The translations under genes and the position numbers were made by a program. Source: a phage. From it: a stretch of DNA of 64,000 nt. Within the stretch, counting starts at the first letter, position 1; each line of letters begins with the position of its first letter. Below, in pieces: positions 1 through 64,000 of this stretch. The notes below the pieces were generated by a model that searched no databases, had not been told where the DNA came from, and saw only the letters and a list, made by a program, of their open reading frames with translations. The stretch lies in sequence record PZ445523.1; one strand, given 5' to 3'.

Positions 1-1248
1 AGAATCTTTGAGCATATCAGTCAAAATTCCTCGGTGGTATTTTTCCATTACTAAATTAGTTTTTGTCTTAACAATTTTATCAAGTTCTTCTTGAAGCAGT
101 GCTATTTCATCAGCATGGTCAATAAACTCAGAAGATGCTTTTTCTATAGCCGCTTTAACTTTTTTAGCTTTATCTACCGTCGTGATTAGAGATTGCTTTT
201 TATTGCGAATATCATTTGCCAACGACTGTTGGGTTTTAATATTATCTCGGTATTCATCAACAAGAACTTTTAAATTATCACGATGTGTTGAAAGCTGTTC
301 AAACGAATGCGTACATTCAGAAACTTTATCTTTAATTTTAGAAACAACTTTATCACCGGAACTTAATTGTGACAAGCAGGTTGGACATAATCCACCTTCG
401 TGATACATATTAATGACTTTATTATACGAGTCAATTTTTGATTTAATTAAAACTGCTTCTTGACCGATTTTATTAAATGCATCAGTCGGGTCTTCATCTA
501 AAACAATATTAACTAATCTTTCGTTAGCTTCTTCTATTTCCGATTTTAGCGTTCTAGCTTCTTTTGCCAAATCATCATACATATTTTGCAGACGAGTAAG
601 GTTGTCACCCGTTAATTTTTTCTGGCGTTCAACGTTATCATTATATATTTTAATTTGTTGGATAATACTATCTTTTTTAACATCAAGCACTTGGTTCTGC
701 GAATTTAATTCACGTATTAGTGCTTTATTAAGCTTATCCATTTCAGCTAATGTTCCTACCTCAAGCAGGTCTTCCACAAGCTTTCTTCGCGCAGGGGTCG
801 ACAAACCCATGAAAGGGGTATACCCTGCTGTACCAAGGACAACAATCTGCTTGAAACTGGCATATGACATTCCGATAAGCTGTTCAAATTCTGCTTGGAA
901 ATCTTTACTGCTGGCAGATTCATTAAGACGTGTACCGTTAACGGTGATTTCGAAAACGTTTGGTTTTTGTCCTCTTTTGATATAGTACTTTTTCTCATCA
1001 TATTCCATCCACAGTTCAACTAAAAGTTCTTTCTTATTTGTGCTGTTTATTAATTGGCCTTTCTTTACATCACGAAATGGCTTGCCAAAAAGCCCAAATG
1101 TGATGGCTTCCAACATAGTAGACTTACCACCGCCATTTCGTCCAGTAATAAGAGTTTTTTGAACCTTATCTAATTGAATGTCAATAGGATTTCCACCTAC
1201 TGACATTATATTTTGATACCTAACTCGGTTTAGTTTAAAATTCTTCAC
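1..1248 (-). CDS. 46: Recombination endonuclease subunit gp46 (Rad50/SbcC-like ATPase); 3' end runs off the window
   Basis: Frame open from 1248 to window edge; GTG start preceded by AAGGA; Walker A GRNGGGKST; N-terminus matches recalled T4 gp46; lies downstream of gene 47. Confidence 0.85.
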   Translation of the reverse strand, partial: MKNFKLNRVRYQNIMSVGGNPIDIQLDKVQKTLITGRNGGGKSTMLEAITFGLFGKPFRDVKKGQLINSTNKKELLVELWMEYDEKKYYIKRGQKPNVFEITVNGTRLNESASSKDFQAEFEQLIGMSYASFKQIVVLGTAGYTPFMGLSTPARRKLVEDLLEVGTLAEMDKLNKALIRELNSQNQVLDVKKDSIIQQIKIYNDNVERQKKLTGDNLTRLQNMYDDLAKEARTLKSEIEEANERLVNIVLDEDPTDAFNKIGQEAVLIKSKIDSYNKVINMYHEGGLCPTCLSQLSSGDKVVSKIKDKVSECTHSFEQLSTHRDNLKVLVDEYRDNIKTQQSLANDIRNKKQSLITTVDKAKKVKAAIEKASSEFIDHADEIALLQEELDKIVKTKTNLVMEKYHRGILTDMLKDS

Positions 1249-1508
1249 AAAAGATTCCTTTTAATGTATCTTTTAGACCATTCTATCATATCATCATAAT
1301 CTAAAAAGTATTCATCAAATTCAGCCATGCAAACAACACCTTGCGCTGTTTTTGATGTAATATAAATTATTCCAACATATCTAGAATCTTCTTCTGTATA
1401 ATCAATATTTGCTATGAATTCATCATTAATGTCAAATGTCGAAAACTTCACAATACGCATCCTTAATACAAGATATAGCCATATCTCGCAATGATTTAGG
1501 TGTGTCAT
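1245..1508 (-). CDS. Hypothetical small protein between genes 47 and 46 (start uncertain)
   Basis: Stop overlaps gene 46 GTG start (GTGA); overlaps the upstream ORF in another frame, so the true start may be the internal ATG near 1460. Confidence 0.3.
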   Translation of the reverse strand: MTHLNHCEIWLYLVLRMRIVKFSTFDINDEFIANIDYTEEDSRYVGIIYITSKTAQGVVCMAEFDEYFLDYDDMIEWSKRYIKRNLL

Positions 1509-1695
1509 TATCTAAAATGTTGAAGTTAAAAGATACAGCCCAGTCAGTGCAGACCGTAACCTTTTTAATACAATTATCTTCAACCTCTAGTGGTTCAAAC
1601 CAGTATTCAATAATTTCTTTATGCCCAATATCATCTTTTACTTCGCATTCAAAATGCTGACTCATCATAACATTTTTAAATTCATCAAAAGTCAT
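1432..1695 (-). CDS. Hypothetical protein (87 aa)
   Basis: ATG overlaps gene 47 stop (ATGA coupling); same strand as flanking genes. Confidence 0.45.
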   Translation of the reverse strand: MTFDEFKNVMMSQHFECEVKDDIGHKEIIEYWFEPLEVEDNCIKKVTVCTDWAVSFNFNILDNDTPKSLRDMAISCIKDAYCEVFDI

Positions 1696-2711
1696 TGTGT
1701 TGCCTCTACATATAGCTGATTTGCATATTGAATAAGTGCTTCACGGTCAGAATCAGTGATGTCTGGAATTGCATTAATATACTCTTCCATTAATGTCTGA
1801 AGCGATTGAACTTCAACTTCTTCACTGTCATCTGACTCGACAGAGTTATCAATCTTTGACACAACTCGTAATGAATGCACAACTTTTTCTAGTTCAGATT
1901 CGAACTTCGTTAGATTTTTGTCTACTTCAGCTACTATAACACGTACTGATAGATTTGTAAAATCTTTATAGTCAATTTTTCCTTTAAATGGATAATGAAT
2001 TCTACGGTGCCAGGTAGTATTGTTTGGAATAAATTCCATTCGTTCTGTTTCTGTATCAAACATCCAGAACCCACGAGGGTCATTCTCGTCACCTGCAGTT
2101 AGTGTCCATGGTGTCCCAATATATCTGACGTTAGCAGCCTCAGAGATAGTATGGAAGTGACCAGACCACACCTCTTTATAAGTCTTAAGGAAATCAGGTT
2201 CAAGACCGTGAGATTTCATTCCTTTATAAAAATAAAATCCATTCAGCTCCCAGTGACCAACACAAAAAGAAGCAGATGAAGTTTTGATGTGCTCAAGAAT
2301 TTCACCAGTATTTTCTTCGCACATCCAAGGAATCAAATCAATCAAACATCCGTCAAAATCTACTGTAGTAGGCTTATCATATACTTTAACATTAGGATAT
2401 TTAGCCAAAAGCTCAGTAGAAGCATTTGGAGTTAAAGTATTTTTAAAGTGCATATCATGGTTTCCTACAACAGTATGTAGGGTAATACCAGCATCATCAA
2501 GCATTTGAACTATTTCACGAGCGAACTCCATAGTTTTATGCGTGATTGCTTTTCGCACATCAAAAATATCGCCGTATTGAATCCAGGTAGTAATTCCATT
2601 TTTCTTAGAATATTCTATCGCTTGCTTAATTCCATCCAACTGAATGGATTGAACCCACTCATCATCGGCTTTAACGCCTAAATGCCAATCACCTAAATTT
2701 AAAATTTTCAT
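1692..2711 (-). CDS. 47: Recombination endonuclease subunit gp47 (Mre11/SbcD-like nuclease)
   Basis: 339 aa; calcineurin-like phosphoesterase motifs (GDWH, GNHD, GHFH); length and sequence match T4 gp47. Confidence 0.92.
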   Translation of the reverse strand: MKILNLGDWHLGVKADDEWVQSIQLDGIKQAIEYSKKNGITTWIQYGDIFDVRKAITHKTMEFAREIVQMLDDAGITLHTVVGNHDMHFKNTLTPNASTELLAKYPNVKVYDKPTTVDFDGCLIDLIPWMCEENTGEILEHIKTSSASFCVGHWELNGFYFYKGMKSHGLEPDFLKTYKEVWSGHFHTISEAANVRYIGTPWTLTAGDENDPRGFWMFDTETERMEFIPNNTTWHRRIHYPFKGKIDYKDFTNLSVRVIVAEVDKNLTKFESELEKVVHSLRVVSKIDNSVESDDSEEVEVQSLQTLMEEYINAIPDITDSDREALIQYANQLYVEATQ

Positions 2712-2848
2712 ATATCAAGAACCGTCATTGAAATGCAAAATAAAATTATTGAAATAAATCCATCTGGAGTGCTAAAGAACCCAATCCAACATGCTCTAGT
2801 GAATAGATAAAATGCAAGAAAAAGTATCACATATCCAAGAAATATCAT
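2708..2848 (-). CDS. Small hydrophobic protein (about 46 aa)
   Basis: Hand-translated ORF MIFLGYVILFLAFYLF...; GGAG about 10 nt upstream; stop overlaps gene 47 ATG; below the ORF-track size cut-off. Confidence 0.35.
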   Translation of the reverse strand: MIFLGYVILFLAFYLFTRACWIGFFSTPDGFISIILFCISMTVLDI

Positions 2849-2873
2849 TATATCAAACTCCGTATAAAGCTAA

Positions 2874-2887
2874 AGGGCCGAAGCCCT
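2874..2887 (-). terminator. Stem-loop with UUCG tetraloop just after agt
   Basis: Minus-strand RNA GGGCUUCGGCCC immediately after the agt stop; weak U tract, so may be an RNA-stability hairpin rather than a strong terminator. Confidence 0.45.
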
Positions 2888-4090
2888 TTATTTTGTAATA
2901 ATGTCAAACTGTTCTTTAAAGCAGAAGCTTGAATCTTGATGCTGATACAAAAATTCATATGCTTTTTCACGTTCGCGGTCATAAAGAGCTCGGTCAGATG
3001 ACAGTTCTTTAATACGTTCAAATGTTGATTCCATGTCATTTTCATCAAACCAAATGATACCGCTATCATGCGAGGTCAAAGGAGTATTATCAACACGGAA
3101 TTTTAAATTTTCGCCAGTAGATTTCCAAAATACCGGAATTGTTCCACATGCACCAAGCTCGAGATGAGTATATTCTAAAGAACGTTGTAGATATTTTTTG
3201 TCCAACTTACTCAACTGATAACCAAATCCGGATTTACTCATGCGTTCAAGCATTTCGCTATTTACATAACGGTCAAGAATTTGCGTTGGCAAATTAGGAG
3301 CAATTTTAATTTGGTCTACTTGATGAAGACGATAATACTCGTATGGAATTCCTTTTTCTTTAATAGGAATGAACGCTGGAGAACGTTCCAGACCTTCCAT
3401 AATAGTACTTAGTCCTGCAGGTTTAAGATGTTTTTCATGAAAATCAAACATCTGATAAAAACCTTTCCATGTAGTCGTACGACCAATCCAACGGTTGATA
3501 TTCATGTTAATTTCAGAAACATCTTTCCAGTATGTTGATCGAACCTTTGCAATATCCATCGGAGGCTGAAAGTTATATACGGTCGGTGCTTCTTCAATAT
3601 CATCAAACAGAGAAACAGTTTCTGGATACCACTCTTTCATCAGAACTTTATTAAAATCACCATTATCAGAATGGCTAAAAATAATATCAGCTCGACGAAC
3701 AGTTTCTTCTAATCCCAAATTTCGACGCAAAGAAAGAGAAGAATGGTCATGCTGATAAACTACAACACGAACCGAAGGTTTAATGTTATCAATAATTTTT
3801 TTATAGTTATTAATAGTGTCTTCTTCAACTGAAGTAGCAGGAACTGAATTGATAATTAGAATATCACAATCATTTACCAGCTTAAGTGTTTTATCGTATT
3901 CTTTTGCCAATAAAACCGGAATTGAAAATGATTTATAATCATGTGCACAGTTACGAGTAAATGATTTATCTTTAGCATAAACCAAAGTTACTTCATGACC
4001 ATTTTTAATAAACCAATCACGCTGCTCGAGTGAGAATTTTGTTACACCACAACCTTCAAGACCTCGAGCCATAAAAATACATACTTTCAT
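2888..4090 (-). CDS. agt: DNA alpha-glucosyltransferase (glucosylates hydroxymethylcytosine)
   Basis: 400 aa; near full-length identity to recalled T4 alpha-gt (MRICIFMARGLEGCGVTKFSLEQRDWFIKNGHEV...). Confidence 0.95.
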   Translation of the reverse strand: MKVCIFMARGLEGCGVTKFSLEQRDWFIKNGHEVTLVYAKDKSFTRNCAHDYKSFSIPVLLAKEYDKTLKLVNDCDILIINSVPATSVEEDTINNYKKIIDNIKPSVRVVVYQHDHSSLSLRRNLGLEETVRRADIIFSHSDNGDFNKVLMKEWYPETVSLFDDIEEAPTVYNFQPPMDIAKVRSTYWKDVSEINMNINRWIGRTTTWKGFYQMFDFHEKHLKPAGLSTIMEGLERSPAFIPIKEKGIPYEYYRLHQVDQIKIAPNLPTQILDRYVNSEMLERMSKSGFGYQLSKLDKKYLQRSLEYTHLELGACGTIPVFWKSTGENLKFRVDNTPLTSHDSGIIWFDENDMESTFERIKELSSDRALYDREREKAYEFLYQHQDSSFCFKEQFDIITK

Positions 4091-4142
4091 TTAATATCCT
4101 CTTTGTTTTGGTTTATTTTACCAAAAATTTATAAAGCAATAT

Positions 4143-4158
4143 AGGAGCCGAAGCTCCT
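4143..4158 (-). terminator. Stem-loop with UUCG tetraloop
   Basis: Minus-strand GGAGCUUCGGCUCC hairpin in the intergenic region upstream of agt. Confidence 0.4.
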
Positions 4159-4333
4159 ATCCACATAATACGCCATACAGAGGCTCGTTAGAACTTTTAA
4201 ATTTTATGCGCTTATATGTTATAGTTCCTTCTGCTTTAGCTTTATCATGAGACTCTTTAAAGCGTCTCATCATTTCCTCTTTAGAGGAACGAATTTTATT
4301 ATAATCTATTTCAGAAGTCTGGGTGTTCATCTT

Positions 4334-4540
4334 TCACAGTTGCCACCATTTTTTAACTTGATAAGAATCAACCCACACTTTCATATTAGGGTCTGCTCTT
4401 ACAATAGGAGGATTAACTTCTTTAATTGAACTATCATGGTATTCTTTTTCAGAAATTTTCACACAAAGATGACCATTCAAAGATTCAGTAAATCCTGCAT
4501 TAATTTTAAGACGCTTGAATTTTACGTGTGTAAGCATCAA
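4334..4540 (-). CDS. Hypothetical protein (68 aa)
   Basis: ORF on the early strand between gene 55 and agt; no recognisable motif. Confidence 0.4.
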   Translation of the reverse strand: MMLTHVKFKRLKINAGFTESLNGHLCVKISEKEYHDSSIKEVNPPIVRADPNMKVWVDSYQVKKWWQL

Positions 4541-4823
4541 TCATATCCTCAATTTGCGATCTAGTAGTCTTCCAAAGAATACTGATGAGTTCATCGTTAT
4601 ATGGCTGTTTTAGAATATCCCGACTTTTCTTGATAGCATATTCGTATTGAGCAAAATTATTATTTTCAGCTGCAATCTGAGCGTGCTTATAAAGACGATT
4701 CAGTTCGCGTTTGTTTTTAGACAATAACTTATTTGCTTTTCTTTCTGCTTCAAGACGGTTCTTTTCTTCAATAGAAGAAATAAGCTTTTCCACTTCATCA
4801 TTAATTTCGGGTTTATCAGTCAT
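4506..4823 (-). CDS. Hypothetical protein (105 aa), predicted helical
   Basis: ORF on the early strand; start adjacent to the upstream ORF stop. Confidence 0.5.
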   Translation of the reverse strand: MTDKPEINDEVEKLISSIEEKNRLEAERKANKLLSKNKRELNRLYKHAQIAAENNNFAQYEYAIKKSRDILKQPYNDELISILWKTTRSQIEDMIDAYTRKIQAS

Positions 4824-4824
4824 A

Positions 4825-5043
4825 TTATTTCTCTAATATAAAATAAAAATCATCATCTGTTAAATGATACCGATAGTTTAATTCTACACCATTAGATTTA
4901 AAAGCGGTATCATACGGATTTTCTGGATCAATATCAATGTCAAGAGCTAAAACTTCCCTGAGATACATTTTAAGTAAATAGGGAATAGCTTCAACTTCAG
5001 GTATTTCTTCCAAGAATCCGGAGAGGTTAATCGTTAGCCTCAT
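4825..5043 (-). CDS. Hypothetical protein (72 aa)
   Basis: ORF immediately downstream of gene 55 on the same strand. Confidence 0.5.
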
Positions 5044-5584
5044 ATAAAAAATCCAAACTAGGAGAATCGTCTACAACACTTTTCTTTTCAGCCCCCGGTG
5101 TTCTATAGGTTGATTCTTCGTAATGCGTCATTTTATCGTAGATGTCTTGAATAAAAGTTTCATCTACTAACGCAACCATATCGTCGTCACGGCTGTCATA
5201 GACATTGTGAACGAAGTAACTATATTTCTTTGCAACTTCCTTACGTTCTTTTTTAATACGTTGGACGAATGCATTAAAACAAGCTTGAGTTATATACGCA
5301 TGTGGGTTTTTATATTTCGTTTCATCAAAATTGTGAAGTCCCTTAATAGAAGCTTCTATACCATCTGCAATCATTTCTTGTTTCCAAGACTGGGTGTATC
5401 CTGAAAAGTTGAAACGTTTAGATAAGCCTTCTGCAATAAGCATAATGGCTAATCCGATAGTATCATTCTGACGAACTACTTTATTTGGGTCTTTATTATT
5501 TGCTAATTCTGTTTTCCAATCAATAATAGCTTGTAAAAGCTCTTTATTGTTTACGTAATTATATTTAGGCTTAGTTTCTGACAT
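5027..5584 (-). CDS. 55: Late-transcription sigma factor gp55
   Basis: 185 aa from ATG at 5584 ([17 protein letters not shown]...); matches T4 gp55; the ORF track starts two codons earlier at an in-frame GTG. Confidence 0.93.
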
Positions 5585-5662
5585 TTTCACCTCTTAGCTC
5601 AATTCATAGATCTATTATATCATAATATTTGAAGATCTATCTTAAAGCATAGAGGATATCAG

Positions 5663-5932
5663 TTATCTAAGTAAGCAGTATGCTTGGAACACTTTCTCCA
5701 TCATCTTTTTAAATTCATGAATATCTATGTAATGATCATTAATATCAGCGCGATATAAAAAGTCTAAAAACTTTTTATGGGTATTAGAATATTTACTTCC
5801 AGTTAATTCAGAAACATGGCTTTCCCAATATCCAACACCAGTTTTATTTGGGAAAAATGAAATTTTCATGTATTGGTCAACATAGAAAATACCAAAATTT
5901 TCAATAGCAATAGAAATATTAATTAATTTCAT
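5663..5932 (-). CDS. Hypothetical protein (89 aa)
   Basis: ORF on the early strand in the 55-nrdH interval. Confidence 0.5.
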   Translation of the reverse strand: MKLINISIAIENFGIFYVDQYMKISFFPNKTGVGYWESHVSELTGSKYSNTHKKFLDFLYRADINDHYIDIHEFKKMMEKVFQAYCLLR

Positions 5933-6144
5933 ACATTCATCAACTTAGCCGCTTCAAGAGCTGCATCTAGTGAATCAAACTGGTCAACGTATTCAATCAA
6001 TTCGCCGTAATTGGCATATAACCACCATTGGCTAAATTCATACTCAAGGATGAATCCATTTCCTTCAATTTGAGTTAAACCAATGCCGTTTGTATTTACT
6101 TCATATCCGGCAAGACGCAAATCGTTAATAAGAGCTTCGTTCAT
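5929..6144 (-). CDS. Hypothetical protein (71 aa)
   Basis: Start overlaps... stop overlaps the downstream ORF start (coupled). Confidence 0.5.
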   Translation of the reverse strand: MNEALINDLRLAGYEVNTNGIGLTQIEGNGFILEYEFSQWWLYANYGELIEYVDQFDSLDAALEAAKLMNV

Positions 6145-6153
6145 AATTATACC

Positions 6154-6474
6154 TTAGTAATTTTCAGGTCTGCAAATTTTTTTCTTGCGTTGATTTTTCA
6201 TGCGACGAATAGTTTTATCGGAAATTTCATGCTTTTGATAAGCTTTAGATTCTACACCAAAAGCTTTAACATCAAATTCTGACAAGATATATTGAACCAA
6301 CAATTCACGGATAGTGTTGCGTCCAATCTTCTGATCATTCTGTTTCATCGTCTGATGAAGCTCTTTTTCCCATTTATCCAAAATTTGAGGAGTTACAATA
6401 TCGCCTTTTTCTAGTAAAGAAACTACTTTATCATATGCGTAAGAATTGATGGCGTTTTTAATTTGAATAGTCAT
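6154..6474 (-). CDS. Hypothetical protein (106 aa)
   Basis: ORF on the early strand; basic C-terminus. Confidence 0.5.
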   Translation of the reverse strand: MTIQIKNAINSYAYDKVVSLLEKGDIVTPQILDKWEKELHQTMKQNDQKIGRNTIRELLVQYILSEFDVKAFGVESKAYQKHEISDKTIRRMKNQRKKKICRPENY

Positions 6475-6512
6475 ACATTATCCTCAATTGCGTTAAAATT
6501 TTATTATCCAAA

Positions 6513-6527
6513 AAGGGCCGAAGCCCT
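6513..6527 (-). terminator. Stem-loop with UUCG tetraloop
   Basis: GGGCUUCGGCCC on the minus-strand RNA at the end of ORF 6527..6727. Confidence 0.45.
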
Positions 6528-6727
6528 TAGCTAAACTTTTTGGCACCCTTCCAGCCTTCGTACATCATTGCGGCTGATATTAATATTGCTCCTGAGCAAC
6601 TTGAATATTTGTGATTCCAAAACCAGTTTAGAAAAACTTCGTCATCAATACCTTGGGCTATCATATTTTCAAAGAACTGACGACGAGCTTCGGCAATTCG
6701 CTGCGATAATTTAGATTCAGGATTCAT
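6527..6727 (-). CDS. Hypothetical protein (66 aa)
   Basis: ORF on the early strand followed by a tetraloop hairpin. Confidence 0.45.
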   Translation of the reverse strand: MNPESKLSQRIAEARRQFFENMIAQGIDDEVFLNWFWNHKYSSCSGAILISAAMMYEGWKGAKKFS

Positions 6728-6867
6728 TTAAATTTTCCAGTTACCGTTTTCATCAATAAATTCAATCCAGTCATTTACTGACCACTTAGTTGTATCACCT
6801 TTTTGGAGTAACATTTAAAGTGTATAACCCCTGCTTAAAAAGCATTCGTTTGATATTCATATTTTCC

Positions 6868-7161
6868 TCAGCTGTAACGATAACACTCGTTTGATTTACG
6901 TTTAGCAACTCGTTGAGATGTATTATAATCTAATTCATCGTCGATGTAAACATCTTTTTTCAACTTTCTCACTTCATTACGTAATTGACGATTTAATTCA
7001 TTCTTAACCTCTGAATCAACACCTCGCATACGTCGCCATTTATCTGAACGAAAAATGTTTTCAACCATATCTTTATGACTTACACCATCAGGAGCTTTAC
7101 GCTTTCCGAAATAGTCATAATCACGTACTTTTAAATCTTTACGACGATACGTTTTACCCAT
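6868..7161 (-). CDS. Hypothetical basic protein (start uncertain)
   Basis: Internal ATG (MGKTYRRKDLK...) avoids overlap with the upstream ORF; Lys/Arg-rich. Confidence 0.4.
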   Translation of the reverse strand: MGKTYRRKDLKVRDYDYFGKRKAPDGVSHKDMVENIFRSDKWRRMRGVDSEVKNELNRQLRNEVRKLKKDVYIDDELDYNTSQRVAKRKSNECYRYS

Positions 7162-7336
7162 GGAGTTTAATTTCCTTAGCAACTGAACTAAATACAGCAC
7201 GGTCACAAATCATCTGTTTATGTAACTTAAGTATAAGATAATAAACTTCAAAACCGTTTACATAAGTAACACGAACAACATTACCATTAATAAAATAATA
7301 TTGTCCCCTTTTAATTTCTTTATCAACCACAACCAT
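7154..7336 (-). CDS. Hypothetical protein (60 aa)
   Basis: ORF directly downstream of the early promoter at about 7367-7396. Confidence 0.45.
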   Translation of the reverse strand: MVVVDKEIKRGQYYFINGNVVRVTYVNGFEVYYLILKLHKQMICDRAVFSSVAKEIKLHG

Positions 7337-7366
7337 ATCAAATCCTCAAAGGCAATTCATATGTCA

Positions 7367-7396
7367 ATAATACCACAGTTTGAACTTGTTGTAAAC
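7367..7396 (-). promoter_or_regulatory. Early promoter (GTTTACA -35, TATTAT -10, A/T-rich upstream)
   Basis: Minus-strand GTTGTTTACA, 17-nt spacer, TATTAT; member of the repeated early-promoter family in this window. Confidence 0.5.
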
Positions 7397-7477
7397 AACT
7401 TTGTGAAAAATATTTTAGGGAATGACAAGAAGGGAACGATAGCTTAGAATGGTAATATACAGAATGCGAGAAAGAAA

Positions 7478-7492
7478 GGCCCAGAGGGCCCG
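7478..7492 (-). terminator. GC-rich stem-loop after nrdH
   Basis: ggcccagagggcc palindrome right after the nrdH stop. Confidence 0.4.
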
Positions 7493-7494
7493 TC

Positions 7495-7818
7495 TTAATC
7501 TTCTATGATATCTCTATCATATCCAAGTGAAATGAGAGTTTCTTTGAAGTGTTTAATGTTCTTTTGTCTAGAATCATTAATGAAAATGACTGGATAACGA
7601 ATGTTAAGAGATGTGAATCCAGCGCGTTTAGCAAGAGATACAATCAGTGGACGATCATACTCAATCTTACCGTTATTTGTAAGAACTTTATAGAAAGTAA
7701 AAGGAGCATTGAGCTCCTTTAGAAGTTTTGTAACTGATTGACATCCAGGACAACGACCTACTTCATCTGGAATTCCATAGACTTCAATCTTATTCTTTAA
7801 GTTCGAGTTTTGTTCCAC
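7495..7818 (-). CDS. nrdH: Glutaredoxin-like protein NrdH (start uncertain)
   Basis: CPGC redox motif in a thioredoxin-fold context (EVYGIPDEVGRCPGCQSV); lies upstream of nrdG/nrdD as in T4; ORF-track N-terminal extension rejected; GTG at 7818 is the nearest in-frame start. Confidence 0.6.
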   Translation of the reverse strand: MEQNSNLKNKIEVYGIPDEVGRCPGCQSVTKLLKELNAPFTFYKVLTNNGKIEYDRPLIVSLAKRAGFTSLNIRYPVIFINDSRQKNIKHFKETLISLGYDRDIIED

Positions 7819-8101
7819 GAGAAATAATTCCTTGGTAAGCCCAATAAGGAGGATTAACAGAATCATCACCAGAATTTTCTTCAGGGAAATAAACCTGGAT
7901 AACGAAGCCGGATTCATCAAAGGTGAAATAAGTAGTAGGCAGTTCACCTAACAAATCGGCACGAGCGTTGATTTCTTCGAGGTCTTGTTCACGTCCAGCC
8001 CAGAAGCTTGGGTTCAGACTACATTCATAGAAATAATAGTCATTACCGAACATATCAAAACCATTCCAACTCTCTACTACATACCGCTCAAAACTAATCA
8101 T
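7790..8101 (-). CDS. Hypothetical protein (103 aa)
   Basis: ORF with globular-looking composition; coupled to neighbours. Confidence 0.5.
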   Translation of the reverse strand: MISFERYVVESWNGFDMFGNDYYFYECSLNPSFWAGREQDLEEINARADLLGELPTTYFTFDESGFVIQVYFPEENSGDDSVNPPYWAYQGIISRGTKLELKE

Positions 8102-8103
8102 AA

Positions 8104-8319
8104 TTAAGCCTTTTTATCAAGAACAGCATTCAGCTTGTTAGTAATTTTATCCAGACGCTCATTGAACTCACTAGAAGATAAGCCCTTTTCTGGAGAAATT
8201 AAACTAATAACGAAAAATACAACAATAAAAGGAATAAGAAAAATAGCTCCAACTGCCATAAACAGAAAGAATGTTACAGTTGTAAGAAAATCAGCTAAAC
8301 CTTTACGAAATTTATACAT
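8104..8319 (-). CDS. Small membrane protein (71 aa)
   Basis: Two predicted transmembrane helices (FFLFMAVGAIFLIPFIVVFFVISLI). Confidence 0.5.
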   Translation of the reverse strand: MYKFRKGLADFLTTVTFFLFMAVGAIFLIPFIVVFFVISLISPEKGLSSSEFNERLDKITNKLNAVLDKKA

Positions 8320-8434
8320 ATTTTACCCTTAATTGATTAACCAAGCATTAATAAGCACTAAACTATATTGCGAATAAAATTCTGGACCAAAATGAAAAAT
8401 CATATCATTTATAGTATCCATAATGTAATTCAAT

Positions 8435-8905
8435 TTAATCATGTGTCCACCCCTCATCGGTATTTGACCAAAGTCGCTGATTATCTGATCCTCGCCACAG
8501 CTTTTTGGTAGGAAGATTTTTCTCATACTTCCCATCAATAATAACATCAACATATTTAAGCATTTCTAGTTGTTTAATATCTTCAAACTTATATCCTGTC
8601 CACAACCAAATGCTTTTATTGGGATAAAGATTTTTAATAGTTTGAACCACAGAGTGAATCACGTCTCTGTTATCAGGATAAAGAGGGTCTCCTCCAGTTA
8701 TAGTTAATCCTTCTATATAATCATTATTCAAACATTCAATTAATTGCTCTAGTGTTTCACCAGTGAATGGAATGCCATTTCTAGCATTCCATGTTGATTT
8801 ATTATAACACCCTTCACATTTATGCAAACAACCTGTAACGAAAAGAACGACCCTGCAACCAGGGCCATTCACAAAATCGCAAGGATAAAATCTATCATAA
8901 TTCAT
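8435..8905 (-). CDS. nrdG: Anaerobic ribonucleotide reductase activating enzyme (radical SAM)
   Basis: 156 aa; CxxxCxxC radical-SAM cluster (CLHKCEGC); matches T4 NrdG; start overlaps nrdD stop. Confidence 0.92.
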   Translation of the reverse strand: MNYDRFYPCDFVNGPGCRVVLFVTGCLHKCEGCYNKSTWNARNGIPFTGETLEQLIECLNNDYIEGLTITGGDPLYPDNRDVIHSVVQTIKNLYPNKSIWLWTGYKFEDIKQLEMLKYVDVIIDGKYEKNLPTKKLWRGSDNQRLWSNTDEGWTHD

Positions 8906-10719
8906 TGGTGTTTAACCCTATGCATGATTTCTTTATTTTTACCGAGATTAAATCCGCGTTCGTTCGGATTTCCCAAATAACCACATGTTCTTCTTATTGT
9001 GTTCATCTTTTTAGGATCAGTTTCTCCACAAATAGAACAAACAAATCCGTTTTCAGTAGGAGTCATTTCATGGGTACTTCCGCATGTAAAACATTTATCT
9101 ACCGGCATGTTAACACCAAAATAATCTAAATGTTGTGCAGCATAATCCCATACGGCCTCAAGACCTTTTAAGTTATTTTTCATATCAGGAAGTTCAACAT
9201 AAGAAATGTGACCACCTGTCGCAATGAAATGATATGGTGCTTCGCGGGAAATCTTTTCAAACGGAGTAATATTTTCTTCTACTGAAACATGGAAACTGTT
9301 AGTGTACCAGCCTTTATCGGTAACATCTTTTACGCTTCCATATTTTTCGGTATCGAGTTTACAGAAGCGATAACAAAGGTTTTCAGCAGGAGTCGAATAT
9401 AAACTAAAAGCAAATCCGGTTCTTTCAGTCCACTGTTTAAGATGAGCATTCATTTTAGTTAAAATTTCTCGTCCAATATCACGACCGACAAGAATATTCA
9501 ATTCGTGAATACCAATGTATCCTAAAGACACTGAACTTCTACCATTTTTAAATAACTCAATTATGTCGTCATCAGGTTTAAGACGAACCCCGAATGCACC
9601 TTCTTGGTAAAGAATAGGAGCAACAGTTGCTTTAACTCCTTTTAAGGAACTAATTCTACACATCAAAGCTTCAAAACACAAATCCATTCGTTCATTAAAT
9701 AGCTCAACAAATTTCTGTTCATTGAACTGTGTTCCAATATAAGAATCTAACGCGATGCGAGGAAGATTCAGTGTTACAACACCAAGATTATTACGTCCAT
9801 CAAGAATTTCATTGCCAGTCGAATCTTTCCATACGCTCAAGAAACTACGGCAACCCATTGGAGAAACAGGAACAGATGAACCAGTGATAGCTTTATTGTT
9901 CTTAGCTGAAATAATATCAGGATACATCCTTTTGCTTGCACACTCTAGAGCAAGCTGTTTAATATCATAGTTCGGATCGTCTTTATAAAGATTAACACCT
10001 TCTTCAACAAACATAACAAGCTTAGGGAAAATAGGAGTTATCCCATCACGACCAAGACCTTTAATACGATTTTTCAGAATTGCTTTCTGAATCATTCGTT
10101 CAGTCCAGTCAGTTCCCGTACCAAATGTAATTGTTACAAAAGGCGTTTGTCCGTTTGAACTAAAGAGAGTATTTACTTCATATTCATAAGCTTGGAATGC
10201 ATCGTATACGTCTTTTTCTGTTTTAGATTGAGCATAATTCAACGCATCGGCGATTTGCCATTTTTCTGCATCCTCAATGTGTTTTGCATAGGTGCGTTTA
10301 ACATAAGGAGAAAGTACTTTATCTACATTCGCAAAAGTCGTTCCGCCGTATTGGTGAGAAGCAACCTGCGCAGTAATTTGTGCCATAATCGCAGTAGCAA
10401 CGCCAATTGATTTAGGGGTTTCAATCTGCGCATTACCTAGCTTAAATCCGTTCTCAAGCATTCCTTTTAAATCTACTAAACAGCAATTAGTAAATGGAAG
10501 AGCAGGGGAATAATCAATATCGTGGAAATGGATAATTCCGCTTTCATGTGCTTTCATAATAAAAGACGGGACCATATTTTTGGCAATGTGTTTAGACACA
10601 ATACCAGCCATAAGGTCCCGTTGAGTTGGAAAAACACGAGAATCTTTATTAGCATTCTCGTTTAAAAGGTCTTTATTAGTTTTATGAATCAATCCTTCAA
10701 TTTCTTTTTCAATTGTCAT
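8902..10719 (-). CDS. nrdD: Anaerobic ribonucleoside-triphosphate reductase (class III RNR), uninterrupted
   Basis: 605 aa continuous ORF; C-terminal glycyl-radical region and Zn-ribbon cysteines (CFTCGSTHEMT...CSICG); length matches spliced T4 NrdD. Confidence 0.95.
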   Translation of the reverse strand: MTIEKEIEGLIHKTNKDLLNENANKDSRVFPTQRDLMAGIVSKHIAKNMVPSFIMKAHESGIIHFHDIDYSPALPFTNCCLVDLKGMLENGFKLGNAQIETPKSIGVATAIMAQITAQVASHQYGGTTFANVDKVLSPYVKRTYAKHIEDAEKWQIADALNYAQSKTEKDVYDAFQAYEYEVNTLFSSNGQTPFVTITFGTGTDWTERMIQKAILKNRIKGLGRDGITPIFPKLVMFVEEGVNLYKDDPNYDIKQLALECASKRMYPDIISAKNNKAITGSSVPVSPMGCRSFLSVWKDSTGNEILDGRNNLGVVTLNLPRIALDSYIGTQFNEQKFVELFNERMDLCFEALMCRISSLKGVKATVAPILYQEGAFGVRLKPDDDIIELFKNGRSSVSLGYIGIHELNILVGRDIGREILTKMNAHLKQWTERTGFAFSLYSTPAENLCYRFCKLDTEKYGSVKDVTDKGWYTNSFHVSVEENITPFEKISREAPYHFIATGGHISYVELPDMKNNLKGLEAVWDYAAQHLDYFGVNMPVDKCFTCGSTHEMTPTENGFVCSICGETDPKKMNTIRRTCGYLGNPNERGFNLGKNKEIMHRVKHQ

Positions 10720-11189
10720 TTTAAACTCTTTCTAAGCTGCTTCTTAAATGAAGCTATTAACTGTGTTTTGGTGTCAGATTCATTATATTCAAATCCTCTT
10801 TGAAGCATCTCGGCCATCATTTCCTCTTTTCCTAAACGAGAAAATTCCTTTGATTTATCTCCAACAAAGTTAGGGTGAATATTATTTTGGGTGTAATCGG
10901 ATTTTAAGTAAGTAAGTAAATTTTCTAACCATTCAAGATAATCAACACCTTGTCCCTTTAAGCCAGAACGATTAAATTTGTGCTTCATTTGACCTTCTGC
11001 AGCATTGCAAAGATTACAAAGCAATCCACGTACCTTTCCTGCTTTTGGTCCATTTAATTCATGGTCATGATCAAGATGATTAGCTTGAACATCAGGATTT
11101 AGTTCTCGTTGGCAAATTAAGCATTTACCGTTTTGTGCATCATAAAATTTCTGTTTTTCTTCTTTATATAATTTGCCAGTCAATAACAT
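10716..11189 (-). CDS. 49: Endonuclease VII (Holliday junction resolvase) gp49
   Basis: 157 aa; sequence matches T4 endo VII (MLLTGKLYKEEKQKFYDAQNGKCLICQRELNPD...); His-Cys zinc site. Confidence 0.93.
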   Translation of the reverse strand: MLLTGKLYKEEKQKFYDAQNGKCLICQRELNPDVQANHLDHDHELNGPKAGKVRGLLCNLCNAAEGQMKHKFNRSGLKGQGVDYLEWLENLLTYLKSDYTQNNIHPNFVGDKSKEFSRLGKEEMMAEMLQRGFEYNESDTKTQLIASFKKQLRKSLK

Positions 11190-11230
11190 AATAAACCCTT
11201 ACCTTAAATAGATAAGGGTATTTATTATTT

Positions 11231-11716
11231 TCAAGTATTGTAAAACATTTGATGCAATCGCTTATATTGCCGAATCTTTTGGTCAGAAAAAGAAATTTGA
11301 GTTTCAAGCCATTCAATGTACTCTGCGGCAGCTTGCATTAAATTTCCTTCATAACCATCGTTATTTTCTTGTGCAGCTAATTTAGCTAATGCGTATGAAA
11401 TACGTTCACCTTGAAAAGCGGATTCAGGCTTCTGAACATCTTGACTAGTTCGCTCTACGACTTCTTCAATTTCGCCATTTTCTACTGATTCAGTATTCCA
11501 TAAGCACCAATACGCAGTTGGCTTATCGTAGATGTTAATAATCTTTCCGTCGGAAAGTTCAATTTCAATAATTCCAGTATCAGGTTCTATATCATCTTCA
11601 CATTCTTTTGCAAGTTCACGAACTTTAAAGACAGTACCTGCACTAAGTTCCGGCCAGTAATTACATAGCTCTTTATCAGCACGATTAATTCTAAACCACT
11701 TATCTACTGTAATCAT
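11231..11716 (-). CDS. pin: Putative protease inhibitor Pin (161 aa from internal ATG)
   Basis: Position between gene 49 and nrdC as in T4; 161 aa from MITVDKWF matches recalled T4 Pin length. Confidence 0.55.
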   Translation of the reverse strand: MITVDKWFRINRADKELCNYWPELSAGTVFKVRELAKECEDDIEPDTGIIEIELSDGKIINIYDKPTAYWCLWNTESVENGEIEEVVERTSQDVQKPESAFQGERISYALAKLAAQENNDGYEGNLMQAAAEYIEWLETQISFSDQKIRQYKRLHQMFYNT

Positions 11717-11839
11717 GTCCCATCTCCATATCAATTAAGTCATTTATCGTTGGTTCATTATATACTGTTTCTTCATCAGTGTAAACCGGTTCTTCCGGCT
11801 CTGGCTCTACAGTTTCCCATCTAGCCGCCCACCAAGGTT

Positions 11840-12160
11840 TTATAGCGTAATCCATTCTCGTACTGTCTGAATTACTACACGTTCTCGAAGCTCAACCAGT
11901 TCAACGGTAGGAACTGCATAATACCAGTCAGAATGGTAAGAACCTGAGCGAGATTCATTTACAGAAACATATACGTGGTGTTTTGGGCTAAAGTAAATTA
12001 CTCGACGATATTGGCATTTGCCTTGTTGAGTCCATTCTTCGGATTCAATCTGAATAAGATAGTCGGAAAAATCGAAATCATAGTTTTCCGAAAATGCATC
12101 ATGGTCTTCGATGATTTCACTCAGAACTGCATCAACATCTAATTTATTTTCAATAGTCAT
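11840..12160 (-). CDS. Hypothetical protein (106 aa)
   Basis: ORF on the early strand between nrdC and pin. Confidence 0.5.
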   Translation of the reverse strand: MTIENKLDVDAVLSEIIEDHDAFSENYDFDFSDYLIQIESEEWTQQGKCQYRRVIYFSPKHHVYVSVNESRSGSYHSDWYYAVPTVELVELRERVVIQTVREWITL

Positions 12161-12171
12161 TTTTTCACCAA

Positions 12172-12381
12172 TTAATTTCGCAATTTATTAAGTTCTTCAT
12201 AATCAATCCAGGATTCTAATCCTGATGGCAAATCAGATTCAATTTCCCAAAGAAGCTCTTCAATTTTCTGAAGACGATCTAGTTCTTCAGCTGGAATAGT
12301 AACCATTGATGGAGTTCTTGATACACTAATATCGTAAATCATATTTACCCCAGTTTGACCATACAATCGCCGTATTTCCAC
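12172..12381 (-). CDS. Hypothetical protein (69 aa)
   Basis: Small acidic ORF on the early strand. Confidence 0.45.
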   Translation of the reverse strand: MEIRRLYGQTGVNMIYDISVSRTPSMVTIPAEELDRLQKIEELLWEIESDLPSGLESWIDYEELNKLRN

Positions 12382-12560
12382 TTAGAAATAGACTTTTCAC
12401 CATTAGAATAATAAACTTCGAGTTTAGCACGATTATTTTTAATTTGAATAACCTTGGCTGTCATCAAAGTTCCATACCCATAGTAAACTGCAACTTCATC
12501 ACCTACATATACCGCGCTTCCGCGGTAATCATGGATATAATCAGTTCCTTCGAGAATCAT
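12345..12560 (-). CDS. Hypothetical protein (71 aa)
   Basis: ORF immediately downstream of nrdC. Confidence 0.45.
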   Translation of the reverse strand: MILEGTDYIHDYRGSAVYVGDEVAVYYGYGTLMTAKVIQIKNNRAKLEVYYSNGEKSISKWKYGDCMVKLG

Positions 12561-12820
12561 TTAAAGTATTCCCGCAATTGGTCAAATCCACCAATATGAC
12601 TTCCATCAGGAGCAAATACCTGAGGCATTGTCAAGCCGATTTGAGTATCACGACCTAGTTTCGTTAGAAGCTCAGCAATTTTCTCATCATCAAAAACACC
12701 TTTTTCCGGCATAATGTTGATAAATTCAAACGGCTGTTTCTTCACGGTCAAAAGACGTTTTGCATTATCGCAATACACGCATTTGTGGATGTTGCTATCA
12801 TAACCATATACTTTAAACAT
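12557..12820 (-). CDS. nrdC: Thioredoxin/glutaredoxin NrdC
   Basis: 87 aa; CVYC active site; sequence matches T4 NrdC (MFKVYGYDSNIHKCVYCDNAKRLL...). Confidence 0.92.
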   Translation of the reverse strand: MFKVYGYDSNIHKCVYCDNAKRLLTVKKQPFEFINIMPEKGVFDDEKIAELLTKLGRDTQIGLTMPQVFAPDGSHIGGFDQLREYFK

Positions 12821-12821
12821 A

Positions 12822-13064
12822 TTATTCCTTAATTCCTAGTACTTGTTTGAAGGTCTCAGTATAATCGGAGTATTGACCGGTTTGTTCTTTATATTTGTTC
12901 ATAATATCATAAACTTCTAAACGCATATTATTATACGAACGGGTTAAAGCGGATTTCAATACTGAATAACTATCCGGAAATTTACCATGTTCTTTATAAT
13001 AGGCCAGAGTTAATTCACGGACCGCTTTATCAGCAGTCTCAAGATATTCTTTACGCTTTGCCAT
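12822..13064 (-). CDS. Hypothetical protein (about 80 aa, start uncertain)
   Basis: Internal start [15 protein letters not shown]... chosen; the longer ORF-track version overlaps the upstream gene. Confidence 0.4.
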
Positions 13065-13365
13065 TTTCTTCTCGCTCAAATCGGTGTTTACAATGGCGAC
13101 ATTTATAACGAAGATTATTAGTCTGCCAATGGACCAATTGCACCTGTTCAGTTCCACATTCAGGGCAATTAGGAACGTTTTTAGAAGCCCTTTCGCGACG
13201 TTCAATCATGACCATTACAGAATCCCAATTAACAGGAGGGCTATAATCATCACAACCATGAATCTTTCCACGCATTTCCAGATCGTCTTCTTCACCAGCC
13301 ATAATAATTTTAATTAAACTGGAATTACTTGAAGCTGCAATGTCTTCTAATAGACGCTTTTTCAT
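13051..13365 (-). CDS. Zinc-ribbon protein (104 aa)
   Basis: CPECG...CRHCKH four-cysteine zinc-ribbon pattern. Confidence 0.5.
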
Positions 13366-14288
13366 TTCAATACCTCAATAGCATTACGTAAACCATTTGC
13401 TTTGGCGGTTAAAGCCTTAAGAACTTTAGTATGCTCTTCAATTTGTTTTTCAACTTCAATCAAACGAGCATTGAGATATTCGCGTTCTTCTTTCATAGTA
13501 TCATTTCCATGATTGGATTTTGGTGTAGGTTTAAATTCACTAGGGTCCTTTAATTTAATAACAAATTTAGTTTCAAACAGTGAAAGACCATAATTCGTAT
13601 TATCATCAAAGGATTTGACTACATCCATATCAGATAATAACACGCGCAAATTATAAGCCAAAGAACTAATAGTTTCATTGTGTTTATTAGCTTCGCGTGG
13701 TTTCATATACGGAAGATTTTTATATATCTCATGCGGAGCGCAAACGATAATTGACAATTCAAATTGTCCATTCTGGGACGATGGAGTGAATTTAGCCGTA
13801 ACCCAGTCTTTTACATTCACATTAATAGTACGGTTATCACCATGACAAAACAGTCTACGAGAATGCTTAAAAAGCATATTCACGTTATTATTGAATTCGT
13901 GTGAAAATTCACTAGCAAATTTTTCTTTACTATCTTTAGAAAACCATTCTTCTAAATAAGTTCTTTTCACGTCGTTAATAATATTAAATGTAACAACATT
14001 AGCATTTGATACATTAGTCTCAATGTAGCTTGGATACATAAATTTTTTAACATTATTAACAGCTATCACAGAAGATAGTAATCGGGAACGTTTGAACCAC
14101 TCGAGCAAAGAACCAAGAGAATGTGAATACGCATTTTGTGTATCTTTACAAATATGGTTTTCCCATCCAATATAGTCTAAAAAATCACGAAGAATATTAT
14201 TGATTACTGCTCTGTGTCCGATCTGATAATTACGGTGTTTAGTAATAAGACTGTCAAAATAATCAATATAATGTTTACGAGTTTTCAT
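13362..14288 (-). CDS. Hypothetical protein (308 aa) with C-terminal coiled coil
   Basis: First of four tandem 300-350 aa ORFs; C-terminal heptad segment ([42 protein letters not shown]). Confidence 0.55.
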   Translation of the reverse strand: MKTRKHYIDYFDSLITKHRNYQIGHRAVINNILRDFLDYIGWENHICKDTQNAYSHSLGSLLEWFKRSRLLSSVIAVNNVKKFMYPSYIETNVSNANVVTFNIINDVKRTYLEEWFSKDSKEKFASEFSHEFNNNVNMLFKHSRRLFCHGDNRTINVNVKDWVTAKFTPSSQNGQFELSIIVCAPHEIYKNLPYMKPREANKHNETISSLAYNLRVLLSDMDVVKSFDDNTNYGLSLFETKFVIKLKDPSEFKPTPKSNHGNDTMKEEREYLNARLIEVEKQIEEHTKVLKALTAKANGLRNAIEVLK

Positions 14289-14340
14289 GTTCTTCTCACT
14301 TGGTTAATGGTTTATACTCCGAGCCATCCTTGGCTTTAAA

Positions 14341-15342
14341 TTACTTAATTAACTGTAAAGCTTGTTCAAGACGATCCAGGCGATTAACAGATTCTTCCCA
14401 AATCCTTTTAGCCTGCTCATATTCTTTCTGTGCTTTATTAGAAATTTCTAGAACTTCTTTATAAGCTTTTTCTAGTGCAATAACTTCTGGACGAATTTCT
14501 ATCGGTTCAGGTGAATCGTCAAGACATTCCATTAGTTCCTCAAGGGTAGTTTCTTCTTTAGGAGTATTCACAATTTCATCACATTTTTGCTGGTAAATTT
14601 CTTTATCAGTCGGTGAGTACGCACACTTTACTTCACGAAGACTAACTACAATTTTATATCCTTCCCAACCGCATATATTCTTAAAAGGATAAGTATGAAT
14701 ATTTTCTACTGTTTCCATACAAAGTAATGCAGTCTCTAACTGACGAGTTATATCACTAGCAATTGAGAAAAATTTATTAATGTTCTTTTGATTAGCTTCT
14801 GGTGTAAAAAATTCATAATTCACAAAAATAGCTGCTTTATTTTTATCAAGTTCATATTCTTTTATGATAATCATATCAGAAGCCAAAGGATGAATTTGAC
14901 GATAATCGCCATAACATAATTTAGAAGCTGATTTTAGAATTTGCTTCTTGAAAAGTCTAAAATTACTAACCCAACGACGAGTAAAAATATTCTCAGGGTC
15001 TTCTTTATTATTAAGATGATAAGAATTAACATCACCGAACCAGCTGTATCCTACTACATTTTTAGTTCGTTTAATTTCTTTCCCAAATTTACTAAGAATA
15101 TCTTGATTAACTAAATATGAAAGAAGACGAGACTCTTTAAAGGTTTTCTTGATATTATCTTTATCTACACGGCTAGAAATTTTACGAATTTCATGAATAA
15201 ATTTAGCAGAAGAAACAATACCTGCATCAACACTATTGAGCCATTGATTGATAATAGAAAGAACGCTATTTTGGCCAAACATCGGTATAGCTTTACCATC
15301 AATAACGCTATTGAATGATTTGATATATTCGTTACGAGTCAT
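14341..15342 (-). CDS. Hypothetical protein (about 333 aa) with C-terminal coiled coil
   Basis: Start reset to MTRNEYIK downstream of promoter and GAGGAG; the ORF-track N-terminus is promoter read-through. Confidence 0.55.
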   Translation of the reverse strand: MTRNEYIKSFNSVIDGKAIPMFGQNSVLSIINQWLNSVDAGIVSSAKFIHEIRKISSRVDKDNIKKTFKESRLLSYLVNQDILSKFGKEIKRTKNVVGYSWFGDVNSYHLNNKEDPENIFTRRWVSNFRLFKKQILKSASKLCYGDYRQIHPLASDMIIIKEYELDKNKAAIFVNYEFFTPEANQKNINKFFSIASDITRQLETALLCMETVENIHTYPFKNICGWEGYKIVVSLREVKCAYSPTDKEIYQQKCDEIVNTPKEETTLEELMECLDDSPEPIEIRPEVIALEKAYKEVLEISNKAQKEYEQAKRIWEESVNRLDRLEQALQLIK

Positions 15343-15370
15343 AATAATCTCCTCAGTAGAAAGTAAGAAC

Positions 15371-15400
15371 ATTATACCACATCCTTGTGGCAAAGTAAAC
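15371..15400 (-). promoter_or_regulatory. Early promoter (GTTTAC -35, TATAAT -10)
   Basis: Minus-strand GTTTAC, about 17-nt spacer, TATAAT; upstream of ORF 14341..15342. Confidence 0.5.
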
Positions 15401-16422
15401 TAGTTCAGTGCATTTAGTGCATTGTTCAGTTTAGAACGTTGCTTTGCCAGATTTTGAACCCTTGACTGCGCTTGTTCTAACACCTTTTCAGCTTCTAGCA
15501 CTTCATTGGTCGCTTTAACGAGTTCATCATCTACTGCCTTAAGAGACTTCTCAATCGCATCAGCGTGCCATTTTTCTACAGGTTTAAAATTTGAATTTTC
15601 AGTAGGAAGAAAATTCACTTTATTAAGTTTACATGCATCTATATTGCTTGAGCTATACATCCAAAATTTAGGATCGTTTGAGGAGTAATTAGATGAATTT
15701 AAGGTATCTTGCACTTCCTGCTTTTTCTCTTGAACAACTTCGTCCTTTCTCAAAAATTCATATTTAAATGAAACGACCATATCAAGTTCATATGTTGTTG
15801 TGTCTAATTTAAATCGTTCGAAATGCCGCGAAATCCTAGACTGAACACCAGCAACAACATCCATATACTTAAATGCTTCTGTCAACTGTGATTTAAGGCA
15901 TTCACAAATTGAAAGAGAATTTTTTGTATTAGGTTTAAAGCTAATTCGTGCAGTTCTATTATTTTCTTTTAACGGTCTTACTTCCATCTGAAGAGTATAA
16001 CCATCAAATTTAAGATTCTTTAAGTTAATATCAGAACCTTTTAATCGACTAGCAGTAGACAAAATTTGCTTTAATTGTTTACGGAATAAAGCAATAAATC
16101 TCCATTCAAGACGATAATGATTTGGATTAAAAAATCCAGTTGATAGATCGGTCTTACTTTGACCAACGCCTCGAACAAATAGAGGATTTTTATAATCAAT
16201 AGTTTTACAGAAATCAACGAGCTGCTCGCGAGCAGTCATTTGTGTAATATACCCTGATTCATTAAAATTACGCACCCATTCACTGCTGTTCAGATGTTTA
16301 AAGGCGTGAATGGAACAATTAACTTTATTAAGGTCTAAATTATTTTCACACAAAAATGTCATAACATCACGATTATAGCTGGCATTACGAACCATATCTT
16401 CAATTTGAGAACGAGTTTTCAT
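15400..16422 (-). CDS. Hypothetical protein (340 aa) with C-terminal coiled coil
   Basis: Third member of the tandem set; N-terminus MKTR as in 13362..14288. Confidence 0.55.
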   Translation of the reverse strand: MKTRSQIEDMVRNASYNRDVMTFLCENNLDLNKVNCSIHAFKHLNSSEWVRNFNESGYITQMTAREQLVDFCKTIDYKNPLFVRGVGQSKTDLSTGFFNPNHYRLEWRFIALFRKQLKQILSTASRLKGSDINLKNLKFDGYTLQMEVRPLKENNRTARISFKPNTKNSLSICECLKSQLTEAFKYMDVVAGVQSRISRHFERFKLDTTTYELDMVVSFKYEFLRKDEVVQEKKQEVQDTLNSSNYSSNDPKFWMYSSSNIDACKLNKVNFLPTENSNFKPVEKWHADAIEKSLKAVDDELVKATNEVLEAEKVLEQAQSRVQNLAKQRSKLNNALNALN

Positions 16423-16430
16423 GGTGTTCC

Positions 16431-17345
16431 TTAAGATTTAAGTAAATCAACAATTTTAATTAACTTTTCACGCTCAGATTTAGCTTTACTACTCAGTCCA
16501 GATAGTCTGAAAATTTCATCGTCATATTGTTGAATAGAAATATTCAGCTCTTCAATTTGCTTATTAAAATAATCAATTTGCTCAGAATGTTTTTCGTTAC
16601 TACGAACTGGTGCAGGTTTTGTAGGCAATTTAGTTGAACTGGATTCATCCGGGCGATAAATTAAAATACAATTTGAACCAATCGGGCATTTAGCACCAGA
16701 CACATATTCTAATGTTCCAGCTTCTTTTAAAACTTCAAAAGCTAAACAGAGATGATGCCCCATATTAACATAATCTGTAGAGCGAGCTCTGATGTAATAA
16801 TCATCTCCACGAGTACTAAATTTAAAGCATTTAAGGTCTTCTGTATTATTAGTTTTAAAAATCATTTGTTTATCTAGACCTTTAGCTAATCGAGCGCCTA
16901 ATGCTAATAATCGTCGTTGATTTTCCCACAAATCCGCAATCATTTGGTCGAATGATAATTTCGGCATTAGTCGGCCATAAAGGTCATATCCTTTATTATA
17001 ATTACGAAGGATTTCACTCGCGTTAATACGAGACAATGCTCCAATTTTATTAAGGGCTTTCATAATGCGATTAGATAAACTCATTCCAGACCCATTTGTT
17101 CGCTGTAAATGTTTTTCTAATCCAAATCCAATATCAACTTTAAATTTATCTAAAATTTCAGCATGAACATCTCTGTCAATAACATTCAAATCCAAAGTTG
17201 GGTTAAATCTATGAAAAAATTTATCTGGCTCTCCACGACGAAATACAGTCCATTCATTCATCATTTTTTTATTAACTAAGGATTTAATTACTGCATTGAC
17301 ATTATTAATTACTACTGACATATTTTCCTCACTCAATTTTACCAA
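16431..17345 (-). CDS. Hypothetical protein (304 aa) with C-terminal coiled coil
   Basis: Fourth member of the tandem set; C-terminal heptad segment. Confidence 0.55.
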   Translation of the reverse strand: MVKLSEENMSVVINNVNAVIKSLVNKKMMNEWTVFRRGEPDKFFHRFNPTLDLNVIDRDVHAEILDKFKVDIGFGLEKHLQRTNGSGMSLSNRIMKALNKIGALSRINASEILRNYNKGYDLYGRLMPKLSFDQMIADLWENQRRLLALGARLAKGLDKQMIFKTNNTEDLKCFKFSTRGDDYYIRARSTDYVNMGHHLCLAFEVLKEAGTLEYVSGAKCPIGSNCILIYRPDESSSTKLPTKPAPVRSNEKHSEQIDYFNKQIEELNISIQQYDDEIFRLSGLSSKAKSEREKLIKIVDLLKS

Positions 17346-17730
17346 TTACGCGGAATAAGATTGAACAGACTATATAAGTACCACATATAGATTGAACTAA
17401 TGCCATTCCAAAGAACCAAACAATATTATCAAACCATGTCTGTTTTACGTCGAAAGGACGTAAACTTACAGTAATATTATCACCTTTTTCTATTGATGAA
17501 TACATCTCTGGGGAAATATATTCACTAAATCTATAACCGTCTTTGAGTTCATATACGGCAATAAACGATAAACTAGACCCCTTTCCTTGAGTTCCTGTAA
17601 GGGTATTAACTACAGGAACATCATAATCTTTATAATGCATATAATCATTAATTGCGTAATAACCATATGCAATTACTATACATAAACAACATATCAATAA
17701 ATTCAATCTTTTAATTATCAACTGTTTCAT
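17329..17730 (-). CDS. Membrane protein (133 aa)
   Basis: N- and C-terminal hydrophobic helices; directly downstream of an early promoter. Confidence 0.5.
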   Translation of the reverse strand: MKQLIIKRLNLLICCLCIVIAYGYYAINDYMHYKDYDVPVVNTLTGTQGKGSSLSFIAVYELKDGYRFSEYISPEMYSSIEKGDNITVSLRPFDVKQTWFDNIVWFFGMALVQSICGTYIVCSILFRVIGKIE

Positions 17731-17759
17731 AATAATCTCAATTAAAAGGGCTTAGAACC

Positions 17760-17786
17760 ATTATACCATCCTTGGTATAAAGCGGT
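17760..17786 (-). promoter_or_regulatory. Early promoter (TATAAT -10)
   Basis: Minus-strand TTTATAC...TATAAT upstream of ORF 17329..17730. Confidence 0.4.
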
Positions 17787-18313
17787 TATGCGAGTACCGT
17801 CTTTAACCGTTCTTCAAACTTCCGAAGAGTATTCTGGCGTTCAGCTCTTTGCTTTTTGTAAGTTTCAATACGCTCTGAAATGAGAGTGTATCGTTCATTT
17901 ACTGATTCTTTCATAAAATCAGGAATTTCACGAGAAGCTTTAATCTCGTCAAATTTATCAATAACAGCTTGCTCTTCAGCAATTAAGTTATCATACATCA
18001 AAATATCTTTCTTGATGAACTCAATATCTTCTTGAGTTACACGAGATAACTTAGATGCTTTATCCTTTTTGTACTGTTCGTTAGTATCACGAGACCAGTG
18101 TAATGTACGATTTTTATTCGTATTCTTGTAAATTTCTACAATACCAATCTCATCAATAATAACGATCCAATTCCAACGGGATTTGTAAATTTGTCCTCCA
18201 TCAACAGTGATTTCACCTCCGATTGAGATGTCATTAAAGAACTTGCTTTGTGCTTCAGATTTAAATTTACCATCGTTGTAATTTACCAGGTTGAAAATAT
18301 CTTTAGCGTTCAT
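17786..18313 (-). CDS. Hypothetical protein (about 175 aa) with C-terminal coiled coil
   Basis: Start reset to MNAKDIF after GGAGGAAC; the upstream 20 codons in the ORF track translate the promoter block. Confidence 0.5.
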   Translation of the reverse strand: MNAKDIFNLVNYNDGKFKSEAQSKFFNDISIGGEITVDGGQIYKSRWNWIVIIDEIGIVEIYKNTNKNRTLHWSRDTNEQYKKDKASKLSRVTQEDIEFIKKDILMYDNLIAEEQAVIDKFDEIKASREIPDFMKESVNERYTLISERIETYKKQRAERQNTLRKFEERLKTVLA

Positions 18314-18337
18314 TTTGTGTTCCTCCGTAGTTGATAG

Positions 18338-18371
18338 TTGTATAGTACCACAGAGGAACGGTCTTGTAAAC
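18338..18371 (-). promoter_or_regulatory. Early promoter with conserved downstream block
   Basis: Minus-strand GTTTACA, 17-nt spacer, GGTACTATACAACTATCAAC block, then GGAGG and ATG. Confidence 0.5.
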
Positions 18372-18373
18372 AA

Positions 18374-18688
18374 CTAAAAGAAACTTCTTTCACAATTTTT
18401 TCCACTGAACCACGCGCTCACTGCTTTCTTAGTCTCAGGAGCAGTATTATCCATAAACCATTCAAAGGCAGCCTTTTTATGATTCTGGAGGGCTTCTCGG
18501 GCTTTAATCTGCTCACGGTCTATTAACACTAACATATGAGCCTTTCTTGTCACCATGGGCTTCTTATGATTTTTTGAATACTCCCAATCATTTGTCCATC
18601 GCATCGTTGTTGCGAACTGGAATACAGCTTCTTTAATTTTAGTTTCGTAAATTTCACGAGCCTTTGAGTATAACATCACTACCTCCAT
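18374..18688 (-). CDS. Hypothetical protein (104 aa)
   Basis: ORF on the early strand upstream of the 18338 promoter. Confidence 0.45.
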   Translation of the reverse strand: MEVVMLYSKAREIYETKIKEAVFQFATTMRWTNDWEYSKNHKKPMVTRKAHMLVLIDREQIKAREALQNHKKAAFEWFMDNTAPETKKAVSAWFSGKNCERSFF

Positions 18689-18758
18689 TTACCAGTTTAA
18701 TTCTAGTCATCTTTTTGATGGCAGTCCATATAATCTATTTCTGAACTGCCTTTTTGTC

Positions 18759-19478
18759 TTATGATTCTTCTAAATGTCTTTTCTGAAAAGTTGATACCAT
18801 ACTACGATAAGGTTCATTTGGATACCCGTGTTTTATAGCTTCCTTTGTAAATTTTCTCCATCCGTATTTAGTTTCTTTCCAAAGCTCGAATAATTCATCT
18901 TCATACTGCCATATAGTTAAATGAGAACGCTTTGCAGCTTTAATTCCATTAATGTGCTTTTCTTTTACTGTAGGATTGCTTAGTGTCTTTTTAATAATAT
19001 TACTAACTTTTCTAACAAAAGCTGGGTCCTTATATCGTTGTGAAGTTTTTATTGAAGTGTTTAATTTAGCTTCCGGCGTGGATGTGACCTCTTTCATCTT
19101 TTTCTTCATATGCTCTATATGATTAGGATTTTTCCATAAATTTATAGAATGCTTTTTACATTTTATCCTAGTTTCATCTGCAACCTTTCCTCCTTCACCC
19201 CCATATGACAGGTTAACGCAGTTTTTTCCATATTTCAATTTACCTGCCATGATATATAATATTTCGGCTTGTACCATTTTATCATAATTATCAAAAACTT
19301 CTAAAACCGTTTTTGATAATATATGGTCATTTGACACTTTTACACGTTCTATATAATTTCCACTACCAACATACGAATCATTGATGTTATTAGTTATATG
19401 TCGACCATAATAGTATTTCTTAATACCTGTCTTTAAATTTAATATTTCAGTTTTATAGATAGTAAAATATTTTTTCAT
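18759..19478 (-). CDS. GIY-YIG homing-endonuclease-like protein (Seg/Mob-like)
   Basis: N-terminal GIY-YIG-type pattern (IYKTE...YYGRH...YVGSG) resembling segB; basic C-terminal region. Confidence 0.55.
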   Translation of the reverse strand: MKKYFTIYKTEILNLKTGIKKYYYGRHITNNINDSYVGSGNYIERVKVSNDHILSKTVLEVFDNYDKMVQAEILYIMAGKLKYGKNCVNLSYGGEGGKVADETRIKCKKHSINLWKNPNHIEHMKKKMKEVTSTPEAKLNTSIKTSQRYKDPAFVRKVSNIIKKTLSNPTVKEKHINGIKAAKRSHLTIWQYEDELFELWKETKYGWRKFTKEAIKHGYPNEPYRSMVSTFQKRHLEES

Positions 19479-20443
19479 TTTAATAATACCGTTTCAGCAA
19501 TTTCTTCCCAATGGTTTTTGTCGGTCATAATAAAGTCAGCAAGATAAAGTGCAGTACGCAGTGAAACATTGCGTAAACGATTAACATTGACTTTCATCCA
19601 TGATAATGCTTTATAAGTTTCTTCATCAGAAAGACCGCGCTTTTGCATCATGTCAGTTGAAAGAATAACATCTTCAACCCTGACCATAATTTCTTCATTA
19701 GTGTGAACACCCAAATCTAAATAAACTGAGCGGGACACTAATGCTTGTAAATGTGGAGCAAGTTTAGTACCACGGTCTAATTCGCGGTCAATATCAACGT
19801 TTGTGATAAAAACAATCGTTCCTTTAAATTCAAACTCACGCTCAATGCCTTTTTCTTCTAAGTAAGAAGATGCAGTGCTCCAGCAGACTTTACGGGTCTC
19901 TCCAGTGTCCAGAGCAGCTTTCAGAAGATTAAGAATGTCCATATCAGAGAAAACATCCACATCATCAATCAAAAGGACAGAATTCTCTTCACGATTATTC
20001 CAAAGCTGTTCATAAAGACCGATACCAGAGATTTTACCATTAATGCTTTTATACTCAATGTATCCAATATCATTTGCTTTATTCAAAGCTTTATCTAAAG
20101 AATACGTTTTACCAATACCTGCCGCACCAGAGATAATTAATGAACGAATGTTTCCGTTAATAATACCATTCGTCATCATTCCCATAACATTAAATCTTTT
20201 ATTAATGCGGGTTTTCATATCTTCATATGATTCTTTAACTTCTTCAACTTTTACACCATCATATGAAATGTCTGATTTGTAAACCCAAACACCGCGACGT
20301 TTACCATCAATTTCAACAAAAACTTTACCGTCTCCTTGTGCATCTACCGGAGCATTATCTGGGAACCATTCGCCTAAGAGCTCAAAAGTTCCAGAAATTT
20401 CTTTACCGAAGTAGATACCCTTATTGATAGTTACAGTTTTCAT
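19475..20443 (-). CDS. P-loop NTPase (AAA-like ATPase)
   Basis: Walker A GAAGIGKT and Walker B VLLIDDVD; start reset to MKTVTINKG after GGAG; ORF-track extension is promoter read-through. Confidence 0.6.
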   Translation of the reverse strand: MKTVTINKGIYFGKEISGTFELLGEWFPDNAPVDAQGDGKVFVEIDGKRRGVWVYKSDISYDGVKVEEVKESYEDMKTRINKRFNVMGMMTNGIINGNIRSLIISGAAGIGKTYSLDKALNKANDIGYIEYKSINGKISGIGLYEQLWNNREENSVLLIDDVDVFSDMDILNLLKAALDTGETRKVCWSTASSYLEEKGIEREFEFKGTIVFITNVDIDRELDRGTKLAPHLQALVSRSVYLDLGVHTNEEIMVRVEDVILSTDMMQKRGLSDEETYKALSWMKVNVNRLRNVSLRTALYLADFIMTDKNHWEEIAETVLLK

Positions 20444-20473
20444 TTTATTCTCCAAATCCGTATCAGTTGATAG

Positions 20474-20507
20474 TTGTATAGTACCATAAAGCTTTATGCT
20501 TGTAAAC
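20474..20507 (-). promoter_or_regulatory. Early promoter with conserved downstream block
   Basis: Minus-strand A/T-rich upstream, GTTTACA, TACTATAC block; upstream of the ATPase gene. Confidence 0.5.
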
Positions 20508-20536
20508 AACTTTGTGAAAAATTTTTGAAATAAAAA

Positions 20537-20556
20537 AGGGGAGCCCGAAGGCTCCC
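20537..20556 (-). terminator. Stem-loop terminator after the nucleotidyltransferase-like gene
   Basis: Minus-strand GGGGAGCCUUCGGGCUCCCC followed by a U-rich run. Confidence 0.55.
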
Positions 20557-20558
20557 CA

Positions 20559-21572
20559 TCATTTATAATAACTTCGGTGGTTTTCAAGATAGACCTTCTC
20601 AAGGAAGTCATCCCAGAAACTCATGTCTACTTTTTGCTGCATACCGTTCTTAGAAGCTTCAGTAGATGCTGCTTCTACTTGATCGACCACATCTTCCAAA
20701 AACTCTTGAACCGTTTTAAATGGATGTTTACCCAACTTCACGTCGAGAATAAATGGAGCATCTTGGAGTGGATAAATCAAGTCGCCAGTTTTGTAAATTT
20801 CCAATAGTTGAAGTCCACCACGACAAGCATGGCTCAGAGCTTTCCAGTCAATACCTTCATTGGCTTCAGCCTTACGAGCACGTTCACCGTATTCAGCATC
20901 TAATTTGTTCAGTGACTGCTTAAGCTCAATAAGAGAAAGCGTTGTCTGATATTTACGACCCAACACAGTGTAGAACGTTTGTGGGCCTGTTTTCTCATGA
21001 TTATGGAACACCCATTCACAGAATTCGTTTTCTGGAAGACGATGCTTAATATCTTCAACTTTAGTGCGACGCTGCTTAATAGAACCATCTTCTTGGTAAT
21101 CAACCCATTGCTCAGGGATTTGATTAACTACTTTCAATACATCACGTAATGCAGCCAAACGAGAACCCTTGACACCGTATTTAGAAGCTTGCTTGCGGAC
21201 ATATCCTAAATATGATTTCATGTTAGTCGTATAAAAACGAGAACGGTTGTCTTGAATAAACTTCCACACATCAGGCAAATCAGATTTAACCACTAGTTCA
21301 GGTGGAGTGTGAAGCATATCTAATGCTACAGTTTCACCATCTGCTGCTAATTTAAAGAAATATTTAAGACTGTATAGTTCATGGTCAATATCATCTTTAG
21401 TGTTTTTAGATGATGTGTTGTTAGTGTTTTTACTCATATGCTCTTTAACATTTCCGATAAGAATATCGCGAGCAGGAGGAACAAAGATTTCTTTAAAATC
21501 TACATCAGATTCTGGGGTAGAAGTTCCATAAAGATGACTACCAAAATAGCTTTTCATTACTGTTTTCATCAT
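20559..21572 (-). CDS. Pol-beta superfamily nucleotidyltransferase-like protein (337 aa)
   Basis: N-terminal GS-x9-DxD motif (GSHLYGTSTPESDVDF) typical of minimal nucleotidyltransferases; large C-terminal extension. Confidence 0.5.
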   Translation of the reverse strand: MMKTVMKSYFGSHLYGTSTPESDVDFKEIFVPPARDILIGNVKEHMSKNTNNTSSKNTKDDIDHELYSLKYFFKLAADGETVALDMLHTPPELVVKSDLPDVWKFIQDNRSRFYTTNMKSYLGYVRKQASKYGVKGSRLAALRDVLKVVNQIPEQWVDYQEDGSIKQRRTKVEDIKHRLPENEFCEWVFHNHEKTGPQTFYTVLGRKYQTTLSLIELKQSLNKLDAEYGERARKAEANEGIDWKALSHACRGGLQLLEIYKTGDLIYPLQDAPFILDVKLGKHPFKTVQEFLEDVVDQVEAASTEASKNGMQQKVDMSFWDDFLEKVYLENHRSYYK

Positions 21573-22030
21573 TCAGCCTTATATTCAATAACAGGACATA
21601 CTTTAGCTTTACGAGCTTTTAAAAATTCAACGATAATCGATTTCTTGGGTTGAATAGGAGGTAAACCTTTATACGCCCTATCAATATTTTCTATGTGTAA
21701 AGCATAATCCTTTTTCCATTTATAATCTTTATATTTTTCACGCAAATGTGCAGGAATAACAAATGAACCGATAATAAGTAAAACAACCAAAAGCGCAAGT
21801 ATAAATGCTGATGGAAGCAAAGTCCATAAACTACCAAAAATAAGCCAACGTTGTAGGCTTTCTGCACAAATAATTGTTAGCCCTACGAGTATAGCACACC
21901 CAAAAATAGAAACGAAAAATGTAGGAATAGCAATAGACCAAAAATATGCGCATAGTGTCTTAGGTCGTTGCCATTCATCGTTAAACAATTTGAATAATTT
22001 ATAGTGCCAAGAGTTTTCATTAATAATCAT
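21569..22030 (-). CDS. Membrane protein (153 aa)
   Basis: Several hydrophobic helices; start overlaps... stop overlaps the downstream gene start. Confidence 0.5.
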   Translation of the reverse strand: MIINENSWHYKLFKLFNDEWQRPKTLCAYFWSIAIPTFFVSIFGCAILVGLTIICAESLQRWLIFGSLWTLLPSAFILALLVVLLIIGSFVIPAHLREKYKDYKWKKDYALHIENIDRAYKGLPPIQPKKSIIVEFLKARKAKVCPVIEYKAE

Positions 22031-22032
22031 AA

Positions 22033-22554
22033 TTATCCTTTCATTGAAGGCGTAACGGTTGTTAAATACTTAATCATAGCTTCAGCTTCTGATTTTGATA
22101 ATGAAATTTCTCCATTGTTTTGACGAATAGAAATAAAATCCGGATGACGGTCACCACCAGCTTTTAAAACACACATATAAGTATCAACTTCGCCTTCAAT
22201 ATTTGAAATGATTGAAGCAGTTCCACATGAATGTGGTTTTTGATAAATCAATACAGCTTTTCTTCCGCCATTTGACTGTTCATATGCTTTTAACACATCA
22301 AGCAAATCAGTTCTTTTATCAATAGCTAAAATGTTATTTTCATCTTCAATGTTAAATCCTTCGGATACTTCATAAAGCGTTACCCATAAATCACCAATGT
22401 CAATAACAGCATTTACGTTTCCACGGCTTTCAAGAGCATGACAAATTTTCTTGATTTCGTCATAACTCATTTTAATAATATCATCTCCTTGAATAAGAAA
22501 GATGTCATTTTTAAATTCAACACGAATTAAACCACTTCCACTTGAAATAAACAT
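22033..22554 (-). CDS. Hypothetical protein (173 aa); paralog of 22561..23115
   Basis: Shares a C-terminal motif (EAxxLKxYLxxVxPxM) with the adjacent ORF. Confidence 0.5.
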   Translation of the reverse strand: MFISSGSGLIRVEFKNDIFLIQGDDIIKMSYDEIKKICHALESRGNVNAVIDIGDLWVTLYEVSEGFNIEDENNILAIDKRTDLLDVLKAYEQSNGGRKAVLIYQKPHSCGTASIISNIEGEVDTYMCVLKAGGDRHPDFISIRQNNGEISLSKSEAEAMIKYLTTVTPSMKG

Positions 22555-22560
22555 ATTTCC

Positions 22561-23115
22561 TCACTTTGAAATCATAGTTGGAATGACAGAATCAAGATAA
22601 GTCTTTAGCGCAATAGCTTCGTCTTTGGTAAATGTGACAATATGTGCTCGAGAATCATCAATTTGGCGAACAAGTACGACATCGCCATCTTCATAAGAAG
22701 TCTTGACATCCAAAGTCGTAGTATAATTTGCAGCTACTGGATTAATAATGCTAGCACCGCGATCTTTAGCCCATTGAAGTTTAGACTTTTCGGGTGTTTC
22801 GACTGTTTCAGATTCCAAGAATTCTTTCACCTTGGCAACGAATGTTGCCCAATTGTTGATAGAAAGACACGCAAGTTCAGTTTCAATATTACCACCGTGA
22901 GTGCCACGATAAAAACGAACTTGGAGGTCGTCTGTAATATTAGTTACACAGGTAACTCCTGAGGGAGCATAAGATAAAATCGCAGGCAATTCCATAGGAA
23001 GAATAGTAATACTATCGTCTTCCTGCGTCAGAACGTATATATTACCACGTTTTTCGATAACCAGGTCACCGAACAAATCAGTTGTTTCAATTACAGCTTT
23101 CATATTATTTACCAA
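22561..23115 (-). CDS. Hypothetical protein (184 aa); paralog of 22033..22554
   Basis: Shared C-terminal motif with the adjacent ORF. Confidence 0.5.
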   Translation of the reverse strand: MVNNMKAVIETTDLFGDLVIEKRGNIYVLTQEDDSITILPMELPAILSYAPSGVTCVTNITDDLQVRFYRGTHGGNIETELACLSINNWATFVAKVKEFLESETVETPEKSKLQWAKDRGASIINPVAANYTTTLDVKTSYEDGDVVLVRQIDDSRAHIVTFTKDEAIALKTYLDSVIPTMISK

Positions 23116-23290
23116 TTAAAGTTTCAATATAAGAATCAAGATTTACTTTAGCTTCTTCCATAAGAGTTTTGTATTTAATCTTGTTGGCATGTCCGGAGAA
23201 AGCTGATTCATCAATAATTGTTGATGTATGAACAGCTTTACTATACGTCTCAATTAATTCTCTTAATTTAAAAGCCTGCTCACTTGTCAT
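23105..23290 (-). CDS. Small acidic helical protein (61 aa), paralog family member
   Basis: N-terminal xSEQ-K-L motif shared with 23619, 23816, 25809 and 25994. Confidence 0.5.
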   Translation of the reverse strand: MTSEQAFKLRELIETYSKAVHTSTIIDESAFSGHANKIKYKTLMEEAKVNLDSYIETLIGK

Positions 23291-23417
23291 TACATACTCC
23301 TCTGAATCATATCAATAATGTTGTTCACCAGATTATAAGTAAACATTGGGTAATTATATTGAATCATCACATACACAACAAACAAAACTTTCATTCTCTT
23401 CTCCTTGGCAGTTGACA

Positions 23418-23452
23418 AGATTACTATACCATAACCTTGCCAACTTGTAAAC
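23418..23452 (-). promoter_or_regulatory. Early promoter
   Basis: Minus-strand GTTTACA, 17-nt spacer, TATAGT; followed by GGAG and a short ORF. Confidence 0.45.
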
Positions 23453-23454
23453 CA

Positions 23455-23629
23455 TTAAATGACGTTTTCGATAAAATTCTGAAGCTTTGTATGAGCATCA
23501 ACCATGATTTTCATTTCTTCTTTGGCGAAAGCTATACCTCTTTCACGAGAAGAATATTCATAGTCAGAAACTGCATTAGCATATTCTTCAATTAGCTTTC
23601 ATTAAAAACATCTGCTTTTCAGTTTTCAT
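23455..23629 (-). pseudogene. Frameshifted member of the small acidic paralog family
   Basis: ATG after GGTGGA gives MKTEKQMFLMKAN then a stop; the +1 frame continues as IEEYANAVSDYEYSS... to a stop near 23455. Confidence 0.4.
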
Positions 23630-23813
23630 TATTCCACCTAATCATTTCAAGATATTGAACTAACTTAGCTTTGGATTTATCCAAATCCTTTTTAGCTGCT
23701 TCTATACCGTCGTATGAATATCCTTCACAATGCTCAACTGCTAATTGATATGAATCTATTTCAATATCATGCGCTAATTTAATGATTTTTTCAAACTGTT
23801 CGTGTGTTAGCAT
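23619..23813 (-). CDS. Small acidic helical protein (64 aa), paralog family member
   Basis: MLTHEQFEKIIKLAH...; coupled to neighbours. Confidence 0.5.
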   Translation of the reverse strand: MLTHEQFEKIIKLAHDIEIDSYQLAVEHCEGYSYDGIEAAKKDLDKSKAKLVQYLEMIRWNNEN

Positions 23814-23815
23814 AC

Positions 23816-23998
23816 TTACACTCTCGTATTATGATCGATAATTTCATCAAGAAACATATCTAACGCTTCTAAAGCATTATCAACTTTAGCTTCAAATTCT
23901 TCAATACCTGATAAGGCAAAGTTAACGCGTTCCTCATCTGCTTTACGAATTAAAGCTACCAATTCCTTAATTTTATCCGCTTGTTCAATACTAATCAT
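23816..23998 (-). CDS. Small acidic helical protein (about 60 aa), paralog family member
   Basis: Start reset to [14 protein letters not shown] (TGATG overlap with upstream stop). Confidence 0.45.
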   Translation of the reverse strand: MISIEQADKIKELVALIRKADEERVNFALSGIEEFEAKVDNALEALDMFLDEIIDHNTRV

Positions 23999-24186
23999 TA
24001 TTCCACCACATATGAAAGAGAGAATATTGCACACGCCATGTGAGTTGCAGCTTCATCACACATATTATAACGTTTCTTAAGAAGTTCTACAAGTTCTTCA
24101 CTAGTGACTTCATCCATGTCGACGAAAAAATCACCATTAATGATGACGTAGATATTTCCTTCTTGATTGAGTGCTTCAATTTTCAT
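23998..24186 (-). CDS. Hypothetical small protein (about 62 aa)
   Basis: Start reset to MKIEALNQ after AAGAGGAGAA; upstream codons in the ORF track are the promoter block. Confidence 0.5.
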
Positions 24187-24211
24187 GATGTTCTCCTCTT
24201 TATCCGATGGT

Positions 24212-24244
24212 TGTATAGTACCACAGCTCAAACGGAAAGTAAAC
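24212..24244 (-). promoter_or_regulatory. Early promoter with conserved downstream block
   Basis: Minus-strand GTTTAC, spacer, GGTACTATACAAC block. Confidence 0.5.
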
Positions 24245-24259
24245 CGGTAAAATGAAAAA

Positions 24260-24275
24260 AGTCTCCCGAAGGAGA
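24260..24275 (-). terminator. Stem-loop with UUCG tetraloop
   Basis: Minus-strand GUCUCCUUCGGGAGAC followed by a U run, downstream of ORF 24282..24668. Confidence 0.55.
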
Positions 24276-24281
24276 CTAATG

Positions 24282-24668
24282 TTATTCGAGGGAAAGAAGA
24301 TACTTACTCTGGTAAAACATTCCAGTAATATCATCTATCGTGCTTTGGATGGCTGGAGGCATTTCTTTATAAATGCTGTTAGATTGGTCTAGTATGCGAT
24401 CAATCATTTTAATTGTGTCGGTAGGAAGTTTACTGGCATCTGGAATTGAAGGTGTGTATTTTCGACCAGAATACCCCAAATATTGCTCACCAAATTTATC
24501 AATCAAATCTGGCAACTCGGAGAAAATAAAATCGTATGCTTTGTGTCTAGCATAACTTTTAGTTTCAAAATGTGCAGAATGAAAATAAGCTTGTGCAGCC
24601 ATTAATAAACCTAAGTATTCATCTGCCTTTGAAGGTTTTCCACTTTGTGAAAAGTCGCTGAATTTCAT
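24282..24668 (-). CDS. Hypothetical protein (128 aa)
   Basis: ORF on the early strand, followed by a terminator hairpin. Confidence 0.5.
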
Positions 24669-24958
24669 TCAGTCTCCAATTTAATGTTCATAATTCTAGC
24701 GTATGATTGTGCCATCTCCGCGCCTCGTTCTATACATTCAAAATCAGAAGAGCACGGGTCATTTTTATAGGTCGTTCTCATAAAACTATAGAATTGTTCA
24801 GACGATTCTACGCTTTTATTTTCAAAAAGCATATAAACGTGCCTAATACCAGATTCCATAAATTTATCAAAATGAGGATCGGCATTCGCTTCAATCGATG
24901 GAGATAAAACAAATGACAATCCTAGCATGGCAAATAGTGCCGTTGCTTTTAAGGCCAT
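24665..24958 (-). CDS. Secreted protein with signal peptide (97 aa)
   Basis: N-terminal signal peptide (MALKATALFAMLGLSFVLSPSIEANA); Cys pair in the mature part. Confidence 0.5.
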   Translation of the reverse strand: MALKATALFAMLGLSFVLSPSIEANADPHFDKFMESGIRHVYMLFENKSVESSEQFYSFMRTTYKNDPCSSDFECIERGAEMAQSYARIMNIKLETE

Positions 24959-24970
24959 AAAGGCCTCCTA

Positions 24971-25183
24971 TCATTTTTGTCCTGTATTTACTTTATGCCG
25001 ATGCACGGCCTTAACTTTATCAAGGTATTTTTCAAAATTTCGCAATCTAGTATAGTCTGCCGGAGATTGGTTGAGTGATACTTCTCGACGCAAAGCTGAA
25101 ATGATATTTCCAACTTCCCTACGAATTTCATCTAATTGAAGCACAGTAAGATTGCGAAGTTGCTTTTCAGTTAATTGTAGCAT
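24971..25183 (-). CDS. Hypothetical protein (70 aa)
   Basis: Basic helical ORF immediately downstream of tk. Confidence 0.45.
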
Positions 25184-25225
25184 ATATACCCCTTTAGTTA
25201 GATAAACCTATTTATAACTTTTGCA

Positions 25226-25807
25226 CTAACCGAGCTTTTTAGTTAATTCATTCCAATGTTTTCTACACAAAGAAACATAAATTTCATCACCAATACAGAT
25301 TTGATTACCTTCTTTAACTGATGTTCCATCTTCCATTAATCGAGCTGTCATAATCGCTTTTTTACCACAATGACAAACTGCCTTTAGTTCAATAAGTTTA
25401 TCTGCAATCGCTAAAAGTTCTTTAGAACCTTCAAACAATTTTCCAGCGAAATCAGTCCTTAATCCATAAGCCATAACAGGAACATTATATGTATCAACAA
25501 TTCGGCTCAATTGATGCACCTGTTCAGTTTTTAAAAATTGGGCTTCATCTACAAATATGCAATGAATATCTTTTTGTGCTTCAGCCCATTTATAGAACTC
25601 GAAAATATCCATATCATCCGTAATAATATTCGCTTCCTGCTTAATTCCAATGCGAGAAACGACTTCACAGACAGAATCGCGAGTATCAATAGCAGGCTTA
25701 AGAACTAATACGCCCATTCCGCGTTCTTTATAATTGTGTGCAGCAGTCAAAAGAGAAGCAGATTTTCCAGCATTCATTGCTGCATAAGTAAAAATTAAAC
25801 TCGCCAT
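25226..25807 (-). CDS. tk: Thymidine kinase
   Basis: 193 aa; P-loop MNAGKSASLL and C-terminal zinc cysteines; matches T4 Tk. Confidence 0.95.
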   Translation of the reverse strand: MASLIFTYAAMNAGKSASLLTAAHNYKERGMGVLVLKPAIDTRDSVCEVVSRIGIKQEANIITDDMDIFEFYKWAEAQKDIHCIFVDEAQFLKTEQVHQLSRIVDTYNVPVMAYGLRTDFAGKLFEGSKELLAIADKLIELKAVCHCGKKAIMTARLMEDGTSVKEGNQICIGDEIYVSLCRKHWNELTKKLG

Positions 25808-25808
25808 T

Positions 25809-25997
25809 TTAGTCCTTAGTTAAATTTTCTAAATATGTTTCTAAATCATTTTCAGCTTTATCGATAGATTTTACTAATTCGTAATATGTTTCGGCATCTC
25901 CATATTCAGAAGATATTTCAAAAGACAAATCCTTTTCTAAACTAATAATTTCACCAACTAAAAATAATATTTCGTTCTTTTGTTCGCGAGTAATCAT
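25809..25997 (-). CDS. Small acidic helical protein (62 aa), paralog family member
   Basis: MITREQKNEILFLVGEI...; family motif. Confidence 0.5.
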   Translation of the reverse strand: MITREQKNEILFLVGEIISLEKDLSFEISSEYGDAETYYELVKSIDKAENDLETYLENLTKD

Positions 25998-26179
25998 AAA
26001 GAATTTATATAATCAATGAGTTCTTGCTCTTTATCGTCGAAATCTTTACACAGTTCTTCGTATTCGTCAGTATTAAAAGGACCGCATTCATTACAAACTT
26101 TTTCCAATTCACTATTTTTATCCATAACTTCGTGGATAAGAGAAAAGAGTTTGTCTTTTTGTTCTTTGCTTAGGCTCAT
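25994..26179 (-). CDS. Small acidic helical protein (61 aa), paralog family member
   Basis: MSLSKEQKDKLFSLIHEV...; family motif. Confidence 0.5.
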   Translation of the reverse strand: MSLSKEQKDKLFSLIHEVMDKNSELEKVCNECGPFNTDEYEELCKDFDDKEQELIDYINSL

Positions 26180-26349
26180 ATATTAATTTCCAGAAGTTTT
26201 AAAATAATTCGCTTTTGCTTAAATATTTCCACAGTTAAATGATCAGTATCTTTTTGACCAATTCCAATGGCAAAACCTTTATTAACAGCGAGTTCAATTA
26301 AATTATCAAGTTCACGTAACACTTCGTATTGTAACTCAGAACTATTCAT
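26176..26349 (-). CDS. Hypothetical small protein (about 57 aa)
   Basis: Hand-translated ORF (MNSSELQYEVLRELDNLIELAV...); ATGA overlaps at both ends; below the ORF-track size cut-off. Confidence 0.4.
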   Translation of the reverse strand: MNSSELQYEVLRELDNLIELAVNKGFAIGIGQKDTDHLTVEIFKQKRIILKLLEINI

Positions 26350-26558
26350 TTTGGTTTACCTTCTTTAACGAAATCAGGATAAGGATAAAATCCTGAATAA
26401 AATCCTTCACCTTTATGATTGATGCATCCTTTATTAGAACAATAGCACCAATAATCGAAATCACAAGCCATTTCATCATTGCATAAAGCAAAAACAACCG
26501 GCCACTTACACTTTTCACAGTGGGCATTTTTAAGAATACTAGTTTGGCTCATAACCAT
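26346..26558 (-). CDS. Cysteine-rich small protein (70 aa)
   Basis: About ten Cys/His in CxxC-like spacing; likely a metal-binding fold. Confidence 0.5.
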   Translation of the reverse strand: MVMSQTSILKNAHCEKCKWPVVFALCNDEMACDFDYWCYCSNKGCINHKGEGFYSGFYPYPDFVKEGKPK

Positions 26559-26776
26559 GTCACCTTTAAGCAGTATTCTTCTACATGTTGTTTACGACCT
26601 TTCTTATCAATAAAGGTATATTCAACGAATGTTCCAATGTAGTCTTTATCTACATCATGTGGACTATTAATTGGACATTTAGTACGGCAAATGCGTTCCC
26701 ATTGACGAATAATTACTGCCTTATTCTTTGGGTCATACGGATGTGGATAATGTATATTCATAATAACGGTTCCCAA
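26549..26776 (-). CDS. Hypothetical protein (75 aa)
   Basis: ORF on the early strand. Confidence 0.45.
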   Translation of the reverse strand: MGTVIMNIHYPHPYDPKNKAVIIRQWERICRTKCPINSPHDVDKDYIGTFVEYTFIDKKGRKQHVEEYCLKVTWL

Positions 26777-27225
26777 TCAACAATCACAATTTCTAATTTA
26801 GAGGAATATGTATCTAAAATCCCCTCAATAATATCCCAGTTCCCTTTACCTATGCCTGCACCAATCCTAGGCATATAGATTGTAGGTTTAATCAGTTTAT
26901 TTTCACCAAACTCATTTAATTCTAACATACAATTCATTAAAGCGGAATACTCAAAATTTGGCCCTGGTTGAAATTGAGTATAAAGATTGAAGCAGTAAGC
27001 TTTATGAGTCCTAAAGTATTTTTCATAGACTGAGTAAGAACCGAGTTTAGTTACATCGCCCCATTCTGTCTGTAATTTATCAGCTTCCAAAATTTTAGGG
27101 AAAGCTTTGGTTAATTGACCCGCTACGCCTGAACCCATAGTATGAAAACAATTGCATCCATGCGCAATATTTTTACCTTCAGCGAAAAGGGCGACAATAT
27201 CGCCCTTGATATATTTTACAATCAT
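26758..27225 (-). CDS. Macro-domain protein (ADP-ribose binding or hydrolase fold)
   Basis: Macro-domain signatures: NC...MGSGVAGQ (glycine-rich loop) and PRIGAGIGKG. Confidence 0.55.
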   Translation of the reverse strand: MIVKYIKGDIVALFAEGKNIAHGCNCFHTMGSGVAGQLTKAFPKILEADKLQTEWGDVTKLGSYSVYEKYFRTHKAYCFNLYTQFQPGPNFEYSALMNCMLELNEFGENKLIKPTIYMPRIGAGIGKGNWDIIEGILDTYSSKLEIVIVDWEPLL

Positions 27226-27569
27226 CTAGTACTCAATCCTCGATTATAAGAATCTACCAAACGGTCAACCATTGAATGACAAGCGGCTTTATCTTTCTCC
27301 TCCGCAACTGAGCATTCTAAGGTATTCCACTTTTTAGCATATCGTTTTAATAATGTATCGTTTTTGTATCTGCTTGATTTATCTCTTTCTCCGTCTTTAT
27401 ATGCATATATTAATTTCTGTGCAAATTCAGCTTGGCATGCTTTATTTTTCCCACAATAATCTGCCGCAGTGCGGTTTACATATTCTCTAATTTCAGTATA
27501 TGATGTATCTGCTGACGCAGAAGCAGAAAATGAAATTAATCCTATACATAAAACCAAAATTTTAGTCAT
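27222..27569 (-). CDS. Secreted Cys-containing protein (115 aa); occupies the T4 vs position
   Basis: Signal peptide (MTKILVLCIGLISFSASASA); four Cys; lies between tk and regB; identity with T4 Vs not verified. Confidence 0.45.
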   Translation of the reverse strand: MTKILVLCIGLISFSASASADTSYTEIREYVNRTAADYCGKNKACQAEFAQKLIYAYKDGERDKSSRYKNDTLLKRYAKKWNTLECSVAEEKDKAACHSMVDRLVDSYNRGLSTR

Positions 27570-28107
27570 TTACTATTTCCAAAAGTTTATTATTTTTAAG
27601 GTAATTAGCCTTTTCTAGGACTTCAGAAGCATATTTAGAACCAGCTTTAACATTCCATCCCGAATTATAAGAGGATATTGCTTTTCTTATATCGCCCTTA
27701 TGTATATTTAACCAATAAGAAAGTTCAATGTACGCCCAGGAAGCTGAATTGGATCGTTTATTCAACATTCTTTTTATTTCAGCATCGGTCATATTATAAC
27801 CAAGTTCCTTAACTCTTGCTCGCATAGTAGGCAAATAATTTTGGAACATTCCATAGGCGTGATGCTTTGGTTTAGATTTTAAATTAACTCCGCCAGAGCT
27901 TTCTTGCCATAAAATAGCAGCCATTATATGACCTAATCCGCTCTTGTGGATATTTTTGTGTGTTTTATATTTTCCATCCTTAGAAAATTGTTCCCCGAAT
28001 TGATACGCGTAACGCATGTTATCGAGTTGGACATTACTGAAAGTATGCTCGGAGCTATGTGCCATCATTGAAATGGCCAATAGACCAGCGAGTAGTGCTT
28101 TTCTCAT
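27562..28107 (-). CDS. Secreted lytic transglycosylase-like protein (SLT domain)
   Basis: Signal peptide; SLT-type motifs WQESSGG (catalytic Glu), YGMFQ and SSYNSG. Confidence 0.55.
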   Translation of the reverse strand: MRKALLAGLLAISMMAHSSEHTFSNVQLDNMRYAYQFGEQFSKDGKYKTHKNIHKSGLGHIMAAILWQESSGGVNLKSKPKHHAYGMFQNYLPTMRARVKELGYNMTDAEIKRMLNKRSNSASWAYIELSYWLNIHKGDIRKAISSYNSGWNVKAGSKYASEVLEKANYLKNNKLLEIVND

Positions 28108-28114
28108 GCTTACC

Positions 28115-28576
28115 TCATTGAGTTTTAATTACTGCTTTAGAAGCCTTTCCTGGTAAACGACGACTGTTGATAATTGCCATCCTACATTGAAGTGACGGGT
28201 CTTTGAACTTCTCGTTAGGTTTACAAACTGTAAATCCAAGCCAAAGATTTCCATCTGTGATTTCTAAACGTCCAGGACGATATTCAACCCCATCAATAAA
28301 ATCCTCATCAATGTCAGGACGCGGAGGCATACTCAGGAATTCATTAACTTCTAAAACATGGTCTTTTATTTTATGGAATAATTCAAAAACGTATGTCTCA
28401 TCAATCTCCCGTTGAATTGCACGATCAAGAAGATGCTGAGAATATTTTAGATGAAACGATGAGACCCCTGCTGCTTTTGATGCCTCACGAATCTCATTGT
28501 TAATTTGACGAAACTCCGACTCAAAGTGACGACGAAGCTTATTTCGACGGATAAAAACTTCAGTGTTGATAGTCAT
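28115..28576 (-). CDS. regB: Sequence-specific endoribonuclease RegB
   Basis: 153 aa; sequence matches T4 RegB (MTINTEVFIRRNKLRRHFESEFRQINNEIREASKAAGV...). Confidence 0.92.
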   Translation of the reverse strand: MTINTEVFIRRNKLRRHFESEFRQINNEIREASKAAGVSSFHLKYSQHLLDRAIQREIDETYVFELFHKIKDHVLEVNEFLSMPPRPDIDEDFIDGVEYRPGRLEITDGNLWLGFTVCKPNEKFKDPSLQCRMAIINSRRLPGKASKAVIKTQ

Positions 28577-28604
28577 GTTATTCTCCTCTTAACTGATAGG
28601 AAAA

Positions 28605-28633
28605 TTATACCACAGCCAAGAGGAAAAGTAAAC
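28605..28633 (-). promoter_or_regulatory. Early promoter upstream of regB
   Basis: Minus-strand GTTTAC, about 18-nt spacer, TATAAT; then AAGAGGAGAA and the regB ATG. Confidence 0.55.
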
Positions 28634-28635
28634 AG

Positions 28636-28914
28636 TTATTCTTTAAATCTAATCAATTTATTCATAGACTTTGAAACTTCTGCACGAACCTCATGTAAGT
28701 TTTTGAGCTGTTCAAGACGCTGCTCATAGTAAGCAATTTCATCTTCTTCGAGACAGTCCTGTGAATCTTCTTTAAGATAACGTGCATAGTCCTGGAAAGC
28801 TTTACGAACTACTTCCTGGAAGTCATCAAGACTTTGAATTTTCTTAGGAGCAACAGATACACGACGAGGGGCAGTATAATACTCATAACCAAACCCTGCG
28901 CTTAATTGAGCCAT
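28636..28914 (-). CDS. Hypothetical protein (about 92 aa; vs.3-position)
   Basis: Start reset to [13 protein letters not shown] (overlap coupling with upstream stop). Confidence 0.4.
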
Positions 28915-29228
28915 TAGTATTTTTCCTCGGGTTGGAAAATGGAACGACACGCCCACATGCTTGCTTCTTTCAGACGGTCAATCGCGTTACGAATCTGGGT
29001 GATGCGTTCATGAGCCTGGTCCAGTTCTTGTTCAGAAACTTCTTTGGTATCCAAGTTCATATAATAGGTAACATGTTCATCTTCCAGAGCTTTAAACATT
29101 AACCCAAGACGAACTTCAGCATCTTTAATAGCATTCACTTTACCAATTTTGTCATCGGTATGCGGTTTATAACCTTTAATATCTTCAATCATATTTGACT
29201 TCCTCGCCAGTACCCAAATCATATTCAA
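28914..29228 (-). CDS. Hypothetical small helical protein (92-104 aa); position of T4 vs.4 (Acb2) by synteny
   Basis: Two genes upstream of the GrcA-like gene, as recalled for vs.4; start ambiguous (M1 or [14 protein letters not shown]); sequence identity not verified. Confidence 0.4.
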
Positions 29229-29406
29229 CTAAACGAATAGGTTCATGAATGCCATATCCTTGAACAGAAATTTCTGTCGTAGGATAAATTCCATCAATAT
29301 CCCCCATATTCCATGCTTCATTAAATTGTTGCTCACCTGAATTACTAAACCATTCAGCGAAAGCATTTAGTACATCTTCAGAACCTTCAATAATTATCTT
29401 TGCCAT
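29185..29406 (-). CDS. Hypothetical acidic protein (73 aa)
   Basis: ORF coupled to the GrcA-like gene upstream. Confidence 0.45.
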   Translation of the reverse strand: MAKIIIEGSEDVLNAFAEWFSNSGEQQFNEAWNMGDIDGIYPTTEISVQGYGIHEPIRLVEYDLGTGEEVKYD

Positions 29407-29768
29407 TATAAGCTCTCGGTAAAGGTACGAGCGATAACGTCGCGCTGCTGTTCCGGAGTCAGAGAGTTAAAGCGAACTGCATAACCGGATACACGGATGG
29501 TCAGCTGCGGATATTTTTCCGGATGCTTAACTGCATCTTCCAGGGTTTCACGACGCAGAACGTTAACGTTCAGGTGTTGACCACCTTCAATTTTAACTGT
29601 AGACTGTGGCTCAATTTCAATTTCACGGGCATGTAAACCGTAGAAAATTTCTGGGTCTACAAAAGAGTCCTCTTTAAAGGTTTTAGAGACAATAATTCGC
29701 GCTTGAATACCATCTTCAAAATAAATAGTACCTTTATGCGTGCCTTCAAGAATTTGATATGCTTTCAT
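29406..29768 (-). CDS. Autonomous glycyl-radical cofactor (GrcA/YfiD-like)
   Basis: C-terminal 60 aa nearly identical to E. coli YfiD, including the glycyl-radical motif RVSGYAVRF. Confidence 0.85.
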
Positions 29769-29774
29769 ATAACC

Positions 29775-30155
29775 TCAATTAGAAAATAAATTTATCCAAG
29801 ATTGTTCTTTAATTAAAAATGGCTCAGAATCATATGCCATTAAACTTTGCGTAATTAATCCTTTAAAAGGTCCATCAATAAATTCCATGGTAAAATATGG
29901 AATTTTATTCATTAGCTGCGCGTTAGGAGCAGTGCACAAAACTCTGCATCCTTTGAATACACCCTTTTGTAATTTGTATTGCTTGGGATAAAATTCGCTC
30001 AAAATGTTGTTATTTGCCAAAATTTCAAAATGATTCACCAATTTATTTTTAATAGTTTTTGGTGAAAAATAAAGATATTCGAAAAGTTGCGCATCTGTCA
30101 TCATTGCATTCCGATTACGAAAAACTGTGGACGAGTAATACCACCAATACAACAT
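29775..30155 (-). CDS. Hypothetical protein (126 aa, start uncertain)
   Basis: ORF on the early strand; alternative start at MMTDAQLFEY. Confidence 0.45.
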   Translation of the reverse strand: MLYWWYYSSTVFRNRNAMMTDAQLFEYLYFSPKTIKNKLVNHFEILANNNILSEFYPKQYKLQKGVFKGCRVLCTAPNAQLMNKIPYFTMEFIDGPFKGLITQSLMAYDSEPFLIKEQSWINLFSN

Positions 30156-30688
30156 TTACTATTGCAACAGTACTGTACAGTGTCAATATGAGCATCATAA
30201 ATCTTATCCATATCAGGAGATTTGACAGGCTCATCAATTATATATAAAATTCGCGAAAGCGATAAACCTCTGAACTTGCTTCCTTTATTACCAATAAAAC
30301 TGCGCACAGAATCAGTAAATAAACGAAAACGTATATCATTATTAGAATAACGCGAAAATTCCTTTTTGATGTTATTTGCAGAAATTTTAGCGTAAGCTGA
30401 AGTATTAGAAAGAACAATAACTGTTCCGCCATCATACAGCCAATTAGCAGCAAAGTTAGTCACAGCAATTGATTTACCGGATTGACGTCCACCATCTATA
30501 CGAAGTGTGCAGTACTGTTTAAGTAATTCTTCAAATGGCGGGATATATTCGTTTTTACAAATTTCTTCTACTCTAGCATCAGAATGGTGTGTAAAAGCAT
30601 TCATCAGGGATAGATAAGGACCAGTTAAAAATGTTCTCATTTTATTCTCTCTAAATTTGGGCCATTCCATGGCGCATGAATTGTCCAT
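30101..30688 (-). CDS. Small P-loop NTPase-like protein (start uncertain)
   Basis: Walker A-like GGRQSGKS and Walker B-like ILYIIDEP. Confidence 0.45.
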   Translation of the reverse strand: MDNSCAMEWPKFRENKMRTFLTGPYLSLMNAFTHHSDARVEEICKNEYIPPFEELLKQYCTLRIDGGRQSGKSIAVTNFAANWLYDGGTVIVLSNTSAYAKISANNIKKEFSRYSNNDIRFRLFTDSVRSFIGNKGSKFRGLSLSRILYIIDEPVKSPDMDKIYDAHIDTVQYCCNSKCCIGGITRPQFFVIGMQ

Positions 30689-30793
30689 TTCTGTATTTAC
30701 CCATTACCGCACTCAGGCTCGACCTTATTACAGGTTGGCGGGAATCCCTCATAGAATCATGAGGTCCAGGTTGTTCCCATATTTCTTATTTGC

Positions 30794-31267
30794 TTATTTG
30801 AATGATTTAACGTACTGAATAGAACCTTTACTATTCACAAAGGCAATTTTACCATTTTTGTTATACATGGTAGCAGTACGCTGATAGCCATAAGTTTGTT
30901 TACCAGATTGATAACCAACTAATGCAAAATTATCTTCGCCCATTTTATTCTGCTTAGCGCGGATACGTTCATGACCGTGCGCCATAAGAACCTTAGCGTC
31001 GCCAGTTGCAATGGATCTACGAGTTTTTTCATCTTCAACTGTATTAACAAAGTCGTCAAATGAATCAAATTTAGCATGAGATTTATTATACAGTTTTCCA
31101 TCTACTGCATAATTATATCCCTGTACATCCATCTCAACTTCTGTACCATCATCCAATACAGCAGTGATTTTTTGACCTTTTTTAAATTTCAAAAGATCAG
31201 TAAAAGATTCAGCAATAATTTGAGAATTAATAGCTGCTTCAGTAATAAATTCTTGATATGTTTTCAT
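30794..31267 (-). CDS. Internal-protein-like capsid-targeted protein (157 aa)
   Basis: N-terminal capsid-targeting leader MKTYQEFITE followed by AA, as in T4 IPI/IPII/IPIII; payload unrecognised. Confidence 0.6.
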   Translation of the reverse strand: MKTYQEFITEAAINSQIIAESFTDLLKFKKGQKITAVLDDGTEVEMDVQGYNYAVDGKLYNKSHAKFDSFDDFVNTVEDEKTRRSIATGDAKVLMAHGHERIRAKQNKMGEDNFALVGYQSGKQTYGYQRTATMYNKNGKIAFVNSKGSIQYVKSFK

Positions 31268-31276
31268 ATGTTTCCT

Positions 31277-31693
31277 TTAAATGTAAATATTTTTACCGTA
31301 ATACTTGTACCAATGTGGTTTCATTAAAATTTTTTCATCAAGTCGTTGTTGACTCAATTTAATAGCTGATTTGCATGGATTATAATCATTTTTCCATTCT
31401 ACTGGAATATCGCTGATGTCAGGAACTTCAGTATCTTTTATACTGAACCCGCGTTTTAAGCATTCCGTTATAATGTCTGATTGACGCTTTCGCAAAAATT
31501 CTAACTTATCGTAAAAGAAAGTAACATGACCAGAACCTAAAATAAACTCGGAAGATATTTTAAAATCTTTAACCCGCTTACCATTTGCCACATGTTTACG
31601 AACTATACCAAAAACACGCGGCAATTCACGGTATTCTGCGATTAAATGTTGATCAGCAAGTTCAGATACTAAAGTCAAATTAATACGAGTCAT
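31277..31693 (-). CDS. denV: Endonuclease V (pyrimidine-dimer DNA glycosylase)
   Basis: 138 aa; about 75 percent identical to recalled T4 endo V ([17 protein letters not shown]..). Confidence 0.93.
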
Positions 31694-31716
31694 TTTATCC
31701 CTCCAAGTAACTGTGA

Positions 31717-31748
31717 ATATACTATCACAATTCTAGGAGAAAGTAAAC
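31717..31748 (-). promoter_or_regulatory. Early promoter upstream of denV
   Basis: Minus-strand GTTTAC, spacer, TAGTAT/TATATT, then GGAGGG and the denV ATG. Confidence 0.45.
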
Positions 31749-31752
31749 AACT

Positions 31753-32283
<531 letters not shown>

Positions 32284-32739
32284 TTAAAAGAGGTTGTTCA
32301 TTATTCGGTAAAGCGAAGGACCCATCACATATTGCCACTGAGTACGAGGAATAAGAGCAAAAGCGTCCATCTCTGGAATCATAACGCCATCTTTATTTTC
32401 AAAATAAGACTCGCAGCGGCAATTTCTAAACATCTCATGCTCTACTGGAATCATATAATAAAATAACTGTAGGTCTTTATTACTAGAATATTTAAATACA
32501 CCTAGGTCTTCTAGAAGGTCTGGATTATAATTGCTAAAACCGGTCTCTTCTAAGCATTCTCTTTTTGCAGCTTCCAGTGCATTCAAATCAGAACTTTCTA
32601 CACGCCCCTTTGGAATATCCCAGCGATGTGCCATCATTCCAGGCTTACGAGAACCAGTAACCCGACCCATAAATAAATCTTTATCTTCTGTCATAAAGAT
32701 AATACCAGCTGATAATGTTTTCATTTTAATTTCCTGCAT
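32284..32739 (-). CDS. nudE: Nudix hydrolase NudE
   Basis: Nudix box GRVESSDLNALEAAKRECLEETG; position next to e as in T4. Confidence 0.85.
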   Translation of the reverse strand: MQEIKMKTLSAGIIFMTEDKDLFMGRVTGSRKPGMMAHRWDIPKGRVESSDLNALEAAKRECLEETGFSNYNPDLLEDLGVFKYSSNKDLQLFYYMIPVEHEMFRNCRCESYFENKDGVMIPEMDAFALIPRTQWQYVMGPSLYRIMNNLF

Positions 32740-33209
32740 TCAGCGATAAAGCTATTTAAATTTTGGGTATATTTCTTTTCATCAAAAATCTTTTGTTGTC
32801 TGCGTAAACGCCATGGCATTTCAATGAACACGCACCATATTCCAGATAATATTGCTGCTGTCAAAATATTAACAAGCATAATTAAAAGAATCCAATCTCC
32901 TGTTCTGCCTATTGGACTTTCTCCAAAGAAGCAAAATACGAATGATGACACAGGAAGACTAATGATATACCACAGAATCATAATCTTATTTGTAAACCAA
33001 TCAGCATTTGTTAACTTAGCGCGACCGTTTTGAATACATACGAACTTATCATCTGTTATAGTAGATGGCTTAGCTGCTTGATATCCCATTCTAAACTCCC
33101 TAATCAACAAATTTTTCATATCTTCGGAACAACCATTCCAGTCAACTCTATCAACTGAAATGCCATCATCCCCATCATCTAAATCATACCAGCGAGTTTT
33201 TAAAATCAT
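32721..33209 (-). CDS. Membrane protein (162 aa), tandem paralog 1
   Basis: Two or three transmembrane helices; C-terminal FIAECRKLK motif shared with the next two ORFs. Confidence 0.5.
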   Translation of the reverse strand: MILKTRWYDLDDGDDGISVDRVDWNGCSEDMKNLLIREFRMGYQAAKPSTITDDKFVCIQNGRAKLTNADWFTNKIMILWYIISLPVSSFVFCFFGESPIGRTGDWILLIMLVNILTAAILSGIWCVFIEMPWRLRRQQKIFDEKKYTQNLNSFIAECRKLK

Positions 33210-33568
33210 TTAATTTTCCTACAATCACTCACAAACTCTTCCATTGATTCTTTTTCAATATAAGACATGTAGCTATTATATTCCTTTAATTGTATTTTGT
33301 AATCCTTTTTTCTTTGCCAATTTATTTTAAAATTATCATAATGAAAATATAACATGGTACCAAAGAATGAAAATAATGAAATAATTTTAGTATAGCGAAG
33401 TTCACTCCAAAATTCTATTATATTTACTGTGCCGTCAATGTTTAAAATAAGACAGTCAATTAACAATCCAAAAAGACTACCCGCAAGAGCTGCAAATGCT
33501 GATACGGCAAGAATTAATAGTGCCTCTGGAAACGAATATTTAACTTTATTTAGTTTTGGCTTTTGCAT
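33206..33568 (-). CDS. Membrane protein (120 aa), tandem paralog 2
   Basis: Transmembrane helices; C-terminal FVSDCRKIK. Confidence 0.5.
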   Translation of the reverse strand: MQKPKLNKVKYSFPEALLILAVSAFAALAGSLFGLLIDCLILNIDGTVNIIEFWSELRYTKIISLFSFFGTMLYFHYDNFKINWQRKKDYKIQLKEYNSYMSYIEKESMEEFVSDCRKIK

Positions 33569-33951
33569 CGTGATTCCTTAACAAATTTCATAATTTCATC
33601 AAATTCATACGCAGCAAGTTTAAGCTGATGTTCCTTTTTAATCTTTTTACACTGAGCTTTCCATTCGCGTACGCGTTTACGATAATGTCTTCCTTGATAC
33701 CAGTATCCTACCCAATTTACAGGTACTAATAAAAATGGAACTATCATTGGAAGAAATAGTGTTGACACAAATATTACACCAAATTTATTGGCAGTCATAA
33801 CGTCTATAACCATTCCAACTACAAATGATACAACTACCACAGGACCCATTAATACATCAGTAGAAATTATCTGACGCTTTAATTCATACTTCAACGGTTT
33901 ACTTGGAAGGTATAGTGATGGTTTTGACATATTCTCTACATTCCTTAACAA
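33550..33951 (-). CDS. Membrane protein (133 aa), tandem paralog 3
   Basis: Transmembrane helices; C-terminal FVKESRCK. Confidence 0.5.
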   Translation of the reverse strand: MLRNVENMSKPSLYLPSKPLKYELKRQIISTDVLMGPVVVVSFVVGMVIDVMTANKFGVIFVSTLFLPMIVPFLLVPVNWVGYWYQGRHYRKRVREWKAQCKKIKKEHQLKLAAYEFDEIMKFVKESRCKSQN

Positions 33952-34507
33952 ATTTTTCTAGTAATAAATCGCTTTCAAAATTGGGATTTTCTACGAATTT
34001 ATCAAAAAGATCATCAACAATAGTTAAGATATTCTTTTTACTAAGAATACGTTTATTTTCATGCTTCGTTTCAGAATCAACTATAAGAGTAAAGAAATAT
34101 TTCTTTCCCTGAAATTTTACAGTAGTATCAATATAGAATAAATTTGACTTTTGTAAATTACGTTTAAACCATGCATCACTTAAACTATAAACGCCAAGAT
34201 AATCATAATCGTCGTTTAAATAACAGACCGTCCATTCAGGAGAAACAAAATCAGTAAATTCAACGTCAAAATCGCATGTTAATAAATGAATTGATTCAAT
34301 ACTGTTAATAAGTATTCCAGGACGTATTAAAGACTTTTTACCTCTAGAAAATCTTCCAGAAAGACTTTCATCAGTTTCATATGAAGAACCCCAATAATAA
34401 TTACGTCCTTCTGCCATACGTTTAAGAGCATTTAATAATTGGTCTGGAACATCAACCTGTCTTTGAAACTCTTCAAACATTGAATTGAAATCACTTTGCA
34501 TTTTCAT
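33899..34507 (-). CDS. Hypothetical protein (202 aa)
   Basis: ORF on the early strand. Confidence 0.5.
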   Translation of the reverse strand: MKMQSDFNSMFEEFQRQVDVPDQLLNALKRMAEGRNYYWGSSYETDESLSGRFSRGKKSLIRPGILINSIESIHLLTCDFDVEFTDFVSPEWTVCYLNDDYDYLGVYSLSDAWFKRNLQKSNLFYIDTTVKFQGKKYFFTLIVDSETKHENKRILSKKNILTIVDDLFDKFVENPNFESDLLLEKFVKECREYVKTITIPSK

Positions 34508-34526
34508 TCCTATTTACTCCAAGTAA

Positions 34527-34542
34527 TAGGGGCCGAAGCCCC
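34527..34542 (-). terminator. Stem-loop with UUCG tetraloop
   Basis: Minus-strand AGGGGCUUCGGCCCCU between two genes. Confidence 0.45.
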
Positions 34543-34548
34543 TTATCA

Positions 34549-35142
34549 TTATTTCAGAGAATTAATGTATTCCTGAACATCGGCAGAGGTAGTTTCAACC
34601 CCAGAAATATTACCGTTAAAGGTTTCAACTCGAGCAAGAGTATCTTCAATATCAACCTTAGTCAGTGCTGCAATTTCAACTACATCATCAGCAGTACTAA
34701 TTCCAAGGGCATTCGCGGCGCGAGTTTCACGGATATATTCCAATTTAATTGCAAGTTCTTGGCGAGCATCATCTAGCTCAACTACTTTCTTGGCGATTTC
34801 AATTCGCATTTCAGCATAACCATCAGCTTTAGTAGTCAACTGCTCAGCTGTTCGACGATATAGTAAACCGAGTTTAGCATGCATTGTTACATCTTGACCT
34901 TCGGAAAGAAGCTTGCGAATTTCACGCTCTTTTGATTCGGCCTGCTTATTCTTTTCGACAATAAGTTCACGAATACGCTTTTCTTCATTAATAGATTTAA
35001 CGGAAGCAGTTTTTAGATCTTTAATCTTATCAAGTAGTTTTGCTGCTGCAGCAGTATACTGTTCTTCAACAGATAGATTTTTAGCCATAGCAGAACCAAG
35101 TTTAGTGCGAATAAACTCAACAATTTTCTTCAGTGTGTTCAT
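34549..35142 (-). CDS. Coiled-coil protein (197 aa), possibly PspA/IM30-like
   Basis: Almost entirely heptad-repeat helical, with charged K/E/R-rich segments. Confidence 0.45.
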
Positions 35143-35198
35143 AGTATTTCCTTAGGTTGGTATAATTAGATAATATCACGTTTTAATAGATTGTAAAC

Positions 35199-35534
35199 TT
35201 ATTCTTCGTCTAGCTCATCGATAAAGACGTCGATGGCCTCGATAACGGCATCATTGATAGCCAATAAAGTAAAATCATCGTCAGTGCCTTTAGAAGATTC
35301 TAAAGCATTGATATATGCTTGGTTAGCAAGTTCCCAAGCCTTTTTAAAATAAGGAGCTTCATCATCAGGACAAATATCCCGCACGCCTTCAAAGATACGT
35401 TTGGCATAATCTAACACCCATTGTACAGGCATGTTTTGAGAACGTTCGTTAAACTCTTTAAATTCCTTAGATTCAAAAAGCTCTTCAGGATAATAATTTC
35501 GATTACAAAAAGCTTTACTAAAGTTACGTTTCAT
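35199..35534 (-). CDS. Hypothetical acidic protein (111 aa)
   Basis: ORF on the early strand. Confidence 0.5.
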   Translation of the reverse strand: MKRNFSKAFCNRNYYPEELFESKEFKEFNERSQNMPVQWVLDYAKRIFEGVRDICPDDEAPYFKKAWELANQAYINALESSKGTDDDFTLLAINDAVIEAIDVFIDELDEE

Positions 35535-35589
35535 AATGTTCTCCTCAAATTATGGGCTCATAATATCTCAATCATGAGCCTATGTAAAC

Positions 35590-35853
35590 TTATTTCATAT
35601 TATTGAAATATTCTTCTGCGATTTCGTCGTTATCATGGTAAACTTTAGAAGACAGTTTAACATAACCTTCTGCCGTGAACATGTTAATCACAACCTTTAC
35701 AGTATACCACTGACCATCTTCATTACCCATTACTGCGTAAGTTTCAAACATCGGATGATCAGGACCGATAACTTTAATATCATTCACTGTACGACCGAAA
35801 TCTTCTGAAACACATTTCATAAAGAAGTTGAACAGTTCGCCGTAATTATCCAT
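35590..35853 (-). CDS. Hypothetical protein (about 87 aa)
   Basis: Start reset to MDNYGELFNFF; upstream codons in the ORF track translate the promoter block. Confidence 0.5.
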   Translation of the reverse strand: MDNYGELFNFFMKCVSEDFGRTVNDIKVIGPDHPMFETYAVMGNEDGQWYTVKVVINMFTAEGYVKLSSKVYHDNDEIAEEYFNNMK

Positions 35854-35892
35854 TTCATTCTCCAAGTTGTTTTCTGTATCAGTAGTTGATAG

Positions 35893-35926
35893 TTGTATAG
35901 TACCATGGAAGGACAAGGATGTAAAC
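35893..35926 (-). promoter_or_regulatory. Early promoter with conserved downstream block
   Basis: Minus-strand A/T-rich upstream, GTTTACA, spacer, GGTACTATACAACTATCAAC. Confidence 0.5.
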
Positions 35927-36058
35927 AGTTTTGTGAAAAAATTTTTAAAAAGTTTTAGGGAATTCTAGGGTCAGGAGGGGCAATTAAAAGGTAGGATAAT
36001 ATATTATAAAGGGTATAAACTAAATGATGCCTAGAGAGGCCCGGAAAGGCCTAGATAC

Positions 36059-36090
36059 CAAAAAGCCCCAACCTTTCGGTCGGGGCTAAG
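36059..36090 (-). terminator. Terminator hairpin; copy 1 of a 32-nt perfect direct repeat
   Basis: Minus-strand CUUAGCCCCGACCGAAAGGUUGGGGCUUUUUG; identical copy at 36595..36626. Confidence 0.6.
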
Positions 36091-36094
36091 AATG

Positions 36095-36556
36095 TTATTT
36101 GATTTGTTTAGCAGACCAAATGCGGTCTTTAATAATTTTTTGGATGTCTTCAACATACTCTAGGTCATGAGCATGTGGATTATCTTTGAAACTATGAGCT
36201 CGCGCAAGTTTCTGGCCTTCGGTCTTAATTATCAAAAGTTCTTTAAGAATTGCTTCATATCTAGAGATAATTCCTTTAGCAATATTTTTTTCTTGTGCTG
36301 CTTTAGGGTCAGCCTTAGGAGCAGGTTTACCAGAAGGTTTTTCGAAAGCCGCACCAGTAGCAACCAGGCTTTTCCAGGCGGTGGTAACATAGTTACCCAC
36401 AAAGCCTTCAGCTCTCATATCGTCATAGAACTTGTACCGAGATTCGTCAGAAGCATCTTTATAAGAATATTTACCAGCTTTAATAGCAGCAGTTGCTACA
36501 GCGCGAACATCTGAAGCGGATGCTTCGGTCATTAAAAATTGAGCATAAGTTTTCAT
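36095..36556 (-). CDS. Internal-protein-like capsid-targeted protein (153 aa)
   Basis: N-terminal leader MKTYAQFLMTE followed by ASA; flanked on both sides by the identical 32-nt hairpin. Confidence 0.55.
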   Translation of the reverse strand: MKTYAQFLMTEASASDVRAVATAAIKAGKYSYKDASDESRYKFYDDMRAEGFVGNYVTTAWKSLVATGAAFEKPSGKPAPKADPKAAQEKNIAKGIISRYEAILKELLIIKTEGQKLARAHSFKDNPHAHDLEYVEDIQKIIKDRIWSAKQIK

Positions 36557-36594
36557 TGTTATTTCCTGTGTTAATTAACTCATCTATTTATATC

Positions 36595-36626
36595 AAAAAG
36601 CCCCAACCTTTCGGTCGGGGCTAAGC
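36595..36626 (-). terminator. Terminator hairpin; copy 2 of the 32-nt perfect direct repeat
   Basis: Same 32 nt as 36059..36090; lies downstream of the tRNA/stable-RNA transcription unit. Confidence 0.6.
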
Positions 36627-36639
36627 CTTGCGGCAACCT

Positions 36640-36936
36640 TGTCGGGGTTCCACCTGCTAAGGCAAGTGTTTGTACGAAACGCCGGGATTCGAACCCGGTT
36701 ATTAAGCAGTTGACGCTACTCAATATTTTTAAAAGGCCATATCTCGACCATATCCGAACGTTCCGTCAAAAACGCTACTCGACTTACGGCAAAGATATTT
36801 CCTCGAATCGATAATTCGGTGCGCCGTTTCTGCTGTGATGTAAGAGGGCATCAATAAACGCAAAGATTATTAACGCAATTCCTTACTCAGGGAACATCAG
36901 TCCGACGACTTACCGGTAGCGACCCGGCTTCTTGTC
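36640..36936 (-). ncRNA. Candidate small stable RNAs distal to tRNA-Arg (T4 rnaC/rnaD position)
   Basis: No ORF; tRNA-like T-arm GGTTCGAATCC on the minus strand near 36680; synteny with T4 species 1/2 RNAs; boundaries not determined. Confidence 0.35.
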
Positions 36937-37013
36937 TGGTCGAGGCAGAAGGATTCTAACCTTCAACCAACGGATTAGAAATCCGTTGCTCTATACAATT
37001 GAGCTATGCCCCG
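36937..37013 (-). tRNA. tRNA-Arg (anticodon UCU)
   Basis: Hand-folded cloverleaf: acceptor CGGGGCA/UGCCUCG, anticodon loop UUUCUAA, encoded CCA; immediately downstream of segB. Confidence 0.8.
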
Positions 37014-37016
37014 TAA

Positions 37017-37682
37017 TTAAAATTTCATTTTTCGACCTTTAAACCATCCTTCTGGAATTGGGTCAGTTTTCTTAATACGTTTAGAAACTTTTTCATCTAA
37101 TGAATGAATCCACATCATACCAAATTGGGAATTCTTTTCACCTTTCTGGTGATTATTTTTAGCGTGAATTTCTTTCATTTTATTAATAGTTTCAAGAGTA
37201 TGATGCTTATTTAAAAATCTGCTATTATTTAAAAATTTTTCTTTGTATTCAGGAGTTGACCATAAACGTTTAAATACATTTGAACCATTTTTACGATATT
37301 TTTCTTGAAGTAAAATATCATTTTCAAAACGTGACTTAAACGATTTAGCTCCTTTTAAGCTAGCATCTTTCTTCTGGTTTAGCATTCCAGGAATATTTAC
37401 ATGATCCCATCCGCCTTCACCGCCAAGTTTTAAATTATACACATCTGGTCTATTTAAAAACTCTTCTGTGACAATATTTTTCTCGGCTTCAAGCATAGAT
37501 TCTTTATCATCAAAATACTCTAATATTTCTTTAGAAAAATTTTCTATACCATATTTATCTTGGGCTCTTTTTAATAATTTACCAGAACCCATATATCCAT
37601 CATCTAAATTTTCGGTAGAATGCACACCAATATAAATTTTATTATTAATTTTATTTGTTATTTTATAAGTGTAATAGAACAT
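37017..37682 (-). CDS. segB: GIY-YIG homing endonuclease SegB
   Basis: 221 aa; GIY-YIG motifs (YTYKITN...IYIGVHS...YMGSG); sits inside the tRNA cluster as in T4. Confidence 0.85.
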   Translation of the reverse strand: MFYYTYKITNKINNKIYIGVHSTENLDDGYMGSGKLLKRAQDKYGIENFSKEILEYFDDKESMLEAEKNIVTEEFLNRPDVYNLKLGGEGGWDHVNIPGMLNQKKDASLKGAKSFKSRFENDILLQEKYRKNGSNVFKRLWSTPEYKEKFLNNSRFLNKHHTLETINKMKEIHAKNNHQKGEKNSQFGMMWIHSLDEKVSKRIKKTDPIPEGWFKGRKMKF

Positions 37683-37723
37683 AAATATCTCCTATTTCTA
37701 AGAGTATTTATGTTCTCAAAATA

Positions 37724-37797
37724 TGACCCAGACCAGATTTGAACTGGTAACCTTTCCCTTATGAGGGGACTGCTGCTAACCATTGAGCTACAGGGCC
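37724..37797 (-). tRNA. tRNA-Ile (anticodon CAU) or tRNA-Met
   Basis: Cloverleaf with T-arm ACCAG-TTCAAAT-CTGGT and anticodon loop CUCAUAA; T4 encodes an AUA-reading tRNA-Ile here; one acceptor mismatch in my fold. Confidence 0.6.
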
Positions 37798-37798
37798 T

Positions 37799-37874
37799 TG
37801 GTGCTGATTGACGGAATCGAACCGCCGACCTTCTCATTACAAGTGAGTTGCTCTACCTACTGAGCTAAATCAGC
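37799..37874 (-). tRNA. tRNA-Thr (anticodon UGU)
   Basis: Acceptor GCUGAUU/AAUCAGC, anticodon loop CUUGUAA, T-arm GGTTCGATTCC, encoded CCA. Confidence 0.8.
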
Positions 37875-37876
37875 AA

Positions 37877-37963
37877 CGGAGGCGATAGGATTTGAACCTA
37901 TGAGTCGCCGGAGCGACTGCCGGTTTTCAAGACCGGTGCATTAAACCACTCTGCCACGCCTCC
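37877..37963 (-). tRNA. tRNA-Ser (anticodon UGA)
   Basis: Type II tRNA with long variable arm; acceptor GGAGGCG/CGCCUCC, anticodon loop CUUGAAA. Confidence 0.8.
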
Positions 37964-37965
37964 AG

Positions 37966-38039
37966 TCTCCGTGGCAGGATTTGAACCTACGACATTCTGC
38001 TCCCAAAGCAGACGCTCTACCAAACTGAGCTACACGGAG
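37966..38039 (-). tRNA. tRNA-Pro (anticodon UGG)
   Basis: Acceptor CUCCGUG/CACGGAG, anticodon loop UUUGGGA, T-arm GGTTCAAATCC. Confidence 0.8.
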
Positions 38040-38049
38040 TAAATTAAAT

Positions 38050-38123
<74 letters not shown>

Positions 38124-38128
38124 AAATT

Positions 38129-38215
38129 TGGTACGAGAAGTGGGACTCGAACCCACAAGGAAATCATTCCGCAGCATTTTAAGTGCTGTGCCTTTACCAA
38201 TTTGGCCATTCTCGC
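38129..38215 (-). tRNA. tRNA-Leu (anticodon UAA)
   Basis: Type II tRNA; acceptor GCGAGAA/UUCUCGU, anticodon loop CUUAAAA, encoded CCA. Confidence 0.8.
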
Positions 38216-38216
38216 G

Positions 38217-38289
38217 CTGGGAATAAAGGACTCGAACCTTTGCATCTAGCAGTCAAAGTGCTATGCCTTACCAACTTGGCTAATTCCCA
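38217..38289 (-). tRNA. tRNA-Gln (anticodon UUG)
   Basis: Acceptor UGGGAAU/AUUCCCA, anticodon loop CUUUGAC; abuts tRNA-Leu. Confidence 0.8.
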
Positions 38290-38386
38290 ATTATTAACAA
38301 AGGCTCTCAAACAAGAACCCTTGATGATAGAGGGTATTAATCAGTGCGGTATGAGTTAATAATAACAAATAATTCTTAAAGCATAT

Positions 38387-38674
38387 TTACCATTTATGAT
38401 AATACGTATTTACGATACATTCAAGACCCAAAGGATTCTTGAAAATATCATATTCAAGAGGACCTTTTTCTGTTTCAATAAAGAAATCAAAATTTACTGT
38501 ATTAAATTTACGGTCTTCCTTCACTAATTTAACTTGAGAAGATGAACGGTCAATGTAAACCTTTTCAACTTCAAAACATGTTAAAATTCCATAATCATCA
38601 ATCAAGGCTTTAGCAGCGTCTTGATCATATTTATATCCATTTTCAATGGACGATACTTTCGCATAAAGAATCAT
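38387..38674 (-). CDS. Hypothetical protein (95 aa)
   Basis: First ORF upstream of the tRNA cluster on the early strand. Confidence 0.5.
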   Translation of the reverse strand: MILYAKVSSIENGYKYDQDAAKALIDDYGILTCFEVEKVYIDRSSSQVKLVKEDRKFNTVNFDFFIETEKGPLEYDIFKNPLGLECIVNTYYHKW

Positions 38675-38676
38675 TA

Positions 38677-39087
38677 TCAGCCTCTATCAACGATAGTATG
38701 AGTATGGGCATTTACGATTTGCCACCAGTCGAAACGATTGGAACCATAATCTGGTTTATTTTCATTTTCTTTAATGATATCACGCAGTTTATCTTCTGTT
38801 TCAGCATACGCAATTAAATCATCATATCCACCACAAGGATAATAATTATCACCTGCGAATAAAAGAAAATTTACCTTAGATGGATTTACGTAATAATGGT
38901 CTTTAGGATATTTAGTTCCTCTCCAATCAGTTACTTCAACATAACGATAAGAAAATCCATTTTTACTTTCAATCCAACTCCACGCTTCAAAAGGAGTATT
39001 AAAAACTTTATCAGGTATTAAATTACCTTCAAAATGAGAAGGATTTGCATAATCCCCGGCATAAACATAATATTCGTTAATACTCAT
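38677..39087 (-). CDS. Hypothetical protein (136 aa)
   Basis: ORF on the early strand; aromatic-rich. Confidence 0.5.
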   Translation of the reverse strand: MSINEYYVYAGDYANPSHFEGNLIPDKVFNTPFEAWSWIESKNGFSYRYVEVTDWRGTKYPKDHYYVNPSKVNFLLFAGDNYYPCGGYDDLIAYAETEDKLRDIIKENENKPDYGSNRFDWWQIVNAHTHTIVDRG

Positions 39088-39273
39088 TTATTCACCTTTA
39101 GAAATTTTATCCATAACGATAGCGATTAAACCAATTAAAAATGCTACTACAAGTGAAAACACATTTTCTGCTGTAGTCAGTAATCCGCATATAAATCCAA
39201 CAAACATTGAAAAACTAAAAGCGGAAGCAGAAATTGCAATAGCAACATTTCGAATTAATTCACAGCGTTTCAT
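39088..39273 (-). CDS. Small membrane protein (61 aa)
   Basis: Two hydrophobic helices; downstream of an early promoter. Confidence 0.5.
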   Translation of the reverse strand: MKRCELIRNVAIAISASAFSFSMFVGFICGLLTTAENVFSLVVAFLIGLIAIVMDKISKGE

Positions 39274-39300
39274 TTTATTCTCCTCAGTAGTTGATAGGGT

Positions 39301-39331
39301 AATAATATCACCACCCTATCTAAAAGTAAAC
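39301..39331 (-). promoter_or_regulatory. Early promoter
   Basis: Minus-strand GTTTAC, spacer, TATTAT-like -10; then GAGGAG and ATG. Confidence 0.45.
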
Positions 39332-39341
39332 GGTTTATAAA

Positions 39342-39650
39342 CTATTTTATTCCGCGTGATGCAATTGTGTTCTGTCGTTTAACGCCAGTTTGTTTAAAGT
39401 CATGATTGTCGATTTGATCGGTACGAGCAACTCCGAATGATGATTTGATCTTAGCTTTAGATCCTTTAGTTATAGAAATAAACATCTCGGAAGCCCCTTT
39501 CTTAAAGTCCGAGGCGATTACTTCAACGCCGTTCTTAGCAAGTGACTTCAGAATTGCCTCCGCATACTCATCGTCAAGACTCGCCTGAGTATTAATAACG
39601 AATGTCTTTGGTGCAGCAGCTTCATTGATAAATTCTTTAAATGTTTTCAT
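39342..39650 (-). CDS. Internal-protein-like capsid-targeted protein (102 aa)
   Basis: Leader MKTFKEFINE followed by AAA; own copy of the duplicated promoter/leader module. Confidence 0.6.
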   Translation of the reverse strand: MKTFKEFINEAAAPKTFVINTQASLDDEYAEAILKSLAKNGVEVIASDFKKGASEMFISITKGSKAKIKSSFGVARTDQIDNHDFKQTGVKRQNTIASRGIK

Positions 39651-39679
39651 TTTATTTTCCTAATTAATTTTGATAGGGT

Positions 39680-39711
39680 AATAGTATCACTACTAAAACC
39701 CTGTGTAAACA
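39680..39711 (-). promoter_or_regulatory. Early promoter (module copy A)
   Basis: Minus-strand GTTTACA, 17-nt spacer, TACTAT; near-identical to the copy at 40010..40041. Confidence 0.5.
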
Positions 39712-39722
39712 ACTTTGTGAAA

Positions 39723-39980
39723 TTATTTTAAATCTTCTAATCGTTTCTTCATCTTAGAACCGTTCTTAGCGATTTCGCCTGCATCAGAGCATAATGCTAA
39801 AAGCGCTTTAACTTTAGTTTGGTCTCCTTTAAAAGATGAAGGATCAACAGCAGCAGCAAGTTCTTTAATACGAGAGAAAAGACGCTCAGCTTCAGCTAAA
39901 GCCATTCCAAGCTTTACTTCCATACCATGAGAAGATTCAGTAATAGTAGTTTTTGTAGCAAACTCTTTGAAAGTTTTCAT
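39723..39980 (-). CDS. Internal-protein-like capsid-targeted protein (85 aa)
   Basis: Leader MKTFKEFATKTTITE; occupies the T4 ipI position next to 57B, but the payload differs from recalled IPI. Confidence 0.55.
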   Translation of the reverse strand: MKTFKEFATKTTITESSHGMEVKLGMALAEAERLFSRIKELAAAVDPSSFKGDQTKVKALLALCSDAGEIAKNGSKMKKRLEDLK

Positions 39981-40009
39981 TTTATTTTCCTAATTAATTT
40001 TGATGAGGT

Positions 40010-40041
40010 AATAGTATCACTACCTCATCAGTATGTAAACA
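40010..40041 (-). promoter_or_regulatory. Early promoter (module copy B)
   Basis: Same architecture and flanking sequence as 39680..39711. Confidence 0.5.
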
Positions 40042-40052
40042 ACTTTGTGAAA

Positions 40053-40737
<685 letters not shown>

Positions 40738-40738
<1 letters not shown>

Positions 40739-41463
40739 TATAGTACCTTTAGTGTATTTTTAATTTTAGAAAAAAGTTCTTCAAGAGAACCATCGTTTGT
40801 AATTACTAAATCGCCATCACGAATTGGCAATCCAGCTTCTGTAATATGTGTATCATTGGATTTTTGACCAGGACGAACTACATGAATTACTGTAGCACCC
40901 ATCGCCCTAGCCGCATCCATTTCATGATCTTGACGAGTATCAGGAACGATATAATAATCATAACCTGTGTTAAATTTATCAAGATAATCTAAAGCAAATA
41001 ATTTTACCCAGTACATGCGGTCGAAGTTATTAACAATCAAATCCGTACCTAGGGCTTGCATCAGACGACGGACTGACCATTGATCTTCAATATTATTTAT
41101 AACGTCAATAATCTTGTTAAATGCTACGGAATTAACTGATTCTTGTCCTTCGTCATCAAAAACAAACACACCTTTAATTGGGCTTTTACCATTAAGATAG
41201 CAAAATGCTTGTTCCATAATCGTGATTACTTCTAATTTAGTCAGATTTAAATTAGTCTCACGATCATAGTCAATTCCTTCAAACTCTTTACGAGTTAAGC
41301 AAGGATAGTCGGTATTTGCTGCAAATACCCCCCATGCATAAACCAATGCATCCTTAATAGGACCAGCAAGTTGGTATTTAACTGCAGAATAATTGCTCAT
41401 GATAAAATCAGCAGTAGTATCTTTTCCACTACGCTTTACACCGCTTAAAAAGATTAGTTTCAT
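40738..41463 (-). CDS. 1: Deoxynucleoside monophosphate kinase gp1
   Basis: 241 aa from MKLIFLSGVKRSGKDT (P-loop); matches T4 gp1; ORF-track extension rejected. Confidence 0.92.
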
Positions 41464-41488
41464 GTGTTTCTCCTCAAATTTAATTAAG

Positions 41489-41514
41489 ATTATAACACAC
41501 AAAACTGAAGCATT
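41489..41514 (-). promoter_or_regulatory. Candidate MotA-dependent middle promoter upstream of gene 1
   Basis: Minus-strand AATGCTTCA (MotA-box-like), about 11-nt spacer, TATAAT; then GAGGAG and the gene 1 ATG. Confidence 0.45.
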
Positions 41515-42043
41515 AAACTTCTGCTATAATTTTACCATCTTTTTCTACTTGAAAATAGGTGTAAGGAATTGTTGCAGTACATACTAAAGCCGGGTCTGAA
41601 TCTTCCGTGTAGCTAAATTCTACTTCAGATAGGTCAGAAACCCAAGGCTTATAAAAATTTATTGACATCACGATTTCAGTTTTGCTATTATCTAAGATGT
41701 AAAGCGTAATGTACTCAGGACCTGTTTTTTGGGCAGTATTTTCACCTGTAAGATAGTTGCTAGTTCCTAGCATCCATTCATACATTCCTATCCATGACTT
41801 AAGTTCTTCATCAACTATAAATCTCACAATGAGTGGATCATACTCGAATGTAACACCTGGACGTTGTGCTCGGCCCAGTCCAAACGGCCCAGTCACGGTA
41901 TCAGTAACAGGTATTCTAATTCCTGGAATAGGAACTGACTGAGCATTTAAAGTAAAAGCAGATGTAGTATTACTATGTGGTATTGATACTACAAAGTTAG
42001 TTGTATTTGCTTGGTTAAAAATTTGTTGCAGAGCTTGCGACAT
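41513..42043 (-). CDS. 3: Tail completion / sheath stabiliser gp3
   Basis: 176 aa from MSQALQQIFNQ; matches T4 gp3 length and sequence. Confidence 0.9.
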   Translation of the reverse strand: MSQALQQIFNQANTTNFVVSIPHSNTTSAFTLNAQSVPIPGIRIPVTDTVTGPFGLGRAQRPGVTFEYDPLIVRFIVDEELKSWIGMYEWMLGTSNYLTGENTAQKTGPEYITLYILDNSKTEIVMSINFYKPWVSDLSEVEFSYTEDSDPALVCTATIPYTYFQVEKDGKIIAEV

Positions 42044-42149
42044 ATATTCCTCATAATGCTTTATAACTGTTGGTGGTATAATGGGTCTAAGTCCCTTCCA
42101 TTCAATTCCATTTAGAACAAACAACAGAAAAGAATGGAAGATAATAGAA

Positions 42150-42974
42150 TTAGATATTTGACCAGACTTTGTTTGCAGAGAAACGTTTTCCTTTTGAAAC
42201 GAACTGCTGAAGTGGCATTAACACAACGTTCGCCCAGTCTTTCGGGGCGATTTCAACAAGGCTACCCATAATATTACCAGGTATATATGCCTTAATCATT
42301 TGGTCTGCACCCCTAAATCCTTTCACTTGACTCCAATCAATTTTTAATTTCGTTTTATTAGTAATAGTAGGTGTATTTGCATATTGCTTTAAAAGCTCTT
42401 CTAGGAATTGCTGACGAGCTTTAGGTGGAATATAGTGCAAGTTTAATCCGTACATTAAATTATGCTTACCTAAACCAAGGTAAATTATCAAAGGAAATTT
42501 ATCCCAGTAAGGAAGAGTTTCCTTGTGTTTAGCATCATAAGCAAAAGCATATATTCGTCCCGGCTGCGGGCGAACAACTTTATGTCCTTTTACTTGCTTA
42601 ATAGTTTCAGCAAACCACTTTCTGGTTTTATTATTAATTGCTGCACCTTCATTACGAATTTTATCGCGCAATGTTTGTCTGAATGAATTTATCATAAGCA
42701 GTTGTCTTTCTTGCTTATTGAGTTTATTCATTGGTTTTGATTCAAGCTTTTGAATCTTTTCAGCCGTTTTAATTCCTGAAGCATATTTTGACATTGCCGA
42801 AGTAAACGTAGAGTATTTGATTCCTCTTTCTTCAGCAAATTGCTTTCCTGTCATTCCTTTTGCTTTGGCCTTTTTATATTCAAGACCTATCTGAATCCAT
42901 TTCTTTTCATTTAATGATTGCTTAACCTTTGGAACTTGGGGAGTGCTTTCATTAATTATTTGAAAAATAGCCAT
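42150..42974 (-). CDS. 2: DNA end protector protein gp2
   Basis: 274 aa; matches T4 gp2 by length and synteny. Confidence 0.88.
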
Positions 42975-43426
42975 TATGCCCCCTTAAAGCCAAGAGCTCG
43001 TAATCCATCTTCTGTTAGAATTCTAAATTTTATTCCACGCTTTTCAGCTAAAGATTGTGCTGCTTTCCATTTGTCAGTGTTCACAGACCAGGTATAAATT
43101 TCATTCATAAATCTTTTCTTCGCTGCTGTTGTTAGATGCGCCGGTTTAACTGGTGGTTGTGTTTCTTTTTTAGGTTTTATTTCAATAAAAAATTCTTGCC
43201 CAGAAGAATCTTTCATCCAAATATCCATGAAGTATCTACGTTTTTTCCCTTCTGCATTACAAAAATAAGGAATTACTGCTGTTTCACTACCCCATGCAAT
43301 AATTTCTGGATTTTTATCTAACCATTCAAAAAAGAATTTTTCCCAATTTGATCTATACGTAATTTTTTTAGGGTCACCTCTATACTTTGATATATTTTTA
43401 GGAACCCATTTTCCAGAATATGCCAT
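42974..43426 (-). CDS. 4: Head completion protein gp4
   Basis: 150 aa; matches T4 gp4 by length and synteny; overlaps gene 2 start. Confidence 0.88.
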
Positions 43427-43437
43427 TGGATTCTCCT

Positions 43438-43445
43438 TATAAATA
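43438..43445 (+). promoter_or_regulatory. Late promoter (TATAAATA) for gene 53
   Basis: Plus-strand TATAAATA about 28 nt upstream of the gene 53 ATG; AGGAGG Shine-Dalgarno. Confidence 0.6.
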
Positions 43446-43452
43446 GATAATA

Positions 43453-43460
43453 TATTTATA
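43453..43460 (-). promoter_or_regulatory. Late promoter (TATAAATA) for genes 4-2-3
   Basis: Minus-strand TATAAATA about 27 nt upstream of the gene 4 ATG; AAGGAG Shine-Dalgarno. Confidence 0.55.
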
Positions 43461-43473
43461 AACAGGAGGGCCC

Positions 43474-44064
43474 ATGCTCTTTACATTTTTTGATCCGATT
43501 GAATATGCGGCCAAAACGGTGAATAAAAACGCGCCGACTATTCCTATGACAGATATTTTTAGAAACTATAAAGACTATTTTAAACGTGCTCTTGCGGGAT
43601 ACCGCTTACGTACTTATTATATTAAAGGTTCACCACGCCCGGAAGAATTAGCAAATACTATATATGGAAATCCACAGTTGTATTGGGTTTTATTGATGTG
43701 TAATGATAATTATGATCCATATTATGGATGGATTACTTCGCAAGAAGCTGCTTATCAAGCATCTATACAAAAATACAAAAATGTAGGTGGAGACCAAATA
43801 GTATATCACGTGAATGAGAATGGTGAAAAATTTTATAATTTAGTATCATACGATGATAATCCATATGTTTGGTATGACAAAGGTGATAAAGCTAGAAAAT
43901 ATCCTCAATATGAAGGAGCGCTTGCTGCGGTCGATACGTATGAAGCGGCTGTTCTTGAAAATGAAAAACTTCGTCAAATAAAAATAATAGCAAAATCAGA
44001 CATCAATTCATTTATGAACGACCTTATACGTATAATGGAGAAATCTTATGGAAATGATAAGTAA
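43474..44064 (+). CDS. 53: Baseplate wedge protein gp53
   Basis: 196 aa; first gene of the plus-strand late module; matches T4 gp53. Confidence 0.9.
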   Translation: MLFTFFDPIEYAAKTVNKNAPTIPMTDIFRNYKDYFKRALAGYRLRTYYIKGSPRPEELANTIYGNPQLYWVLLMCNDNYDPYYGWITSQEAAYQASIQKYKNVGGDQIVYHVNENGEKFYNLVSYDDNPYVWYDKGDKARKYPQYEGALAAVDTYEAAVLENEKLRQIKIIAKSDINSFMNDLIRIMEKSYGNDK

Positions 44065-45775
44065 TAACCTTAATTGGTTTGTTGGTGTTGTTGAAGATAG
44101 AATGGACCCATTAAAATTAGGTCGTGTTCGTGTTCGTGTGGTTGGTCTGCATCCACCTCAAAGAGCACAAGGTGATGTAATGGGTATTCCAACTGAAAAA
44201 TTACCATGGATGTCAGTTATTCAACCTATAACTTCTGCAGCAATGTCAGGAATTGGAGGTTCTGTTACAGGACCAGTAGAAGGAACTAGAGTTTATGGTC
44301 ATTTTTTAGACAAATGGAAAACTAACGGAATTGTCCTTGGCACGTATGGTGGAATAGTTCGCGAAAAACCGAATAGACTTGAAGGATTTTCTGACCCAAC
44401 TGGGCAATATCCTAGACGTTTAGGAAATGATACTAATGTATTAAACCAAGGCGGAGAAGTAGGATATGATTCGTCTTCTAATATTATTCAAGATAGTAAT
44501 CTAGACACCGCAATAAATCCCGATGATAGACCGCTATCAGAGATTCCAACCGATGATAATCCAAATATGTCAATGGCTGACATGCTTCGCCGTGATGAAG
44601 GATTAAGACTAAAAGTTTATTGGGATACTGAAGGATATCCGACAATTGGTATTGGTCATCTTATCATGAAGCAGCCAGTTCGTGATATGGCTCAAATTAA
44701 TAAAGTTTTATCAAAACAAGTTGGTCGTGAAATTACTGGAAACCCAGGTTCTATTACGATGGAAGAGGCGACGACTTTATTTGAACGTGATTTGGCTGAT
44801 ATGCAACGGGACATTAAATCACATTCTAAAGTAGGACCAGTCTGGCAAGCTGTCAACCGTTCTCGTCAAATGGCGTTAGAAAATATGGCATTTCAAATGG
44901 GTGTTGGCGGTGTAGCTAAATTTAACACAATGTTAACTGCTATGTTAGCCGGAGATTGGGAAAAAGCATATAAAGCTGGTCGTGATTCATTGTGGTATCA
45001 ACAAACAAAAGGCCGTGCATCCCGTGTTACCATGATTATTCTTACGGGGAATTTGGAATCATATGGTGTTGAAGTGAAAACCCCAGCTAGGTCTCTATCA
45101 GCAATGGCTGCTACTGTAGCTAAATCTTCTGACCCGGCTGACCCTCCTATTCCAAATGACTCGAGAATTTTATTCAAAGAACCAGTTTCTTCATATAAAG
45201 GCGAATATCCTTATGTGCATACAATGGAAACTGAAAGCGGACATATCCAAGAATTTGATGATACCCCTGGGCAAGAACGATACAGATTAGTTCATCCGAC
45301 TGGAACTTATGAAGAAGTATCACCGTCAGGAAGAAGAACAAGAAAAACTGTCGATAATTTGTATGATATAACCAACGCTGATGGTAATTTTTTGGTAGCC
45401 GGTGATAAAAAGACTAACGTCGGTGGATCAGAAATTTATTACAACATGGATAATCGTCTTCACCAAATAGATGGAAGCAATACAATATTTGTACGTGGCG
45501 ATGAAACTAAGACGGTTGAAGGTAATGGAACTATCCTAGTTAAAGGTAATGTTACTATTGTAGTTGAAGGTAATGCTGACATCACAGTTAAAGGAGATGC
45601 TACCACTTTAGTTGAAGGTAATCAAACTAATACAGTAAATGGAAATCTTTCTTGGAAAGTTGCTGGGACAGTTGATTGGGACGTTGGTGGTGATTGGACA
45701 GAAAAAATGGCATCTATGAGTTCTATTTCATCTGGTCAATACACAATTGATGGATCGAGGATTGACATTGGCTAA
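44048..45775 (+). CDS. 5: Baseplate central spike with lysozyme domain, gp5
   Basis: 575 aa; central T4-lysozyme-like domain (DEGLRLKVYWDTEGYPTIGIGHL) and C-terminal VxGxxxxx beta-helix repeats. Confidence 0.95.
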   Translation: MEMISNNLNWFVGVVEDRMDPLKLGRVRVRVVGLHPPQRAQGDVMGIPTEKLPWMSVIQPITSAAMSGIGGSVTGPVEGTRVYGHFLDKWKTNGIVLGTYGGIVREKPNRLEGFSDPTGQYPRRLGNDTNVLNQGGEVGYDSSSNIIQDSNLDTAINPDDRPLSEIPTDDNPNMSMADMLRRDEGLRLKVYWDTEGYPTIGIGHLIMKQPVRDMAQINKVLSKQVGREITGNPGSITMEEATTLFERDLADMQRDIKSHSKVGPVWQAVNRSRQMALENMAFQMGVGGVAKFNTMLTAMLAGDWEKAYKAGRDSLWYQQTKGRASRVTMIILTGNLESYGVEVKTPARSLSAMAATVAKSSDPADPPIPNDSRILFKEPVSSYKGEYPYVHTMETESGHIQEFDDTPGQERYRLVHPTGTYEEVSPSGRRTRKTVDNLYDITNADGNFLVAGDKKTNVGGSEIYYNMDNRLHQIDGSNTIFVRGDETKTVEGNGTILVKGNVTIVVEGNADITVKGDATTLVEGNQTNTVNGNLSWKVAGTVDWDVGGDWTEKMASMSSISSGQYTIDGSRIDIG

Positions 45776-46304
45776 TATACTTCCAATGAGCGCTGATTTA
45801 GGAGAATCCATGGAAGGTTCTTCTATCGACGTCACCTTTACCGCTCAATTAGAAACAGGTGAAACGTTAGTATCTATAAATATAACTAGTTACGAAGAAA
45901 CTCCTGGGGTTTTAGTAGAAGAAAATCGCTTATACGGAACATATGAATCTGTGTTTGGATTTGGAAATGACGCGTTGAAATATCGACTAGGCGATGAATT
46001 TAGAACTGCTGCTTCATGGGAAGAACTTCCTATTGATTCTGATACTCAGTTGTATTTGTGGAAAGCTCCTCAAAATCTCCAGAAGACATTCACTTACGAA
46101 GTAACATTAATATATGACTACCAAGAACAAAGCGAATCTGGAGGTTCTGGCAGTAATTCTAGGTCATCTTCTGATACTACTGAACCGACAGATCCTCCTG
46201 CTCCAGTAAGAAAAACTCTAGTTAAAAATTACACAAAAACTATAGTTGGAAATTGGAGTCGTTGGGCTAATAAATTAAGAAGCTATGTATATGAGAGGTC
46301 ATAA
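45747..46304 (+). CDS. Hypothetical protein (gene 5.1 position)
   Basis: 185 aa ORF between genes 5 and 5.4; Ser-rich segment. Confidence 0.6.
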   Translation: MMDRGLTLANILPMSADLGESMEGSSIDVTFTAQLETGETLVSINITSYEETPGVLVEENRLYGTYESVFGFGNDALKYRLGDEFRTAASWEELPIDSDTQLYLWKAPQNLQKTFTYEVTLIYDYQEQSESGGSGSNSRSSSDTTEPTDPPAPVRKTLVKNYTKTIVGNWSRWANKLRSYVYERS

Positions 46305-46598
46305 ATGTCAGGATTGAGTTATGATAAGTGTGTTACTGCTGGCCATGAAGCGTGGCCTCCAACAGTTGTGAATGCTACGCAAAGTAAAGTATTCACTGGA
46401 GGAATTGCTGTTCTAGTAGAAGGCGATCCAATTACAGAACATACAGAAATTAAAAAACCATATGAAACACATGGCGGAGTGACACAACCCAGAACTTCTA
46501 AGGTATATGTCACTGGAAAGAAAGCTGTTCAAATGGCTGATCCAATATCATGTGGTGATACTGTGGCTCAGGCATCATCTAAAGTATTCATTAAATAG
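46305..46598 (+). CDS. 5.4: PAAR-repeat spike-tip protein gp5.4
   Basis: 97 aa; PAAR-like fold pattern; position before gene 6 as in T4. Confidence 0.85.
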
Positions 46599-46606
46599 GA
46601 TTTAAA

Positions 46607-48589
46607 ATGGCAAATACCCCTGTAAATTATCAATTAACAAGAACAGCAAATGCTATTCCCGAGATATTCGTCGGGGGTACGTTTGCTGAAATAAAACAAA
46701 ACCTCATTGAATGGCTTAATGGCCAAAATGAATTTTTGGATTATGATTTTGAAGGCTCAAGATTAAACGTTCTGTGTGACCTTTTGGCTTATAATACGCT
46801 GTACATTCAGCAGTTTGGTAATGCTGCTGTATATGAAAGCTTTATGCGTACTGCTAACTTACGAAGCTCAGTTGTTCAAGCTGCACAAGATAACGGATAT
46901 TTACCTACTTCAAAATCCGCTGCGCAAACCGAAATTATGTTAACATGCACCGACGCATTGAATAGGAATTACATTACAATTCCTCGCGGAACTCGCTTTT
47001 TAGCATATGCAAAAGATACTTCTGTTAATCCATATAACTTCGTTTCTACCGAAGACGTTATTGCTATTCGTGATAAAAATAACCAATATTTTCCACGTTT
47101 AAAATTGGCCCAGGGACGTATAGTAAGAACTGAAATCATTTATGATAAATTAACACCTATTATCATTTATGATAAAAATATTGATAGAAACCAGGTTAAA
47201 TTATATGTTGATGGAGCGGAATGGATTAACTGGACGAGAAAGTCAATGGTTCATGCTGGTTCAACATCAACGATTTACTATATGCGTGAAACTATTGATG
47301 GAAACACTGAATTCTATTTTGGTGAAGGTGAAATTTCTGTTAATGCTTCTGAAGGAGCTTTGACTGCTAATTATATTGGAGGTCTTAAACCTACTCAGAA
47401 CTCTACGATTGTTATTGAGTACATCAGTACTAATGGTGCTGACGCGAACGGAGCAGTCGGATTTTCATACGCAGACACATTAACAAATATAACTGTCATC
47501 AATATTAATGAAAATCCAAACGGTGACCCAGATTTTGTTGGGGCAGATGGAGGCGGTGATCCAGAAGATATTGAGCGTATTCGCGAATTGGGTACTATTA
47601 AACGCGAAACCCAGCAACGATGCGTAACTGCGACTGACTATGATACATTCGTTTCAGAGAGATTTGGTTCTATTATTCAAGCTGTTCAAACTTTCACTGA
47701 TTCTACTAAACCCGGGTATGCATTTATTGCTGCTAAACCTAAATCAGGACTGTATTTAACTACTGTACAGCGTGAAGATATTAAAAATTATCTCAAAGAC
47801 TATAATTTAGCTCCTATTACGCCATCAATTATTTCTCCTAATTATCTTTTTATTAAGACTAATTTAAAAGTCACATATGCTTTAAATAAACTGCAAGAAT
47901 CCGAACAGTGGCTTGAAGGTCAAATAATTGATAAAATTGATCGCTATTATACCGAAGATGTAGAAATTTTTAACTCATCTTTCGCTAAATCTAAGATGTT
48001 AACTTATGTAGATGATGCAGATCATTCTGTCATCGGTTCATCAGCGACTATTCAAATGGTTCGTGAAGTACAAAACTTCTATAAAACACCTGAAGCAGGT
48101 ATTAAATACAATAATCAAATAAAAGATCGTTCTATGGAATCTAATACGTTTTCATTTAATTCTGGACGAAAGGTTGTAAATCCTGATACTGGTTTAGAAG
48201 AAGATGTATTATATGACGTTCGTATAGTATCAACAGACCGAGATTCTAAAGGAATTGGTAAAGTTATTATTGGTCCATTTGCTTCTGGCGATGTTACAGA
48301 AAATGAAAACATTCAGCCGTATACAGGCAACGATTTTAACAAATTAGCAAATTCTGATGGACGCGACAAATACTATGTTATCGGTGAAATAAATTATCCG
48401 GCTGACATGATTTATTGGAATATCGCTAAAATTAATTTAACATCTGAAAAATTTGAGGTTCAGACTATTGAATTATATTCTGACCCAACCGATGATGTTA
48501 TCTTTACCCGTGATGGTTCACTGATTGTATTTGAAAATGATTTACGTCCACAATACTTAACTATCGATTTGGAGCCTATATCACAATGA
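46607..48589 (+). CDS. 6: Baseplate wedge protein gp6
   Basis: 660 aa; length and synteny match T4 gp6. Confidence 0.92.
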   Translation: MANTPVNYQLTRTANAIPEIFVGGTFAEIKQNLIEWLNGQNEFLDYDFEGSRLNVLCDLLAYNTLYIQQFGNAAVYESFMRTANLRSSVVQAAQDNGYLPTSKSAAQTEIMLTCTDALNRNYITIPRGTRFLAYAKDTSVNPYNFVSTEDVIAIRDKNNQYFPRLKLAQGRIVRTEIIYDKLTPIIIYDKNIDRNQVKLYVDGAEWINWTRKSMVHAGSTSTIYYMRETIDGNTEFYFGEGEISVNASEGALTANYIGGLKPTQNSTIVIEYISTNGADANGAVGFSYADTLTNITVININENPNGDPDFVGADGGGDPEDIERIRELGTIKRETQQRCVTATDYDTFVSERFGSIIQAVQTFTDSTKPGYAFIAAKPKSGLYLTTVQREDIKNYLKDYNLAPITPSIISPNYLFIKTNLKVTYALNKLQESEQWLEGQIIDKIDRYYTEDVEIFNSSFAKSKMLTYVDDADHSVIGSSATIQMVREVQNFYKTPEAGIKYNNQIKDRSMESNTFSFNSGRKVVNPDTGLEEDVLYDVRIVSTDRDSKGIGKVIIGPFASGDVTENENIQPYTGNDFNKLANSDGRDKYYVIGEINYPADMIYWNIAKINLTSEKFEVQTIELYSDPTDDVIFTRDGSLIVFENDLRPQYLTIDLEPISQ

Positions 48590-51500
48590 CAGTAAAAGCA
48601 CCTTCAGTCACTAGTCTCAGAATTTCCAAGTTATCCGCAAATCAGGTGCAAGTACGCTGGGATGACGTTGGTGCTAATTTCTACTATTTTGTAGAAATCG
48701 CTGAGACAAAAACGGACTCGGGGGAAAATCTCCCGAGCGATCAATATCGTTGGATTAATTTAGGATATACTGCAAATAACAGCTTCTTTTTTGATGATGC
48801 TGATCCATTAACAACATACATTATTAGAGTAGCCACAGCTGCGCAAGATTTTGAGCAGTCTGATTGGATTTATACCGAAGAGTTTGAAACTTTTGCTACG
48901 AATGCTTACACATTTCAAAACATGATTGAAATGCAATTAGCCAATAAATTCATTCAGGAAAAATTTACTCTTAACAATTCTAATTATGTCAATTTTAATA
49001 ATGACACTATAATGGCTGCATTGATGAATGAATCGTTTCAATTCAGCCCATCATATGCTGATGTCTCATCAATCAGTAATTTTATTATTGGTGAAAATGA
49101 ATATCATGAAATACAGGGTTCTATTCAACAAGTATGTAAGGATATTAATCGAGTTTATTTGATGGAATCAGAAGGGATTCTGTATCTTTTTGAGCGCTAT
49201 CAACCCGTAGTTAAAGTATCTAATGATAAAGGACAAACCTGGAAAGCTGTAAAGCTCTTCAATGACCGTGTAGGATATCCTTTATCTAAGACAGTATATT
49301 ACCAATCTGCAAACACAACATACGTTCTAGGATACGACAAGATTTTCTACGGCCGTAAATCTACTGATGTTAGATGGTCAGCTGATGATGTCAGATTTAG
49401 TTCGCAGGATATAACATTCGCTAAACTTGTCGACCAATTACATCTAGGATTTGATGTAGAAATTTTTGCCACTTACGCGACTTTACCAGCGAATGTATAC
49501 CGCATTGCAGAAGCTATTACTTGCACCGATGATTACATTTACGTTGTCGCCAGAGACAAAGTTAGATACATAAAAACGAGTAATGCACCTATAGATTCTG
49601 ATCCATTATCTCCGACATATTCAGAAAGACTTTTTGAACCTGATACAATGACTATAACTGGAAATCCTAAAGCAGTATGCTATAAAATGGATTCTATCGG
49701 TGATAAAGTTTTTGCTCTTATTATTGGCGAAGTTGAAACATTAAATGCCAATCCAAGAACATCAAAAATAATTGATTCTGTTGATAAAGGAATATATGTT
49801 TTAAATCATGACGAAAAAACATGGAAAAGAGTTTTCGGTAATACCGAAGAAGAAAGAAGACGTATTCAACCCGGATATGCGAATATGTCAACTGACGGTA
49901 AATTAGTTTCTCTATCTTCGAGTAATTTTAAATTTTTAAGTGATAACATTGTTAATGACCCTGAAACTGTGGTGAAATATCAGTTAATCGGTGCTGTTAA
50001 ATATGAATTTCCCCGTGAATGGTTAGCTGATAAGCATTATCATATGATGGCATTTATAGCGGATGAAAAATCTGATTGGGAGACTTTTACTCCTCAACCA
50101 ATGAAATACTACGCAGAACCGTTTTTTAACTGGTCTAAAAAATCTAACACACGCTGTTGGATAAACAACTCTAATAGAGCTGTAGTAGTTTATGCTGATT
50201 TAAAATACACTAAAGTTATAGAAAATATTCCGGAAACATCACCAGATAGATTAGTTCATGAATACTGGGATGATGGTGATTGCACTATAGTAATGCCAAA
50301 TGTTAAATTCACCGGATTTAAAAAATATGCATCTGGGATGCTTTTCTATAAAGCCTCCGGTGAAATAATTTCTTACTATGATTTTAACTATCGTGTGAGA
50401 GATACAGTAGAAATTATTTGGAAGCCGACTGGAGTATTTTTAAAAGCATTTTTACAAAACCAAGAGCATGAGACTCCTTGGTCACCAGAAGAAGAGCATG
50501 GATTAGCTGATCCTGATTTAAGACCATTAATTGGCACAATGATGCCTGATTCTTATTTGTTACAGGATTCGAATTTTGAGGCATTTTGCGAAGCATATAT
50601 TCAGTATCTTTCTGATGGATATGGAACTCAGTATAACAATTTACGAAATTTAATTCGTAATCAGTATCCACGAGAAGAGCATGCATGGGAATATTTGTGG
50701 TCAGAGATATATAAAAGAAACATTTATTTGAACGCGGATAAGCGAGATGCTGTAGCAAGATTTTTTGAATCACGTAGTTATGATTTTTATTCTACTAAAG
50801 GAATTGAAGCATCATACAAATTTCTTTTTAAAGTTCTTTATAATGAAGAAGTTGAAATTGAAATTGAATCTGGAGCTGGTACTGAATATGATATAATTGT
50901 TCAATCTGATTCTTTGACTGAAGATTTAGTAGGACAAACGATTTATACTGCAACAGGAAGATGTAATGTTACTTATATAGAAAGAAGCTATTCTAATGGT
51001 AAATTGCAATGGACCGTAACTATTCATAATCTTTTGGGACGATTAATTGCTGGTCAAGAAGTTAAAGCAGAAAGACTCCCTAGTTTTGAAGGCGAAATTA
51101 TTCGTGGAGTTAAAGGAAAGGATTTGCTTCAAAACAATATAGACTATATTAATAGAAGTAGATCATACTATGTAATGAAAATTAAATCCAATTTACCTTC
51201 TTCCCGCTGGAAATCTGACGTTATTCGTTTTGTTCATCCAGTAGGATTTGGATTTATAGCAATTACTCTTTTAACGATGTTTATTAATGTCGGTTTAACT
51301 CTTAAACACACAGAGACTATAATTAATAAATACAAAAACTATAAATGGGATTCTGGATTGCCTACTGAATATGCTGATAGAGTAGCTAAATTGACTCCAA
51401 CTGGTGAAATTGAGCATGATTCATTAACAGGCGAAGCAATTTATGAGCCTGGCCCAATGGCTGGTGTAGAATATCCTCTTCCTGATGACTATAATGCTGA

Positions 51501-51684
51501 AAATAATAATTCAATATTTCAAGGTCAATTGCCGTCTGAACGACGTAAATTAATGAGTCCTTTATTTGATGCATCTGGAACAACATTTGCGCAATTTAGA
51601 GATTTAGTTAATAAACGTCTAAAAGACAATATAGGAAATCCAAGAGACCCTGAAAATCCAACACAGGTTAAAATAGATGAATGA
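48586..51684 (+). CDS. 7: Baseplate wedge protein gp7
   Basis: 1032 aa; length and synteny match T4 gp7. Confidence 0.92.
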   Translation: MTVKAPSVTSLRISKLSANQVQVRWDDVGANFYYFVEIAETKTDSGENLPSDQYRWINLGYTANNSFFFDDADPLTTYIIRVATAAQDFEQSDWIYTEEFETFATNAYTFQNMIEMQLANKFIQEKFTLNNSNYVNFNNDTIMAALMNESFQFSPSYADVSSISNFIIGENEYHEIQGSIQQVCKDINRVYLMESEGILYLFERYQPVVKVSNDKGQTWKAVKLFNDRVGYPLSKTVYYQSANTTYVLGYDKIFYGRKSTDVRWSADDVRFSSQDITFAKLVDQLHLGFDVEIFATYATLPANVYRIAEAITCTDDYIYVVARDKVRYIKTSNAPIDSDPLSPTYSERLFEPDTMTITGNPKAVCYKMDSIGDKVFALIIGEVETLNANPRTSKIIDSVDKGIYVLNHDEKTWKRVFGNTEEERRRIQPGYANMSTDGKLVSLSSSNFKFLSDNIVNDPETVVKYQLIGAVKYEFPREWLADKHYHMMAFIADEKSDWETFTPQPMKYYAEPFFNWSKKSNTRCWINNSNRAVVVYADLKYTKVIENIPETSPDRLVHEYWDDGDCTIVMPNVKFTGFKKYASGMLFYKASGEIISYYDFNYRVRDTVEIIWKPTGVFLKAFLQNQEHETPWSPEEEHGLADPDLRPLIGTMMPDSYLLQDSNFEAFCEAYIQYLSDGYGTQYNNLRNLIRNQYPREEHAWEYLWSEIYKRNIYLNADKRDAVARFFESRSYDFYSTKGIEASYKFLFKVLYNEEVEIEIESGAGTEYDIIVQSDSLTEDLVGQTIYTATGRCNVTYIERSYSNGKLQWTVTIHNLLGRLIAGQEVKAERLPSFEGEIIRGVKGKDLLQNNIDYINRSRSYYVMKIKSNLPSSRWKSDVIRFVHPVGFGFIAITLLTMFINVGLTLKHTETIINKYKNYKWDSGLPTEYADRVAKLTPTGEIEHDSLTGEAIYEPGPMAGVEYPLPDDYNAENNNSIFQGQLPSERRKLMSPLFDASGTTFAQFRDLVNKRLKDNIGNPRDPENPTQVKIDE

Positions 51685-52681
51685 TTCAAGTGTTATCTAT
51701 CGTGCGATAGTTACTTCAAAATTTAGAACAGAAAAAATGTTGAATTTTTATAATTCAATTGGAAGTGGTCCGGATAAAAACACTATCTTTATCACATTTG
51801 GAAGATCAGAACCGTGGTCATCAAATGAAAATGAGGTGGGCTTTGCCCCACCTTATCCAACCGATTCTGTATTAGGAGTAACTGACATGTGGACGCATAT
51901 GATGGGAACAGTAAAAGTTCTTCCATCAATGCTTGATGCAGTTATTCCTCGTCGAGATTGGGGAGATACTAGATATCCGGATCCGTATACATTTAGAATT
52001 AACGATATTGTAGTGTGTAACTCAGCTCCTTACAACGCTACTGAATCAGGCGCAGGCTGGTTAGTATATCGTTGTTTAGATGTTCCTGATACCGGAATGT
52101 GTTCAATCGCATCTTTAACTGATAAGGATGAATGCCTTAAATTAGGCGGAAAATGGACACCTTCTGTTAGGTCAATGACTCCTCCTGAAGGTCGAGGAGA
52201 TGCTGAAGGAACAATTGAACCTGGGGACGGGTATGTATGGGAATATCTATTTGAGATTCCACCCGATGTATCTATAAATAGATGCACGAATGAATATATC
52301 GTGGTTCCTTGGCCTGAGGAATTAAAAGAAGACCCGACTAGATGGGGATATGAAGATAATCTCACTTGGCAGCAAGATGATTTTGGATTAATTTACCGGG
52401 TTAAGGCAAATACTATCCGTTTTAAAGCATATTTAGATTCAGTTTACTTTCCTGATGCTGCATTGCCAGGAAATAAAGGATTTAGACAAATATCAATAAT
52501 CACGAATCCTCTTGAAGCTAAAGCTCATCCAAATGACCCAAACGTTAAAGCTGAAAAGGATTATTATGATCCAGAAGATTTAATGAGGCATTCGGGCGAA
52601 ATGATTTATATGGAAAATAGGCCACCTATTATCATGGCAATGGATCAAACAGAAGAAATCAATATTCTGTTTACATTTTAA
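51677..52681 (+). CDS. 8: Baseplate wedge protein gp8
   Basis: 334 aa; length and synteny match T4 gp8. Confidence 0.92.
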   Translation: MNDSSVIYRAIVTSKFRTEKMLNFYNSIGSGPDKNTIFITFGRSEPWSSNENEVGFAPPYPTDSVLGVTDMWTHMMGTVKVLPSMLDAVIPRRDWGDTRYPDPYTFRINDIVVCNSAPYNATESGAGWLVYRCLDVPDTGMCSIASLTDKDECLKLGGKWTPSVRSMTPPEGRGDAEGTIEPGDGYVWEYLFEIPPDVSINRCTNEYIVVPWPEELKEDPTRWGYEDNLTWQQDDFGLIYRVKANTIRFKAYLDSVYFPDAALPGNKGFRQISIITNPLEAKAHPNDPNVKAEKDYYDPEDLMRHSGEMIYMENRPPIIMAMDQTEEINILFTF

Positions 52682-52685
52682 ATTA

Positions 52686-52710
52686 AGGGAGCCCATGGGC
52701 TCCCTTTTTC
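52686..52710 (+). terminator. Rho-independent terminator after gene 8
   Basis: Plus-strand GGGAGCCCAUGGGCUCCC followed by UUUUU. Confidence 0.65.
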
Positions 52711-52712
52711 TT

Positions 52713-52720
52713 TATAAATA
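52713..52720 (+). promoter_or_regulatory. Late promoter (TATAAATA) for gene 9
   Basis: TATAAATA about 25 nt upstream of the gene 9 ATG, right after the terminator. Confidence 0.6.
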
Positions 52721-52744
52721 CTATAAACTCATAAGGAAACCGCT

Positions 52745-53611
52745 ATGTTCATTCAAGAACCAAAGAAATTGATTGATACCGGCGAAATTGGTAACGCTTC
52801 TACTGGTGATATCTTATTCGACGGTGGTAATAAAATTAATAGTGATTTTAACGCAATTTATAATGCGTTTGGCGATCAGCGTAAAATGGCAGTAGCAAAT
52901 GGCACTGGAGCAGATGGTCAAATTATCCATGCTACTGGGTATTATCAAAAACACTCTATTACAGAGTACGCAACTCCAGTGAAAGTTGGCACTAGACATG
53001 ATATTGATACCTCTACTGTAGGTGTTAAAGTTATTATTGAAAGAGGCGAACTCGGCGATTGTGTTGAATTCATTAACTCTAATGGATCAATATCAGTTAC
53101 TAATCCTTTAACAATTCAAGCTATTGATTCAATTAAAGGTGTTTCAGGTAATTTAGTAGTAACTAGCCCATATAGTAAAGTAACTTTACGCTGTATTTCA
53201 TCTGATAATTCTACATCGGTTTGGAATTATTCTATTGAAAGTATGTTTGGACAAAAGGAATCACCAGCTGAAGGTACATGGAATATTTCTACATCCGGAT
53301 CAGTTGATATTCCACTATTTCATCGCACTGAATACAATATGGCTAAATTGTTAGTTACGTGCCAATCGGTAGATGGAAGAAAAATTAAAACGGCAGAAAT
53401 AAATATTCTTGTGGATATTGTTAATTCAGAGGTCATTTCTTCTGAATATGCTGTCATGCGAGTTGGGAATGAAACCGAAGAAGACGAAATCGCTAATATT
53501 GCATTTAGTATTAAAGAAAATTATGTAACGGCGACTATAAGTTCTTCAACTGTCGGTATGAGAGCAGCAGTTAAAGTTATCGCTACGCAGAAAATCGGGG
53601 TGGCTCAATAA
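52745..53611 (+). CDS. 9: Baseplate protein gp9 (long tail fiber socket)
   Basis: 288 aa; matches T4 gp9 by length and synteny. Confidence 0.92.
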   Translation: MFIQEPKKLIDTGEIGNASTGDILFDGGNKINSDFNAIYNAFGDQRKMAVANGTGADGQIIHATGYYQKHSITEYATPVKVGTRHDIDTSTVGVKVIIERGELGDCVEFINSNGSISVTNPLTIQAIDSIKGVSGNLVVTSPYSKVTLRCISSDNSTSVWNYSIESMFGQKESPAEGTWNISTSGSVDIPLFHRTEYNMAKLLVTCQSVDGRKIKTAEINILVDIVNSEVISSEYAVMRVGNETEEDEIANIAFSIKENYVTATISSSTVGMRAAVKVIATQKIGVAQ

Positions 53612-55416
53612 TGAAACAAAATATTAATATCGGTAATGTTGTAGATGATGGTACCGGTGACTACCTGCGTAAAGGTGGTATAAAAATAAATGAAAACTTT
53701 GATGAGCTTTATTACGAGCTTGGTGACGGTGATGTTCCATATTCAGCTGGTGCCTGGAAAACTTATAATGCTTCATCAGGACAAACACTAACAGCAGAAT
53801 GGGGAAAATCATATGCCATTAACACTTCATCTGGAAGAGTAACTCTACAACTTCCTAAAGGAACCGTTAATGATTATAATAAAGTAATTAAAGCTAGGGA
53901 TGTATTTGCAACATGGAATGTTAATCCAGTTACTCTAGTAGCCGCTTCTGGTGATACTATTAAAGGATCATCGTCATCAGTTGAAATTAATGTTCAATTT
54001 AGCGATTTAGAATTAGTTTATTGTGCTCCAGGACGTTGGGAATATGTCAAAAACAAACAAATTGACAAAATTATTAGTTCAGATATTAGTAATGTAGCAC
54101 GTAAAGAATTTTTAGTTGAAGTTCAAGGACAAACAGACTTTTTAGATATTTTCCGTGGAACTAGCTATAATGTTAATAACATCCGAGTAAAACACCGCGG
54201 TAATGAATTATATTACGGCGATGTATTTAGTGAAAACAGTGACTTTGGCTCTCCTGGGGAAAATGAAGGAGAATTGATTCCTCTTGATGGATTTAATATT
54301 AGGTTAAGACAGCCTTGTAATATTGGTGACACTGTTCAAATTGAAACATTTATGGATGGTATATCACAATGGAGAAGTTCATATACAAGACGCCAAATAA
54401 AAGTATTAGATTCAAAATTAACGTCAAAAACTTCTTTAGAAGGAAGTATTTACGTTACTGATTTATCAACAATGAAATCAATTCCATTCTCTGCATTTGG
54501 ATTAATTCCCGGAGAACCTATTAATCCTAATTCTCTTGAAGTTCGTTTTAATGGAATTTTACAACAACAAGCTGGAACAGCTGGATATCCTCTGTTTTTG
54601 TGTGAAGGTGCTAATTCAGATACGCAAGCAGGATGTATATCTCTTGGTGGTGAATGGAAAGAATCGAACACAGATTATTCTATAGAATATGAAGATGGAA
54701 AACCTGTCAGTCTTTTATTTGATAGAAAATTTGAATCAGGAGATATAATCGTTATAACATGGTTCAATAATGATTTAGGAACTCTTTTAGAAAAAGATGA
54801 CATTATTGAATTAACTGATGACCGTTATGTTAGTAAAGGATCATCTACTGAAGTTACTGGTGATGTAGCCTTAACAGATTTTGATAAAATCGGTTGGCCA
54901 AATGTTGAAAAAGTTGATTCTTATACTAGAACGTATAATTCAATATCATCTATTTTCGACAGCATTTATCCTGTTGGTTCAATTTATGAAAATGCTATAA
55001 ACCCAAATAATCCGGTGACTTATATGGGATTTGGTTCATGGAAATTATTTGGTAAAGGACAAGTTTTAGTAGGATGGAATGATGATGTTACGGATCCAAA
55101 CTTTGCTTTAAACAATAATGATTTAGATTCTAGCGGAAATCCTTCACATACTGCCGGTGGAACAGTTGGTACAACATCAGTAACGCTTGAAAACGCAAAT
55201 CTTCCTGCGACTAAAACTGATGAAAGAGTTTTAATTGAAGACGAAAATGGATCAGTTATTATTGGAGGTTGCCAATATGACCCAGACGAAACTGGTCCTA
55301 TATATACAAAATATCGTGAAGACTACGCAACAACAAACTCTTCACATACTCCTCCTGCTAATATTAGTAATATTCAACCGTCTATTACTGTATACCGTTG
55401 GATAAGGATTGCATAA
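53611..55416 (+). CDS. 10: Baseplate wedge protein gp10
   Basis: 601 aa; TAATG overlap with gene 9; matches T4 gp10. Confidence 0.92.
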
Positions 55417-56075
55417 TGAGTTTACTTAATAATAAAGCGGGAGTTATTTCCCGCTTAGCAGATTTTCTTGGTTTTAGAACTAAGAAAAATGATATTTCGG
55501 TTATGAATAATCAACCGGTAGGCGCTGTAACAATTTCACAAATAGCAAAAGGTTTTTATGACTCAAATGTAGAATCTGCTATCAATGATGTTAGAAATAT
55601 GGCAGAGCAACAGGTTGGAGCTGTATTAATTAATATAAGCGGCGTATCTCCTACTGGCGTGCAACAAACCGACTATTGGTCATTTGAAGGAACTGTTACT
55701 GATACTTCAGCCAAACCAGGTGACCCAGTTATTGTTAACATGTTTGGTATTCCAGTTAAAGCTACTAATGGAATGACTTCAATTGAATTTACTAGTGCTG
55801 TTAGAACAGCTCTACAGGAAATGGTTGTAAAATTTATTGCAATTGATTCATTTGAAGACCATCCTACTATAGGGAATAAAATACAAGTTAAGTATTTAGA
55901 TAACCAAGAACATATCTTAGAGCAATACTCTGATAAAGGAATTACTTTCAAACAAGAAATAATTTCTCCTTCTAAACCCGGGTATGGAACTTGGCAATTA
56001 TTAGGTGCGCAAACTGTTACGCTAGATAGTCACACACAACCTACAGTATTTTATTATTTTGAGAGAATAGCATGA
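55416..56075 (+). CDS. 11: Baseplate wedge protein gp11 (short tail fiber connector)
   Basis: 219 aa from [20 protein letters not shown] (TAATG overlap with gene 10); ORF-track start 18 nt upstream rejected. Confidence 0.9.
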
Positions 56076-57622
56076 GTAACAATACATATCAGCACGTATC
56101 AAATGAATCAAAATATGTTAAATTCGATCCTACTGGATCGAATTTTCCTGGCACTGTTACGACAGTACAGTCTGCATTATCAAAAATAAGTAATATCGGC
56201 GTAAATGGTATTCCTGATGCAACTATGGAAGTTAAAGGAATAGCAATGATTGCATCAGAGCAAGAGGTTTTAGATGGAACAAATAATTCTAAAATCGTTA
56301 CACCAGCTACATTAGCAACAAGATTATTGTATCCAAACGCTACTGAAACTAAATATGGTTTAACGCGCTATTCAACAAATGAAGAAACATTAGAAGGCTC
56401 AGATAATAATTCATCAATAACGCCGCAAAAACTGAAATACCATACTGATGATGTGTTCCGAAATAGATATTCATCTGAGTCATCAAACGGGGTTATTAAA
56501 ATATCATCTACGCCTGCAGCTTTGGCTGGTGTCGATGATACTACGGCGATGACTCCGTTGAAAACCCAAAAACTTGCAATAAAATTAATTTCACAAATAG
56601 CTCCTTCAGAAGACACTGCAACAGAATCTGTGAGAGGAGTAGTTCAATTATCTACTGTTGCACAAACTCGTCAAGGAACTCTCCGTGAAGGATATGCAAT
56701 TTCCCCGTATACCTTTATGAATTCTGTTGCAACACAAGAATATAAGGGTGTTATACGTCTAGGAACACAATCAGAAATTAATAATAATTTGGGGGATGTT
56801 GCAGTAACAGGTGAAACACTAAATGGTCGAGGAGCTACTGGTTCTATGCGTGGAGTAGTAAAATTAACGACGCAGGCCGGTATTGCTCCTGAAGGCGATA
56901 GCTCTGGGGCATTAGCCTGGAACGCAGACGTAATTAATACTCGTGGTGGACAAACTATTAATGGTTCTTTAAATTTAGATCATCTCACAGCAAATGGAAT
57001 TTGGTCGCGCGGCGGAATGTGGAAAAATGGCGATCAACCTGTTGCCACTGAAAGATACGCGTCCGAAAGAGTTCCAGTTGGAACTATTATGATGTTTGCG
57101 GGTGATTCAGCACCTCCAGGTTGGATTATGTGTCATGGTGGAACCGTGTCAGGTAACCAATTTCCTGATTATAGAAACGTAGTTGGAACAAGATTTGGTG
57201 GCGATTGGAATAATCCTGGCATTCCTGATATGCGAGGTCTTTTCGTCAGAGGCGCGGGCACAGGCGGTCATATTTTAAATCAACGAGGACAAGATGGTTA
57301 TGGGAAGGATAGACTTGGTGTAGGATGTGATGGAATGCATGTTGGCGGTGTTCAAGCACAACAAATGTCATACCATAAACACGCTGGTGGTTGGGGGGAA
57401 TATAACAGAAGTGAAGGTCCATTTGGCGCGTCTGTTTATCAAGGATATCTTGGAACTAGAAAATATTCCGACTGGGATAATGCTTCATACTTCACCAATG
57501 ATGGATTTGAATTAGGTGGACCGAGAGATGCCCTTGGTACACTTAATCGCGAAGGATTAATTGGTTATGAAACTAGACCATGGAATATATCATTAAACTA
57601 TATTATTAAAATTCATTACTAA
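56072..57622 (+). CDS. 12: Short tail fiber protein gp12
   Basis: 516 aa; central repeat region and C-terminal receptor-binding end (...NYIIKIHY); synteny. Confidence 0.92.
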
Positions 57623-59089
<1,467 letters not shown>

Positions 59090-59092
59090 CAT

Positions 59093-59108
59093 GGGGCCGC
59101 AAGGCCCC
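59093..59108 (+). terminator. Stem-loop with GNRA tetraloop after wac
   Basis: Plus-strand GGGGCCGCAAGGCCCC; no U tract, so probably an RNA-stability or processing hairpin. Confidence 0.4.
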
Positions 59109-59120
59109 AAAGGATTTTAA

Positions 59121-60822
<1,702 letters not shown>

Positions 60823-60863
60823 TAAATATTATAAACTAATTAAAGCCCAGATTAGGAGAAATC

Positions 60864-64000
<3,137 letters not shown>

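What the first reader, a model, noticed from the sequence alone, without database searches (positions are those of the whole stretch)
39342..40052. Tandem duplicated promoter-plus-leader module carrying two different payloads
The roughly 60-nt segments upstream of the two IP-like genes (about 39661..39722 and 39991..40052) are nearly identical: the same A/T-rich block, GTTTACA -35, TACTAT -10 and leader, and both ORFs start MKTFKEF. The downstream coding sequences are unrelated. This suggests modular exchange of payloads behind a fixed expression and packaging signal.
Basis: seen in the sequence. Interest (0 to 1): 0.6.

Follow-up and report, generated by a model that had tools for sequence, protein, structure and literature searches.

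The report
Repeated promoter-leader modules flanking T-even internal-protein genes
This is the well-known variable "internal protein" locus of a T4-like phage, where unrelated injected-protein genes (here Ip5 and Ip7) each sit behind the same early promoter, hairpin, leader and capsid-targeting peptide. It is real and tidy, but it was described in 1994.

Summary
A weaker third copy lies before the next gene, tRNA.4.

The window is a Tequatrovirus (T4-like phage). The two ORFs are Ip5 (85 aa) and Ip7 (102 aa), in the ipI locus between 57B and tRNA.4, arranged as in phage T2.

Each module contains:
- the previous gene's stop codon;
- an A/T-rich block;
- a GTTTACA -35 element;
- a hairpin whose loop and 3' arm hold the TG-extended -10 element (TACTAT);
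- the leader and ribosome-binding site;
- the first seven codons, MKTFKEF, of the capsid-targeting peptide.

The similarity far exceeds the generic early-promoter consensus. Ip5 and Ip7 share nothing beyond those seven residues.

Across ten related phages the locus holds one to four cassettes in different combinations. The left half of each junction tracks the upstream gene and the right half tracks the downstream gene. They join at an invariant -10 core. Recombining the window's own modules at that core reproduces a natural junction.

However, it is already published (Repoila 1994; Arbiol 2010). Interest is low.

The parts
40053..40511 (-). Gene 57B (152 aa), the conserved left anchor of the locus. 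Its last three codons plus stop (D-L-K-stop) are part of the repeat.
   Evidence: ORF; Pfam Acb1 E = 7e-60; annotated 57B in RB32, T4 and T2.
39960..40068 (-). Module copy B (57B|Ip5 junction): stop codon, A/T-rich block, -35, hairpin with -10, leader, ribosome-binding site and first 7 codons.
   Evidence: Repeat family D1; alignments.
40011..40040 (-). Early-type promoter of copy B: GTTTACA (40040-40034), 17-nt spacer, TG-extended TACTAT (40016-40011).
   Evidence: Promoter scan; pattern search.
40001..40030 (-). Hairpin of copy B: 13 pairs, loop AUAC. The -10 hexamer spans the loop and the top of the 3' arm.
   Evidence: RNA fold -17.4 kcal/mol, z = -5.3.
39723..39980 (-). Ip5 internal head protein gene (85 aa). 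The targeting propeptide is MKTFKEFATKTTITE (39980-39936), ending in the I-x-E protease motif.
   Evidence: PHROG 3499, E = 1e-49; annotated Ip5 in RB32, RB14, T2 and RB15; N-termini.
39630..39738 (-). Module copy A (Ip5|Ip7 junction), same layout as copy B.
   Evidence: Repeat family D1.
39681..39710 (-). Early-type promoter of copy A: GTTTACA (39710-39704), 17-nt spacer, TG-extended TACTAT (39686-39681).
39675..39702 (-). Hairpin of copy A: interrupted 5+5 pairs, weaker. The 5' arm is the type linked to the Ip5 3' flank.
   Evidence: RNA fold -12.9 kcal/mol, z = -2.9; arm types.
39342..39650 (-). Ip7 internal head protein gene (102 aa). The targeting propeptide is MKTFKEFINE (39650-39621), ending in I-x-E.
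   Evidence: PHROG 2667, E = 2e-41; annotated Ip7 in RB32, P922, T2 and RB15.
39274..39341 (-). Third, more diverged module (Ip7|tRNA.4 junction): GTTTACT (39331-39325), TATTAT (39307-39302), hairpin 39293-39320, GGAG-type leader. It is not followed by a targeting peptide.
   Evidence: RNA fold -16.0 kcal/mol, z = -3.7.
39088..39273 (-). tRNA.4 (61-aa predicted membrane protein), the conserved right anchor of the locus.
   Evidence: ORF; PHROG 1692; annotated tRNA.4 in T4, RB32 and others.

Best explanation
This is the hyperplastic ipI locus of a T-even (Tequatrovirus) phage, carrying two internal-protein gene cassettes, Ip5 and Ip7, as in phage T2. Each cassette sits behind a copy of a composite intergenic module. 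The module has four parts. (1) A T4-type early promoter (A/T-rich block, GTTTACA, 17 nt, TG-n-TACTAT) drives transcription soon after infection. (2) A hairpin has its 5' arm in the promoter spacer, and its loop and 3' arm carry the -10 element. (3) A conserved leader carries the ribosome-binding site. (4) The first codons encode the capsid-targeting sequence MKT(F/Y)(K/Q)EF, followed by an I-x-E site for the prohead protease gp21. The targeting peptide loads whatever follows it into the prohead core. The protease then removes it, and the mature protein is injected with the DNA. By analogy with Ip1, Ip2 and Ip3, the injected protein probably disarms a host defence. Because the module is repeated at every gene boundary, it provides 14-32 nt of exact homology. 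The phage's efficient homologous recombination can use this to delete, insert or swap cassettes, with crossovers mostly in the invariant -10 core or in the leader and targeting-peptide block. Shown here: the repeat, its excess over the promoter consensus, unrelated payloads, cassette polymorphism among relatives, linkage of half-modules to their neighbours, and reconstruction of a natural junction. Taken from the literature: the targeting and cleavage functions, early transcription of T4 ipI, and recombination at short homologies. Inferred: promoter activity in this phage, packaging and anti-defence roles of Ip5 and Ip7, and any role for the hairpin.
For: Identity of the locus: the 801-nt block matches T2 ip7-ip5-57B in one piece at 97.4%, and the genes are annotated Ip5 and Ip7 in RB32, T2, RB15 and P922. 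Repeat: (109 nt, 88%). Beyond the promoter consensus: (leader 90% identical, versus at most 48% to other sites). Promoters. Hairpins. Payloads unrelated; the predicted folds differ (Ip5 helical hairpin, pLDDT 71; Ip7 alpha/beta, pLDDT 67). Cassette polymorphism: one to four cassettes in ten loci. Mosaic junctions: in 31 aligned junctions the left half is 96% identical when the upstream gene is the same and 55% otherwise. The core is 97-98% identical in all. The right half is 97% identical when the downstream gene is the same and 77% otherwise. Reconstruction: window Ip5|Ip7 left half + core + window Ip7|tRNA.4 right half matches the real Shfl2 Ip5|tRNA.4 junction at 118/121 positions, versus 83% and 79% for the unrecombined junctions. 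Exchange inside the targeting peptide: Ip7 and Ip6 each occur with both MKTFKEF and MKTYQEF. All IPs have I-x-E at residue 10, 15 or 19, matching the published 10-19-residue propeptides and the L/I-x-E rule (PMC9026906). T4 ipI is 'early RNA, late protein' while 57B upstream is 'middle RNA' (PMC9697503 supplement), which fits a start site inside the module. T4 recombines at very short homologies (PMC9391042; PMC2839356). Ip1, Ip2 and Ip3 each inhibit a distinct GmrSD nuclease (PMC12373910).
Against: No experiment on this phage is available. The promoters are consensus matches only. The ten loci are closely related, so the permutation p-values overstate independence. Hairpin conservation is not universal: the Ip9|Ip7 junctions fold at only -2.5 to -4.4 kcal/mol. 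Covariation is weak: 2 compensatory pairs, and 10 of 500 shuffles reach the observed score. No T-run follows the stems and no terminator-like site is called, so a terminator role is unsupported here. The functions of Ip5 and Ip7 are unknown. Fold searches gave only generic matches.
Confidence: 0.88

Rival explanations
1. The resemblance is only the generic T4 early-promoter consensus seen twice, with no special relationship between the two intergenic regions.
For: Other early promoters in the window share ACAAAGTTGTTTACA and a GTGnTAnnAT-type -10 element. Upstream identity to some of them reaches 71%.
Against: The 48 nt after the core are 90% identical between the two modules, versus at most 48% to any of 11 other sites. 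There is a 32-nt exact run through the leader into the coding sequence. The repeat even includes the last three codons of the upstream gene.
Confidence: 0.02
2. Ip5 and Ip7 are old tandem paralogues whose coding regions diverged beyond recognition, while selection kept the regulatory and targeting sequences. On this view the repeat reflects duplication plus purifying selection, not exchange.
For: The genes are in tandem and share an N-terminus. Tandem duplication does occur at this locus: phage CM8 carries 57B-Ip5-IpI-(57B fragment)-Ip5-IpI-Ip8. The shared D-L-K-stop end of 57B and Ip5 looks like a duplication scar.
Against: No profile-level similarity exists beyond 7 residues and the predicted folds differ. 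Cassettes are present or absent as discrete units among phages that are about 96% identical in the flanks. Half-modules re-assort with their neighbours. Targeting-peptide variants swap within one payload family. Ip5-like payloads occur at a different locus in RB69-like phages.
Confidence: 0.06
3. The cassettes move by a dedicated route rather than by general homologous recombination. The hairpin would be recognised by a structure- or sequence-specific protein, and cassettes would excise as mini-circles, as shown for PeSL elements in RB49 and phi1.
For: Breakpoints map to the hairpin loop and -10 core, the same place as the RB49 mini-circle crossover. The hairpin is kept in most junctions. Arm changes GATGAGG/CCTCATC versus GATAGGG/CCCTATC are compensatory.
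Against: The core is also the longest invariant stretch shared by all junction types, so ordinary homologous recombination predicts the same breakpoints. Crossovers also occur in the leader and targeting peptide. Covariation is weak. No recombinase is implicated. Arbiol et al. themselves leave this open.
Confidence: 0.1
4. The main role of the hairpin is at the RNA level. It would act as a terminator or attenuator, or as a 3'-end stabiliser, insulating each cassette from read-through, as proposed for PeSL stem-loops. On this view it is not a recombination feature.
For: The hairpins are stable as RNA (-12.9 to -17.4 kcal/mol). C-to-T changes in the 3' arm keep G-U pairing. In T4, 57B RNA is 'middle' and ipI RNA 'early', implying separate transcription units. 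A PeSL stem-loop terminated transcription in a reporter assay.
Against: No T-run follows any stem and no terminator-like site is found. Some natural junctions lack a stable hairpin. Transcripts starting at the module's own promoter contain only the 3' arm.
Confidence: 0.3

Closest known systems
Variable internal-protein (IP) loci of T-even phages (Repoila, Tetart, Bouet and Krisch 1994, EMBO J 13:4181; sequences such as Z35082 for RB15 ip5-ip9-ip7-ip8)
   Same: Same locus (between 57B and tRNA.4). Same gene families (Ip5 and Ip7, 97.4% identical to T2 at the DNA level). Same repeated promoter plus stem-loop junctions and the same conserved N-terminal targeting peptide.
   Different: Nothing of substance. 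This phage combines a T2-type Ip5-Ip7 block with tRNA.3-containing flanks that T2 lacks, a minor new mosaic. I could not read the 1994 paper itself. Its content is taken from later papers that cite it.
PeSL (promoter-early stem-loop) cassettes of RB49, phi1, PST and nt-1 (Arbiol et al. 2010, PMC2839356; Comeau et al. 2014, PMC4122927)
   Same: Same layout: upstream stop codon in an A/T-rich block, -35, a stem-loop between -35 and -10 or overlapping -10, ribosome-binding site, start codon. The elements flank small variable genes. Crossovers map to the stem-loop.
   Different: The -35 element is the T4-type GTTTAC rather than the sigma-70 consensus. The stems are A/T-rich without poly-G/poly-C. 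The authors call the IP elements analogues, not homologues, of PeSLs. Here the repeat also extends into the coding sequence (the targeting peptide). Terminator activity and mini-circles are untested.
Capsid targeting sequence (CTS) of T4 IPI, IPII and IPIII, with gp21 processing
   Same: The N-terminus is MKT(F/Y)(K/Q)EF followed by I-x-E at residue 10 (Ip7) or 15 (Ip5). This matches the 10-19-residue propeptides and the L/I-x-E cleavage rule.
   Different: Targeting and cleavage of Ip5 and Ip7 themselves have not been shown here.
Integron gene cassettes
   Same: An array of unrelated small adaptive genes, each bounded by a repeated recombination-prone element. Cassette number and order vary between close relatives.
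   Different: There is no integrase and no attC/attI sites. Each cassette has its own promoter. Exchange is most simply explained by general homologous recombination. This is a functional analogy only.

Membership tests
T-even internal-protein gene cassette at the ipI locus | Located between gene 57B and tRNA.4, upstream of the tRNA cluster | tested here: met
   Gene order 1-57A-57B-Ip5-Ip7-tRNA.4-tRNA.3-tRNA.2-tRNAs, collinear with T4, T2, RB32 and others.
T-even internal-protein gene cassette at the ipI locus | Sequence membership in a named IP family | tested here: met
   The 85-aa ORF is 100% identical to Ip5 of RB15 and RB32. The 102-aa ORF matches Ip7 (PHROG 2667, E = 2e-41; 94-95% identical to named Ip7 proteins).
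T-even internal-protein gene cassette at the ipI locus | N-terminal capsid-targeting sequence followed by an L/I-x-E gp21 site | tested here: met
   MKTFKEFINE|A in Ip7 and MKTFKEFATKTTITE|S in Ip5. The rule is from PMC9026906.
T-even internal-protein gene cassette at the ipI locus | Protein is packaged in the head, processed and injected | not testable with these tools
   Needs virion mass spectrometry or N-terminal sequencing.
T4-type early promoter | A/T-rich upstream block, GTTTAC(A/T) -35 element, 17-nt spacer, TG-extended TAnnnT -10 element | tested here: met
   Three sites called with TG before the -10. They fit the pattern shared by 13 sites in the window.
T4-type early promoter | Early transcription starts at the site | not testable with these tools
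   Indirect support only: T4 ipI RNA is classed early while 57B RNA is classed middle (PMC9697503 supplement).
PeSL (Arbiol et al. 2010) | Intergenic early promoter combined with a stem-loop placed between -35 and -10 or overlapping -10 | tested here: met
   Hairpins 40001-40030, 39675-39702 and 39293-39320 overlap the spacer and the -10 element. The layout matches the description.
PeSL (Arbiol et al. 2010) | Sigma-70 consensus promoter and G/C-rich (poly-G/poly-C) stem; homologous to the RB49/phi1 elements | tested here: not met
   The -35 element is GTTTAC and the stems are GATGAGGTA/TACCTCATC-type. The authors state the IP elements are analogues, not homologues.
PeSL (Arbiol et al. 2010) | Indel and replacement breakpoints between related phages fall within the element | tested here: met
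   Half-module linkage and the invariant core; the reconstructed junction matches at 118/121.
PeSL (Arbiol et al. 2010) | The stem-loop terminates transcription; cassettes form mini-circles | not testable with these tools
   No T-run and no terminator-like site. A reporter assay and inverse PCR are needed.
Intrinsic (rho-independent) terminator | G/C-rich stem followed by a T-run | tested here: not met
   No terminator-like sites in 38300-40800. The stems are followed by CAAAATTAATT or CAACTACTG.

The most novel reading that the evidence does not exclude
The IP cassettes may be more than passive products of homologous recombination. They could form an integron-like mobile system. In that case the hairpin whose loop is the -10 core would be a specific recombination site, bound or cut by a phage factor. 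Cassettes would excise as circles and re-insert at any copy of the module. That would let co-infecting T-even phages rapidly trade injected anti-defence proteins.
Probability: 0.1. Interest if true: 0.55.

Novelty: already known. Interest (0 to 1): 0.15.

Why it matters
The locus is a textbook case of how a virulent phage keeps a small, swappable arsenal of injected proteins. One promoter-leader-targeting module makes any downstream ORF an early-transcribed, capsid-loaded, injected protein. The same module supplies the homology for swapping payloads. This has practical uses. The targeting peptide is already used to load foreign proteins into T4 heads. The payload families here, Ip5 and Ip7, have no known target, and the three T4 IPs each block a different GmrSD restriction nuclease (PMC12373910). 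As a discovery the finding adds nothing new. The element class, the locus and these gene families have been in the literature and in GenBank since 1994.

Tried and rejected
- Rfam scan of 37600-40800 at E <= 1: only the seven tRNAs and sub-threshold noise, nothing on the modules.
- Terminator scan: none.
- Late-promoter motif TATAAATA: 12 sites in the window, as expected by chance. None lies in the module or leader regions of Ip5 or Ip7; the nearest are 38628 and 41094.
- Covariation test of the 13-pair hairpin on 21 distinct junctions: inconclusive. There are 2 compensatory pairs, and 10 of 500 shuffles reach the observed score. Junctions after Ip5, IpI and Ip8 use a different register.
- Remote homology between Ip5 and Ip7: none beyond 7 residues.
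- PDB sequence search: nothing.
- Foldseek on moderate-confidence models: only generic ACT/ferredoxin-like hits (Ip7) or helical-hairpin hits (Ip5), and no match to IPI*. No function is assigned.
- Pfam: no family for Ip5, Ip7, tRNA.2, tRNA.3 or tRNA.4.
- Papers not held, so their content is cited only second-hand or from my own knowledge: Repoila 1994 (PMC395341), Rifat 2008 (PMC2255585) and Miller 2003 (PMC150520).
- T4 GenBank records NC_000866 and AF158101 carry no promoter features at these junctions.
- My first promoter regex used the wrong spacer length and missed the sites. It was corrected.

Full report
**What is there**

The window comes from a T4-like phage (Tequatrovirus). Megablast of 38300-40600 hits 725 phage records, mostly Escherichia and Shigella T-even phages. 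The genes here lie on the minus strand, in this order:
- gene 1
- 57A
- 57B (40053-40511)
- an 85-aa ORF (39723-39980)
- a 102-aa ORF (39342-39650)
- tRNA.4 (39088-39273)
- tRNA.3 and tRNA.2
- seven tRNA genes

This order rests. The 85-aa ORF is Ip5 and the 102-aa ORF is Ip7. These are "internal head proteins", annotated under those names in RB32, RB14, T2, P922 and the 1994 RB15 entry Z35082. The 801-nt block 39300-40100 matches phage T2 (ip7-ip5-57B) in one piece at 97.4%. T2 lacks tRNA.3, which this phage has. The window is therefore a small new mosaic of known parts.

**Checking the observation**

- It covers 39630-39738 and 39960-40068: 109 nt, 88% identical, 330 nt apart.
- In gene orientation it starts with the last three codons and stop of the upstream gene. 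Both 57B and Ip5 end D-L-K-stop.
- It then runs through an A/T-rich block, GTTTACA, a variable 11-13 nt, an invariant TAGTGATACTATTACC, a short variable 3' arm, and a leader with AGGA. It ends seven codons into the next gene, MKTFKEF.
- The longest exact shared run is 32 nt and crosses the start codon.
- A third, more diverged copy precedes tRNA.4. It has a different leader and no MKTFKEF.
- The promoter scan calls all three sites as TTTAC(A/T) - 17 nt - TA(C/T)TAT with TG before the -10.

It is not. Compared with 11 other early-promoter-like sites in the window:
- the 48 nt after the core are 90% identical between the two modules, against at most 48% to any other site;
- the 38 nt up to the -35 element are 89% identical, against at most 71%;
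- only the spacer (46%) is at background level.

**The payloads**

Ip5 and Ip7 belong to different PHROG families and have no Pfam match. BLASTP aligns them weakly (E = 0.003), driven by the N-terminus. Profile-profile comparison aligns seven residues only. AlphaFold models of moderate confidence give a two-helix hairpin for Ip5 (pLDDT 71) and a beta-alpha-beta-beta-alpha fold for Ip7 (pLDDT 67). Foldseek finds only generic matches. "Unrelated payloads" therefore holds as far as these tools can see.

Both proteins, and every other IP in the ten compared loci, begin MKT(F/Y)(K/Q)EF. All have I-x-E at residue 10, 15 or 19. This matches the published capsid-targeting sequence: 10-19-residue propeptides, of which the first ten residues of IPIII are sufficient for targeting. 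It also matches the L/I-x-E cleavage rule of the prohead protease gp21 (PMC9026906).

**Comparison with relatives**

The interval between 57B and tRNA.4 holds different cassette sets in different phages:

| Phage | Cassettes |
|---|---|
| T4 | IpI |
| Shfl2 | Ip5 |
| window, T2 | Ip5-Ip7 |
| PST, T6 | Ip5-Ip6 |
| RB14 | Ip5-IpI |
| P922 | IpI-Ip7 |
| RB32 | Ip5-Ip9-Ip7 |
| UFV-AREG1 | IpI-Ip9-Ip7-Ip8 |

I aligned all 31 junctions from these loci.
- The left half (stop codon to the 5' hairpin arm) follows the upstream gene: 96% identity when that gene is the same, 55% otherwise.
- The 12-nt core GTGATA(C/T)TATTA is 97-98% identical throughout.
- The right half (3' arm, leader, ribosome-binding site) follows the downstream gene: 97% versus 77%.

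The loci are closely related, so the permutation p-values overstate independence. The pattern is nonetheless plain in the alignment.

Each cassette therefore runs from one -10 core to the next. As a direct test, I joined the window's Ip5|Ip7 left half to its Ip7|tRNA.4 right half at the core. The product matches the natural Shfl2 Ip5|tRNA.4 junction at 118 of 121 positions. The unrecombined junctions match it at 83% and 79%.

Exchange also occurs further downstream. Ip7 and Ip6 each occur with either MKTFKEF or MKTYQEF in different phages. The leader before Ip9 and Ip8 is the one normally found before tRNA.4. This corresponds to the "43 bp direct repeat" noted in the RB32 GenBank record.

**The hairpin**

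As RNA, the three window copies fold at -17.4, -12.9 and -16.0 kcal/mol (z = -5.3, -2.9, -3.7). The 5' arm lies in the promoter spacer. The -10 hexamer spans the loop and the top of the 3' arm. Most natural junctions keep a hairpin, but Ip9|Ip7 junctions do not (-2.5 to -4.4 kcal/mol). Two pairs show compensatory changes (GATGAGG/CCTCATC versus GATAGGG/CCCTATC), but the covariation test is weak overall. No T-run follows the stems and no terminator-like site is called. The role of the hairpin remains open: attenuator, RNA-end stabiliser, recombination site, or none.

**How it most likely works**

The module makes the downstream ORF an early-transcribed gene whose product carries a capsid-targeting peptide. 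In T4, ipI RNA is classed early and its protein late. The upstream gene 57B is classed middle RNA, and trna.4 early (PMC9697503 supplement). That fits an independent start site in the module. The protein is loaded into the prohead core, trimmed by gp21 and injected with the DNA. T4 Ip1, Ip2 and Ip3 each block a different GmrSD type IV restriction nuclease (PMC12373910). An anti-defence role for Ip5 and Ip7 is a reasonable inference but is untested.

The repeated modules give 14-32 nt of exact homology. That is ample for T4 recombination, which has been shown to work at 2-10 bp and is said to need under 50 bp (PMC9391042; PMC2839356).

The promoter is a property of the locus, not of the payload. 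The window's second IP gene (30794-31267, DUF7412) follows denV directly. It has the peptide MKTYQEFITE and no promoter module. Ip5-like genes (48% identity) in RB69-like phages sit next to the endolysin gene e. In phage HMD-9 (checked) the start codon overlaps the stop of e.

**Comparison with what is known**

This is the system described by Repoila et al. in 1994. Arbiol et al. 2010 write that Repoila et al. [quoted passage not shown] They add that these elements are based on T4 early promoters with weaker, A/T-rich stem-loops, and are analogues rather than homologues of PeSLs. Comeau et al. 2014 repeat this. The layout here matches the commonest PeSL subclass, in which the stem-loop lies between -35 and -10 or overlaps -10. 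It lacks the sigma-70 consensus and the G/C-rich stems. I could not read the 1994 paper itself.

The module is widespread: 910 phage records and 2430 places.

**Verdict**

The residual novel possibility is a dedicated, hairpin-directed cassette mobility with circular intermediates. The evidence neither supports nor excludes it, and I put it at about 10%.

Noticed in passing
window 40053-40511 (-): Gene 57B, annotated 'RNA ligase' or 'hypothetical' in many records, matches Pfam Acb1 (anti-CBASS protein) at E = 7e-60. An anti-defence gene therefore sits immediately upstream of the injected-protein cassettes.
   Followed up: partly
L011 (Shigella phage CM8, MK962750.1) 1584-4262: The CM8 ipI locus carries a tandem segmental duplication: 57B - Ip5 - IpI - 246-nt 57B 3' fragment - Ip5 - IpI - Ip8 - tRNA.4. 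Its 57B|Ip5 module is 100% identical to the window's. This could be a real amplification through module or 57B homology, or an assembly artefact.
   Followed up: no
window 30794-31267 (-): A second IP locus: a 157-aa internal virion protein (Pfam DUF7412, PHROG 3155) with targeting peptide MKTYQEFITE. It lies directly after denV (31280-31693, Pyr_excise) and has only a ribosome-binding site, with no promoter or hairpin module.
   Followed up: partly
L013 (phage HMD-9, PV287714.1) 1501-1782: An Ip5-like payload (48% identical, with its own targeting peptide MKTYSEFLSE) lies at the other IP locus, with its start codon overlapping the stop of endolysin gene e. About 228 records carry this distant form. 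The Ip5 payload family is thus found at both IP loci across genera.
   Followed up: partly
window 39274-39300 and junction alignment: Three leader types are used at the locus. AAAATTAATTAGGAAAAT precedes Ip5, Ip7 and IpI. AACTACTGAGGAGAAT precedes tRNA.4, Ip9 and Ip8. A longer AAAACAAAATCAAATGGAAATC precedes Ip6. The second type contains GGAG, which from my own knowledge is the motif cut by the T4 RegB endoribonuclease. Cassettes may therefore differ in mRNA stability.
   Followed up: no
window 36055-36090 and 36590-36625: Two 36-nt copies (97% identical, 535 nt apart) of a G/C-rich hairpin plus T-run on the minus strand (CTTAGCCCCGACCGAAAGGTTGGGGCTTTTT). They look like a repeated intrinsic terminator downstream of the tRNA region.
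   Followed up: no
window 37017-37682 (-): A 221-aa GIY-YIG endonuclease ORF (Pfam GIY-YIG, E = 2e-6) sits immediately downstream of the seven-tRNA block (37724-38289) on the minus strand. It is in the position of the homing endonuclease SegB in T4.
   Followed up: partly
window 38300-40600 versus phage database: No database record matches this 2.3-kb stretch in a single piece. The phage combines a T2-type Ip5-Ip7 block with tRNA.2-tRNA.3-tRNA.4 flanks of the T4/RB14 type. It is therefore a cassette combination not seen among the listed genomes.
   Followed up: partly
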